The notes below the pieces were generated by a model. It worked only from the letters and a program-made list of their open reading frames with translations, did not search any database and was not told the DNA's origin. A DNA stretch of 64,000 bases from Ramazzottius varieornatus (Eukaryota; Animalia; Tardigrada): contig BDGG01000010.1 of the NCBI GenBank assembly GCA_001949185.1, positions 1,125,773-1,189,772 of the forward strand, read 5' to 3'. This document shows positions 1 to 64,000 of this stretch, one piece after another. Position 1 is the stretch's first letter. Each line of letters begins with the position of its first letter. Position numbers and translations under genes: made by a program.

Positions 1-1990
1 AACCAGCGGCTACAGATCGCCCTGTTGAGCAGTCTCGAAGTGGTTACTGCAATCGACCGCGAAGAAGTCCAACAGTTCTTGTGGAAGCCGATAGCGGCTC
101 TCCCTAGCGGAGAACCTGAATGCATGGGTAAGGCTTTTCGCTTCCGCCAAACGGTATTTTTCTGACGTTGTGAAACATGCCTTCCAAAACTGGACTAGGT
201 AAACAAACTCGAAAAGATCGGTTTTCCATGTGGCGCATGGCTGCAGCCAACAACTTCGAAAACGTGCGCTACCTGGGAAAACAGTCTTGCCGAGTCTGCT
301 TGTTCACCTCCCAATCAGTTTGCTTATTTCGTTCGCGCTTTGTGGAATATCTAAGGTCTCTTTGATTTTGTAGGTGAGGTAATTACCCACTTTTTGGTCC
401 AGAAGTTTGACGAGCCGGCGGCTTTGGAGTTTGATGCCTGGATTGAGCTTCTCAAGCGCCTGCTCCTTCGGCACGAGCAAGTGCGCCAGGTGGCCATGGA
501 CAACGACTTTGTCGAGACCGTCATCGACAAGCTGCTGGAGATGGACTGCTCCATCTCCAAGGACATGCACGTCCACAGCAAGAATGTCCTCAAGAAGAAG
601 ATGACAGAACCCCTCAGAATGTGTCTAGAGTTGTTGATGAATTTGTTGTTCCGTAACGAGGCAGCCAAGAAATTAGCGGCCCAGAAGAGCCTCACTTCGG
701 TCTTGATCAGTTTGTGGCTGACACTGATAAGCGACACCGAAAGCCTCCATATCCTGTTCTTGAGGCTTCTGTGCACTTACGGAGCTCGGTGCCAGGAATC
801 CTTGTCGTCTTTTGTTAGAGGTAGGAACACTGCATTCATACAGCCGTAAGCTGAACAGGAAGTCTCATTTTTGTGCACCTGCATACGAGTACATCAGAGC
901 AAATATACGTTATGCTATATGCAGGTGGACGGCAGATGTTGTTTGACAATCTTCCAAGTCAATTCCATCTTTCGAAACATTCACTGGAATAATTATTCAA
1001 ACTCTTGTAGTGTTTTAGGCGTTCTGGTAGTTGAGACAATGGTTCCGAATTGTCTTTTTATTTTTCAGAGTCCGAATTTGCCCAAACAGCTCCATTGACG
1101 TTATTCCACATCATCATCGCCGACCTGGAAGAACAGCTCGCCTTACCACTTCCTCATCCGGACATCACACCGCTCCTTTTCGACCTTCTCAGCCTGATGT
1201 CCTTGAACCCGAAGTGCCGAGTCTTCATCCGGAAGACCGTCAACGTCAAGCGCGCTATGCCAGCGCCCAGTCCGCGCAAGCCCAAGTACCTGCAAGCCAT
1301 CGACGCCATGTGGTTGGACGTCTTGGCCAACTTGAGCTTCTTCGAGGACGGCCAGATTGTCATACTAGCAAAAGAGGACATTTGTACCATCTTGTTTGAC
1401 TACCTAGAAGTTGAAGGGCTGTTCAAAGAAATTTACATTTCCTCCATGCTGATTTTGAGGAACCTCGCGTTCTCCAGAAAAGGCATGGCAAGGCTGACGG
1501 GAGCTCGGGGCGTGTTGGCCAAGCTCATTCGACTTTGCTCCACACATCCACAGCCTAAAGTCCGTCTTTACGCCCTTTCTTGTTTGGTAGGTTGGCATAA
1601 AGAATTTCAATCATTAAAGAATTCAAAATTAGTTACTGTAGTTTGGTCAAATTCCGACTTCAGATACCAACGTAACTAGAAAAAACATTCAAACGATCTA
1701 TTCGAAATTTTTTATTCTTGAGAGATTCAATTTCAAAACCGAAAAACATGTGATGTCAAATTATGTCACGAAATTCGAATATTTTTTAATATGTTTATTT
1801 TTTGCAGTTGGAATTACTTTACGATCAAGTGAAGCTCCGTCACGCAGCTGCGTCCATTACCTTCGCAGACTTCGGAGCCGGAAAGGACGATGACGAGCCG
1901 CAAATGTTCAATCTGCGAGCACGATTACGTTCTTGCTTGGAAGACATTGGCGAATCGAACGGTTACGATGATGACACCCCGCGAACTTGA
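1..1990 (+). CDS. RTTN: Rotatin-like ARM-repeat protein, 3' part (multi-exon, 5' end outside window)
   Basis: Leu-rich helical ORFs 394-849, 1050-1679 and 1802-1990 bounded by GT-AG sites; WLDVLANLSFFEDGQIVIL resembles the rotatin C-terminal motif WLxLLxNxSxxEDGQQMIL. Confidence 0.65.
196..308. repeat. ~110-bp hairpin (fold-back) repeat family, copy 1, in a rotatin intron
   Basis: Imperfect palindrome around GTGGCGCA...TGCGCTAC; clearly similar to 3820-3925 and 32880-32995. Confidence 0.7.
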
Positions 1991-2007
1991 AGGTAATCTT
2001 GAAGGTA

Positions 2008-2386
2008 CGAGGTAAAGGACATGAATCGGTCCAGTGAAAATTTCGGCCATGAATCAATCCAGACTGCGGTATGCGGTGGCAGCACTGAAGCTCTGACGTC
2101 AGCTTCTGTGAAATGACATCGTAAATTGCAACAGCAACGCCTCTGCAGGCCTACATTTTTTTCGTGCGCAGGCTCTTTAACATAGGATTTTACCGTCTCC
2201 TCTCGATCTTCCTTTCCCTTTTGTTTACCGGCAAATGGCTTCCAAATCTGTTGCACTACATTGAGAAACATTTTTCCTATCGACTGACCTACTGTGAGAC
2301 AACATCTGACGAGCGACGGTGCTGAAACCATCTGGATCGATTCATGGCCGGAATTTTCACTGGACCGATTCATGTCCTTTACCTCG
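2008..2386. mobile_element. Mariner-type MITE
   Basis: ~55-bp terminal inverted repeats (CGAGGTAAAGGACATGAATCGGTCCAGTGAAAA...) flanked by TA on both sides; no transposase. Confidence 0.85.
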
Positions 2387-3167
2387 TAGTGATTATGTCT
2401 CCTCACATAAACAATCTCTGACTATGTTGTTGGATTCTCGAAAGATAATGATGATTTAGTAAAAGGTCTGAGTATTCCACATGGCAGGCAGACCTAGACG
2501 AGATCTCAGTGAGTCGGTGGCGCTAAGCATAGCCACTGAGCATCGAAGAAAGCCAAGAGTAATTTTGTGGCAGTGCTAGAACTGACAGTTTAGAGTAATG
2601 GCTGTTCGGTTCATTACCTACCACACACGGAAAACTTAATGAAGGCTTTGACAGTCTCGTCTTGGTTGTTGTCTGCGGGAAACAACCTTGATCACAAGTG
2701 CACTTCTGAACTTTCGAGATTTTGTCCGTACTAAATTCCACCAGTTTTTGTGGGCGTATCTCAAGACGGTTTCTTGTTTGTTCCAGGCCAACCAAAGTTT
2801 CACTTCCTTCAGCGGGAATCCATGGATCTCACAGGAAGCTTGCCTTTACGGTTCTTTGACCTTCGAGTTATCTTTTTAAATTTTGGATTTGCATGACGTT
2901 TCTCCACTGAAGAATAACGTGCCTTGACTTCTGAGTATCTCATACCAATTTCTTTTCTGACTTCCGGGTATGAAGAATCTCGTTCTGTATTTCAATTTAT
3001 TCCTTTGCAATCCGCGAGATGTTCGCTTGCCTCCTTCTCCCTTCATTCGACCCACGTTGGAAATAATAAACTTCCAGATCACTCACACAAGTTGCGGTAA
3101 TGTAACACATGACACTGCGAGATACTATGATATCTGTGGAGTAATTCATAAAAAGCAAGCATATTTC

Positions 3168-4370
3168 TCATCTCGATGGATCATTTGTGACAACTACACA
3201 GCATTTCTGGAAGAACCGACACTGTGTGGCCACGACCAAAACACCTCGTGTACAAGTAAGCGCAGCACTTGTCTCTGCCACGCATATACCTGTCTGACTG
3301 CCGCTGGCAGGTACTTGTGGGCTCTTGCAGGGTTGACCACCACGGATATTCGAGCTCGCCACGGCTGAAAAGTTCAAGGCCGGCGTTGTGGCTACCGTAC
3401 TATTAGTCGTCGTCTCTGTTGCAGCAGTCGTCTCATCCGCATCCGAGTCAGCGCTACCATCTACCCTCCCATTACCACTACCGCCTCCCAGCAACCCAGC
3501 CACACTTCCTTGAGCACCCAAGTTTCCTGTTCCACTGCCCCCATTTTGGCCCAGTCCTCCAGAGTTGGCATTCACTCCGCCGTTGGCTAGGGTGCCTGCT
3601 GCTCCCGAAGAGCCACCAGGGGCCGCTGCGTCCGTGCCGGTTCCACCACTTCCGGTCCCTGAGCCTCCTGTCTTGCCAGCGCCAGTAACTCCGCCAGCAG
3701 CCCCTGTTGTGTTGGTTGCGGCTGTAGTAGTCGCCGCTGCAGCGACTGTTGTCGTATCATGGTTGTAAAACATTTGCCACCTAGGAAGCAAAACCCAAAA
3801 TCAAGAACGGGACCTAACTTAAGCAAGTAAACTCGCCAAGACCATTTGTCCAAGTGGCGCACGGTTCAAGCCAACAACACTGAACACGTGCGCCACCAGA
3901 GAAAACAGTCTTGTGAAATTTGTACTAATCTTTGCTACGTAACGAGTGTCGTATCGATACAAGCATACGAGATGTGCAGAATCCCTTTTACCAAATCGAA
4001 AGTACCGATTGGGGCTGACCTGTAGTTGGAGAAGGCTAGATCCTGGTCCGCGCTTGCACTTTGCGCAAAGATTGGCGGATTTGGCATTACTGAAACAGAC
4101 CAAAAAATGGCTCTCGCGCACGTACTATACTGCTAAGTTACCAAATTATTTGGTACGGTAATATCCTCCCAACTCAGGGGCAGCACTCAGCCTGTTCGTG
4201 TCGAACTCACCGAGAGGTCCAAGATTAGAGCCGGACGTGTAGCGCTGTGGCACGGTGAGCCAAGGCAGCATCGGGAAGCTAGGATACTGACCGTCATACT
4301 GCTGACCCAGAGCTGTTCCTCCGAAGGACACCACAACGAAGATGACAGACAGCGCCAAACTAGCAGACAT
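3168..4370 (-). CDS. Secreted Gly/Thr/Ala-rich protein with C-terminal six-Cys (clip- or beta-defensin-like) module, ~284 aa; exons 4370-4157, 4019-3992, 3780-3168
   Basis: Signal peptide MSASLALSVIFVVVSFGGTALG; three exons join in frame through GT-AG introns; tail C-x14-C-x9-C-x10-C-x5-CC. Confidence 0.75.
3820..3925. repeat. Hairpin repeat family, copy 2 (intronic)
   Basis: GTGGCGCACG...CGTGCGCCAC perfect core stem with extended arms. Confidence 0.7.
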
Positions 4371-4674
4371 TTTTACCCCGAACACCAGACTGAAATTAGA
4401 AAACTGAAACCAACCCTAACTATTCAAAGCCGACAAAATCTCGAAACACGTCTCATCGACCTTCAACGACTCGAGAGCAAACCCCGAAATTAAAGCTACA
4501 CCGAATGTCAACCAGAGGAAAGATCTAGAGCGTCAAAAACATCTCCAAACGTACAATTAGCAAGCTAGACAACTCTAAGACCTTTTGAAGATCCGGCAGC
4601 GGGAAAGCCTGCGAACAAAAGCCAGTTTACTGAGAGCTGCGGACGAGCATTTCACTTTACAGAATTTTCAGCTT

Positions 4675-4740
4675 GCCTCAGAAAGACTAATCGTAAGTAA
4701 TCATCAATCTCATTTGTCCCTATCTGTTTTCATCATAACC
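4675..4740 (-). ncRNA. Box C/D snoRNA, double guide (D' guide SNORD53-like)
   Basis: C ATGATGA, D' ATGA, C' TTGATGA, D CTGA; D guide CGATTAGTCTTT antisense to LSU AAAGACUAAUCG; D' guide AGATAGGGACA antisense to LSU UGUCCCUAUCU. Confidence 0.9.
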
Positions 4741-4905
4741 GTCTCTTCAATGTGAATCAGTTTCAGACATTCAGACTTACCATGATGAGGTGAGAAACAC
4801 TCGACATTCCCGTCCAATCGTCCATCCGTCCCTGATCCTGCAAGAACACACAGAAATCAACAAAAGTTACCCCTAAATCCGCCGCAGAAAAAACGCTGAC
4901 CATTG

Positions 4906-4990
4906 AAGCCTCAGACAGCCAAAAGGAACGGTACAATTTTTAGATCAACACTGACAATTCAGTTGGCAGAATCTTTGTCATCATGTACAA
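4906..4990 (-). ncRNA. Box C/D snoRNA, double guide to the LSU ACAGCCAAGGGAACGGGCUUGGCAGAAUC region (snR190/SNORD12 target region)
   Basis: C ATGATGA; D' guide GATTCTGCCAA + CTGA; D guide CCGTTCCTTTTGGCTGT + CTGA. Confidence 0.9.
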
Positions 4991-5137
4991 GCAGCAGAAC
5001 TCGCGAACAACTAGCGCGTGAGGCTTACCGAACTTTTCGCTTCCACGTCCCACCGAGAAACTTTCCATTCCCTAAAAAACCAAAATCAAATTAGAGACTC
5101 TTCCTGAAAGACCCCCCCGTATCTTTGAAAGGCACAA

Positions 5138-5221
5138 CATGATAAAATCAGCCACGCGATATAGGAACATCAAAAGTACTCAGAATCGGTGTTGACATAA
5201 ATTATTCATCAAGCTATCATG
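5138..5221 (-). ncRNA. Box C/D snoRNA
   Basis: Terminal stem CATGATA/TATCATG; C TTGATGA, D' CTGA, C' TTGATGT, D CTGA; D' guide GTCAACAC antisense to LSU GUGUUGAC; D guide target not recognised. Confidence 0.85.
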
Positions 5222-5415
5222 CTTAGGGAAGAGCGCACGGCTTTAGGACGTGCGGAGAGCAAATCCCATCGAAAAGCGTGCTCACCTTCAAATCGAACAA
5301 CGAGGGTAGTATCACGCCTCCGCCAACATGCCGACTTCCCTCTAGACCTGAAGGAAAACACCCGTCATTAGAACGGAGCGACAGAAAAAGATGGACGAAA
5401 AGTTAGGTTTGGAAG

Positions 5416-5500
5416 GCTCATAGATCTGTAACTTTATTGAGTGTCTACATCCAAGTAACCGCGTCACTTGTCACGTTGGCAATATGATTAAATCATCGCA
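5416..5500 (-). ncRNA. Probable box C/D snoRNA
   Basis: C GCGATGA, D ATGA; guide AAGTTACAGATCT matches conserved LSU AGAUCCGUAACUU with one mismatch. Confidence 0.6.
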
Positions 5501-5661
5501 AAACTACAGCAAGAGGATTTCGGTCAAGCAAACGAAACTCACGCCGAGTCGAGCTCGCTGGTCAAGCTTCAAGATGTCGACTCTCGAACCTGCAAAGAAG
5601 ATTACACCGTGAATAGACAGCACCAACCGGACCGATTAAACGCTATTCGAAAGAGGTCCGA

Positions 5662-5733
5662 GTCATTAGTCAACTTGGTGGTTGATCTTTATCGTCATGT
5701 ACGCTCAAGAGTAGCAAATAAATAATCATTGAC
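5662..5733 (-). ncRNA. Box C/D snoRNA, SNORD76 (U76)-like
   Basis: Stem GTCA/TGAC; C ATGATTA; D' guide TATTTGCTACTC + TTGA antisense to LSU AGUAGCAAAUA, as recalled for U76; C' ATGACGA; residual AACCACCAAG; D variant CTAA. Confidence 0.85.
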
Positions 5734-5877
5734 AGTAGGAACAAAGGCGCCAGGCAGGTGGTCACCAATAAGAGGATACACTCACCTCGATGAAACCCCG
5801 TCCTGGAAAACCATCGGCAACAGCGAAGAAGACCTAAAACAACAAGACGTGTAACGCCACGTTATAGTGCTGGTTTC

Positions 5878-5963
5878 TCATCAGCCAGACAGCAATAAAG
5901 TCAGAGACCTAAGTACCAAAACGATTCACCCCAGAAGTCCCGTTTATATTTGTATCATCAGTG
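5878..5963 (-). ncRNA. Candidate orphan box C/D snoRNA
   Basis: C CTGATGA, two downstream CTGA boxes, short TCA/TGA stem, intronic position like its neighbours; no target recognised. Confidence 0.5.
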
Positions 5964-6713
5964 AACTAATTTCGAAAGACAAAACATCTATCAAAACCCA
6001 CCTTGTAAGCGAAGACCCGCAGTCACACGGGGATCACGGAGCATCGTCCGGATGTTGGAAACATACTTCGGCCTCAGCCTGCAACAACAAGAACCAGGTC
6101 AACTCAGACTTTCGCAACATTCCAAGATCCGACTCTGTCAATTCCTCTTGAAGTTGAAAGTACCAGTTAGCATTAGAACATCAGCTGAGAAATTCTTACT
6201 ATCGCCCCTCTGTAAATCCTTTCCAAAGGTAGACTTCGAAATGGCATGGAAAAGGTTGGCTATTGATCAACGAGACAATCAATCAAGTGAATCAACCATA
6301 CCTATCTGACAGTGTCTGCATTGAGAAGACTCATCTTCGCAGTGGAAATTTCCTGCCAATCGACCTTCTCCTAACCTGGAAAAAGATTTATTCATTACTA
6401 AGGAGTACTCAGGCCTGTAAGAACTCTCGAGAAACATAAGAGATTCGTTTCAGAGAGGGCAAGTGTGTCTTCAGGGTTGTCGGATTTTGTAAATGGTTTT
6501 CATCAGTCCATGCTCAAGCATTCTTTCAAATGTCTTATGGCATTCGCTACATACCTCTGGATCATCCCTGTAAATGTTCATTATGGCTTCGTTGAACGTC
6601 GAGCTGACCTGGAAAGAAAAAAACTGAGTAAGATAAGCAGCGACCTCGAAGAGCTACCCGGTATTCGGCAATACCGACATTATCCGGTAGGAAACTGACT
6701 GAGCTTTTCTCGG

Positions 6714-6797
6714 TTGCGAAACCATCAGAGATCTTGGTGGTAAAGTGTCCGCAATGATCTTCAGAGTCCAGATCTGCTTTATCATCATGTTTCGCAA
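6714..6797 (-). ncRNA. Box C/D snoRNA, SNORD24 (U24)-like
   Basis: 9-bp terminal stem TTGCGAAAC/GTTTCGCAA; C ATGATGA; D guide TACCACCAAGATCT + CTGA antisense to LSU AGAUCUUGGUGGUA. Confidence 0.92.
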
Positions 6798-7034
6798 TGA
6801 GTAAGGCCAAATGGAAGATGACGTCTGAAATTAGCTATGCTGACATCCAATGGTCTTACCTGGGCCAAAGCCTCCATCGACAGTGGATTCCAACGAGCTG
6901 CTCACCGCCCATCTTCCTTCTATTCCTCCCGAGATGATCCTAAAAGCAAACAAACGAGGTCGTAGAGCAGAATCCACGAAGGTAGAGAAATGAAACTGCG
7001 AAAACTTCCACAGCCGAAAACTTGTTTCTGCAAC

Positions 7035-7175
7035 TGCAAGCACTGAAGAGCTGCAGTACTTCGCCGACCAAAATTGATTGGCTTGAATGCTGCTGGGAGA
7101 ATCACGATTGATTGATCGTTCGACACTACAGTGAGTTTGTGCACGGCGAAGTACTGCTGCTCTTCAGTGACTGCA
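7035..7175. repeat. Inverted repeat / hairpin in the first intron of the snoRNA host
   Basis: CACTGAAGAGCTGCAGTACTTCGCCG pairs with CGGCGAAGTACTGCTGCTCTTCAGTG. Confidence 0.75.
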
Positions 7176-7321
7176 AGCAAGTGCAACTGTGCAAGGCAGG
7201 ATTGCGAAAGCAGCGAAACGCCGTCTCCGTTGTGGAACGAGTAGTGGGTGTGGTCGACCAGTATCGTATCCAGTCACGGCAGCCGCTTGGCCTCGGGTGA
7301 CCATCTAAATGATAGAGAGGG

Positions 7322-7515
7322 CGGGCCGACGGGATGGCGGACGAGGTCGCGCTTTGGTGATCCAGTTGTATTGATTGATGAAGTGGGAAGCATGACGTCA
7401 CAATCAGCTGCCATTCTTCCCAGATCCCACTCGACTTCCTTTCCTGAGTTGACCGCTACATCTTCTTCCTGTTGCAGCAACCGTCGCCTTGCGTGGAAGC
7501 CTGGGACCTGTAGAC
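7322..7515. promoter_or_regulatory. Bidirectional promoter region between snoRNA host and LARP7
   Basis: Divergent genes about 200 bp apart; palindromic TGACGTCA (CRE-like) at 7393. Confidence 0.5.
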
Positions 7516-9610
7516 ATGGCAGCCATCAAGCCAGTACCTGCATCCGCTTCTAAGTGGCGGAAGAAGACGTCGCTGACTGCGCGCGTCCGACAACAGGTAA
7601 GCTAGGGCATGAGTTGAGCTCTAAGCTTAAGCTGATGACTCCCTTTTGCGTCGCATTAATCCCTTCATTGAATCATTGTGCCAAGCTCGATATATTCGGT
7701 ATCTAGCTGGAATTCTATTTCGGAGACGCCAACCTCGGCAAGGACCGTTTTCTACAGGAAAAGATACAGCAGAGCGAAGATGGATGTGAGTTTTGTTTTC
7801 GTCGTAATTATTACTCGTATAGATACACGCATCCATGCGATCTACTACAGTATCATGCATGTCCTCTTTCGCAGTTGTTCCGCTGGATATTCTGCTCACT
7901 TTCAACAAGCTTCGGGAGTTGACAACCGAAATACCCATCGTTCGGGAAGCTGTGCGGACGTCGCAGTTGTTACGGGTGCGTTGCATGTTCCCGCTTTTGC
8001 TTGCCTGGAGGCTGGAACTTAGTAACTCACTTGTCCGTGCATCAGATGATGTTTCCAACTACAGTATTCATTTAATGTTGCAGCTTTCGGAAGACGGCTT
8101 GAAGATCCAGCGTACAACTCCGTTAGAGGATCGCGGTCCTGTCGACGAAAGAACCCTCTATGTTGTAAGTTCGTTTGTATAATCAGGACTTACCGAAGTA
8201 CTATACTGTGTACTATTAATACATTCTTCGCAGGAAAACTTGCCACCGACTGCCGATATCGATTGGGTGACGAGTAGGTTTGCGGTGTTCGGTGACGTTG
8301 TTTATGTTAGTCTTCCGCGATTCAACACTCCGCCGAAGAACGCCATCAAAGGATTCGCCTTCGTTGAGTTTAAAGAGCCGGAAGGCGTCGAACAAGCTTG
8401 TCAGGTATACTTTCTTCAACTACAGTAAAAATAGAGCTGATAACGGATTAACGGTTCGAACTAACCTAGATTTTTGTCTGTTCCAGTACTTCACATCGCC
8501 CGATGGAGACGTGGCTGAAGCTTACGCCAAAGAAGCAGCTCTTCCTGTCGTACCTTCAATAACCGTGGCAGACTTTGACGAGGAAGACTTAGTTGGACCT
8601 CATGGCCACAAGAGGAAGCGAGACGAAGTCATGGAAGCCGACGCCCAAGATCCTACACCTGTTGCAACCGAACCAGCTTCGTCCAAATCGAAGACGGATG
8701 AAAGACCGCAAGTCTCGGAAGCCAAAGAGCCCAAAAGCGGAAAGTCAAAGTCCAAGAACAGATTCGCACCTGATCTCCTTCCATTAAGAGTCATGCCGAA
8801 GGTAAAATTAGCCACCTTAGAAGATTATGTCCGATGACTGGTGATAACACTGACGACGTAATGTTTACAGGTTAAATGGACCGAGCTGAAGAAACGCTAC
8901 CTCGACCTGCAGAAAGCCAGCTACAAAGCCTTGAAGCAAAAGCTGAAGCTACTCAACGTAGGAGACGCGCATTCGGACGCCATGGACGGTGATGAAGATG
9001 GAGTCTTGGTAAGTGACGATGAAGATAACCGAATGGACTTTCAAGAAAGCAAAGGCAAGAACTCCCGGAAGAAGAATGGCTGGACGAAGAAAGCCCAGCC
9101 TCAGAAAGACCAAGAAACGATGAAACCTCTGGAGTTTCCGAAAGGTTTGATAGTTCAACTAAAGTACGCAGTTGCAGTCACCGACAAGAAGCAGGTGATC
9201 AAAGACCTTCGAAGCATCCCCCATGTCGCCTTTGTGGATGTATCGAACGACACGGAAGTCTTTGTTCGGTGTGACGAGCAAGTTAACACGGCGGGAGTGA
9301 TGGAAAGTCTGTCACAGAAAGAAGCTACCGAATCGACGAGGCTGGTGGAAGGTGAGGAGGAGAGAACTTACTGGGAGAAGATCCAGAACGATATGAAGAA
9401 GCGCAGTGAAGCTGGCGGAAACCGACGTGGGAAGGCTAAGGTGAGCGCCGGCACCAGTGGCCAGACTGATGTAAGGACGCCTTTCTAACACGATACTGCA
9501 AACCTACAGAGAATTTACCTGTTTTTTGGTTGTTCATTTTCTAGCTAGTGAACCGTGCAGAAAGGATTGTGGAGCAGCAAGTCAAGAGCACGCACATCAA
9601 GTTCGAGTGA
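7516..9610 (+). CDS. LARP7: La-related protein 7 (La motif, RRM1, C-terminal xRRM), multi-exon
   Basis: RQQ|LEFYFGDANLGKDRFL La motif; ERTLYV|ENLP...KGFAFVEF RRM; WTELKKRYLDLQK; EEERTYWEKI; C-terminal HIKFE. Confidence 0.9.
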
Positions 9611-10056
9611 TTGCACTTCCGGCTTGGAAACTGGAAACCAGGTTACAAGTCAACCTCGATCATCCTTTCGTTGGTTCATTCTTCGCTACTTTCTGTTACT
9701 CCACATTTTTGTGTCTCATCGTTTCAACTGATGATGCGATCGTCCTCCTCTGAATTAGCTTCTTTACAAAATTTACAAGAAAATGTGTTCGCCTCGATTT
9801 TTAGCTCTACTTTCGGCAGTACGTCCATAAGCATGCGAAGAGATACTGTACGAGACACAGCCCTAACACACGGTGTGTGGTTTCGAATCAGAAGCTGATG
9901 ATATGGTTCCCATTCCATCATCGAATTGCTATGTTGTACCGTGCACAAGATGTTCGCAAATTTAAAACACCCGACAGAGGGATGGAAGGAAACTACAGTA
10001 TGTAACCATAAAGACAAAAAATTTTTAACATACAAACAGATGTCGCTTGAATCAAA

Positions 10057-10395
10057 TCACCATACATTTCGAAGATTCCAGTTTGACCAGCACCAGTGTT
10101 TCGTTCTGATCTTCTGTTTCTGCTTGTGCCGAGGCCGGAGACGACATTCCACGTACCTTATGCCTTGACGCTTGGCGAAGTAACAGCCATCACAGCGCAG
10201 TGTCAGGATATCCCGCACCACATAGGTCCTGCAAGGTGCAACTCCCCATAAAGACGGCGCGGTTGGCCACACAACCGTCGGCGGTGATACCGCACTGCAG
10301 ATGGCTATTGAAGGTGGAAGAAGCGAAGGGGGCCTGGGAAAAGCGAAGGCGAGAGTGCGGAGGACGGCTTGTCTTCCGAGATTCAGGATCGACAT
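10057..10395 (-). CDS. MRPL36: Mitochondrial ribosomal protein bL36m, copy 1
   Basis: Transit-like N-terminus then YVVRDILTLRCDGCYFAKRQGIRYVECRLRPRHKQKQ (CxxC...C...H Zn ribbon). Confidence 0.85.
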   Translation of the reverse strand: MSILNLGRQAVLRTLAFAFPRPPSLLPPSIAICSAVSPPTVVWPTAPSLWGVAPCRTYVVRDILTLRCDGCYFAKRQGIRYVECRLRPRHKQKQKIRTKHWCWSNWNLRNVW

Positions 10396-10751
10396 GTCTG
10401 CGTTCACTCCTTGCTTCGGAAGTGCTCACACCAGTCACACGTATGCACGATCAGGAGCCGTTCTGTGAATATCCTCCTTCCGAACTTCAGCAGGCATCCG
10501 CTCGTTGACCCGGACCTCGAGCTCTTTTGTGTGCTCGTCCGAAGATGGTAAACTTCAAAGATCAAACAAAAGATGAAGGATACGAAGAAAGAGGAGCACT
10601 TGGCAGTGATATATCTGCGGTCTGGAAGATCCCGATTGGCTGACTTCGTATACGACATTTGCTCTGTTTTAACAAACACACGTTGAAAATACCGTAGAAA
10701 AACTTCCCCTGACGTCACCAAAGAAGGAGTGCTTAACCGGTCGTCACTCTA

Positions 10752-12236
10752 CAGTACCATTGCGGTCAGAAACGTGAGGACATGGAAAAATCAATCAATC
10801 AAAACCCAAGGCAGAGTTCGGGGCGGTATTACAATCAAAAGTTTTGATAAATTTTATTGAATGCACTCTCTGAATCACCACTTGGTTCGCAGACCATTAT
10901 TGAGAAGAAGATCCTCCAAACGCCTTTCCATCGTTCCGTACAACTTCTTACAGAGCTCAGGGGTTACTAATTTATCCCATGCTTCATACAACAACCTCTC
11001 TAAATCTGGCGTCGTATTCGGACACCTCTTTCCGATGTACTGCCACATGATATTCCAAACATTCTCGATGAGATTCATATCCGGAGATAACGGTGGCCAC
11101 GGGAGAACGGATAATCGACACTTTTTGAGATAGGCTTGGACTAGCTTGGCCTTGTGAGATGGTGCGTTATCGTGCATCCAAATGACTCGCTTCTTCTTCT
11201 TGCGACGTTCCCTGATCTTTGGTATTACTTCCTTGGCGAGCAGCACCGAGTAACTGAAGCGGTTGATGGATCCGTCAACGATGAAGAACGATAGTGGTCC
11301 GTCGCGAGTAATCGCGCCGTGGCACATCACGCTGAAGCGTCCAGGTGGAAGTTTTCTCTGGAAGTCTGCGTTGTAACGACTTTCACCAGGAAAACGCCTA
11401 ATCTGAACAAAGACCACGATCGATATTTGTTACAGTATCTTCCCAACGGTTTTGCGCATGAAATATAACGCCTGCACTTACTGTATGCCGCTCACAGTCA
11501 AACTTGGCACTGGCTTCATCGCTGAAGACAACGTAGTTCAGGCAGTTCTTGTCTTTTCTCAGCTTGTCCAGCATGTCCAGAGCCCAAATTACGCGCATGG
11601 TGCGATGGTGGTAAGTCAGAGGATTCTTCACGGGAGTGACAATCCTGGCCTGTAGCTGCTGTAGACGACGTCGCACGGTACGCTCACTGACCTTGCTTTC
11701 TTTTCCGGTAAGAGCTTGTTCACACTCCGCCGCGATCTTACCGGGTCTGCTCGCAGGCCAGTTCCGGGCTTTATGGTTGTGGGCAAGAAGTCGCAGGGTG
11801 TCTTCGAAATGGTCCGAAGTTTTCCGTTGGGTTCCTTTCTTCTTAGCAATGTCACCACTCAGACGTCGACGCCGCAGAAGATCAGATGCCCACTTTCGAG
11901 AATGCCCAAAGTAACGTCCAATTTGGCTCCAGCTGATGTCGTCTTTCCTCATTCTTCTGACTGCTCTCACCACCACGTCACTAACCCTGTGGCCTCGGCT
12001 CATTCTCGACTATATTACAAAACACAATGACAGAGGTAGAGATGGATATCACAGAAGAGATTACAGGAACTAAGAAGTAAGACTCCCGGCATCACAAAGG
12101 AACACCTGTTACGCCTGAAAACAGCTGACTGAACCGAAAACGTTGATCAAGGCTTTTGATTGCCGTGACGTCACGTCATGCGGTCGGTTCTGATAGATTT
12201 ATTGGCCATGTCCTCACGTTTCTGACCGCAATGGTA
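10752..12236 (-). mobile_element. Tc1 family DNA transposon (DD34E)
   Basis: TIR (CAG)TACCATTGCGGTCAGAAACGTGAGGACATGG at both ends; TA on the left; right end lacks the terminal CTG+TA. Confidence 0.93.
10875..12003 (-). CDS. Tc1 transposase, two exons (12003-11482, 11402-10875)
   Basis: HTH region, FSDE, HDNAPSH, SPDMNLIENVW with 34 residues between D and E; 79-nt GTAAGT...TTCAG intron joins the ORFs in frame. Confidence 0.9.
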
Positions 12237-12297
12237 TTCCAGGTGTATAAATAGTTGCAGGATGGGACTTCGGACCAATTTTTTTCAGGCGTCCGTC

Positions 12298-14006
12298 ATG
12301 GAGTTCCATGCCAGGAGAGACAGCAAAAACGTAGGTGTCGTTTTCTTCGGTTTATTTTTATTATGTTTTATGAGTAGTGTTGCTGCCAGCATTCTAACTT
12401 ATTGTTAGTGCTTGATTTCTTTTTCAGCAAGTTCGAGGGGAGATGTGCTGCGAAGGACCATGCCAGAGCAAGACAGCAGCACAGTTTTCCCTTCCTCTGA
12501 GACGCGACAGCAGGAAGAGCATGTCCGCCGGAAAAGCCCGTGACCTCCTCAGCCATCTGCAACGACAGTAGTGATGTTGGCGTATATCAATATTATATTA
12601 AATTAGATCTTATTAGATGCTTTTTGCATCTAATATATTATATTAACATTTATTAGATGCCTCGAAAGAGGCAGGATATTTATTAGTATTAAATTAGATG
12701 GAAGCCAGGGCTGAATATATTATATTAAAATCAACTCGCACGGCGCTCTATATTAAAATTATTAATATGCGATTCCAAAATACGGCTTGATTCGCGCCAA
12801 GCGAAAGCGCAGGACGCCAGGACTCTGCACAGTGCGCTGTTGGGTTGGATCATAATGCATCACGCACCTGCACGTCAACGTTTATCAGTCAGCGTTAAGG
12901 GTTGTAAATCGATTGTCAACTTCGTTTGATTGGCTGATGCAGGTTCATGGGTCCAGCGATCCACCTGCGTGCTCGCAATGCTCATTGCTGAATGCGAAGC
13001 TGTCTGCTTTTCCAGGTTCGGTTTCGCGCTTTCGAATGCTTTGTGTGTCATTTCTCTAGAAATTGCAGGACAGTATAAGGTTATCAGCATGGTTGGAAAA
13101 GAAGGGAGCTCTCCCACCGTCAAGCAGAAGAGACAGTAGCCGACAAGGACCGCTGTGAATTGAGGGAAGGTGACGAAGGGTGCTGCAGTCAGTCCAGCCA
13201 GCATCGATATCGTCGGCGTCTCTCTTGTTAGCCCTATTCACCAAGCCACCTTTAAAGCGCTAGCGTTCTGGTGGACCAAAAAAGAGTTCCACGTGAGCGA
13301 CGAGGAGAAGGGAATAACACCCTGTCTTGCTTGTAGGCGCGTGGTCACGCCGGACGGACATACCGAAAACGCTGTAAGCCATCTGAGAAACAACCATAAG
13401 GACGTCTTCCTCAAGTTCGAGGAAGCTGAAAGAGAGCGTAAAGTTACCGCGGAGAAGCATGTGTGCTCGGCTAGTGCAAAAAGGAGAATTCCCTGGGTTC
13501 GGTAACACCAAAGCGATGTTGGGTCGCGGCATATTATATTAACATTATATTCGAACTGTGGCAGCTCGGCCTTATTAAATCAAAATTATATTAAGTTGGA
13601 ATACCCTTATGCCAACATCACTAAACGACATCATGGGAATCAGGGAGACACCTTCAGAGTCGTCTGGATGCCCTGCAATCATGCTCATCCAACGATGGTG
13701 CGCAGTATGGACGACTTCGACTACAAAGACGGATGCCCAACTCCAGGCTGCCGAACACCGCAGACACCACCAACAGCCCCAGCTCCACTTCCAGCTCCAC
13801 TTCCTGCACCGGCCTCAGTTCCTGAACCGGCTCAAGTTCTTGCAGTGGCTCCATTTCCTGCACCGACTGCAGCCCCTCGTTCTCGGCCACCATCCCTGAA
13901 GCTACCACCACACGACCCCAGCACTGCGTTATCACGGCCTCCGCCGTTTCCGGATAGCTTAGATTTGACTTTTGACCAAATGTGGGTGGAACATCTGTCT
14001 CGTTGA
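12298..14006 (+). pseudogene. Unknown Cys/His + Pro-rich gene, copy 1, interrupted by a hAT fragment
   Basis: TATA-like box at about 12245; exon 1 MEFHARRDSKN|GT; exon 2 ...CCEGPC...LLSHLQRQ cut at 12570; 3' part PCNHAHP...GCPTPGC + Pro-rich; paralogous to 19960-20369. Confidence 0.55.
12570..13594 (+). mobile_element. Truncated hAT-like element with BED zinc-finger fragment
   Basis: Begins TAGTGATG; AT-rich subterminal repeats (TATTATATTA, TATTAGATG); ORF 13170-13505 WW..EF...CLAC...T.NAVSHLRNNH. Confidence 0.65.
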
Positions 14007-14256
14007 TTGATTGATGTGCTGGATTTTGTTCCATGTTTCTATTCATTTGGTTCCATTAAAAATTCATCATAGACCAGATTTTAACTTGCGAGCAGTGACG
14101 TAGCACATTTTGATTGGATTTTTTATTAATTTGTAACTCGAATCTGTGATTTCTAACGAAAACTGGACGTGAAAACAAAACTTATCAGCAGGGTTGTGCT
14201 GCTGTGACCAGAGAACGGAGTAATGCCACAGTGATTGCGACGTCAGCTTCCGCGGA

Positions 14257-14795
14257 CGAGGGGATTATGCCTGTCCCCACCTCCCGACGGTCAAACCGTC
14301 CCGCCAGAACGATAGAGGAGAGTCTATTCTATGGTACGAGCCAGGGAGCTAAATCCCGCGATGATCCTGGAATGAACTATGGGACTCGGAAACGAACGTC
14401 CATTGACCGCTCCAGTATGCTGCAGTGACGTTGAGCTCTTTGATTGGGAGCGTTGATTGAAGACATTACAGACAAGCCGCTCAGCTGACTGAGCTGAGCA
14501 ACAGGACGACCGAACAGTGTGCCAAAACTGGTCGATGATGCTCGATAGCACACCATCCAGCCCTAATCTGACGGAACAGCTGATCGACTGAGTTGCAATC
14601 TGTTCAATCAAACTTCCAATCAAAGATCTTACGTCACTGCAGTATCTGAGGTCCGTCACTCCCTAGCCCTGTAGTTTATTCCATGATCATCGCGGGATTT
14701 AGCTCCCTGGCCCATATCATAGGAGAGACTCTCCTCTAGCGTTCTGGCGGGACGGTTTAACCGTCGGGAGGTGGGGACAGACATAATCCCCTCGT
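14257..14795. mobile_element. Fold-back MITE with long TIRs (ACGAGGGGATTA end), copy 1
   Basis: About 110-bp near-perfect TIRs plus a weaker inner palindrome; related to 18143-18662. Confidence 0.85.
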
Positions 14796-15059
14796 GAGAC
14801 GGGTGGTCGAGCAGGCTTTTACAATGGTACAGTTTTCTTCAACGCGACTTCGGGATGTCACACGGGTCTTTCAGGCAACTCTGGTAAAAATCGCTGTTGA
14901 TGACGTAACAGTTACCATATCAGGACCTGCGCCAAACGGCTTTACATAAACGGCCACGACCGATGGCTGGCAAGGCATAAGAGGCGTTTTGCGCATGAGC
15001 GTGTGCGTTTAACCAGCGCGACATGCCTGCACCCATATAAAAGCTGCACAATGTGCAGT

Positions 15060-15590
15060 ACTCGTCTCTGGTCTCTGGTAAAGGAAACCTGGTCTCTGGT
15101 AACGAAGCTCTCTGTACTGTTTCAAAATCAAGAATCATTGCCTGCTCGAGCACCTGTGCAGAACCCGACGGGACGGACGGAATTCTGTTAGCAAACACTG
15201 TGGTAATGCCGTGTGAATCTATGGTGGAGATTTACTCGAAGCGCCCTGACCCGGAAATTGGATGTGATCGCGAAATCCAGATATATTCGGACGATGAAAA
15301 GTACATCAAGATCATGCTCAGGATCTTCTGGTCTCTGATGTTCTTCCGCGGAGTGAACGGTGAGAGCATTATACAGATTGCGAGGACAGGTCAGGTCTCA
15401 TAAAGAACCACTCTCATCTTTCGGTCTCATGTTTCGACCGGCTGTGGGCCGGCTCGAACTTACTGAATCACCGCTATTGGCCGACTCGGAATCCGAGACT
15501 TCGATTCGGAGACCGACCCCGGCTGGTCTCATCGAAATCTGAAATTTCGATGAGACCGCTTTCTGAGACCGTCCCGTAAATTATCCCCTC
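15060..15590. repeat. Region of dispersed GGTCTC/GAGACC motifs ending in TTATCCCCTC (probable transposon end)
   Basis: About 9 motif copies; terminus resembles the neighbouring MITE end. Confidence 0.35.
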
Positions 15591-18142
15591 TAACTTTTGC
15601 GTATCTCTCCGCGACACACAGCCTGAAGACTGCCCTTTCGAGATTTTGGACCTCTGTGTACGGTATCTAGCTTTTGCATGGGTATTACATACGAATATAA
15701 CCCCGTTTCAACGGCGCACTTCCACTTCATACATGATGCCCGAGGAATCGTGACTTCAGCGTGGAGATTCGGTTTTATCCGCGAACTTCCAGATTACGAG
15801 ATGCTGGGAGCCTGGCTAGCCGGCTGACACTCCGACGGATGAGAGTGGTAGGACTCACGGACGCCATGTAATCTCGACGCGACGGGCACTGAGCAGCAAT
15901 GCTGAGGATTTCATGTCATCCGCGATGAATGCTCTTTCCACGAATGAGCCAGAGAGTCTGAGCGGATTCCGCTGCGGATATGTGATCTCTGCTGGTTCGA
16001 TTAGCCGGCTGGCCAGGCTTGGGGCAATGGAAAGCTGTACGGGTGCTAGAGTCCTGACGACGTGGTTGGCAAGTTTCAATGGGAAAACAGACGTTCCCTC
16101 GCACCGAGTTTTGAGATATTTTCGTCGATCTGGCTCCTTTGACTTTCGCCTTCTCATGCGTCGTTGGCGTCTCCTTTTTCGTGCCATGAGAAGTGTTAAG
16201 ACTGGCCAGAGAGGGTAGAACGTAGTCAAGAATGTACTTACAGATCCGTCCCATTCTTACTTCCGGTCAGCACAGCAGACATTGCGATATGAGAGTGCAC
16301 AACGTGAGACCGCGAGGCGAAATTCGTCGCACGCAGCAGTGATGACGTCACTATGAACTGTCATAAAGCTTGATTAGGGCGGAGTTGATTTGTCCAAATC
16401 TGAGATTGGAACCTGACAGTCGCGAGTATGAGGGCAGTTTATGAGAGCAGACCTGTCCTCGCAGAATCTATATTCAGGGCAGGCTGAGAGGACAGTGATC
16501 TCCAAGAAGCAACTGGGTCGAAGTCTCGGTTTCCAGAAAGACTGCTAGATGAGGCTCCTCATCATCGAACGAGTCGCCATCCAGCACGACCGACGTCACT
16601 ATGTAAGTTTGATCACGTTGGCACTCGTGTACATCTTTACCCCAGTTTCATTAATCTAATTTATTACTACGACTAAGTTCCTATTCTTTTGTCCGTGCTT
16701 TCAGGCAAAAACTACTGGGCCGAATTTTTGGAAATTTTTTATATAGTCTGATATCAGAAATCTCATGTACCTAAAGCTATTTTCGTGATGGTTCTGTTGT
16801 GTGCATATTTTTATGAGATTTTTGCTTTTCATAACTTTTCTTATGAGTGTGATTTTGAGAATATTGCTTAGCAAAGAAAATCGATCATTACTACGACTAA
16901 GTCAGTGATATGACCTTGCGTGAAGAGTGTCTTTCCTTTGGAACGTCGTTTGACCTTTGAAGGATACTGTCGTGTCACTGTGCAAGATGGCACATAATAA
17001 GAGGAAGTGTACCTCCACGAACACCGCAAGGAAGCGAGCCAGGACTGACGCAGTTCGTAAAGCAGTTAAACGTGCCGCTGAATCTGAAGAAACTTCAAGT
17101 AAAAATGGATCCAAGGTGGTCGCTCGCGCTCGGCTCGCCCGCAGCTTGCTATGAGTGGGTGGCGTAGGTACTGAATCTTGTTTTGAATAGAAACTGGTTG
17201 GTTGTTTTAGCTGGTGAGAAGGGATTGCCAGTCTAATTATAACTGCGACTAAGTATTTATTTTTTGTCTATCTTTTCTGGCAAAACCCATTGATCCAAAT
17301 TGGGCAAAATTTTGCACACAATTTCAGAAAACAATTTGTAGGGAGCTGAAGCGGTTTCCATTGCCTTACACTTCAATATGATTTTTATCCAAATTTTTCT
17401 GGACCATTTTACTTGGCATACGAGAACCCTTCGGATATACCCCAAGCCAGTTGCTTAGGATAGAGAGATACTTTGTAGACGTGACCTTTCGGAAGGTGTG
17501 ACGGGCTGGATCTCAAAAATGGTCACTCGGAAGGTCATCATAGGAGATAGGATGAAAGTTTTGCTGACAGGTCAAAGGTAGAATAGGTTTCCAATTGGGA
17601 AAGGTCCACCGCATGAAACTGACAAATTCTTCCGGCAGACCTTTAATCAAGTCATCCAGAACTGGCGAACATCCGCGTCAGACTCAAAAGATGAAATTCG
17701 GCATAAGCGCGGACTGCCCACCTTTCCGAAAGGCGAAGGGCTCTGGTCGAACAGGTGTCTGATTCATGTACTGCGGTCCTGAAACCTACTTTTCGCCTCA
17801 AACTTCAATCGTCATTCGATAAATTCATGCAACATGATCTGCGGACACCAATTCTGAGCTGTTGTAGTATTCCGCAAATTTACAGGACGGCAGCACATGC
17901 ACTGTTTGTCTGCTCTGAACGTTGCTTCATTGTTATGAGAAGTATCTCTGAACCTGGTCTGTTGTTCGGAAGAGGAAAAACAGAAAATTTGGAGAGAACG
18001 TATCCAAAGTTTCCCTCTCAGTCCCACAGACTGCAACTGAATCAAGTCGATTGCTATCCTATATTGACAGGTTTTATACCTACGAACTCTGACTTTTAGA
18101 ATACATGAGGTTCTGTCTCAGGACCACAGCCTACAAGTATAT

Positions 18143-18662
18143 TACGTCAATCGTTTAATCTCCATGCCCAAACCGATACTGCAGGAAAATAGAAGAGAGT
18201 CTTCTCTACAGGATTTGCCATATACCTAGTCAGAAGAGAAATCCTGGATGATACTGCGGGATTCGGAAGTTAGAATTCCTAGTCGCTGCAGTGACGTGAG
18301 GATCTTTGATTGAGAATCTGATTGAACACAAAATTGCTCTGCGGACCAGCTGTTTTGACACTCTGGCACAGAAATGGTGTGACAGAGCACACCATATGTG
18401 CATGATAGCACTGCGTCCGGTTCCAGCCTAATAAAATAGCTCATATATCCCGGCTGAGCAGTTTTGTGCTCAATTAGATTCGCAATCAAAGATCCTCACG
18501 TCACTGCAGCGACTAGGATTTCTAACTTCCGAATCCCGCAGTATCATCCGAGATTATTTTTCTGACTAGGAATACAGCTTATCCTGTAGAGGAGACTCTC
18601 CTCTATTTTTCTGCAATTTCGGTTTGAGCATCGGGATTTAACGATTGGCTTAATCCCCTCGT
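18143..18662. mobile_element. Fold-back MITE, family copy 2
   Basis: Long internal palindrome (GATACTGCGGGATTCGGAAGTTAG.../...CTAACTTCCGAATCCCGCAGTATC); right end TAATCCCCTCGT as in 14795. Confidence 0.8.
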
Positions 18663-18765
18663 CAGGTGATTTTGATTGTATCAGTCTAACTATGTAGTTC
18701 AATCCAGTCAGACTGAGCTGATGGGGTATAGAGTAATGTAAGGTAACAGCTGCAAAACCTAAGTT

Positions 18766-18829
18766 AGCGAACCGTGCAGAAAGGATTGCGGAGCAGCAAG
18801 TCAAGAGCACGCACATCAAGTTCGAGTGA
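18766..18829 (+). pseudogene. Orphan duplicate of LARP7 last exon
   Basis: Near-identical to 9547-9610 (NRAERI.EQQVKSTHIKFE*) with no upstream LARP7 exons. Confidence 0.85.
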
Positions 18830-19247
18830 TTGCACTTCCGTCACGGAGGTTGGAAACAGAAAACCTTGTCTTTTCGATATATCGTTCCTTGTTGCTTTTT
18901 GATACCCAACATTTTGTGTCTTGCTGTTTTCTGTTCGAATGATGCAATCTTCCTTATCTGACCCGAGTTTTTCACGGAATTCACACGGGCGTTTGTTTGC
19001 CTCAGTCTTCAGCTTTACTTAATTCCGGCAGTACTTCCATAAGCACATAAAGTGATGCACAGCTCCAACATGCAGTATTTGATTTCGAATTCAGAAGCTG
19101 ATGATGTCATTCCCATTCTATCACCGAGCCACGAATGTGTGCAAGATCTTCGCAAACGTAAAGAACCCGGAAGGCAACAGGGCAGGAAACTGCAGTATGT
19201 ATTCGCTATGTAACCATAAAACACGCAGTGGATGTCACGAAATTAAA

Positions 19248-19586
19248 TTACCATACATTTCGAAGATTCCAGTTTGACCAGCACCAGTGTTTCGTTCTGA
19301 TCTTCTGTTTCTGCTTGTGCCGAGGCCGGAGACGACATTCCACGTACCTTATGCCTTGACGCTTGGCGAAGTAACAGCCATCACAGCGCAGTGTCAGGAT
19401 ATCCCGCACCACATAGGTCCTGCAAGGTGCAACTCCCCATAAGGACGGCGCAACTGGTGATAAAACCGTCGGCGGTGACAGCGCACTACAAATGGCCGTC
19501 GAGGGTAGAGGAAACGTAGGTATCCTGGGAAGGGCGGAGACGAGAGCCCGGAGAATGGCTTGTCTTCCAGCAATCAGGATCAACAT
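19248..19586 (-). CDS. MRPL36: Mitochondrial ribosomal protein bL36m, copy 2
   Basis: Mature domain identical to copy 1; presequence diverged but in frame. Confidence 0.85.
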   Translation of the reverse strand: MLILIAGRQAILRALVSALPRIPTFPLPSTAICSALSPPTVLSPVAPSLWGVAPCRTYVVRDILTLRCDGCYFAKRQGIRYVECRLRPRHKQKQKIRTKHWCWSNWNLRNVW

Positions 19587-19959
19587 GTTGCCAAAGCTGC
19601 ACCACGAGGTGTTTGCTGGCTTTGACCCGGATCTAGAACTCCTTTGTCTCCTCGTCCGAATCCGTAAACATGAAAGAGACCAGATCACAAGATACGGACA
19701 GGCAGGAAGGAGGAGGACTTGGGAATGCGAACTTAACACTAAAATTACTGATTCGCTAGTTCTCAACACATCATACGCATGGTTTTAACATGGACAACCA
19801 TTTAAATATTATAGACATCAAGAAGATGACGCCACCCAAGGAGGTTCTGACCACAGTCCGTACACTACAAGATTCCAGGTATATAAATGGCCGCAGAACG
19901 GGATTTCGGACCATAGTTTCTCCTCTAAGTTTTTTACGTGCCTTTGAATTGCTTTCACA

Positions 19960-20369
19960 ATGGAGTTTTTGCCAAAGCGGAACAAGAACGATGTAAGTCT
20001 CATTTCTTTTTGATTTTACAAATGGCGGCCTGCTTTTCAGTTCGTGTGAAAGGTGCCAGCTCTCAGAAGAAAGCCGCCGGATTGGCTCAACATCAGCGGA
20101 TTTACCACGGACTCGACGGTTCCGCTTTTCAGGTCACGTGGGTGCCTTGTGGGCATGTCCACCCCCACCTGGTGGACACCATCGCCAACTTCAATTACCA
20201 CCAGGGCTGCCCGTCGGATGGCTGCGTAAACCCTCCACCGCTGGCACCAACACCATCACCACCCCCGCCTCCTGCAGTTGCGCCACCCTCACCCCCGACA
20301 GATGTCGACATGGACATTCTCTTCCTGGACTATCTCGATTGGTTCTACAATGGCCCGTGTTTAGCTTAA
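19960..20369 (+). CDS. Unknown Cys/His + Pro-rich gene, copy 2 (possibly degenerate)
   Basis: TATATAAA at about 19880; exon 1 MEFLPKRNKND|GTAAGT; LAQHQRIYHG...PCGHVHP...GCPSDGC + Pro-rich + acidic/aromatic tail; the obvious splice gives an early stop. Confidence 0.45.
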
Positions 20370-21498
20370 AATTAATTTCTGAATGGCTGTCTTGATTCGG
20401 CACTGTGATATTCTCCAGTTCTTCTCGAGCTCTTCGTAACACTACTGGTTTTAGCGCAAATAGTGCTTCTTAACCGTTAAAATGAGGTACGTGACGTAAT
20501 GAACAATTTTTGTGAGTTTTTTAACGGAAATAAAGTTGCTCCTTGCTTCGTTGCTGTAGTAAATAGTCCAGACTGAAGTTTTCGCTTCCGTCGTTACTAC
20601 TGACCCGTCATGTTCTCACTTCTTCAGATCTGAGGTTACAGAATATCAGGAGCATCACAGACGCAACTGAGCAAGGCGACCGCGCTCGTATCGGACAGTA
20701 GGAGCTCTGACATTCCCTCGTTTCGTTCTTCTCCACAGCGGCATCGACTCCAACTATCCCAAAACAGTCGACGGTTAAGCAGTAATCTCGCGACGACGAC
20801 GATGAACCCGTTTCGCAAGTCATATGTAGGTTTTATGCTGTGCAGCTATCCACGCCGCCAGCTGCTGTTAAACCGAACTGTGAACTGACGGAAGTACGTA
20901 GAACAGAACTGGCTGATCATCCAAACTCACTCTTACAGTTTTTGCATTCGTGTACAGATGATCGAGAAGCTGCCGAGGAAGACGATGTGGTAGCCAAGCA
21001 TACGCACGCATCTTTCTCGTGGTTGCATCCGGGTAAGATAAGGTAGCTCTGGAACTACCTTATCACTTGTGCTATTGAGTTCGTTCTTTGTAGTGACAAG
21101 TCTGATGGTCTTCTCAAGGACCTGATTACCCAAGGTCTGACTCCACGAACTCTAATGGTACCGAAAGACCTGAAGTGTACATCTACTCTGGAACAGTGGT
21201 GGAAGCTGAAAGCAGACGACTGACTGTATCTTGTTTTTTATGGTAAGTTCTTTAAAGCTCTTCGTCGCAAGACGAACTACCAGTTTAGCTGGGAAAGTTC
21301 TACGAGATGTATCACATGGATGCACTAAATGGAGGTTTGCCGTCTTTTTCTTCTAGTGATGTTCGATGCTCGAGCGCAGCGTCAACCACAGAGTCCTTGA
21401 TAGACGTCCCGAAGCTACTGACTTTGTTCAGAGGACCTTAGTTGCATCCAGTGTGGAAGAAGAAACCGGACACGATCACTCTGCGCAACTCCACTCTA

Positions 21499-22788
21499 CA
21501 GCCACTGGCAGCCAAGTGTTCACTTCTCTAGAAAAAAGTTCTTACTTCCTTCAGACAACAGATAACCTCTTCATTTAACTTCTACATGACCACCGTGTCT
21601 GTCCAGCATCGTTTGGACACGACCTTGCCAAGAGGAAAGCGTACTCCGAATTTCAGCGATATCATAACTTTCACAGACTTTTTTGATAACGCTAATGAGG
21701 CCTTTTATGGTGGTCGCCTTCCGCTCAGACAAAATTCTCTTGAGATTTCCGTTGATCCCGTAGTCCAAACGGGCTAAGTCAGGGCTGTTCGCCATCCAAA
21801 TCTCCTTCGGAATATACTTGACACGATGATCTTTGAGGTGCTGGATGGTCAGCTTGGCCGTGTGAGATGGAGCACTGTCCATGCGGAAGATGACATCTTT
21901 CGCCGAATTCCCGTAGAGCCTGGGAATGTCTTCATGGATCATCTTCGAAAGGATTTCATCAATGAAGTACTGGGCTGTCACCTTGGCAGAGCCGTTTACG
22001 ACGTAGGCGCGCGACATTCCGAACCAGCAGATTCCAATGGCGATCATGACTTTCTTGGGCCACCGCTTGGTCGTCTTTTTCTTCCACTCTTCAGGAATTT
22101 CTGCCGATCCATCAGTCCAAAAGTGGTCTGTATCCACATTGCAGTCATCAAGACTGATCCAAGTCTCGTCCATAGTGAAGATATGACGGACTTTGAATGG
22201 ACCTAGATACGAGATAAAAAGCTTCCCCCGCTCATACCTCTGTTTCTTCTGGGCTTCCGTGAGGTCATGCAGTTTCCTCTTCTTGCGCACTTCCAATCCA
22301 AGATTCTGGTGGATCATCCGGCCTACACTGCGGATGGATACTTGGAGCTTCTTAGCAATCTTCTGTAGCGAGTCAGGATTCTTTTTGACGACAGCTTTCT
22401 TGACTTTGTTGACATTGTCCTGGGTGCATGCAGAGGGAAGGTTTTGCGGAGGAAGACGTTTCGCCAGGTTGGTCCATCCATTTCTCTCCTTTTCTTTCTC
22501 CTGGCAAATCTTGAGCACTGTGCGACGACTCAGTGAAAACCCTTGGCTGGCAAGACTCTCAGAAATTTTAGGGTAGGTGAAACCTTGATCGCGTAAAGCG
22601 ATCACCAAGGAAGATGTTTCAAAAGAAGTTTTTGCAGGCATGTTGAAAGATTGTTCTTGGAAAAGTTGTTCAAACGATAATGGAAGGATCGTTTTTTGAT
22701 TGATCAGCTGAGATGGTTGCGCAATAGGTACAGGGATCTTTGTTTTGAGTCGCGTTTTGTAAAGTGAACACTTGGCTGCCAGTGGCTG
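21499..22788 (-). mobile_element. maT (DD37D) Tc1/mariner transposon
   Basis: Perfect 27-bp TIRs CAGCCACTGGCAGCCAAGTGTTCACTT; TA on the left, TG on the right. Confidence 0.93.
21571..22641 (-). CDS. maT transposase, uninterrupted ORF
   Basis: FTMDE, MDSAPSH, SPDLARLDY with 37 residues between the second and third Asp. Confidence 0.9.
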   Translation of the reverse strand: MPAKTSFETSSLVIALRDQGFTYPKISESLASQGFSLSRRTVLKICQEKEKERNGWTNLAKRLPPQNLPSACTQDNVNKVKKAVVKKNPDSLQKIAKKLQVSIRSVGRMIHQNLGLEVRKKRKLHDLTEAQKKQRYERGKLFISYLGPFKVRHIFTMDETWISLDDCNVDTDHFWTDGSAEIPEEWKKKTTKRWPKKVMIAIGICWFGMSRAYVVNGSAKVTAQYFIDEILSKMIHEDIPRLYGNSAKDVIFRMDSAPSHTAKLTIQHLKDHRVKYIPKEIWMANSPDLARLDYGINGNLKRILSERKATTIKGLISVIKKVCESYDIAEIRSTLSSWQGRVQTMLDRHGGHVEVK

Positions 22789-24946
22789 TGCAAACCGTGT
22801 ATCTTGTCTCCACCAAATATTCAACACGCTGTGACACTTGTCTCAGCGCGGCAGCGAACGAGCAGCGAAGCAGCCAGCTGTTCTCACGCACTATGGCGTT
22901 ACTCTGATAAGGATTCACAAGTTTTAGTTTCTGTCAATCTCGACTTTCTCTGGTAGATCCTGGTTTGTGCCGTTCACTGCCGGCTCGGCGAAACTCCCAA
23001 CGTTTGACGCACCCGTCAGCTTCAAATTCGGAAAACCCAGTCTCGATTCCGTCGAAGGAAAGATGCCAGCTGCGTTGCTGTGCAAACGCAGCGATGGTTC
23101 TCTGCCAGCAAGTCCTCCTGATGACAATGGCGATATCATTGTGTCTGCGAGAACTGTAAAGCCAAATTTTATGAAACCAGTATGAAACGGTTGCCTACCT
23201 CTTGCCGGGTAAGAAGATCCGTCGAGTAATTTCAATACAAGTTTGTTCGAAGTCGTTGCATAGACATCCCTTTGATATATTTTTCAGGCTACCTTAAAGG
23301 AGAAAGGCAACACCAAAGAGCAGCGAGTCATCTTCAGTGTGGAACCGCCAGAACTTCAAGGTCATGATCCGACAACAGCGAAGAACAGACTTCGGCACTC
23401 AACCCATCTTGAAGAAATGGATTTTGGTCGCGGTGTTCAGCCATTTCCAGGTGTGTGAAAAGTTAGATTTTATCATGTTGTCAGTTTTCGTTCTCGTGGT
23501 AAAACCTCTCTGTTGTAAGACGCTACAACCAACACCTACTTTGGATGTAAGTGTACCAGACATGAAAACAAGGACGCGCGGAACAAGGATCGTGTTAGTG
23601 CGAAGGGAGGAATTGGAAAGGATGATACTATAGGAAAGAAGGCGGTGAAGAAAAGGGGAATACGGGTGAATATCACTGACGTAAGAAGCAAAAAGTCGTT
23701 CGAATTAAAAACTTTTGTAGTTTTGAGTTATGCGTGTTCTCTGTTGTATGTGTTTTCAGGGACATCAACACATATACTGGACCACAGCGCATTCCTGTCG
23801 GATATAAAAATTAGGTTCAGCGTATGCGCAGATACAAAATAGTTATCGTAACCATACACTTTCTAGTGTCTCTGTTTTTCTTGAGTCGCCGTTATCCTTA
23901 TTCAGACCGCATGCGTTTCTGATCTCAGATTTTCCTAAGGTCATCGTTTCCTTTAGTCGTCGTTACCCTTTTTCGAAATATCCGTATGAAACTCGCATTC
24001 CTTTTGTAAAGCAATCGCCAGTTTAGTATACTGTAATTACCGTCATTCCGTGGCTGTTCTTTATGTGCTGTACATCTAAAATTCATTTCTCAGTTGAGCT
24101 TCTCTGTCTTTTCCGTATCTTCTCCTTTGCATATGGTTTGCCGAAGCTCAATGAATCTAAGAAACAGTAATCCGCTCCCGTGATCTCGTTTGCCGTTCGC
24201 TCTTTTCCCGGTTCGCTTCTTCCCCTGATTTTTTTCTTTGTATCCCGTAAATTTACCAGTTTATCGGGGCTTACTCTACGCGAGTAGAGTAATCCGAAGG
24301 ATATTACTTGTAAGTTGGGCTGTATCGGATTATATTATACAGTAGGTTCAGACGGAGACAATTATGTTCTTGAAGCTCAGAAAGAAGAGCAAGCTGGATG
24401 GTCGCAGGTTTTTCCATTCCACTGTTTCCAGGTCGATGTCGTCGATTTTCGAACTGGAATAATGCGTTCCGTTCCTAAAATTCCAAAAATGGAGTCTAGT
24501 TAAATTGTGCTATCGAAGCTCGGGAGTACTTCCAGCCACATAAAAGCACTATACCTCTTCAGTTCTTTCTTCCATCTCAATTTTGCATCTTCCGGAAGAG
24601 AGTTTGATTTTGCAGTTAAAGTCCCCACAATGCTCGGATCAAAGTCTCCAACGAGGTGCTCAAGGTCTTGTAGGAGGTTTTCTTCCAATTCTCTCGCACT
24701 TGTATCTGGTCGAAGAACTCGTAGAGGAATGCGAACCCAACTAGAGCAGTCCTCAGGTAAAAGCTTGAAGTCGCAATCTTGGTACGCGAAGGGATTGCGG
24801 AAGAAGCTGACGAAGAGCCCGATAAGTTCAAAACGACATCTCCTAAATGCAATGGCGGAAACTGGTTTTGGTCTACAAAAATGTGTGAATCAGTTGGACT
24901 ACAAAATGCATTGAATGTCCGTGTTAGGTCGACACTTTCTTGTCGG

Positions 24947-25725
24947 CTACAAAGGTGTGTTTAATTGAAACGTCCAGTAAAATTTATCGCCGCGGTAACT
25001 AGAACCCGAAGTTTCATCGATTTCGTCAAGTGTTATAAGTACTAACGGTAACGGATTGCTCCTTGGGTGGCGACGCATGGCCTCAGCATCGTCGCGTCTC
25101 TGGAACAGGTTTGACAGATTGTGAAGTCCCTCGAAAGCCGTCATGTTATCCAACAAAATGTGCGTCAAGTTGACCCCGTTGGGTCGCACGTCTCGTTGAA
25201 GCACAACAAATGACCAAATGACATACCATGATGCCATAGATTGCGACAAGTTGTAGTTTTCGGTGGGTTCGATCCAGTTCAGCTGTAGTACTTTTGTGCG
25301 AGGTGTTACTGCTTTACTGAGTTGCTGGTAGTGTGCCGTATAGCGCACACCAGACTCTGATGGAGGACGTCTGACCGCTATGACGTTAGACTTTAAATCG
25401 GAGAACGTCGTGAACTTATAGTCCGTGTCAAAGGCTGAAACAGGAACAAAAATATCCATACGGACAACCTTCTGCAGACGTATGCTGGAAAGCTCTTCCA
25501 TCCATTCCTTTGACACGCTATAATAAAAACATTCCTTTTACAGACATTTATACCGTTATGATAGATCGTTGTAAGGATAAAGAAAACTCACCGGCGTAAA
25601 CGATGTTGGTGGTGTATTTCCAGTTCAATGAATATCTCCAACATAAGCTCGTCCGGAAGGTCACCCAGCTCAAAAGTACGTTGGGCGTTGGCCAAGTACC
25701 CATCCATCTCCGTGTTTACTCGCAT
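24947..25725 (-). CDS. F-box protein (exons 25725-25592, 25517-24947; 3' end uncertain)
   Basis: Spliced LGDLPDELMLEIFIEL....RLRR|VSKEW F-box motif across a GTGAGT...TATAG intron. Confidence 0.7.
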
Positions 25726-25971
25726 TGACAGCACAAAGATTCTGCCGTAAATCCCAAGTGCACAGGGTTAATCTTGTGGTCCGAGACATGCGTTTATGAG
25801 CGATTCGTCTGAATGCGATACGTATATAAATTTTATGTCAGTCTCATCAGCTTCCACGACAATTGAGCAGCAAGAGACGCCTGACGCTAGAGTCGATGTA
25901 TGGAGGAGAGCGTTCTTCTCTCTTCTATTCAAGGCTAGCCTTGGTCTGCGATAAGCAGGTAGACCACTGTC

Positions 25972-26011
25972 CAGCCAAAGACAAAGCCAAAGCCAAAGCC
26001 AAAGCCAAAGC
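25972..26011. repeat. (CAAAGC)n hexamer microsatellite
   Basis: About 6 tandem units. Confidence 0.9.
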
Positions 26012-26278
26012 AGAAGTCTTTCATAGTTGACGGAAGAAGCGGTTATCGGTCTTCGTTGTATTATTTTTAGCAAAAGACACTGCCGGGGCGGGGAAGGTTT
26101 CTTCTTACAGCAGGCACCGCAAATCACTGTGACGACCCAGGAAGTATCATGATTGCCAGAAAAGAAAACTACAACGCGAGCTCCGTTACTTTTTGTGATC
26201 GATATGCACTGACTCAGTGAAAAGGAGAGAGAATATTGAGCAAATGTTATACCAACTTTCAGGCCTGAGGATAGTGTG

Positions 26279-29200
26279 TCAAAGATTTAACGAGCTATCC
26301 ACACTATATGGTAGCGTCACTCGGAGACGTGGTTCGCTCTCCATGGCCCGCTTGATGGTCCCGTAAGCATTGCTGTTGCCCGACCAAGAACGTCTTGCAA
26401 CCTGCAACCAGCACGGAAATCAGCTCCAACTTAACGTCAGAAAGAGACGAAAAAAGAATTCTCCCACGTACACCGTTGTTGACGTCCCAATGCAGCGTGT
26501 TCTTAGCGCGCTGCTCTGCTTCCGGCGAACCATCCAGCAAAAGTCCGAAGCCACCGTTAATGACTTCTCCCCATCCAACTCCACCTATAATCGAACAATA
26601 GTAAAATCTCTGTCATCTTAAACACTGACACACAGACAATAAAGCGACATGACGAACCTCCATTGTGTAAGGCGACCCAAGTAGCCCCACGGAACGAGTC
26701 GCCTATGCAATTCTGCACTGCCATATCCGCTGTGAACTGTGATCCATCGTAGATGTTGGAGGTCTCTCTGAACGGACTATCAGTTCCCGATACATCGTGA
26801 TGGTCCCTACTAATCACCACCGGTGCCTTCAGAGTCTTGTTCGCCACAGCTTGGTTGATGGCCACTGCGATCGCCGACCGGCCAACTTGATCAGCGTAGA
26901 GAATGCGAGCTTGGGAACCCACGACGAGCTCGTAACTCTTGGCGCCCTTGATCCACTTGGTGTTGTCTTCATACTGCACTGCTGTCGCTTTCGGTACTAG
27001 AAAGATTACTAATCTAGACACTGACTGACCAGTGGAAATTGTCCTTCTTACCGTCCGTTAAAGAAAGGCCTGACAGAACCTCCGCGGCAATCTTGTCGGT
27101 TAATTCGAGGTCCGATGGAACACCGGAAGTGCAGACCCAGCGGAAAGGTCCAAAGCCGAGCGAAAAGATATCTCTGCGCAAACGAAACTCATGCTAAGTT
27201 CGTATTCGGTAAGAGGACAGCATGAGATGATCAGTTTTCGATTAGTGTCTGGTACGAACCCCATAATGTCTTGTACGTAAGATGGGTAAATGAACTTCTG
27301 CTTAGCATGGTCTTTATAAACTTGAGCGCCGGCGCGACCAGCTTCCAGTAAAAAGGCGTTTCCGTAGTCCCAAAAGTGGAGACCTTTCTCCGCGAGGTAG
27401 TTGATAGCGGCGACCTGCCGTCTGAGGCTCTCCTGAACCAGTTTTTGGAAGTGTGGCTGGTCGGTGTGAAGCATGTTCAACGCTTCGTCGTAATTCAACT
27501 GAAACAGCCAAGATTGATTTGCCGAACATTCCTCGTACTATCTTCACCTGAGTTCTGTGGAAAATGAACAAGCTGTGAACAGTATACTGTACCTGGGCAG
27601 GGAAGTAGCCACCGTGGAATGGATTATGTAGCGATGTCTGGTCCGAACCTAGCTCAACCAAAAGCTTTCCACTCTTTTTGTACTCTTCGGCAACTCTCTC
27701 CCTGTAAAATTATACAAGCCATAGTATCGCAGAATTTCTGTCTTCCAAGCTCTGACGTTATATTGGCGTATTCACTATACGAAATTTGATTATTTCACTG
27801 ACCAAAGATCGACAACATTCCCGTGATATCCAATACTTATAGCACGCTTGCTGTTTACGGCGTCTCTAATAAAGGAAATGATCTATATACCACGCAAACG
27901 CAAAGACTCTTGCAGGCTTGTAATAATCTCTGCATCTTGTCGTACGTACTTGATCATCTGGATGCAGTCGTCCAATGAGTCGGTAAACTCATTAAGCCAG
28001 CCCTGACCATGTCGCTTTACGATGGCTTCCTTGCTAACCTGTCAATCAAACAACAGTAGCACGAAAAGCTCACCATCTATCGTACTGGATGGACTACAGG
28101 TTGTACTGGCTGTACCTCCGCTATAACGCCAACGCATCCCGCAATGACGGCAGCTTTTGCTTGTGCTCCTGACATTCCTCCTAGACCGGAAGTTAGGAAA
28201 ACTTTGCCGGCTAAGTCGTTGACTCCGAGGTACATTCTTCCCGCATTCATCAGCGTGATCTGCAAATGTTGATACGTTTAAGAGCTCTTTGAGCGGCCTT
28301 ACTGAATGCTAAACCGAGCAAGCTACATACCGTAGTGCCGTGTACAATTCCTTGCGGGCCGATGTAGCAGTAACTTCCGGCCTGAAAGTTCACAAAGTCG
28401 ACCAGATCGGGATTGATTTCACCTCCAAAAGACCCAGCCTCGTGAGCTGGCATTTCTCGCTCTAAACGTATATCGTTGAGCCGTACTCCCTTACCGTCAT
28501 CTGTCCATACATGGTCACTCCCAACGCGAACATTTTGTTGTAATCATCCCTTGATGAATACTGCGGGATAACCTAGACGAACGGACAAAATAGAACCGTT
28601 GGCTATGGTAGTGAGAAGCTTGGTGAGTAGTGAAGCGAGCAAAGTACCCACTACCCACTATGCCATTGGTGATAACAGCTCGTGGTGCTTCCGCGTGAGA
28701 AGGAAAGAGTCCCATGGGATGTCCAGAGTACATCACCAGTGTTTGATCTTCCTCCATTTCACTTAGGTACTTCATCGTCAGCCAGAACTGGGCCCAGTTG
28801 GAGAAGACTTGTCCATTCCCACCGTACGTAATCTGCATAATGGAATCATCGTTGGCCAAATTTCGATGTATCCTGTCTGATGATATTATACAAACCAGTT
28901 CTTGGGGAAACTGCGCCACTGCGGGGTCCAAGTTGTTCATAATCATGAGCATGATGGCGGCGGCCTGTTGACTTTTGGCGGGATATTCACCTATATGATA
29001 CGCCCTGAAGAAAAAGGTGCCGTTACCTCGCGTCGCGAACCACTTCCTTGTCTCGCAACATGGCTGAACGCGATTATTTCGCTCGGAGGGCCATCTGTGT
29101 AAGTAATACTGGTCGTGAACCTACATCATACGCATCCGTGGAACAAATCTGTACATGTATATATGGCCGTAGTTGTTCAGCTCCTCTGCAAACTCGCCGG

Positions 29201-29529
29201 CCAGCAGCTGGTGAAGATGAGGAGGGAAGTACCTAAGCGCATTTTTGACAGCCAGCTAGAAAACGAAGAACAATTGGTTGCGGAGCTGTTGTCTTAGTCT
29301 CGAAAGAAGGAATAGTTGAGGAAGGAAAGAAGGAATTGTTGGGAAACAGAGCAGACTGAACTAGCCCAACTAGGTTCCTGGTACTGGACCACTGGTATAC
29401 CTTAATTTCTTCGTCGTTTAGTCCGTGGGTTCGCACGGGGGCGTGTGGCAGGAACTCATCTCGCGGAGCATACTCGGGCAACGGGTCGATGGGTATTCCC
29501 GTACGAAAGGCTTGGAGCATCCGAGACAT
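26279..29529 (-). CDS. UROC1: Urocanate hydratase (animal type), multi-exon
   Basis: MIMNNLDPAVAQFPQEL, TYGGNGQVFSNWAQF, GSYCYIGPQGIVHGT, TSGLGGMSGAQ, FWDYGNAF, SRDHHDVSGTDSPFRETSNIYDGS. Confidence 0.97.
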
Positions 29530-30196
29530 TATGATTTCTGACTGCAAACACACCAATGTGTTAATAGCGGTTGTATCGCAACGATGAGGTACATTATACG
29601 TATGTATCATAACTATTATATGGACTCACCTGTTGAATGCGCTGACCGGAAGTGCGCTCGACTGGACGCTATGCAAGCTTCGTCTATAAGCGAAGTTTAA
29701 CGGTCAGTTTCCAGAAATGTCCCTTCAATCGACATTACAGTAGGTGCCAGTGGAAAAGCCCAAGGTAGCACAGATGTTCATCAAACTCATGCAGAACGCT
29801 ATCGACCGCGAAGGCGTCAAACTTCCACTCACGTTCGCATGGTCAATCAGCGATGGATATCTTTTATCGCTTTCTGGATCATTCGATAACGTCTTCTAAG
29901 TAAGCCATACGCTGGAGGGATATGACTGATATCAGAAATTCAGAATTAAATCCATCAAACTGTTCTTCATAGTCATAAAATTAATAAAATTAATCGTTCG
30001 CTAATCGTGGACATGTATCACCGGGTCCGGTATAATTAACCATAGTACTTTGTCTGGTAATCCGTAGCGCAATAAACGCTGAATGGCGTGCCAAGCCAGC
30101 GGAACTTTGTTATAAGTGCCTAGGCCAGCCGGTTGGCAGACCGTTCGTGCCATCGGGCGCAGTCGTCCGCAGCGTATGCGAAAGGGTTGTATACAG

Positions 30197-30462
30197 CGGT
30201 GGACGGGTGATTTATTCAGCCTAATATCGAAAATTACGGAACTGCCACCTACGACCCGTCAAGGACCGGTACAACAGGCAATCTTACCACATCAGTGCGC
30301 GAATTCTACCTCTAATGAACAAGAGACCTGGTGTTCGAACAACATTCGGGACGGTATTTTTCATTGATCGACTGAGTACCGTTCCAAAGTTGGGCTGCGC
30401 TTGAGGTTGCGAAGCCGTTCCGTGTTTTGGATAATTCACTGAATAAATCACCCGTCCACCGC
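30197..30462. repeat. Inverted repeat between the divergent UROC1 and SMC2 starts
   Basis: CGGTGGACGGGTGATTTATTCAG and its reverse complement about 220 bp apart. Confidence 0.7.
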
Positions 30463-30700
30463 TGGTTGTTCCAAAGTATATGTGCGCACTGGATGTTGTC
30501 ATTTTTCCCGCAAAATCTTCTGCAGCTTTTCTCTTCACGTCGCATTCTTCCCAGTTCATCGATGACTACGAACTGCGGACGAGAAAACTCCTTTTGGCTT
30601 ATTCATCAATTGAGCAGGACCGATGGGAAGAGGGTGAGTGGACACGAGAGACACCTTCAAGTTCGGACGTTTCCAACTGCTCCAACGCACGTACGGCAGG

Positions 30701-33700
30701 ATGCATATCAAGAGCATCACTCTGCATGGATTTAAGTCATATGGAGCCAAAACCACAATCTCGGGCTTCGACTCCCAGTTTAACGCAATCACAGGTATGC
30801 CTTCTTTGAGCTTAGATAAGTTGGGACTGTAGCAACGGCGTGATCCTGCTTTTTACGTACAGGCTTGAACGGCTGTGGTAAGTCAAACATTTTGGACGCC
30901 ATCTGCTTCGTTCTCTGCCAGAATGCCCCGACGCCGTTCCGAGTGGACAGTATGCAAGATCTGGTGTACAAGAAGGGTGCGGGAGGTATTAGCTTCGCTT
31001 CCGTAACCATCACATTCGACAACCGCAACAAGCAGCAAAGTCCCATCAACTATGGCAAGCACGACGAGATCGTGGTGGAACGACGCATCGTCCTCCAAGG
31101 CAAAGCCAGCAAGTACACCATCAATGGGAACAACGCCACGCAGACGCAAGTCATGGACATGTTCCGCTCTGTCCAGCTCAATATCCAGAACCCGCACTTC
31201 CTCATCATGCAAGGAAGGATCGTCAAAGTCCTCAATTACAAGCCTGATGAAATATGGTACGGAGAGGAGCGTTTCTTGCATGCGAGAACAGTAGTTACGT
31301 TCTGGTTTATCTTATAGGAAGATGGTGGAGGAAGCAGCTGGAACGATGGTGTATATCACGAAGCGCGACGGCACGTTGAAAATGATCAAAGAGAAAGAGA
31401 AGCGGATCGCGGATATCGATGCTCTCGTTAGTCAAGTTCTGGAGCCACAGATAGCGCGTCTTGCGAAGGACCGTCAAGAACACATCGACGTGCAACGACT
31501 GGGACGCGAAGTGGAAAAGCTACAGTGCGAAGTCGCCGTCCTTGAAGCGTACAAGTACAAGGTATTGAAGCAGATTTTATTGTGTCGGAAGTGAAAATAT
31601 TCGATCAAGCAACTGTATCGCTGATGATCATCGAAATTCAAGATTACAGTTCTTTCCGTTTGTAGACGCACGCACAAGAGACGAAGGCGCAAAGGACGAC
31701 CTTGAAGGAGAAAGAAAAGGAACTCAACGCCAAGAAGGAAGAGATGGCTGAAAGCGTGAAAGAAATCGAGCAAAAGATCAAAAACCTGGAAGAAGGCGAC
31801 AGCGACCAGAGCGATGAACTGAAGACCCTCGAGAAGGCCGCTGACGACCTGCGGAAGAAGATGGTGTCAGCCCAGTCGGAGATCGACTCTAACCGCAATC
31901 TCATCGAAGAAGAGAACAAAGCTATCGCTGAGCTTCATCGGGAGATTGAAGCTAAAGAGAAAGAAACAACAGATCTTAATCGACGTCAAGAGAAGACCAC
32001 ACAGGATTTGGCAGCTGCAGAAGCCAAAAGAACCGACCTGGAAGGTAAGCCACAGGTTCTGATAAGTGTCTAAAGATCAAGACAGCACTAGATTCTAAGT
32101 TTTTTTCGCGGAAATTTCGCAGCAAAACTTATGCAGTTTTCACACTCCCGCACACTGCTTCAACGTACTGTAGTAGTATCATGATTTAAAGTATGCAGGA
32201 GCTTGAAAAAAGGTGATTTTATTGTTCTTTCTTATGTGTCACTCGTGATGATTTAGTTCACTCACTGACTCTCTGATACTTGTCTTACAGGCAATCTTCA
32301 GAAGGCTCAACAGGCCTTGGCAGTCATCGTCACTGGAGTCGGTGGTCGCGATAACGCCGAGTTCGGCTGGAAGAACCAGTGTACGGCAGCTCAGCAAGAC
32401 CTGGCGGACCTCAATCGTCGACTGAACGTGGCCAGAGGAACCCTCCAGAACCTGAGAGAGTCCGCTCGAAAGGCAGCTGAACAGCATACCAGAGTCACAG
32501 GCGAGCACCAGCGCACCATGGCGCAGATCAAGGTTCTACAGGACGAGTTAGTTGCGTTGGGGGAAGCTCTTGAATTTCAGAAGACCACGGCCGCCCAGGC
32601 TTTGAACGAGTCGGGAACTCCGGCTGCTGACTTGAATGCCTTGAGACAAAAACAGCGGGTGCTGTTGAATGAAGTCAGTACTAGCGAACAGAGTATTAGA
32701 AGCTTCGAGGAGAGGACGAGGTACTTGAGCTTGCCTTACACACAAGAACCGCCGGGACTTGACAAGAAGAAGCTGTATGGAGCGGCTGCGAAGTTGTTTA
32801 GTGTGAAAGATCCCGAACGGTTTTTGGTTGCTGTTGACGTAAGTGTTTCTTAGTGGTCAGATGTGGACAGGATTGAAAACTCAGCAAATACACTCGACAA
32901 GATTGTTTTCTCAAGTGGCGCACGTTTTCAGTGTTATTGGCTGAAAGTGTGCGCCAACTGGGAAAACGATCTGGTCGAGTTTGTTTGCCTAAATACTGAC
33001 ACAACAAAATTGACTTTGTGTGGGAATACTAAGCAAGTTTGCATGTCTTGCAGAGCGCTGCTGGTGGGAAGAAGCAGCATTTCGTGGTGGAAGACGAGTT
33101 CACCGCCAAGCTACTTCTCAACCAAGGGAGGATCACTCGGAGAGTTACCATTCTTCCACTGAATCGTCTCCGTGGAACGAGCATCTCCCCCGATGAGGTT
33201 CGTCGGATGCAGCAAAAAGTAGGACAAGATAAAGTATGGGCGGCTATCGACCTCGTCGAGTACGATCCCAAGTTCCGTATCGTCGCTGAATACTTACTCG
33301 GTAAGTCCGACCTAATAAGGAACCACCAGAAGAAGCTTTCATACACGTGCATACAGTATACCACAATAGCTTGGATAGCGATTTGTATGTAGGTTCTTGA
33401 CAGTTTGTTTTATGTTCTTTATCTGCTTTCCCATTACATATTGTATTTGAAGGTTCGACCGTGGTTTGTGCCGACCTGGAAACTGCCAACAGCATCGCCT
33501 TCGATCCGCAGTTCCGTAAGAGCTGTGTGACGCTGGATGGTGACTCTGTCAGCCCTGACGGTATCGTTTCCGGCGGTTCGAGGGTACTTCGAGAAAACTG
33601 CACGATGGAGCATGTCCGACGCTTGACTGACGTTCAGCGAGCTTGTGCCAAACAGCGAGAAAAACTGCGGGAAGTAGAAACCGCCATCGCGGCAGCGCAG

Positions 33701-35766
33701 GAGCAAGACAACGAGTAAGTTACCCTATAACTTTTGTCATGTCGTTGCAGAATGCTGTAATTATGGAAGCTGAATATATTTTGAGCTGCTCTTAGGGTTC
33801 GTAAACTGGAAGCCGACATCCACCAGAAAGACAACCAACTTACTGCACTGTTCCACAAATGCGATACAAACGACGAACTGAGACAACTACGCGATGCTGA
33901 AAAGACCAAGGAAGATATCGGTACGAACAAAAAATAAAATGTCACTTACATTATGGTCTGTAGTTGGTACAGTTTTTATCGTTATGTTGTAGTTGCTCTT
34001 GAGCAGGAGATGGAAGAAGGTACTGTCAAGAAAGCAGAATTTGAAGCGAAGATTGCCGAGCTCAAGCGGAAACTGTCAGACAAGAACGCGCAAGAGACGG
34101 AGAAGAAGGAAGCGGAGAACCATGAGCGACAATGCAAGGAAGCTGTACAGAGACAGACCGACGTTGTCAACGCCATTCTGCAGCGTCAAGTCGAAGGTGA
34201 AACCGCCATCAAGAACAATAAAGCCGCAATCGAGAACTCGACAACTGAGATTGCCGATCGTCAACAGCGCATCGAAGGCTATAGCAGGAAGATTGCTGAC
34301 AAGGAACGGTCGTTGAAGCCCATCGAAGCGGACTGCATACAAGCCACCAAGAAATACAAGGAACTCCGACAAGCGTACGTTTCGGCTCTCTGCCTTCGGC
34401 GTACGGTTCTCGTGAACTTTATTTGTCTTCATTTTAGTGTGGCTGAGAAGAGCGCCGAGCTTCAGGATGCACAAGCTGCTAAGCGGAACCTGGAGAAGGA
34501 AACTACCAAGTTGAACAGGGAATGTAACGATGTGAAGAAGGAACTGGCTCAGACGAAAGACGTCTTGAAGGGTATCGAAGACAAGGTTGGTGCTAGCTTA
34601 GCTTATGTATATGAACACGGCTTTCCAGAAAGGGGTTCTTTTGTAGCTCAATAACGACCTGTTCCAGCAGCATCACTGGTTGGGCGAAGAGTACGAAAAG
34701 CTGGGTACAGATCAGTCAAGCTATGCCGCTATCATTCGGGACACCGACTTCGGGACCTGTAAAGCGAAGCTGGACAGAAAGATTGCGGAAAGGAACGAGA
34801 AGCAGCGCTCGGTGGGAAGTGAAAACAACATCGACTTTGATTTCATCAACCGACAGGTATGACACTTTCTCAAGCCACTTCATCTTCGTGAGGTCTTTAT
34901 CGTGGATTTCTTGCTTACAGTTCGAAGAACTAAAGAAGAAGAGCCTTCTATGTAAGCAGGATAAGACGCAGTTGGAGTCCATCATCGTTAACTTGGATCA
35001 GAAGAAGCAGGAACTGATTGAACTGGCCGTGACGGAAGTCAATAAGGCACATTAGCTTTCTTCTGGACGGAAGAAGTTTTAATGTGCGTTATGGGTATAT
35101 GAATGTGTTTTCTTGTAGCACTTTGGGAGTATCTTCTCGGCATTATTGCCGAATGCCAACTGTATGCTGGAGCGTGACGTGGACGAGAATGGCCGTCAAG
35201 CTGAAGCTCTGAGGATCCGTGTCGCCTTGGGTAGTAATTCTCGTCAACCGAATGGATGGCTGTGGAAGGAGTCGCTGTCTGAACTGAGCGGTGGTCAACG
35301 GTAAGTACAGTAGAAAAACAAAGTCTTATCTTGGTTGAACTATCTTTGTACCGTGTTTCTATGTTGTTGAACAGATCTCTGGTGGCCTTGTCGTTGATCC
35401 TGGCCATGCTCAAGATGAACCCTGCGCCAGTGTACATTCTAGATGAAATCGATGCCGCTCTGGACCTGAGTCATACCCAGAATGTGGGAAGGATGATTCA
35501 GAAGCATTTCCGTCAGTCTCAGGTGAACAAGCTCATTGTCATCACAATATACATTTTCCTGTATGTGGAAAAACTGATTTTCACATAGGTTTCTGTTGCA
35601 GTTCGTCGTGGTTTCGCTGAAAGAAGGCATGTTCAACAACGCTAATATAGTCTTCCGCGTTGGGTTCGCTGATGGTGTCTCGAAGGTTACAGTCACGAAG
35701 AACCGTCGCAAGAGCCTGGCCGACGGTGGTAATCAGGATGGCGGCGATTCTGACGTCGAAAGATAA
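30701..35766 (+). CDS. SMC2: Condensin subunit SMC2, multi-exon
   Basis: [14 protein letters not shown], Walker [21 protein letters not shown], hinge [35 protein letters not shown]. Confidence 0.96.
32880..32995. repeat. Hairpin repeat family, copy 3 (SMC2 intron)
   Basis: GTGGCGCAC...GTGCGCCA core; arms similar to 196-308. Confidence 0.7.
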
Positions 35767-36889
35767 CTTTGCGACAGTGAAGTTCAAATTCCGTCCCACT
35801 GCCTTTTCCTTCTTTACTTCTGGCAGAAGCCTCTCAAGCTCTTTTACCAAAAATTATTTGTTCTAGAAGTACTCATATATACGTTTTTATCATGAGTTCT
35901 GTACGGATGCTGATCTTCTTTATAGTTCGAGCTACTGGTATACGCTAAGATATCAGGCTTCCCCCACATCCGTCATTCATACTGTACTTATCGTGCTGTA
36001 CCGTACAGACGAAGACTGGCAGATTCATGTAAAGTGAAACTTAAGAGAAAAGATATCGAGGGCATGGCATATACAGGGCGCTCGCACCAACTTGCTACCA
36101 CCCATAAAATCATGGATCATTACTTAGCTTTCAAACTAATTTTCCCTGGTCTGACATCCTGTTTTGAGCCTCGTGAAAAATAACCAACCCGAAATCTTTT
36201 CGGGAAGAGTCGTAAGCGGCTTTAAGGTGGACGAGGAGAGAAGCCAAAATTCCATCAACTTTCGCAATTTTTGGGGTCGTTGTCAAAAATTTAAGGCTTA
36301 TCTAATTTGCGGCTTAAGAATCCGCGAGGAGAGATGTTTTGCCCTACGGAAACGAATCGGTTGAACCTACTCAGAAAACGTCCTGAACAATACTCGTGCT
36401 CGCATCACTCCCCGAATTCCCCATAGGGAACGAGATCCTGAGATCACGTGACCGGAGACACAATCCCATGGCGAAAATACGCTAACCCATGAACAAACTG
36501 GCCCACAAGTAACGCTTAACCCTGAATCTAACGGGCACTGGTCCGGAGTCCCTACCCTCTACCGCTGACCCTCACCGCCCCACCCCCACCCCAACCTTAC
36601 CCCTCTGGAATATGATCTGCTTCTTTGAAATTCTGTCTGGGGTTTTGCTGAAAAGTTCTTCAAAACCCGATTTCCGACCAAGAATATAAAGGTCACAAAG
36701 CATTATTACCCTGGCTCCCTGAAGCGTTTCCTCAAAAATAGATACGTTAGGTCGATAGATCTCGTCGAGGCTCGAGCTCTATCTAATGGACGTATCAGCA
36801 AGGGTAGGCTAAGGGCCTGACTTGGCCTGGGAATATAATTCTGTAATTCCAAATTTAATAAATATTTGAATTGGTCTTTTGAATCAGTC

Positions 36890-37520
36890 TTTGTCGCCGC
36901 CCGAACAGCCTAATCGCTATTGCCACCGTCTCGAACCGCCTAAAAGTCTATCGACGCCGCCTAGATTAATAGTTTAATTGATTCGAAACCGCCTTCTTGA
37001 AAGATGTATGTACTAAAGACACCGCCTTGGAAAATATTTTGAAAATTTGCCCAAGGCCATGGGCAGCTGCCAGGAACGAACCAGCGTGGACCAATGATCT
37101 GCTTCTACATAGCGGAGCTTGTGAGAGGCGAGTCGCCCGCGAACACAATGTTCTGCGACGATCAGTCGCAACGTCAGTTGCTGCACACCTTGCTGGAGAG
37201 CGAAAAGTTCGTCCCATGCCCCCGTAGACGAGGAAGAAAGAGCTCTGATGGTCTTACTAACAGAAAAGCCGACATGGTCATCACTGTAGACCAGTCCGTA
37301 GCAATACGCAACCGTCTTGGTAGCATGCCTAACCGGCCAATTCATGGCTGCAAAAGACTGATCTAATGTTTCTCTATTGCTACATTTTTCGTGTTCTTCC
37401 CCAAATTTCGACAACGTTTACAAAAGGAGGTGACGTTAGATTTAAGGTGGTGTGGAAGATTAGTTGAATTTCGAAAAAAGGCGGTGTCAATAGCGACTAG
37501 GCGGTTTAGGAGGTGACTAT
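36890..37520. mobile_element. Degenerate MITE-like element
   Basis: Imperfect ~40-bp inverted repeats at about 36890-36930 and 37482-37520; repeated ACCGCC motifs. Confidence 0.5.
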
Positions 37521-39974
37521 AGCCATTTCCTTTCAAATTACCATGTACGAGAACCACATTAAATTACAGGCTGAACATTCCACAGGATCATTCCATTGTT
37601 GCATTCAGCCTAAACAAGATTTTATGAGTGGATGATTGTGGATTATTTCCAAACCTGGCGACTTCTGAAACAAAAGAAGGGGCACCTCTGGAATCGAAAC
37701 TCAAATTGCAAATAGGGAAAGAAATTTTCCAAATTTTGCTTCAGAAGACATTCAAGGCTTGCTTTCGGGGACATGGAAAAAGCACGATAAAATAAGACGA
37801 ATTACCTAACTGATCACACGCACGATCCGAACCACAAACGATGCGTGCTGCAAGTTACGCATCTAGTTTTGATGAGGACTGGAACATGCAGTGATAGCGA
37901 CTATCCAACCACCTTGGTTGTTGTTCCGGTCATTGAACGTATGATTAAGTAGCATTCCCCCGTTTAAATTTCAAATACATCTGAGTGAATGGAACGGCTG
38001 CACGCCTGCACTGGGGCCTAATTCATACGTACGACTCCATTCGGAAATATACATTACGAAAATCAGAGGTCTTATCAGCTGATCCTCCCCGGTAGCGGGA
38101 TGACCGAGAGGTAATCTGAACTTTGTAGAACGGCCATTCGATAGCCCTTCGAGCTGTTTGAACATTCGAAGCCGATCTGGGTTTACGCGGTCGACAGGAG
38201 GTTCACCGTTTGGAAAGTCTTGGGGTCTATCGTTGGTGAAACAGAGCTTAGACTACTAGAGTAGCGGCCATCGGTACTTGGAAGTGCCGGGCGCAAGAGA
38301 AAAATTGGCATTGGAATCGTGGTGATCCATCTGAGCCCACTCTCTTCCCGTGTTCTTTCGAAGTGCGCTGCAAAAAAGGCACACATCGCTGCACATTTCT
38401 GCGTAAAACTGCTCAGTTAGCGTCTTGCGCTTGAATTTGTTTTACTGTTATTGGTTTGAGCCTCTGGGCATGAGTTCAGAACCCGAATAATTGTAATTGG
38501 TCGTGTAGCAAATAGCGAAATTCTTGGATGATCCCGTTTTTCCAACTCCTACCCAACTTATCATTCCAAGCACTCCCGTTCGGATCTTTCAGGTTAGTTG
38601 GTTTGCCTTGGAAGTTGTGCGGTATTTCCGGTGCTAGCTTACCTGTTTCGTGATGAACAGTACATGCACGATGGATAATTATGGGACAGTGATTTTGGGA
38701 TAGGCCTTTCCGCTACGGCGGTACGGAAGCACGTTCGTACACGACCGATTCACACTAATGTACCTTTCAACAATTTTTGTATGGTTGGAGTTTCATTTTA
38801 CCGTCCTCCCCGCCTGTCTCATAGCTTTACTGTCCTTTAAATACCCATCACGGGTGTACAGAACAATGGAAGAATTAGAGGAAGAATATAAACGTGCACA
38901 CAATCTGAAGCTTAAAGCGCGGTGAGAGCGTGGTAACTGACGTAAAGTATTTGCGGAAAACCTGAGCGGCGGCTACTGTTTAGTTACAATCTGCAGTCAA
39001 GGTAGACGCACCAGAGAGACCAGAGGGGTGGAGTAACCGCTGTGTATATCGTAGAGCCGCAAAATGAAGCAGTAGAGGCACTTACCGCTATTGACGAACA
39101 GTACCGTTGATCTAATGCGCAAAGAGGCCACGCCGCGGCAGGGTCGGTTACATTACGGTTGTTTAACTGGGTGCGGCTTGTGGCGATGGGTTGTACTCTT
39201 CCGTTGCGATAACGGCGGAACAGCGTGCAGTATCTAATCAAGACTTCTTACGAACCGTCTGACCGAAATCGTCGAATCATAACGATCCTCATGAACTTAT
39301 ACTAAAACGATAGTGTATGAAGGGTAAGAGGGTAAAACGATGATGAACGAGAAGAACGCAAGGGCGTTGCACTTCAATATCTGGGCTCGAACATATGGAT
39401 CCGTTCTTTTGAGACGGTCTTTTCTGACTTTTTAGTAAGTTTTGCAACTTGGGTGAGCCGCCAAGAAAGGAAGTGAAGTCGCATTTCAAAGCAGAACTCA
39501 GCCAACCCATATGCCGTTTTGACCTGGAGACGGCAATCTTGATGTTTCGTCCTATTTCAAAACTGTTGTCCTTACCCAGTCACTCTTGCAAGGTAGGTTC
39601 TTGAACATACTTCCAAGCCAGTCATTCAAAGTGCGATTCGTGAAGACCGCCATAAAACTAGCGACAGGGTTGCCTTTCGCAGCTTCGTCCAGATGAGCAC
39701 GATAGACTTCTTTCAAGTCCCTTTTATTATAGTTATCGAGCCCTCCGCTTCGGTTTGATTAGTTTGTTACCCCGTTCTGCTGACACAGACTGCGAAGCAT
39801 GACATGCAGCAAAGACATGACTATACCAAGACTACAAACACATGGAAACCTGGACAGAATTAGTACCAGAACCGAATGGGCGAAGTGTGATCGGTACACC
39901 ATGTCCAAAATCAAGTCTGTGAAATCAACCATGATCTTCCGTAAACGAGATATCACTGACGAGTTTGCCATTCA

Positions 39975-40157
39975 GCAAAATACCGATATATCGATAATAT
40001 ATCGATATGGCGCGATACGATATCACGAATATTTTATTGCGTTATTCGATATGAGCTTCATCTCGATATTTTCGATACGATATCTGCCGCTTATTTTGTC
40101 GCAAAGATTCGATATATTTCGATACGATATCGATATACCGTATCGCTGCCAGCACTA
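39975..40157. repeat. CGATAT/ATATCG subterminal array ending GCCAGCACTA (hAT-like end)
   Basis: More than 10 motif copies then the reverse complement of TAGTGCTGGC. Confidence 0.55.
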
Positions 40158-40867
40158 GTCAATGGAAGCTAGTCCGGCAATGCGTTTATCATCGAAAGAC
40201 TGGCGTGACGTACGTACGCGTTCTTCTACCTCCTCTAGGCTCTCTGGACGCACGCCCTTATACACGGAGGTAGCAGAGTGCCACGCGACCCAACATAATA
40301 AGTGCGAAAAGGGAAAAATGCAAGTTACGCCAGAATACGTTACAGCTGCATCAGAAAGACATTCCCGGGCCCTAGAGGTCGGTAGATCGACTCATGTTCC
40401 GTCTCATATTCTTTATATTTACAACTATTTTTTATTTATATTTAGTACAGCGGAACAAGAGATGAATCGCGTGCAGAAGGCTTTCAAGAGGTTTTTGTAG
40501 ATGGTTTGAGGTTTGGCGCACGGGGTGTGATTTCGAAGGCTGGCTTATCGTTGTTACGTTCTCTTGGTATCAATCAATCAACTATAGATGAGATTATTAG
40601 CCTTATTCTGAATCTTTCTCATTCCATGTACGCGTACGACGACTTATTACGGGCCAGGCGGAAAAGACGGCAAATTTACAATTTGTATGAAAGTCAGAAA
40701 CAGAAATCGGTCAAATGACGTAACGTAGTAAAATTCAACCGTAAAAAATTGTCATGGACAGTGGCCATCAACTGATCACCTGTTTCACTGTGCATAGCCA
40801 TTCAACTTTCTCTCGGAGAAGCTCTGGACTCCTTGTCCCGATATACTTTCCGTGAGCGTTTTTGAAA

Positions 40868-41040
40868 ATGTCCTATCCCTTCAAGGCCAAACGGTATCGA
40901 CGATACACCGAAGAAGCCCTGAAGGATGCTCTATCTGCTGTCGGGAATGGAATGGGACTACGAGACGCAGCTCCAGTCTTCAGACTTCCACGCTGCACCG
41001 TCCTACGTTATGTCGAAAGATACCACGCAATAAATATTAA
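40868..41040 (+). pseudogene. psq-type HTH fragment (pogo/Tigger transposase N-terminus)
   Basis: RRYTEEALKDALSAVGNGMGLRDAAPVFRLPRCTV. Confidence 0.7.
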
Positions 41041-41307
41041 TATGACATGTTTTCGCTCCTCGGCCCAATGTCCAGCACGTACGTACATCAGTGCAACCTT
41101 CGATGCTGGTTTTTACTTGTAGCAAGAATCACCTGTCCGTGCCGCCGTAGCGAAAGGGCCTGGCCCGTAATTTTTACTGGCCCGTAATATCTCGTAGGGG
41201 AAGTGCAGTCTTCACATTGGAGTCCAGGAGTTAGTCTTCTGTATCTCACTCGCAGTGCGTTCGATATTCTTCTTCCCACTTCTTGAATCCTTGGATGTCG
41301 AGGTTGA

Positions 41308-42243
<936 letters not shown>

Positions 42244-42539
42244 ATGGAATGTGAATTTTCCCTTGAGAAATACAGAACGCGATAGTAGGCTCGCATTGTG
42301 TATTGCAAAATGGATCAATGCAAGAACCCTTTATCTTCGAAACTTTCCTGTACCACGTAAGCGTAACCTTTTTGTGTGACTGCATAGTATTCTCTTTCCG
42401 TTTTCGTTTTAATGAGTAAGCTTGTATTTTAGTACGTAGTGGTGATTTTTTTAGTAGGTGCTGATCGGTGTGTGCCTGCTTTGAGAGATCTTTTTCCGAA
42501 CGCTTACAACGCTGAACGAGTTTTCTTATGCTTTAACTC

Positions 42540-42780
42540 AGTACACGCGACTGACCTAATTATCGGCCTGCACAAAATTTCTGGCCGGACGGGCTGGCGG
42601 CAGTTTAACGCAGAGATTGTTATGTCGTAGCAGAAACTAGCCCTGTGACGTCAGCAAGTAAAATTTCTCAGTACAATATGCGGAATAAGGTGCAATTGCA
42701 ATTTCGTTTCTTATTTCGTAATTCTTTTCCCATCTTGAGGAAGGTTAGCCTGGAATATGTCGGAAGGTCCTAAAAGCAAG
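42540..42780 (+). repeat. Dispersed ~240-bp repeat, copy 1
   Basis: Highly similar to 58399-58635. Confidence 0.85.
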
Positions 42781-43536
42781 AGACAGCGAAAGTATACGGA
42801 GGATAGCCCGAAAAAGGCAGTTCGTGCGGTTGGCTTCATACGGTGGTGGATTGCCCGAGTAAAGGCCTTTCCGACGAGAAAAGTCAAGTTTTAACGTTGA
42901 TTTACCATCAGAGCTGCATTTGCCTAGAAAAATAACCAATCATATAGAAGGAAATCACATCTACGATTATTGAGAAGATCTTTGCAAACGTTTGGTTGTT
43001 CGTGTAGGGAAGCGCTAATGTGTGGTGAAACCAGTTCTGTTTCAGTCGCAAGCGAATACAGCTGGCGGAGCCGCTGATACGGAAATCAGTGACCAGAAAT
43101 TTTCTCCAGGCCAATAATTAGGCCAGCCGCGTGTACTCCTTTTTCGTAACTTCTAATTTTAGACGATGGGAAATTTGGTGCTTGTGTTACTGATATATTC
43201 TGGTTTGACTTATTACGAGCGAATCTGTCTTCTCGTACTTTTTTCCGCGGTGAGTTTTGACAGTCTAAGCAATTTCAAGATACGAACAAAATGGACTTAG
43301 GTCGCATCTGCCAACAATCTTATTACAGCGCAGTGAGCTCGCGGATTCAAAGTAAAAACAATCAAACACACTTTGGTACTCGAACCCAGCAATGCCGGTC
43401 ACCCGGTATCAACAAGGTACAAAAACAGAAAAGTTGTGATAACGAGAACCACAGAATCACAAAAATATGCTGCCGATGGGCCGAAATGAGGAAACAAGAC
43501 AGTCTAACGAAGTTACGGAACTACAACATGTGAATT

Positions 43537-45171
43537 TCAAACCGCGTAGACCCGACGCAGGTCAGCCAGAACTGCTAGAAGCATATCGTTTCCGCCCAGT
43601 TCTCCAATCATCGCGGTCGCTCTGCGAACAAATATTCATCAGGGAAACATACACCCGAAAGCATTGGTAATGGCTTATTAAAACCATACCTCTGGTCCAA
43701 CGATCTCAGAGTAGTTTTGGAGTACTCTAGAGATCCCAGGGTGGAAAGGCAGTCCACGCAGTACTTTTTCAACGTGTTATCCTGGGTTCGCTGACGAACG
43801 ATATCTACGCACAAAACACAATGGAAGCATATCACCAGGTGCAGCAACATGGCGATATTCGCATACTTCCTCATACTTATAACGCGGTTCGCCGGATCCG
43901 ACCGGATACCGTGGATGATGGGGAACGAAAACTTGCCTTCCGTCAGATCCTCGCAGTAACTCTTGTTGTTGGTATACTAGAACATACACTGATGAGCGCC
44001 GTTGGAGCGCCAGGAAAATAAAGCTTCACTCCGCACTTACATCGGTGTCCGCTAGATTACAGTAGTCGTCTCGAATCTGAAAGATCAAACCCAGCACTTC
44101 GGTCAGTGGCCGGAAGTCGCTCTGGCAGTCCGAGAACAGTCCCATCAGCCTGATTGCTAACATGAACAAGCCACCGGTTTCTGCGAGGAGACAATTAGAC
44201 TCATTAGCGAGTGCTTATCGCAGTGGAAAAAACTTCACTAGCTGAGCGAAGAAAGCAGGAGCAAAAACGTTTATACTTTGAATCACCATTTTCTTATACT
44301 CGTCTTCTGTGGGGCAATTGAAAGAGTCCCTCCAATAAATCTCCATCCCTTGTCCACGGTGCAGTTCTAGGAGCTGTTCGGTAAACACGGAAGGCGCATC
44401 CGTATGACCCAAGCTTAAAATCTTTTGGAGAGCCAGGAAGTATACATAGTTCGCCGAGTTGATTGTGCTGGCAACTCCGTAGATGTGATGCGCAACTATA
44501 ACAACAAAGAGGAGTTCAAACACGCGTACATTGCTACTCCTCACCACATATCCACGCTGGGGTGTCGTCTGCTCATCGAGGACAAATAGCTCTTCCTAAT
44601 TAATGGGCACACCCGGTATTCCACGTCTGAGACTGGAGTTGTCTTCGATGTCATCGATTCTGAAAGAAAGGTATGCCTAAGCAATGATGCATGTTGTTAA
44701 GTGAACAGGGAGAGTATACGATTCGAGAAGCACTTACAACAGGCTAGCGTTGTGCAGCATGTCCATCACATCACAGATCAGCCGAAGTTTATCTTCAGGT
44801 ATCCGCAACCATACGTTGAAAGCCTAACAAAGGGATTAACAGCTCAAAGTCTATCAAGCGCGGGAGGATCTATCGAACGGTTATTCGATCTATGTCTTGC
44901 ATGAAGGAAGACAGCAACGCCGTTGAGTAACATCGTAGCATGCTGGAGCAGCGCAGTCCTAACTTACATGTGCCAGTTTTCCACGAATTTGCTTCCCCGG
45001 AACTTGAAGAACGTAAAAGTACGGTTGGAGAAGAATCTGTGACAGACCGCAAGTTGATCATAAACGGTGATAAACCCCAGTAGCGTCCACACCTTGTGCT
45101 CACTTAGACAATGTACTTACTGCATCGCTGGCCTCTTCGGCATTCACGCCGGCTGCTCCCGCTTTGTCCAT
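43537..45171 (-). CDS. GGPS1: Geranylgeranyl diphosphate synthase, multi-exon
   Basis: ILLQPY...[53 protein letters not shown]. Confidence 0.95.
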
Positions 45172-46064
45172 CAGCCTGAGTGCAGGTGGTCCAAAATCCA
45201 AGGATAAAGTCACGTTAGTCAGCGACGGAGGCTTGAAACTTCACAGTAAAATTAAATTTAGGCAAAACGTAAACATGATCACATTTACATGAGTCAGCAA
45301 GATTTCAGTGTCAGCTCCGACTTGGAAGACTGGGAGCAAGCGCGGACCGTGGAGTCAGAATTCGTGTCCCAAGTCCCAAAGTATGTGGCCACGAGGACCT
45401 CCGCGAAATACTTTAAAGTGCCAATGATATGGGACAGGTTTGGGTCCCGGTGGGTGTGAAACTGCCGCCTGGTAAAGATCAAAGACAGTAGGCTCAGCTG
45501 TGATTCGCTTTTGTTCATCATCATACAGCCCGTTCTGTAAAAGCCACGACAGCAAAGCCCGACCAACCCTGATTTTAATTCGAGCGTACCATACACATAC
45601 TCTATAAATTCAAAATTTCCTCGTCGTCCATCTCTTCATCACACTCGCCAGAATTATCGGAACCATTTCTATCGTCAATCTCGTTATCAGACTGAAGAAA
45701 TGAGCAGTTTTTATAGAAACTTACGTCCGGAGCGTTACCATCATCGCCAACAGTATCTCACTGAGAGTAGGATATCCAGCATTAACCTCCTGAATCACTG
45801 GAGGATCCCACGCTTCTCGGCGTCCGAGTAATGATTCCGAGCCATCACAACGGTTGTAGCAAGATGTCCAGAGCAACAAAGGAGAAGCGCAAGAAAAAAT
45901 GAAACTTTGTTATCTCAGCTGGATAGAGATCAAGTTGTCTCGCTGACACCCGGCCGAGAAAGCACTTTAAGTGGGTGTCCAGAATCCAGAGTACTGTCCG
46001 AGTGTCCGCCCCGCGGCTTGACTGGGAGGCCAGTTCCAATTTCCAACTTCCAAGGCGCCCCACC

Positions 46065-46787
46065 TAAGGTTGTAAATTCCAGGCCGAATAGCCTTGGAAT
46101 GGAAAATAGGAAAGGAATTTCTTAATATTCCTATATTCCTATTTCCTTCTCCGGAAGGTCCTCGCAAAAACCTGGAATTCCAAAGTCTCATTTGCCAGTT
46201 TAGTTCTTTTTACATACTGTAAATATTCGCTGCGTCCGCGCAGTACGTAAACGTACGTGACGATGCACCCCCGTAGGGGTTGCGCAATCCGTGAAACCGG
46301 ACCGGGGCTGTACTTCACTTGTACGATGACGTACTCCGCGGACGCAACGAATGTTTAAAATACCCAGCAAAACAATGAACATGATCTGAAGTCATCAACA
46401 GATATTGGTTTTGAGACTGAAAATCAGCTGGAGACTGGCCGATCCGAACGTTCGGTTTTATCGGACCTGAAAGTCCAAGGGAAAATCAAGGACTTACGTA
46501 CAGTTGAATGCGCCGCGTACTTTAGTGCGACGGATCGAAAATGCTATTGGTCGTTCAGCTGAACGACCGATTAGCCTCAGTGGTACGCATGTGTGAGCCA
46601 GCATCGGGCTCAGTTTTTCGACACGATCTGCTGGGTCTTCGACTAGAATTCCTAAATTTCCTCCAATTTTTGATAGTTTTCCAAACAGGAATTCCACCGT
46701 TCCAAACGGCTACCCCTCGGAACGGAACGAAATTCCAGGAATGGAACGGAATTTGGAAAGGAATGGAATTAGGAATTTACAACCTTA
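46065..46787. mobile_element. hAT-type MITE (TAAGGTTG end), copy 1
   Basis: 16-bp TIR TAAGGTTGTAAATTCC; GGAAT subterminal repeats; imperfect 8-bp TSD GCCCCACC/GCCCCGAC; nested palindrome at about 46215-46355. Confidence 0.75.
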
Positions 46788-46827
46788 GCCCCGACAGCGT
46801 GAACCGCCGCTTGCGGGGTTGTTGAGA

Positions 46828-47232
46828 GTGTGCGAAATCAATCAACTACTGACATTTGGCCGCACATTTCGGACTCTCACATCCAGTCTCACATTGCAAC
46901 ATGTTGAGGACTGAGGTGCGAAAATGCGCCACTTTGAAAATGGCTGCGCGGCACTCATTTTCCCCTTATTCTCGCTCGTAAGTTCTGAAACATGATGAAC
47001 ACTACGGACGAAGTACTGTAGGCGTGAATTCCTCCAAATGGAAAGGAAAATTTCATCCCGGTGCGAGGTCTCACATAACGGTCGACGACTTTTTGTGAGC
47101 AGCCGCAGTCTCATATCACATTTCGACTTCGACGGTCACATTTGGGTTGAGCCAATCACGAAGGCGGGATGGAGCCCGTCTCGACTAAATGTAAGAATGC
47201 AAATGTGAGCGGTTGATTGATTTTTCGCACGC
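46828..47232. mobile_element. MITE-like inverted-repeat element
   Basis: GTGCGAAATCAATCAAC...GTTGATTGATTTTTCGCAC ends; CACATT motif repeats. Confidence 0.55.
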
Positions 47233-47898
47233 TGATAAATAACTTCTGGAGAATTTGGAGAAAATTCATTAAGGGGTTACAAAGATAGATTGCACCGCTG
47301 GTGGAATCACAACGCTGGTGTAATTGGCTCCACCCACACCCTTACGATGGGCCTATTCGTTATACCAGACATTATACTTTCGGGGTAATTACGAGTCGCT
47401 CCGGAACGACTCGTGATTGCACCAGACTTAACCTACATCCCAAGTGCGCTGTGCTCCCCTCTAAACTGTCAAATGTCACTTCCATGATGAAGTTTTTTGC
47501 TACTCGTCCCACTGGTGACGGTATGGTGGTTCCTCCGACATCAAAGATCTCATAATCCTCCGATCGTACTTACCTGCAGTACGGGGCTTTCAAAGTAAGC
47601 CATTACACCGCTTTCCTAACTGGTCGAAAAAATTCTCTGGGCGTATCCACCAAAGTAGCTGGTGTAATTATACACCAAACCAGCTTAGTCTTTGTAAGCC
47701 CTTATTGTTCTGGTTTTCTGCTTTCAGAGCTTCTTCAACCGGCTAGGCGTTTTAGTTCGTTTGACGGTCTATTCTGTATGCTACGTTAGCGAATAGCGAT
47801 TCTTCCAGGCTCGGGTCAGCTGCGTGTATTCCAGGTGCTACATTGTACATTCTACGCTCTCCCTTTTTCTCCGGCAAGTTTTGTCTGAACACCAGGAG

Positions 47899-50615
47899 AT
47901 GCCTGTTCGAGCTCATCCACGAACGAGGCTTCAGTTGCCCACACGCTCCCTCTCCCCACCGTCCGCATCGGTTTCCCCTCCACAGGATGAGCCACATGTT
48001 TTCCAGTCGAAACCGATCGTGACGAACGAAGATGCCAGCTTACTAGACTCGAACAACGATGTGTTGCCGGTTGGTGCCAGCGCCAGCCTTGGATCCTCCG
48101 AAGTGGCGATCGACCCTCCAACCACGTCCAACTCGCTTGCATCAAAAGAGGAGATGGAGTCCGATGCCGACAAAGATCCGGTTGACAGCCTGCAGCAGTC
48201 TGCAGCGAACCTTCGCATCGAAACTTCCTCGAGAATAGAAGTTGATTTACCACAAGACGAAAACGTCAACGAGGAAGCAGTCAAGCCGGCGTGGGACGAA
48301 AGCAGATTATATCAGAAGAAGATACATTTCGAACATCCGTACATCGAGCTCGTGGATTCACCGATCCCACCCGAGGAAGCTGACAGTCGACCGAATGGAC
48401 TCTTTGCTCATAACATCATTCCCGCCATAGGTGCTTGTATTACTTTGCGTGGAGGGATGTTCTACGACGGGTCCGGCAATCGTCCCAAGAAAGCTTCTGA
48501 GCAGATTATGAGAGACCATTGGGGGTGGCAAGCTAGAAAGAGAGAGTACGATCGTGAAATGATGATTAAACGACGGAAACGAATGGAGCCGTGGGCTGCT
48601 CGCGCCTCTCGGAAACTCGAAGTTGATCAAGGTAAGTAATGCTAAGCCTGAGGCAACGCGGCTAAGTCGGCCACCTATTAAATATAAATACGATCCAATG
48701 GGCTGGATGGCCGACTAACACTCTATGCCTTCACTTTGTTAGGTTGCATTGTACGTCGCTGAATGTGTTTGGGTCTTTTGAACAGGCGTCGGAACGGCAG
48801 AGCACTATATTCCGGACACCCTGTCGGCCGACAAGGAAGAAGACGTTTTCGGCGGTCTGGATGAAGTCGTTACAGGTCCATACATCGACGACGCGATGGA
48901 GCTGACCATCACGTGCTCGTATGAAGGTCCGTGGACTCGTCCACCGGACACACCACAGCCCGTCTTCGACCTTCAAGGCCTCAGATTGCCAACTCGACTT
49001 CACCAGAACGTTATTGGCTGTAAGATTGAGGATCTCTTACCAGTACAGCGTCAAGTCATCCCGCTGGTCCAGAAAGGCTTCGACGTCATCGGTGTCTCCC
49101 CTACCGGCACCGGCAAAACGGTTGGTACTCTGGTTCTTTCTGACGATACTCCCGTGATATTTCACTAACCTATGCTCTTGAATGCGTAGGCTTGCTTTCT
49201 GATACCGATCATCCAAGGTATCTACAACGAGAAGACTTCGGCCACGCCTGTTGGTACCAGTGGGATGTCGCGACTTCGAGCGCTCATCATTGTCCCCACT
49301 CGTGAACTCGCTGCTCAGATCCAGGAGAACACGGTAAGGCTATCGTATGGTTTGAACGTGACCGCCTTGGCTTTGTATGGTGCTATCGACTTCAAACACT
49401 TGGAGAGTAAACTGGCGGAGAAACCTGACATCATCGTCGCGACTGCTGGTCGACTGAAAGAGGTCATGGAAAAGAATCTGGTTCGTCCATTTAAATCCTT
49501 TAGACAATGATGGCAGATGCTTTACTCGGCCTGTCTGTTTTCAGATCTCAGTTTTTCACGTGAAGTACGTGGTGGTGGACGAAGTGGATCGAATGATGGT
49601 GGCCAACGGGTTCGCCGATCTGACTTGGGTCTTCAACCACGGAACGTTCCCCACTTTGGACAAGCGGCAGACGCTCTTCTTTTCCGCCACCATTTCTGAA
49701 CCACAAACACACTTCCTGAAGAAGCACCAGTTCAATCCTTTCGCTGTCCGAGTAGGTGTCGTCGGTCCCATCGCCGTGGTCCAGCAGTCGTTCGAGAGGA
49801 CCAAGGGCTTCTATGAAAAACTGAGCCAACTCTATGCCTACCTGGAGAAAGCAGGTATGCATTAGCTACGATAAGAAAATATGGATCTTGTCGTAGGATT
49901 GATCCGCTGCATCTACGTCGTTTATTTTCAGCCACGGAAAACTTGACTGTGATAATATTTGCCGGAACCAAGAGTAACTTGACGCGTCTGGTCGGGGAGA
50001 TGAAGGCATATTCGTTTGCACAACATCACGGGTGCGTTAAAGTATTTCCCTACGTAGCTTCCTTAATGTGACAGTTGCTTTTTTCGTTATAGTGATCTCA
50101 TTCAAGTCGAACGAGCCGAAAGTCTACGACTATTCACCACGAAAGAAGTTCCCATCTTGCTGACAACCGACATCAGTTCGCGCGGTAAGAACTAGGGTCA
50201 ACTAACTGGTTCATCTTGAAACTGGCAATGAACGACTCTATGCATGGCAGGGTTGGATATCGAGGAAGTGGGCTTGATCATCAACTTCCACATGCCGCCT
50301 TCCGTCAGCGACTACATTCACAGAGTCGGTCGAACTGGGCGCAAAGGACACGGTGGTTCAGCCGTGACGTTCTATGAACCACACGGTAAACGCGACCTGT
50401 TGGTCCTAGGACCACTAATCAATCTCTTGAGGAGCTGTGGTGTCGAGATACCGTCCTCGCTGAACGCGGAAGTCACTCTGGCTTACCAAACACATGGTCT
50501 CGAACGCCCGGAAGACGACAGCGTGGTGCAGACAGCAAGTGATTTGGCTGACATGGGAGTGTACCTTCAGCCGGAAGATCCGGTCTTTACTTCAACGTTC
50601 AAAGCTGGCTTTTGA
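47899..50615 (+). CDS. Divergent DEAD-box RNA helicase (Vasa/DDX3-like), multi-exon
   Basis: [49 protein letters not shown]; long disordered N-terminus. Confidence 0.85.
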
Positions 50616-50818
50616 TAGCGACTAATTACTATTAAAGGCTTCCTGTTTTCTTCCGCCCTTGCCAACGAAGTTTCAGTCTGTTATCTCACTGCACCAAAGC
50701 ACTGCGGCATGTTTTCTGTTTTGGTTTTTTATAGACTATGTTCGACGATACTATCATTCTAGTTCTTCTGCGGAAAAGGAATGTAAAAGGCTACTGAAAA
50801 CCAACAGGGAACAATGGG

Positions 50819-51577
50819 TCAAGGAAATAATTCAGAAACTTGTCTTCGAGTGTCTTCAGGAGAAGTAACAGTGTGCCCGATAGTTCGCGGATCTTCGAAG
50901 ATCTCGTAATCATTTCCGCCAGGCATAGTTTTGTCCCCAAAGAAATGAATAGTTTTATAGCCGTCTTTCACAAGTTGATCTAGACAGTAAGTTTTATCCC
51001 AGCCTTTCGGAAACACATCTAGACTAATCTGCCCACCTATACTAAAGACTAATCCATCTTTCGCGAACTTCTGCCGAAAGTCCGCGGCCATCTTGTCTCG
51101 TATCCCGTGGACCTTGTCGAACTCAAAGAAGGCATCGCGCTCAGCTTGGGTGCACGAACGACCAACAGGACAGACATTCAGCATGCCTTTGCGGAACTCG
51201 ATGAACGTGCCGCGTTTACAGGGAAGACGCAGTTCGGAGAGGTAGCGTAGAGCGTAATTGATGAAGTCTTGGAGCTTTTCCTCGCCGAGGAACTCTTGTA
51301 TGCTGACTTCGTGGATCAATTTACCTCGCTTGTAGGCCACAAGACCGTTCTCTGAGAACAGGTAGTCGAACTTTCTGGCTTCTTCAAACCCAGACATTTG
51401 CTCGGCAATCTTGGCTAGGTCTGATCCGCCGACTATTCCCACTTGCACTTTCTTCCGTAAGTCTTCCATGAAGGCTTTCATCTCTGGCGTGATGGTGACG
51501 CGGGACTTCGTGAGGGTGCCATCGACATCGAAGAGCAGGATTGTGTCTCCTGAACGGTTATCGCTTGCAGACGTCAT
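50819..51577 (-). CDS. PMM2: Phosphomannomutase (HAD family), intronless CDS
   Basis: [54 protein letters not shown]. Confidence 0.97.
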
Positions 51578-52385
51578 TACGCTAACTGTGCGGCTAACAG
51601 GTTCTGCAAAGACCGTGCATTATAGGACATGCAATCCAAGAACCATGGTGATCGTTATCAGTTGCAAAGAACGGTAACACCACACGGCTTTCGCCCACTT
51701 ACCTGCGAATCCGAGTAACAAGAAAAGCCGATGCCGTCTAATAGCAGCAACTGTGATCTTTCTCTCTCTTTGGCTCTGCTGTGTAGTTCGTGTCCGCGTA
51801 CTGGTAGCCTCAATCCGACCGAATCCCGGTGGATCAAGTTCACTCGCAAGTAACGAAGCTATCAACAAGCACGACAATGACGGCCTGACGGGGAGGGCAT
51901 GTGAGCTGGAATGCCACGTTGGAAGGAATAAAATAGTGATAAAGAGCAACTTCAAAAATTGCTGATCGGTTTGTTTACGATAAATCAGACAATCAAAGTG
52001 AGAGTCAGTAGGCGTGCCGGAAGTAACGTCAGAGCGTCCGCAAGCAACAAGTTGCGCATGCGATCTAGCTGTCCGGTCACATTTCGGTTAACTTCCGTGA
52101 GGGTTTCTCCGTTTATAAGTATCGAGTCCATCCTAGGTTCTAGCATACTCCCAAGCTCTATGGATCGGTAATTTTGAAGTTCTGATGCTGCACACACATA
52201 AGATGGATGATGCTTGAAACAGTCACACGTCCTCACAACCACATAACAGCTAGAAGACCCGGAACAAAAACGAAAACAAAAGTTACAAACTGACATAGTA
52301 AAACACTTTGGCATGACGTTGTATTACAAACCACTGAAGACAACAATGGGAGAGCCAAAGAACCGGGACATATTTTATGCCACCT

Positions 52386-53445
52386 TCACACAGCACGCGT
52401 CTTCTCTTGCGGTTGCTCGATCAGATCTTTTTCCTTCGGATCTTTTGCAAAAACATCAACGGGCAGTCCTTCGATTTCGCACTAAAAGCAGTAAGCATCG
52501 TATTGAAGGAAGTTTCGCTTGCGTAGTGTTTGGTACACACATAATTATGGACTAACTCCATCTGGACCAGCATCCGCCCACCACCACAGAAACGCTGTCA
52601 GCTTACCGCAAGAACCTTCATTGCAACTCCTTCCGGAAGATTCCGCTGTACATACTCGAGGTAGGTGTCTGCTGTCGATCCGGTCAAGCGCTTCATCTGA
52701 GCCGTGAAAATACCTTAACTAGAGTTCACCGGAAATAGCAAATTGAGCCACCTTATGCATACCTGTATCACTCGGAAGTATGTCCGAATTTCATACTGAA
52801 CCATGTGTTTCTTGTAAACGAAGGCGGATTTTAACAGAGAAAACCTATTGTAATTTCGGAGCGGGGTATACCTGGAAGAGTCAAGCACGCGGCATTACTG
52901 TACAATAGTTAATACAGGCTACGAAGTACAAACACTTCGATACCTGTATAGGCAAAAGGAAACTCACACTCTGGAGACTTTGATACCAAGTTCCTCGGCA
53001 GCCCGCGTTAGGAACCATTGGTAGCTGTCTAATACTGCTTCCTCGTGTCCTCTAAGCTCCAGCTCAATCATTTTGTAAAGTTTGTCTCGTTCATCCAGCT
53101 GAAAACAAACACCACATATATCAGCTTATTAGAATCGCGAATCCAATACTATGAGTGATCACTCACGTTGTCCTGAAAGCCACGCTCGCTTCCCAAAGTC
53201 AGGTATGCGTCTTCCTTGTCCATCTTCTTAGCAGGCTTTGTTAAACATCGTTTGTGCTGAAGTTGGTGAGCAGCAAGAGATTTTTCGCCTAGTAAGCGCT
53301 TGTCGGTGTTCCGTCCCTGGCTAATGCAGCACCGAGTTGCTACCGATCGAGAACAGCGGACCACCTGCAATGACTGGTCATGTCTGCGCACTACGCTTTC
53401 CGCCGTCGTCCGTCCTAGTAGTCGTGCAGCTGAAGATGCAGCCAT
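52386..53445 (-). CDS. MRPS10: Mitochondrial ribosomal protein uS10m, multi-exon
   Basis: Transit peptide; [20 protein letters not shown]; [19 protein letters not shown]; [23 protein letters not shown]. Confidence 0.92.
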
Positions 53446-53822
53446 GCTTTGAGATCTCCCGCACGCAGGTACCTGGAAAAAATATTCGAGGGAAAAGGAA
53501 GGTTGGACTGACTTGGACTGCTGCTGGAGCAGTAGGCGAAGGGCCTCCGGCTGGGAAATTTAAAAACTCCCTTGATGATGGGCTAGATCCCTGGGAGGAC
53601 AGTGCAGCCCCGGGGGAATATTATCCAGCACCAGCTGAGGTCGCAGTTTGAGAAAACCAAAACAAAAGCTGGCAGAAAGTTGTGGCCGCGAATTTCTTTG
53701 AATCTGTCCCAGTATACTCTATCGCCCGTTGTCCTGTGCTCAGTGTGCTGACTTGTCGCCGGAAGAAAGAGCTACAGGGACGAGAAGAAGTTCCTTTGCA
53801 TACTGCTTGTTTCGACTAGAGA

Positions 53823-55370
53823 ATGTCGCGAAGAGGAACGCAGCAAAGCCAAGGCGCCAACTTGTCCCAGTCGCAACAGTCAAGCTCCATCCGTCCGTCG
53901 GATTCGTCTACTGAAACGCCCGACTTTAACACTTACGGAGATTTCCACAAGGCAGTTCTCTCCGTGTTTTTAGCTCAATCCATTCTGGACGGTCGACAAG
54001 TTCGTCTACTCTTCCAGAACACCTGCCCCGCATTTGGCTGTGAGCATACGATGTTAACAGTCCGTGATTATATCTGACTACTTTCGTTTTTCACAGTGAC
54101 GTTTCCGGAGGAGACCAAGGATTACTTCAACGCCGTAGCTTGCACATTCGGCACCATCAATGCTAGGATCAAAAAGTATAGCCTGCTGATCAAGAGGGTT
54201 TGTTCGGGCTCGCGTATTGAAAGCTACTATTGTTTGGTAGGTAAATGCGACTGTTTTTCCTACGTTAACACTCTAAATGATTCGTATACTTTGTCCGAGG
54301 CTGTGCCCGTTCTGATGCCGTCTTATGTTTGACTTATTGCAGGCAAACAAGTCCACCAACAGTATTCATCAAACCCAAGAAGTTTTCAGCAGAAAAGAGC
54401 TGGAGTATCTAAATGAACTGGTGCGTACATATGGAAAAAGTGGTACAACAGATCTTGGTTGTACGAAGACCTCGATCTCGAGCAGCGCGAAGTGTTGTTC
54501 CAGACGAAAATTACATACTGCGTTATGGCTTTAAGGTCAAAGCTATCCTGAAGTCGGGTCGTGGTCATCTTACAGACCACGAAGCCGGAAACGTGGAGCT
54601 ATCGTCTCGAATGACGCAAAGTAATTCGCAGGAAATGCGGAAGAAGTTTGTGGCGTTGCAGTTCATCGAAACAGATGTACGTACTCAAAATGCATATGAA
54701 TTTCTGTAGATGTACGTTTAACGTAAGCTTTCACCTGTTACAGGACAACGGAAAGTTGGTGATCGCGCCTCGGGCGCTGGCAGAGTTGGAACCGGAACTC
54801 CGTCGAATCAACGACGAGGCCGGAGAGGAAAACGTGGAAAAGTGCTCCTTCTGTCAGGGTATCATAGTAAACAAGGTATGCACATCGATTCTAAGTTACG
54901 CACTGTACCCGCATTGTAGGCTCCGCCTAAAAGCTTTCCATTTTCTCGTAGCAAGGTGTGGAATGTGGCGAGTGTAGTCAACGGTGTCATCCGGTTTGCT
55001 TGATGCGAGTCTTGGAACCCGAACAACCTGCCGGCTCGAAAAGCCGCATTAACTGTTCTGCCTGCATGAAGCCGTTTCCCGAAGATATTCTCAAATGTAA
55101 GCTTCCAATGTCAAATCCGAATAGGTTTTCGTGGTTCGTTGAATTTCATGACAATGGGTTCGAGACCAGAGAAATTACATTGTTGCTTTACTTTCAGGTT
55201 GTCGCAAGATGGGTAACAAAGAGTGTAAGTCTATAGCGAGCGAAGAGCAGACCGAACAAGAGCGCTTCGAACGAGTTGACAAGGTATTCTCGAACCGAGA
55301 TACAACAACCAACACCAAACGAAGGTCCAGAGCAGCGGGCGACAGAGATACGACGGTCGGTATGGAATGA
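53823..55370 (+). CDS. NSMCE1: SMC5/6 subunit NSE1 (winged helix + RING), multi-exon
   Basis: FHKAVLSVFL, FSRKELEYL, APRALAELEP, CSFC...CGEC..CHPVC...CSAC. Confidence 0.8.
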
Positions 55371-55405
55371 GTCCACCTTTTCCGCCCAACAACAGAAAGC
55401 TCATA

Positions 55406-55452
55406 CTTGCTACCACCTGTCATTTGCACCAACTTGCTACCACCTGTCATTT
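55406..55452 (+). repeat. Short tandem duplication
   Basis: ACTTGCTACCACCTGTCATTT twice. Confidence 0.85.
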
Positions 55453-58398
55453 CCTCGACGAAAAAATCAGATTGCTTCTTTTCCGCCTGTTGTTCAACAC
55501 TGAATATTTGGACAGGCCAGCAATCTTACGGTTATATTGGTAATTAGGTTTTCGTGGTACTTTTTTCGCCATGTACTGTACGTAACGAATGAATCGGTTG
55601 AGTCCACCATCCTACGATTAGCACCAGACTATGCATGGGAACGTATGATCGTAATTATCATAGTTACGGTATGAGTGACCTAATCATTGCCTAATAATAA
55701 TGATAATCATCATTATCATCCTAATTTATATATACTGTTATCCATTCATTTTCACTGTACGCTCTGGCATTCGCCAAACTTCGGTCCGAATTGGTTGAAA
55801 TCTTGCCCGAAAGTCGGAAACGGTGTCCAGATGTTCTGACGTGGTCGTTTTCTTCAGTTTTCTATCTTGCAGTTCTGGTTCTGTTTTTTTGTGTCAATTT
55901 CTGTGTCGCCCGTATGTTTTCATAATACAGCTCATTGCTCAGCGAACTAGCAAATAAGTTAGATAGCGCCATTATCTGAGCTCTATGTGCGCTGGCACAT
56001 ACATCTTGCTGTGGTACTCTTCTGGATATTCACTAGCGAAGAACCCAACAGAGTTAGTCCCTGTTCCGTACACCATTTGAAACTTAGTGGTTCAAACCTA
56101 CTCGAACTCCACCTATGTTTGGCTGATCTAGCCGTTTTGGGATAAATGGTTTTCCGGCGGACCGTACGTTCCCGAAGTCCACATGTGGATCTGTAGACGG
56201 TGATCGGTGGGATACACCTTTCGCCGAAACTTGGTGCAGCACTTTTTCGAAATCGGCGTGACCAAACGATCGAGTTCTAGAACTTCCCCGGTACCCGCAT
56301 AACCGTGCGGCAGCACATACTGATTTCACCTATGCACAAAACTATAAAAGACTTCCGTAGCATGTTTCAAATAAAATTTTTATTCTTGGGAAATCAACCA
56401 GCAGTGTTTCAACAGAAGTACCAAGTATAAAATCATACAATGCACGCCAAGGTTAACCTTGAGAAATGGCGGGGGGTGGGGTCGTGTTATCTTGAAGCAG
56501 CTCACCATAAAACAGCGTCTGTCCAGTTCCCGAATTGTATTGGCTGTAGATCGCAGGCACCATCTGACGCCACTCTGAGCTGGCGCACCAAATAGTAGTT
56601 CGTCAAGCTAATAAGAAGCAGAGCTATCAGTTTCTGACAAAAAGCTACGCAGCAAAATCACCGAAGTAGCCAATTGCGTCTTATAAAATATCACCGCACG
56701 AAACCGTTGTAATTGTATGAGATTATCGTTTCAAGTTTCACAAAAGTTTCTGCGGGTTGCTAGAAATCTGAGCTGGAAAAGCACAAAACGGAAAAGGTCG
56801 ACTAAATCAACTAGCTACCCAAAGTAAATAATCGATGTAGAGCAATAATACTATTAAAAACGGAGCAGCCTCACAAATGATCGAAAACTGGCTGTTCTAC
56901 TGCGCTTGGTTACGGGTTCCAAAATATTTTATCTTCAATCGTGAACCGTCTAAGACGCGACGAAACGTTTTGCTAATTGAACGATATCAGTGGACACCTC
57001 GAAAACTTTTTGGAGTGAATATCAAACAAAATTAAAGATATAATGGTTTCAATTTATGCAGTTTGAGATTCCCTTGTGAGTGGCACTGAGTGCACTATGT
57101 TTGGAACGAGCCTACGAGATTTATTCATTCCGAACTGAGCGTAGCTTTCAATATTTACATTGCCATTTTTCTGCATTATCCATTTCCGTTTTTCTACATC
57201 ATTGACAAGCTGCGAGGGAGCCGAAGGCGAAGCGAACAGCTTGTAGTACGGTATGATTATGTTACGGTATGGATCATGTATCATGCGTAGGATGCTGGCG
57301 AGTTAACGTATGATGGTGGACCCGTGGACGGGTCTGGCTATGGAACGTGATGCGAACTGGAAGGGAGTTCAGGGGGCGCAGACCGAGAGGCCCCGCAAAT
57401 GCAGACAACCACACTGCGGTATCAGCAATTCGCGACAAATTGAACCGAACCAGTTACAAGATCTCAGCTCGCAACAACTCAGGCCAGTCCTCCGAAAACA
57501 CCTACCCAACCACGTCACGTCTCTACCAAGCCACTCCGACAACCGGAACCATTACTTCGCAGACAAGACCCGACCGTCCCGAAATCAGTCTACAGAAACC
57601 ACGGTAATCGAAAATTTTTGTGTATTTCGAGCCGCCCCTGGTCAAGAACACAGTCAAGGCGAAAACCCCCAAAAAGACTTTCACCCCTCAAAATCCCATG
57701 GTTTCCGGAACAAATTCCTCACTAGCAATCATCACCATTAGACTCATCTCGTCGAGTTTTATCGTCCTAGACAGGTAGGGGCGAAAAATAACGCCCCCGG
57801 GGGGTCAAGTCTTGTCGATGGTTCGGAAGCTCGAGCCTCCAGATAACTTTCGATGTCGCTTTTATAGGGAGAAGGGCAGTGTTGCTCCGATCATTGCAAT
57901 CGATAGTTGGAAATGGCCGAAAACGACCGTTTTTGAATTCCAATATGAGAATTGAAATTAGGAATCCCAAGCTGGAAATTTCCAATATTAATTGGAATTG
58001 TATTCGAATTCCGGAAACAGGAAAAACTATAAGTGGTAATTAAAATAAGCAATGTGACTACTCGAATTATTGAATTTTACCGCGCCCTACAGCGCGGTGA
58101 AACGCACGTAGGTGTCCCAAGTATCGGAGTTTCTGGGTGTCTGTGGCGCTTGATTGGGCGAACATGTATGCCTATCTGCATGTAGCACGACGGAGAAAGG
58201 CACGAGGCTTACAGTTTTGTTTTGCGAATCACGCGCGGTGCATCGATGTACGCGCGAAGTTTAACCCTGGTCCCGATATTACTAACTACCAGCATCCTAA
58301 GGGATGTTTCGCGTGTATGACGACGTACACGCAAGGCTTCAGGGACACGAAGCATTACAATACCTGATTTCATCAGCGCATCTGTTTTTGATGCCTTG

Positions 58399-58635
58399 AG
58401 TACACGCGACTGACCTAATTATCGGCCTGCACAAAATTTCTGGTCGGACGGGCTGGCGGCAGTTTAACGCAGAGATTGTTATGTCGTAGCAGAAACTAGC
58501 CCTGTGACGTCAACAAGTAGTATTTCGCAGTGCAGTATGCGGAATACAGTGTCGTTCCAGATTTCGTTTCTTGTTTCGTACTTCTTTTCCTATCTTGAGG
58601 AAGGTTGGCCTAAAATATGTCGGAAGGTCTTAAGC
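58399..58635 (+). repeat. Dispersed ~240-bp repeat, copy 2
   Basis: Highly similar to 42540-42780. Confidence 0.85.
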
Positions 58636-58749
58636 ACACTGTGATTCCGATTAATCGTAATTGCAAATGAAATTGCAATTGAAAATTGAAAAGTCATATC
58701 GGAACAACACTGCGTTCCATACAGCGTGTTGTTACATGTCATGTCATGC

Positions 58750-59250
58750 TAAGGTTGGGCATTCCAGATCCCAGTCCTTTCCATATTCCGTTCCTTTCCA
58801 GGAATCCCTCTCCTGGAGGATTTAGAACGATGGAATTCCTATTTTGGAAAACAGCCGAAATCTGCAAAACTAGTAGGAATTCATTGAGGAATACCGCTGT
58901 TATTCAGATTTTCCAGCTTAAATAATGTATCACTTAATCGAAGGCCTCTCGAACCCAAAAAGATGGTGGGTTTTATGGAAAGCACGGTCAGCTTTTTCGA
59001 CGTGACTGTGGTGTCTGATGGGTGGCAGCAATACTTTGGACCAAAAAGACATTCGTCCGCATGGTACTTCGCGTAGGAAGTGCACATCTTGATCGATATA
59101 ACCCCACAAATACATACGTTTTCACAGTTCTTTGGAATTCCAAGTTTCCGTCCGAGAATTTTGCAAAAAGAAAATAGGAGCATAGGAATATTAGGAATTT
59201 CTTTCCTATTTTCCATTCCGAGAGGGTATGGTCTGGAATGCACAACCTTG
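58750..59250. mobile_element. hAT-type MITE (TAAGGTTG end), copy 2
   Basis: Ends TAAGGTTGGGCATTCC / GGAATGCACAACCTT; flanking GTCATGC duplicated; GGAAT motifs. Confidence 0.7.
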
Positions 59251-59506
59251 TCATGCATTATAACGTATCCTGTCAACCCATTTCACGATTCGGTCGATCA
59301 AAGATCAACGGTTGCTTGTGTGTACTTGTCCTCTTTGTTTTCAATTTTTTCTCTTCAATTTTTTATCAAGCTTCGACTTATCTCGTTATCTTGATTCTTG
59401 AAGACTTGCGGAATGTGGATCGTATCTACGGCTTCCCGTGTAGCTTGTGACAAAATCCGATTATACCGAGAGTTGTTTTTTCACCCCTGCCATCGCCATT
59501 CAATTC

Positions 59507-59977
59507 AGCTCGTCGAGATCTATCGATCTGCATCAGCCGTTTTCCCGGAGAACCAATCCAGCCCTGGCGGTGAAACCACCCCGCGAGCGGTTTCTGACTA
59601 TCCGTACCACAAACCGGAACTGAACCGAGCCAAGCGAGGTTCACTACTGTTCTTACGCACGACCCGCTGCGCCGTTCGCAAACCTTCATCCCTCACCCCC
59701 ACCCAAACCCTGTAACCCCTCGCTCACCCCTCCCTAGCAGCTCGCTAACCCCCCACCACCCACACGCCCCCCTAACTCCTCGCTTACCCCACTTAGTGGC
59801 TCGCTAACCCCCACCTAGCGGCTCGCTGACCACCCCCACCACCCACACGACCCCTCTAATCCCTCGCTGACCCCCACCTAGCGGCTCCCTGTGCCTTCCA
59901 ATTTCAAGTTCACCCCTTCGCACGTGCAGTCATTTTCCGGGAAAACAGCTGATGTAGATCGATAGAGCTCGTTGAGT
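59507..59977. repeat. Inverted-repeat element enclosing a C-rich CTCGCTAACCC minisatellite
   Basis: About 40-bp IRs (CTCGTCGAGATCTATCGATCTGCATCAGC.../...GCTGATGTAGATCGATAGAGCTCGTTGAG); about 7 degenerate units at 59690-59890. Confidence 0.7.
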
Positions 59978-60098
59978 TGTTTCGAGTGGACATGCCAGGG
60001 GCGAAAAATGATGCTCCCCGTTTATCTGGATATCACCTAGCTTGTTAAGGAAGGAAAACTGCGGTTGGATTCTGCAGAAGAAGTGGATACGAGAACCC

Positions 60099-62436
60099 AT
60101 GTCTGGAATGAAATCAGGTAAGAAGATTACCGAATATCAATCCCGCACCAAACCTTCGCATGATTATCTGCGCTTACAGGCTGGGATGAGCAGCTCGAAG
60201 AATGCCGGTCACGTCTTGGGCGCATCTTGTCCAAGGATTCTCCGAAGAACACACTATTACCTCGATTACGGCCGTCTTTCAGCGACGACGAAGATGCGCG
60301 AGCGACATTACCAACAGCCTCAACCTCTCCCGCCGATGACTTCCGGCGCTCTATCAAGGTGACCAGCAGTCAGCGCGCCGCCGAACGCACTCGGCTATGG
60401 CAAGAAAATGATAAAGAGAGACAAGCGAAAATTCTAGCGGAAGCGGAGCGACGCTTGAAGGAGGCGGTATCGCTTCGGATAGAAGAAGAGAATGCTGCAA
60501 ATGCGGAGTACAATCTTCAAAGAATGCAACGAGAAGAGCAGCGCCAACAACCTCGGAGATCCGAAGGTGCAGTCCGCAAAGCTGAAACACCCGAAAGAGC
60601 ATCGATATCACTAGCACCGTCTCGGGCAATCGGAGCAAGTTCTCCGGAAGTGGAAGAACCTTCTTCGTCAACTGACTCCGGTATGAAATATACGAGCTGG
60701 AGTGAGCAATTATCGTTGGCAATTTTCTGATACGCTTGGCACTTTCCTTCAGGTGAGCAAAGTTCGCCATCCGAGCCAGTAACCTCTCCTCCCGCTCAAG
60801 AAGATAACTGCAAAAGTGCAGAAATCTTCAATTGCCTTCGAGGTTTGCAGAAAACCATGCACGACCTACAAGCCGTTCTCCAGAACCTTCCAAAGCCCGA
60901 AACTGCTTCACCGGAAGTGCGGCAGACGCATGAACGCTATAAGACACTGATTGCAGAAGCGAACGTTCTCTTTCGATCTTTTACTCAGGGAGGACTTCGC
61001 AACTCGGAGATGCTTGCTCAAGTCGTGGCACGCCATGAAGAAACCAAGGCGCTACTCCAACTAGCCAACGCCCAACTTGGAACGGTATCGCACATCAAGG
61101 TAGTTTGTACGCCAGGTTCTCATAACAGATGTTTCGTCAACTGTTTTTGTTTCCAGACGAAAGGGGCAGAAGCTGAACAGCGAGCAAAATTAGCTCAACA
61201 GCAAGAACGAAAACTGGATGTGAGACCCGAGCAGAAGATCCCACAACCGTCTCAACCTCCGCAGTCGCCACAAAAACCAGAAGTCGAGGTGAAGAAAGAG
61301 CCCGTAGTTTCGACAGAAGAACGAGCTAGGAACATTTATGAGCACTACGCCGAGAAAACGAAACAAGTCAGGAGTTCCTTCCCGTCCTTGGAGTCCGATC
61401 CTTCGCTGAAGACCCTGAAGAGTGCCGTGCTGTTCGCCAGCAGTAACCCTATCGCCATCTGCTCGGCGAACTCCCCCATGGAAGTCATCGAGCCCTTCCG
61501 CAAAGCCTTCTTCCTGCTAAGAGGTGCCGAAGTGGACACGAACTCCATCAAGTTTCGCCTCAGTGACCATCCAGAGATCGTTCACTGCGCACGGTACAAC
61601 ATGGCCAAAAAGTTCATCGATTTGGCTGTCATGCAGACAGAAGAAAAGAACGAGGTCAAATTGTTTGCGCTCGCCACATTCATCACTGAGCTGTGGGCCT
61701 GCGATCGAGAGTTCGGAGAGACTTTCCTAGCACTTCTGTTTACAGAGTATCCTGTCCTGATACCGTACTATGGGAAACCTTCGATAAAAGCTGATAATGT
61801 CGAACTGTCGCTGAAGAAGATTGGAGCGATTTCGAAGTTTTACGCTGCCATTATGCAGACTGATCGAACCTTTTTACTCAGGTAAAAAGGGCATTATTGT
61901 CAAATAATTCACTCCGACCGTCTCCCAACTGGCGCACTCTCTCAGTCACTAACAATGAAGATCTGCGCCACTTGAGATCGGCGTGGGTGAAACCATTCGC
62001 CGAAGTTCCAAGTATTTTTCATCGACAAATTTCAAATTATTCCCCAAACCATTTCCTGATTCTATACCTTGATTACTTTTTCAGGCGTCTTTTTCCGACG
62101 AAGGTGTTCGAAGGACGAAATCCCCATGGAGCGGAGGGTGGCTGGGAGCTTCTGGCCGGTCTGGCTAATCAAGATATCGAAGTCGGTACAACAGTACTAG
62201 TCCTTCGGAACACACTCAGCATAGCTGGCTGGCTCCTCAAGAAGTACTACGAGAAACAGTTTTCAAAGCTCCTTATTTACGTATCTCGGCACATGCTGCC
62301 GAAAATTAGAGAAAGAACACCCAAAGAGCTAATGGGCCCTGTGGAGAGGCTCAACGAACTCATGGAAACGTACCACCGTACCATGACCATAGCTGTTCCT
62401 GAAAATAGACTGTCCGATGATTTTTGGCAGCAGTGA
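60099..62436 (+). CDS. GLE1: mRNA export factor GLE1, multi-exon
   Basis: Coiled-coil N-half; MAKKFI, YPVLIPY, GWELLAGLAN...AGWLLKKYYEKQFSKLL. Confidence 0.85.
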
Positions 62437-62664
62437 GACTCGGGAGAGGGTTTTTGTTGCATTTTAATTTTATTTCATACTGTGATGAACCGTATTTATG
62501 TATGAAATTTTTATACCGATATTCTACCTCGAAAGGAAAGCAGAAAAATAAATTAATATTGTCATCAAGAAACTGCGTACGGACTACGGAGAACTAAACT
62601 GAGAAGTGTGGTTTTATGATGCCAGCAGCTAACTTGAACGAGATCATCACTTGAAAATGTTCCA

Positions 62665-63922
62665 TCAGATTTCGTTCGACACGAACTCGCACAGTTCTTC
62701 CTCTCCGCCATACTGAAACTGGTCCAGTGCCATCAAACAAACCATGCGTTTTTCGTAAGGGAAACGAAGGTCTTTTCCGGCTTGTCGAAGCTGCAGCATC
62801 TCACTTTCGGCTTGACGAAGTTGTTTGTTGAGGTATCCTGGGTTCTCGTTCTCCTTGTCCATGATATACATAGTCAGTTCTGACCGGAAAGCTCCGTCAA
62901 TTTTTGCTTCAATAGAGTAGTCGATCGGTTCGTCTTGGGAAAGGCTCCGTGCGCGCATGGCTTCCATTAGTCCACTCCAGCTGAGTAACTGCAGTACGGT
63001 GCATACTTCCTGGTACTGCATCATCGTCTTGTCCATCATTCGTTCGAGTGCCAACTGGTAACTGCTGATGCCGTAAGGGTGACCATTGGCTATTTGGTGG
63101 GAGCTGACGTGCTCGACAGCCTCTTGGATGAATTCGGCTGTGATACGCCGAGACGGCGATGTGTCAAAAATGGAGTTCATCAAAGCCACTTCTGCCGCGC
63201 TTTGACGAATCCTCTTCATTTCTGAACGGGAGATCCCCCTTTCGTCTGTCGGACCTGCATGACGAGAGACTATGTTAACAGATTTAATTTCAATCTGGCT
63301 TAGAACCCGATAACGAGGTCGGTAGATCGGCTAGCGACAATGGACCATAGCCTGCATACGCTATAGAACGTTCAGTATGCTGTTCGGCGTATGTAGGTAC
63401 ACGAGATGTCAATTAGTACCACTTTCGCTAAACTATGATATTTTCCGCGTGACGTTCTACATTACTTATGGCCGACTATCATCCCAGCGATTTGAACGAT
63501 TTTTTAGCCCGGTATAAGACAATGAGATAGCTATTTTTACCTGAAAGCGGAGTTCGTGGACCAAAGCAAGCACCTTTAGCACCTGGAAGCAACAGATAGC
63601 ACGCGTGGTCCTTTTCACGACCTGACTTGTCGCAGATAGATATCCATTCGTATTCGATCTCAACATGAGTTGCTGATGGTCTGGCTGCTCTACGACTGTT
63701 CTGAGGACCGTCCGCATCTCCTGTCTCGCAATTTTGACCAGATAGCGCTTTCATTTTCCAGTAGTCTTCTAGCGAACGTTCAGGTCCGATCTCATTTCCA
63801 TCCAGCTTACAGCGCTGCAATTGGCTCATGTGGTGCTGGTACGTGTCCACCATCTTTCCCACGGCCTCCCATAACGTCTGCTTTCTGCTCTCCGATAATA
63901 ATGGACAAGCTGCTTCGGACAT
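62665..63922 (-). CDS. LIX1: LIX1/lowfat family protein (exons about 63922-63541 and 63254-62665)
   Basis: LPG...CFG, AAEVALMNSIF..SPSRRIT.EFI, KTMMQYQE...LQLLSWSG, RQAGKDLRFPYEK. Confidence 0.85.
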
Positions 63923-64000
63923 TTTTCTGCTGCAACAGACACCTATGACGCAAGTAAAAGTAATCGTTTATACGCAAACTTATATCAGAAGACAGGGCGT

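Follow-up and report, generated by a model that had tools for sequence, protein, structure and literature searches.

A minus-strand array of ten short exons upstream of RvY_14468

The 64,000-nt stretch of Ramazzottius varieornatus DNA analysed here (the window, to which all coordinates refer) carries, immediately upstream of the secreted-protein gene RvY_14468, an unannotated array of ten short exons and nine GT-AG introns on the minus strand (positions 4371-6939). Each intron is 168-251 nt long, and all nine start with a GT donor and end with a pyrimidine tract followed by an AG acceptor. Read along the minus strand, exon 1 (6860-6939, as far as it is defined) is bounded by an acceptor-like sequence (6940/6939) and a donor (6860/6859), with 6906/6905 as an alternative donor, and is followed by exon 2 (6555-6608; 54 nt), exon 3 (6302-6375; 74 nt), exon 4 (6002-6078; 77 nt), exon 5 (5786-5833; 48 nt), exon 6 (5543-5589; 47 nt), exon 7 (5286-5347; 62 nt), exon 8 (5029-5071; 43 nt) and exon 9 (4781-4837; 57 nt). 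Exons 1-9 span a range of 43-80 nt. Exon 10 (4371-4608; at least 238 nt) begins at the acceptor 4609/4608, is closed in all three frames and directly adjoins the ATG of RvY_14468 at 4370.

A preliminary description of this locus had placed the outer limit of the array at 7321. That limit was not established, because no good splice donor was found upstream of exon 1 between 6940 and 7600. Many hosts of this type begin with a 5'-terminal oligopyrimidine (TOP) tract; TOP-like tracts, recognised from sequence only, occur at 7321, 7566 and 7763, and the true 5' end or transcription start site could lie upstream of exon 1, as far out as about 7321 or 7566. The undefined 5' end is a point against the host-gene model set out below.

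In their stops, ORF length and ATG count the joined exons resemble random sequence, and they have no coding signal. There are 9-12 stops in every frame, the longest ATG-initiated ORF (65 aa; shuffles average 56) lies within the shuffle range, and the 16 ATGs compare with 14.5 +/- 3.5 expected from shuffles. The claims that the locus has about ten short minus-strand exons with canonical splice sites, and that these contain no continuous ORF when joined, have therefore both held up. A spliced RNA without a significant ORF, and several introns with one snoRNA each separated by short exons, are among the features by which UHG/GAS5-type hosts are recognised, and both are found in the predicted gene.

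Exon 10 and the leader of RvY_14468

The ATG of RvY_14468 lies 238 nt downstream of the last acceptor (4608). No AATAAA-like hexamer was found between these two points, and the first canonical AATAAA comes after the RvY_14468 stop, near position 3000. This continuation of exon 10 into a start codon without a poly(A) signal favours a reading in which the ten exons are a long, multi-intron 5' leader of RvY_14468 and the host is formally protein-coding. One version of that reading might involve two start sites, with snoRNA production served by one and translation by the other, for which there is a precedent in the dual-initiation promoters of snoRNA hosts (PMC6954239). The upstream ATGs argue against a leader: they show no depletion relative to shuffles, and in a leader all 16 would largely block translation of the RvY_14468 protein. 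The annotated protein, moreover, begins at 4370 and requires no upstream exon. A conserved counterpart in a relative is 57% identical to it; a metagenome scan for RvY_14468 relatives found nothing. We regard the leader as a credible alternative, at somewhat less than even odds. Were the array to run on into RvY_14468, snoRNA production would be coupled to the leader of a coding gene.

Nine snoRNA-like units, one per intron

All nine introns hold one snoRNA-like unit each (units A to I, in intron order): eight are of the box C/D type, in introns 1, 2 and 4-9, and the one in intron 3 is H/ACA-like. The one-unit-per-intron layout proposed earlier thus stands, and the accompanying count of seven box C/D introns does not. 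Six of the box C/D units (A, B, D, G, H and I) match the canonical boxes, a RUGAUGA C box near the 5' end and a CUGA D box near the 3' end, exactly or with at most one mismatch; units E and F deviate from this arrangement. Unit A has a terminal stem of 9 bp, unit G one of 7 bp and unit E one of 4 bp; stems are weak or absent in B, D, F, H and I. The weak boxes of E and F, and the lack of a clear terminal stem in B and D, are points against the host model.

Unit A (intron 1, 6714-6797) is identified as U24-type by its match to Rfam SNORD24, its guides, site mapping and its fold. It has a C box at 6782-6788, a D' box at 6761-6764 and a D box at 6725-6728, enclosed by a perfect terminal stem. Its D guide forms 14 Watson-Crick pairs and one GU pair with LSU rRNA, with C1697, the equivalent of the yeast C1437 site, as the predicted target; the D' guide forms 12 Watson-Crick pairs and would target LSU C3540. 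Unit E (intron 5, 5662-5733) is of the U24b/U76 type, judged by SNORD24, its guide and its likeness to U24b-type units of metagenome contigs (55-65% identity). A D' guide of 11 Watson-Crick pairs, next to a D' box TTGA, has as its predicted target LSU A1709, which corresponds to yeast A1449 and the human U76 site; at the ends of the unit, the C box (ATGATTA) and the D box (CTAA) are both degenerate. C1697 and A1709 are 12 nt apart, the same spacing as between yeast C1437 and A1449.

Two further units have guides for known LSU sites. Unit H (intron 8, 4907-4989; C box 4978-4984, D' box 4959-4962, D box 4911-4914) is U47-type: its D' guide forms 11 Watson-Crick pairs and is predicted to target C2762, the U47 site, and its D guide (nine Watson-Crick and two GU pairs) would target C2744, which lies upstream of C2762 as the U53 site does of the U47 site in chicken, 18 nt away (PMC2653536). 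Unit I (intron 9, 4676-4747; C box 4730-4736, D' box ATGA 4710-4713, D box 4678-4681) is U74/snR64-type, with a D' guide of 11 Watson-Crick pairs whose predicted target, C2716, is equivalent to yeast C2337 and the human U74 site (PMC2780460). The 46 nt between C2716 and C2762, like the interval between C2744 and C2762, match the spacing of the chicken U74, U47 and U53 sites. The D guide of unit I (12 Watson-Crick pairs) points to LSU A1153; this position probably corresponds to 26S-Am897, the site of Neurospora CD39.

The remaining four box C/D units are B, D, F and G. Unit B (intron 2, 6445-6513; C box 6500-6506, D box 6450-6453) has a SNORD103-like guide that matches SSU rRNA at G554 over 14 positions (12 Watson-Crick pairs, one GU pair and one mismatch); its 3' limit is uncertain, a further CTGA being present at 6409-6412. 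Unit D (intron 4, 5897-5967; C box CTGATGA 5955-5961, D box 5901-5904) has a D guide with 12 Watson-Crick and two GU pairs to LSU C3728, a position close to the 3' end where the sequence is variable; C3540, the second target of unit A, likewise falls in variable sequence. In unit F (intron 6, 5415-5503), where the C box GCGATGA (5493-5499) and the D box ATGA (5418-5421) are both non-canonical, the D guide forms 13 Watson-Crick and two GU pairs with C2252 in the conserved core of LSU rRNA. Unit G (intron 7, 5138-5221; C box 5206-5212, D' box 5180-5183, D box 5148-5151) has canonical boxes, a C' box TGATGT, a perfect terminal stem and a D' guide that matches LSU G2550 over 17 positions (14 Watson-Crick pairs, two GU pairs and one mismatch); a search for an rRNA target of its D guide found none. 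Assignment of known-site counterparts for C2252 and G2550 failed. For C2252, equivalence to U50 was rejected on account of a mismatch to the spacing of the two U50 sites, which we take to be 15 nt.

A reading of intron 3 as a box C/D unit (CTGATGT ... CTGA at 6107) gave no rRNA target, and the H/ACA-like reading was therefore adopted. Unit C so defined (6134-6257) would consist of a 5' hairpin, an H-box-like motif, a 3' hairpin and an ACA. In a canonical H/ACA snoRNA the H box reads ANANNA, and a bipartite guide of 9-13 bp surrounds a target U that is placed 14-16 nt from the H or ACA box. An 87% identical paralogue lies in an intron of a SNF2-family gene. The H-box-like motif ATAGTA is located 15 nt after the pocket (ATAGTA / ATAATA across the two copies), and the homology with the paralogue runs out at ACA + 2 nt, which puts the ACA 3 nt from its end. 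Two compensatory pairs are found in the 5' hairpin of unit C; free folding does not recover the 3' hairpin, and an Rfam search of unit C and its paralogue gave no match. The guide of the paralogue forms 7+6 Watson-Crick pairs with 5.8S rRNA around a UG, with 15-nt spacing, whereas the pocket of unit C is degenerate and forms only 6+2 bp at the same site. The damaged pocket of the H/ACA-like element is another point against the host model.

Placement of the units within their introns

In seven of the eight box C/D units, 67-76 nt of intron follow the D box, a distance that is expected for splicing-dependent snoRNA release; the optimum distance between a snoRNA and the 3' splice site is reportedly about 70-80 nt. 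Unit A, at 116 nt, is the one box C/D unit outside this range. The H/ACA-like element is followed by 55 nt of intron, and every unit begins 40-73 nt after the 5' splice site. These splice-site distances are the ones reported for intronic snoRNAs (PMC2780460).

Such regular placement bears on the possibility that the units form a polycistronic or independently transcribed cluster, processed by endonucleases as in plants or yeast, in which the GT...AG boundaries would be coincidental. Some metagenome eukaryotes (L057 and relatives) do have tight, non-intronic clusters with U24 and U74-type units. A coincidence would nevertheless have to account for the full set of splice signals (donor, pyrimidine tract, AG) at all nine spacers and for the constant distance from D box to acceptor in seven units, and the units of the array are 170-250 nt apart, as against about 100 nt in tight clusters. 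We therefore consider an endonuclease-processed cluster improbable.

Guide complementarity and family assignment

Checked against the organism's own rRNA, ten guides pair over at least 11 bases (11-15 bp), nine with LSU and one with SSU. The complementarity to LSU rRNA noted in the preliminary description is thereby upheld, and its estimate of about five guides is replaced. Each guide abuts a D or D' box on its 5' side, the predicted target being the fifth paired base counted from that box, and the antisense elements fall within the 10-21 bp known for such guides.

The array's 2.3 kb contains six perfect 11-mers antisense to rRNA directly before CTGA, and shuffles give 2.2 for both strands of the whole 64-kb window (128 kb), so that the enrichment is far above chance. 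Six further guide-like matches in the window (11522, 12552, 16054, 18665, 37245 and 41740) were rejected, as they have no C box. Across the 55.8-Mb genome the array holds the sole C-box-associated copies of the guides for the U24, U24b, U74 and U47 sites; other genomic matches to these guides have no C box, look like chance or coding matches and were set aside.

Comparison with Rfam, foreseen in the preliminary description, returned full-length family matches, and in no case did a unit of the array reach the gathering score of any family. SNORD24 scored 37.5 bits with unit A and 31.6 bits with unit E (gathering 41), SNORD47 31.5 bits with unit H (gathering 50), SNORD74 22.9 bits with unit I (gathering 41) and SNORD103, to whose guide that of unit B is similar, 22.2 bits (gathering 45). 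Since these alignments are full-length and the guide elements agree with the consensus, we treat the units as distant relatives by function, not as certified family members. The sub-threshold scores are also a point against the host model.

The low scores could be read as a sign of decay, with the array partly or wholly made up of pseudo-snoRNAs, or even a chance collection of motifs; the mutated terminal boxes of unit E would fit such a reading, as would the H/ACA-like copy, which no longer has most of the 5.8S pairing seen in its paralogue. Neither the enrichment of guides nor the presence here of the only C-box-associated genomic copies of four conserved ones is expected of a decayed array, and units A and G combine canonical boxes with perfect 9-bp and 7-bp stems. 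Decay or chance is accordingly the explanation to which we give least credence, as very unlikely.

A model for expression of the array

We infer, with a probability of roughly 80%, that the array is a UHG/GAS5-type host transcription unit of RNA polymerase II in R. varieornatus. A pre-RNA would be transcribed from the minus strand and spliced at the nine GT-AG introns; the excised introns would be debranched and then trimmed to the assembled snoRNP core, releasing eight snoRNAs of the box C/D type and a single H/ACA-like RNA, all of which may accumulate. Under the guidance of the box C/D snoRNAs, about ten rRNA positions would receive fibrillarin-type 2'-O-methylation: nine predicted in LSU rRNA (the sites of U24, U24b/U76, U74 and U47, one that is U53-like and several that have no assigned family), and one, a U103-like site, in SSU rRNA. 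The joined exons would serve as a vehicle for snoRNA production and carry no coding information. Taken as a predicted arrangement of exons, introns and units, the unannotated multi-snoRNA array of the preliminary description is confirmed; its interpretation as an unannotated snoRNA host lncRNA of this lineage, with a GAS5/UHG-like layout, is partly supported.

In the literature searched, no description of tardigrade snoRNA genes or host genes was found. The array would bring to a tardigrade genome nine snoRNA genes, along with about ten rRNA positions predicted to be modified, and its presence is a hint that Tardigrada may share the UHG strategy of flies and vertebrates. In C. elegans, non-coding snoRNA hosts were not found (PMC2653536).

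Comparison with known host genes and snoRNA families

Non-coding hosts with one snoRNA per intron are a well-known layout, represented by vertebrate GAS5 and by genes of fruit flies and fungi. Vertebrate GAS5 itself is reportedly a multi-snoRNA host. Unlike GAS5, the array has a U24 and a U103-like unit, and human U24 and U103 sit in hosts other than GAS5; a further difference is the H/ACA-like element in one of its introns. Vertebrate GAS5 and the chicken gas5-like host (PMC2653536) otherwise resemble the array in their numerous exons shorter than 100 nt, in the single box C/D snoRNA of each intron, and in having many stops and no ORF that is not short. Three of the ten GAS5 families, U74, U47 and U76, are common to both: U74 and U47 reside in the chicken host (PMC2653536) and U76 in vertebrate GAS5 (PMC2655684). 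No counterparts of U75, U77, U44, U78, U79, U80 or U81 were recognised among the nine units, and an exact-pattern search of the genome for a U79-type guide matched only the rDNA itself.

The likeness to GAS5 suggested earlier thus extends to the presence of U76-type, U74 and U47 units and does not extend to their order. The array reads U24, U103-like, H/ACA-like, D, U76-type, F, G, U47, U74, so that the U76-type unit is followed by U47 and then U74, whereas in the chicken host U74 lies in intron 1 and U47 in intron 11 (PMC2653536); the same snoRNA order, as expected of a GAS5 orthologue, is not seen.

A study of Trichoplax non-coding RNAs judged it 'virtually impossible' to settle the pre-vertebrate age of GAS5 from host sequences (PMC2655684). 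The co-hosting of U74, U47 and U76-type units in the array, together with the linkage of U76-type, U74 and U79 units that we find in animal-like metagenome contigs, offers a concrete route by which to ask whether GAS5 predates vertebrates. Eight near-matches to the U47 guide in U74-bearing contigs have no C or D' boxes and were rejected as a U47-U74 linkage. The linkage of U24b/U76 with U74, seen in the array as well as in metagenome contigs, could be a trace of an old GAS5-like linkage group. That the array descends from a pre-vertebrate linkage group of U24/U76-type, U74/U79-type and U47 units that lives on in human as GAS5 is a tentative proposal, and one that we would sooner bet against than for; the array may also double as the leader upstream of the secreted-protein gene. 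If the ancient linkage group is real, GAS5-type hosts would be orthologous across animals and recognisable only by their intronic cargo, because their exons evolve freely.

Outside the vertebrates, Drosophila Uhg and the UHG-like clusters of Neurospora (PMC2780460) are likewise non-coding, multi-intron hosts with one snoRNA per intron. Their splice-site distances are similar to those of the array and their snoRNA composition differs from it; these hosts were verified by cDNA or RT-PCR (PMC2780460), whereas the array is predicted from its sequence.

Among the snoRNA families, unit I belongs with the snR64 / snoR44 / U74-U79 clan (Rfam CL00069; PMC3511168) in that its D' guide targets the homologous C, and it shares its D' box ATGA with animal-like metagenome homologues; its second guide, for LSU A1153, sets it apart from the clan. 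The split between U24 and U24b (U76) is the one seen in S. pombe, in Neurospora CD50/CD51 and in human U24 and U76 (PMC2780460), with unit A keeping the C1437-type guide and unit E the A1449-type guide and a remnant of its counterpart. Unit A differs from the U24 of other organisms in having gained a second guide, for the lineage-variable site C3540, and unit E from U24b/U76 elsewhere in its degenerate terminal boxes. Unlike in S. pombe, Neurospora and human, both halves of the split are found in the array within one host gene.

A probable minus-strand snoRNA host gene with exons that lack a coding signal

Judged from its sequence, the locus is a multi-snoRNA host gene that had not been described before, although its kind is well known, a reading that is sound on its anatomy, its guides to the organism's own rRNA and the spacing of its units. 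The gene was read from the Ramazzottius varieornatus assembly (55.8 Mb, 200 contigs), in which the window corresponds to C10:1125773-1189772. The preliminary description had proposed an array of short minus-strand exons with canonical splice sites, and ten such exons can indeed be read from 6939 to 4371. Their splice sites place them, all on the minus strand, at 6939-6860 (E1), 6608-6555 (E2), 6375-6302 (E3), 6078-6002 (E4), 5833-5786 (E5), 5589-5543 (E6), 5347-5286 (E7), 5071-5029 (E8), 4837-4781 (E9) and from 4608 (E10). The nine introns measure 168-251 nt, and each has a donor of the form GT(A/G)(A/G/T)G and a pyrimidine tract with AG. Intron 1 is the longest; downstream of its snoRNA-like unit (unit A) there is an extra hairpin (6640-6690, minus strand) with an 8-bp GC-rich stem (z = -1.3).

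Joined as far as the ATG of the downstream gene, RvY_14468, the exons amount to 780 nt and, as first described, lack a continuous ORF, with 9-12 stops per frame. The longest ORF beginning with ATG is 65 aa (shuffles: mean 56, 95th percentile 99), and 16 ATGs were observed against 14.5 +/- 3.5 in shuffles. Since stop, ORF and ATG counts are all near those of the shuffles, the joined exons carry neither a coding signal nor the depletion of ATGs that would be expected in a translated leader.

Box C/D units and their rRNA guides

Each of the nine introns holds one snoRNA-like unit (A to I, in intron order), of the box C/D type in eight (A, B and D-I). Guides were checked against the organism's own 28S (L001:1501-5314, 3814 nt) and 18S (L004:1501-3320, 1820 nt) rRNA, and only pairing that ran up to a D or D' box was accepted. 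Guides antisense to LSU rRNA, as previously claimed, were borne out on this 28S, with 11-14 Watson-Crick (WC) pairs at most guides. The predicted LSU targets are C1697 and C3540 for the D (14 WC + 1 GU) and D' (12 WC) guides of unit A, C3728 for unit D (12 WC + 2 GU), A1709 for the D' guide of unit E (11 WC), C2252 for unit F (13 WC + 2 GU), G2550 for the D' guide of unit G (14 WC + 2 GU + 1 mismatch), C2762 and C2744 for the D' (11 WC) and D (9 WC + 2 GU) guides of unit H, and C2716 and A1153 for the D' (11 WC) and D (12 WC) guides of unit I; unit B would target SSU G554 (12 WC + 1 GU + 1 mismatch). Perfect rRNA-antisense 11-mers immediately 5' of CTGA occur six times in the 2.3 kb of the host gene; the chance level, from block-shuffling the entire window, is 2.2 for its 64 kb on both strands. 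At all six further matches elsewhere in the window, a C box is absent.

All units start 40-73 nt from the 5' splice site and, consistent with the earlier placing of the box C/D units near the 3' splice site, 67-76 intron bases follow the D box in seven of them. Hirose and Steitz reportedly found in 2001 that the optimum lies ~70-80 nt upstream of the acceptor. This regularity of spacing is the best indirect support for the splice sites being real and for splicing-dependent release of the units. Distances to the splice sites like those measured here are reported to matter for the processing of intronic snoRNAs (PMC2780460).

Unit E, the genome's only C-box-associated A1709 guide, shares 55-65% identity over its full length with U24b-type units of metagenome contigs and retains its D' guide, a D' box (TTGA) and a C' box; its terminal boxes are ATGATTA (C) and CTAA (D). 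The G of the D box is a residue of the kink-turn core and, because its change to A strikes this residue, unit E may be unstable. Unit F has boxes GCGATGA and ATGA, and a clear terminal stem is missing from units B and D. Expression of the host gene is predicted, and units B, E and F, as well as the H/ACA-like copy in intron 3, may be active.

In a comparison with Rfam under E-value reporting, five units gave full-length matches, but none reached the gathering score. These were units A and E with SNORD24 (37.5 and 31.6 bits vs 41), H with SNORD47 (31.5 vs 50), I with SNORD74 (22.9 vs 41) and B with SNORD103 (22.2 vs 45). Sites were mapped by aligning 28S pieces to the Rfam LSU model and by published site tables. 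C1697 and A1709, 12 nt apart within the motif of yeast C1437 and A1449, correspond by alignment to the U24 and U24b/U76 sites (tables in PMC2780460), and C2716 to the snR64/snoR44/U74 site (PMC2780460; PMC3511168). C2744 and C2762 lie 28 and 46 nt downstream of C2716, the same spacing as that of the chicken 28S sites of U74 (C3330), U53 (C3358) and U47 (C3376) (PMC2653536). Judging by its distance from the U24 site, A1153 is probably the counterpart, within ~1 nt, of Neurospora 26S-Am897, which is guided by CD39. C3540 and C3728 would be lineage-specific sites, because the surrounding sequence diverges from the eukaryotic consensus, and no known guide could be matched to C2252 or G2550, both in the conserved LSU core.

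An H/ACA-like element in intron 3

A box C/D reading of intron 3 was rejected, as it left the unit with no rRNA target. Positions 6134-6257 share 87% identity with an element that lies on this contig at a distance of 177 kb (L016:733-856 = C10:954132-954255) and is intronic to a gene for an SNF2/SRCAP-like helicase. The 5' hairpin pocket of this paralogue offers 7+6 WC pairs to 5.8S rRNA around UG, within the UUG of GUGAAUUGCAGGAC, a site which we take to resemble that of yeast snR43 at 5.8S pseudouridine-73. An ANANNA motif lies exactly 15 nt past the pocket, ACA lies 3 nt short of the end of homology, and two compensatory pairs between the copies support the lower stem. On balance, we read the two elements as an H/ACA family, of which the paralogue is the intact copy; the window copy, after a one-base insertion, pairs just 6+2 with the 5.8S site. 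Rfam returned no matches to this family, and free folding of the intron 3 element gave nothing notable.

Flanking genes and the ends of the host gene

Upstream of E1, an acceptor-like tract lies at 6940, a scan of 6940-7600 found no good donor, and TOP-like tracts occur at 7321, 7566 and 7763. A ~130-nt inverted-repeat element at 7039-7169 has perfect terminal inverted repeats of ~25 nt and >20 genomic copies (75-95% identity), folds as a long hairpin (z = -8) and looks like a MITE-type element; it sits immediately upstream of the host gene's first exon, or within it. The divergent neighbour (7835-9488, plus strand) has a La domain, an RRM and an RRM_3/xRRM-like domain, which identify its predicted product as a La or LARP7-family protein, and the two genes may share a bidirectional promoter region. 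Farther out, two adjacent minus-strand ORFs (10875-12003) with DDE_3 and Tc3-type HTH transposase domains represent a Tc1/mariner-like transposase, possibly split.

Downstream, E10 runs 238 nt to the RvY_14468 ATG (4370), with every frame stopped and no AATAAA-like hexamer found in that stretch. The three-exon gene RvY_14468 (3168-4370, minus strand) codes for a 280-aa protein that matches 'hypothetical protein RvY_14468 [Ramazzottius varieornatus]' identically. This protein is predicted to be secreted: it opens with a signal-peptide-like sequence, continues with a low-complexity stretch rich in Thr, Gly and Ala, and closes with a C-terminal motif of six cysteines that ends in CC. The motif is also kept in a 57% identical protein of an ENA contig; Pfam gave no matches. 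The host RNA may terminate at an unrecognised site or continue into RvY_14468 and share its 3' end, and we give the two about equal weight. The lack of depletion of upstream ATGs speaks against the long form being the translated mRNA.

Relationship to GAS5 and other snoRNA hosts

Metagenome contigs were scanned for a C box with a U74 guide, yielding 80 loci, with 63 distinct units of the U74 type. Ten of these 63 are accompanied on the same strand by a U24 or U24b-type unit, mostly at ~2 kb or less (one at 3.2 kb). One layout is a tight cluster with a dual-guide U24, as in L057:730-1160, a eukaryotic contig where five C/D snoRNAs lie ~100 nt apart: the dual-guide U24, two others, a U74/snR64-type unit and one with a D guide to a U53-type site, the equivalent of tardigrade LSU C2744. 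The same cluster is found in L018, L047, L068, L083, L089 and L096.

The other layout comprises four AT-rich, long-spacer contigs (L053, L084, L090 and L091), animal-like as judged from spacing and composition. L084, L090 and L091 share the order U24b-type, U74, SNORD79, and L091 goes on to two SNORD14 copies; L053 has a U24b-type unit, U74 and one SNORD14. The combined order across these four and L033 (U24b/U76-type, U74, SNORD79, two SNORD14, on one strand with no evident coding exons) looks like a GAS5-like host in invertebrates. No linked U47 guide was found in the four contigs, and no U79-type guide is recognisable in the tardigrade genome.

The linkage of U24/U76 with U74 is recurrent and probably old, which tilts the balance towards a common origin for part of the GAS5 cargo and away from convergence alone. 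UHG/GAS5-type hosts known in mammals, chicken, Drosophila and Neurospora (PMC2653536; PMC2780460) have the same architecture as the tardigrade host gene, and the U74, U47 and U76-type families resident in GAS5 are also present among its units.
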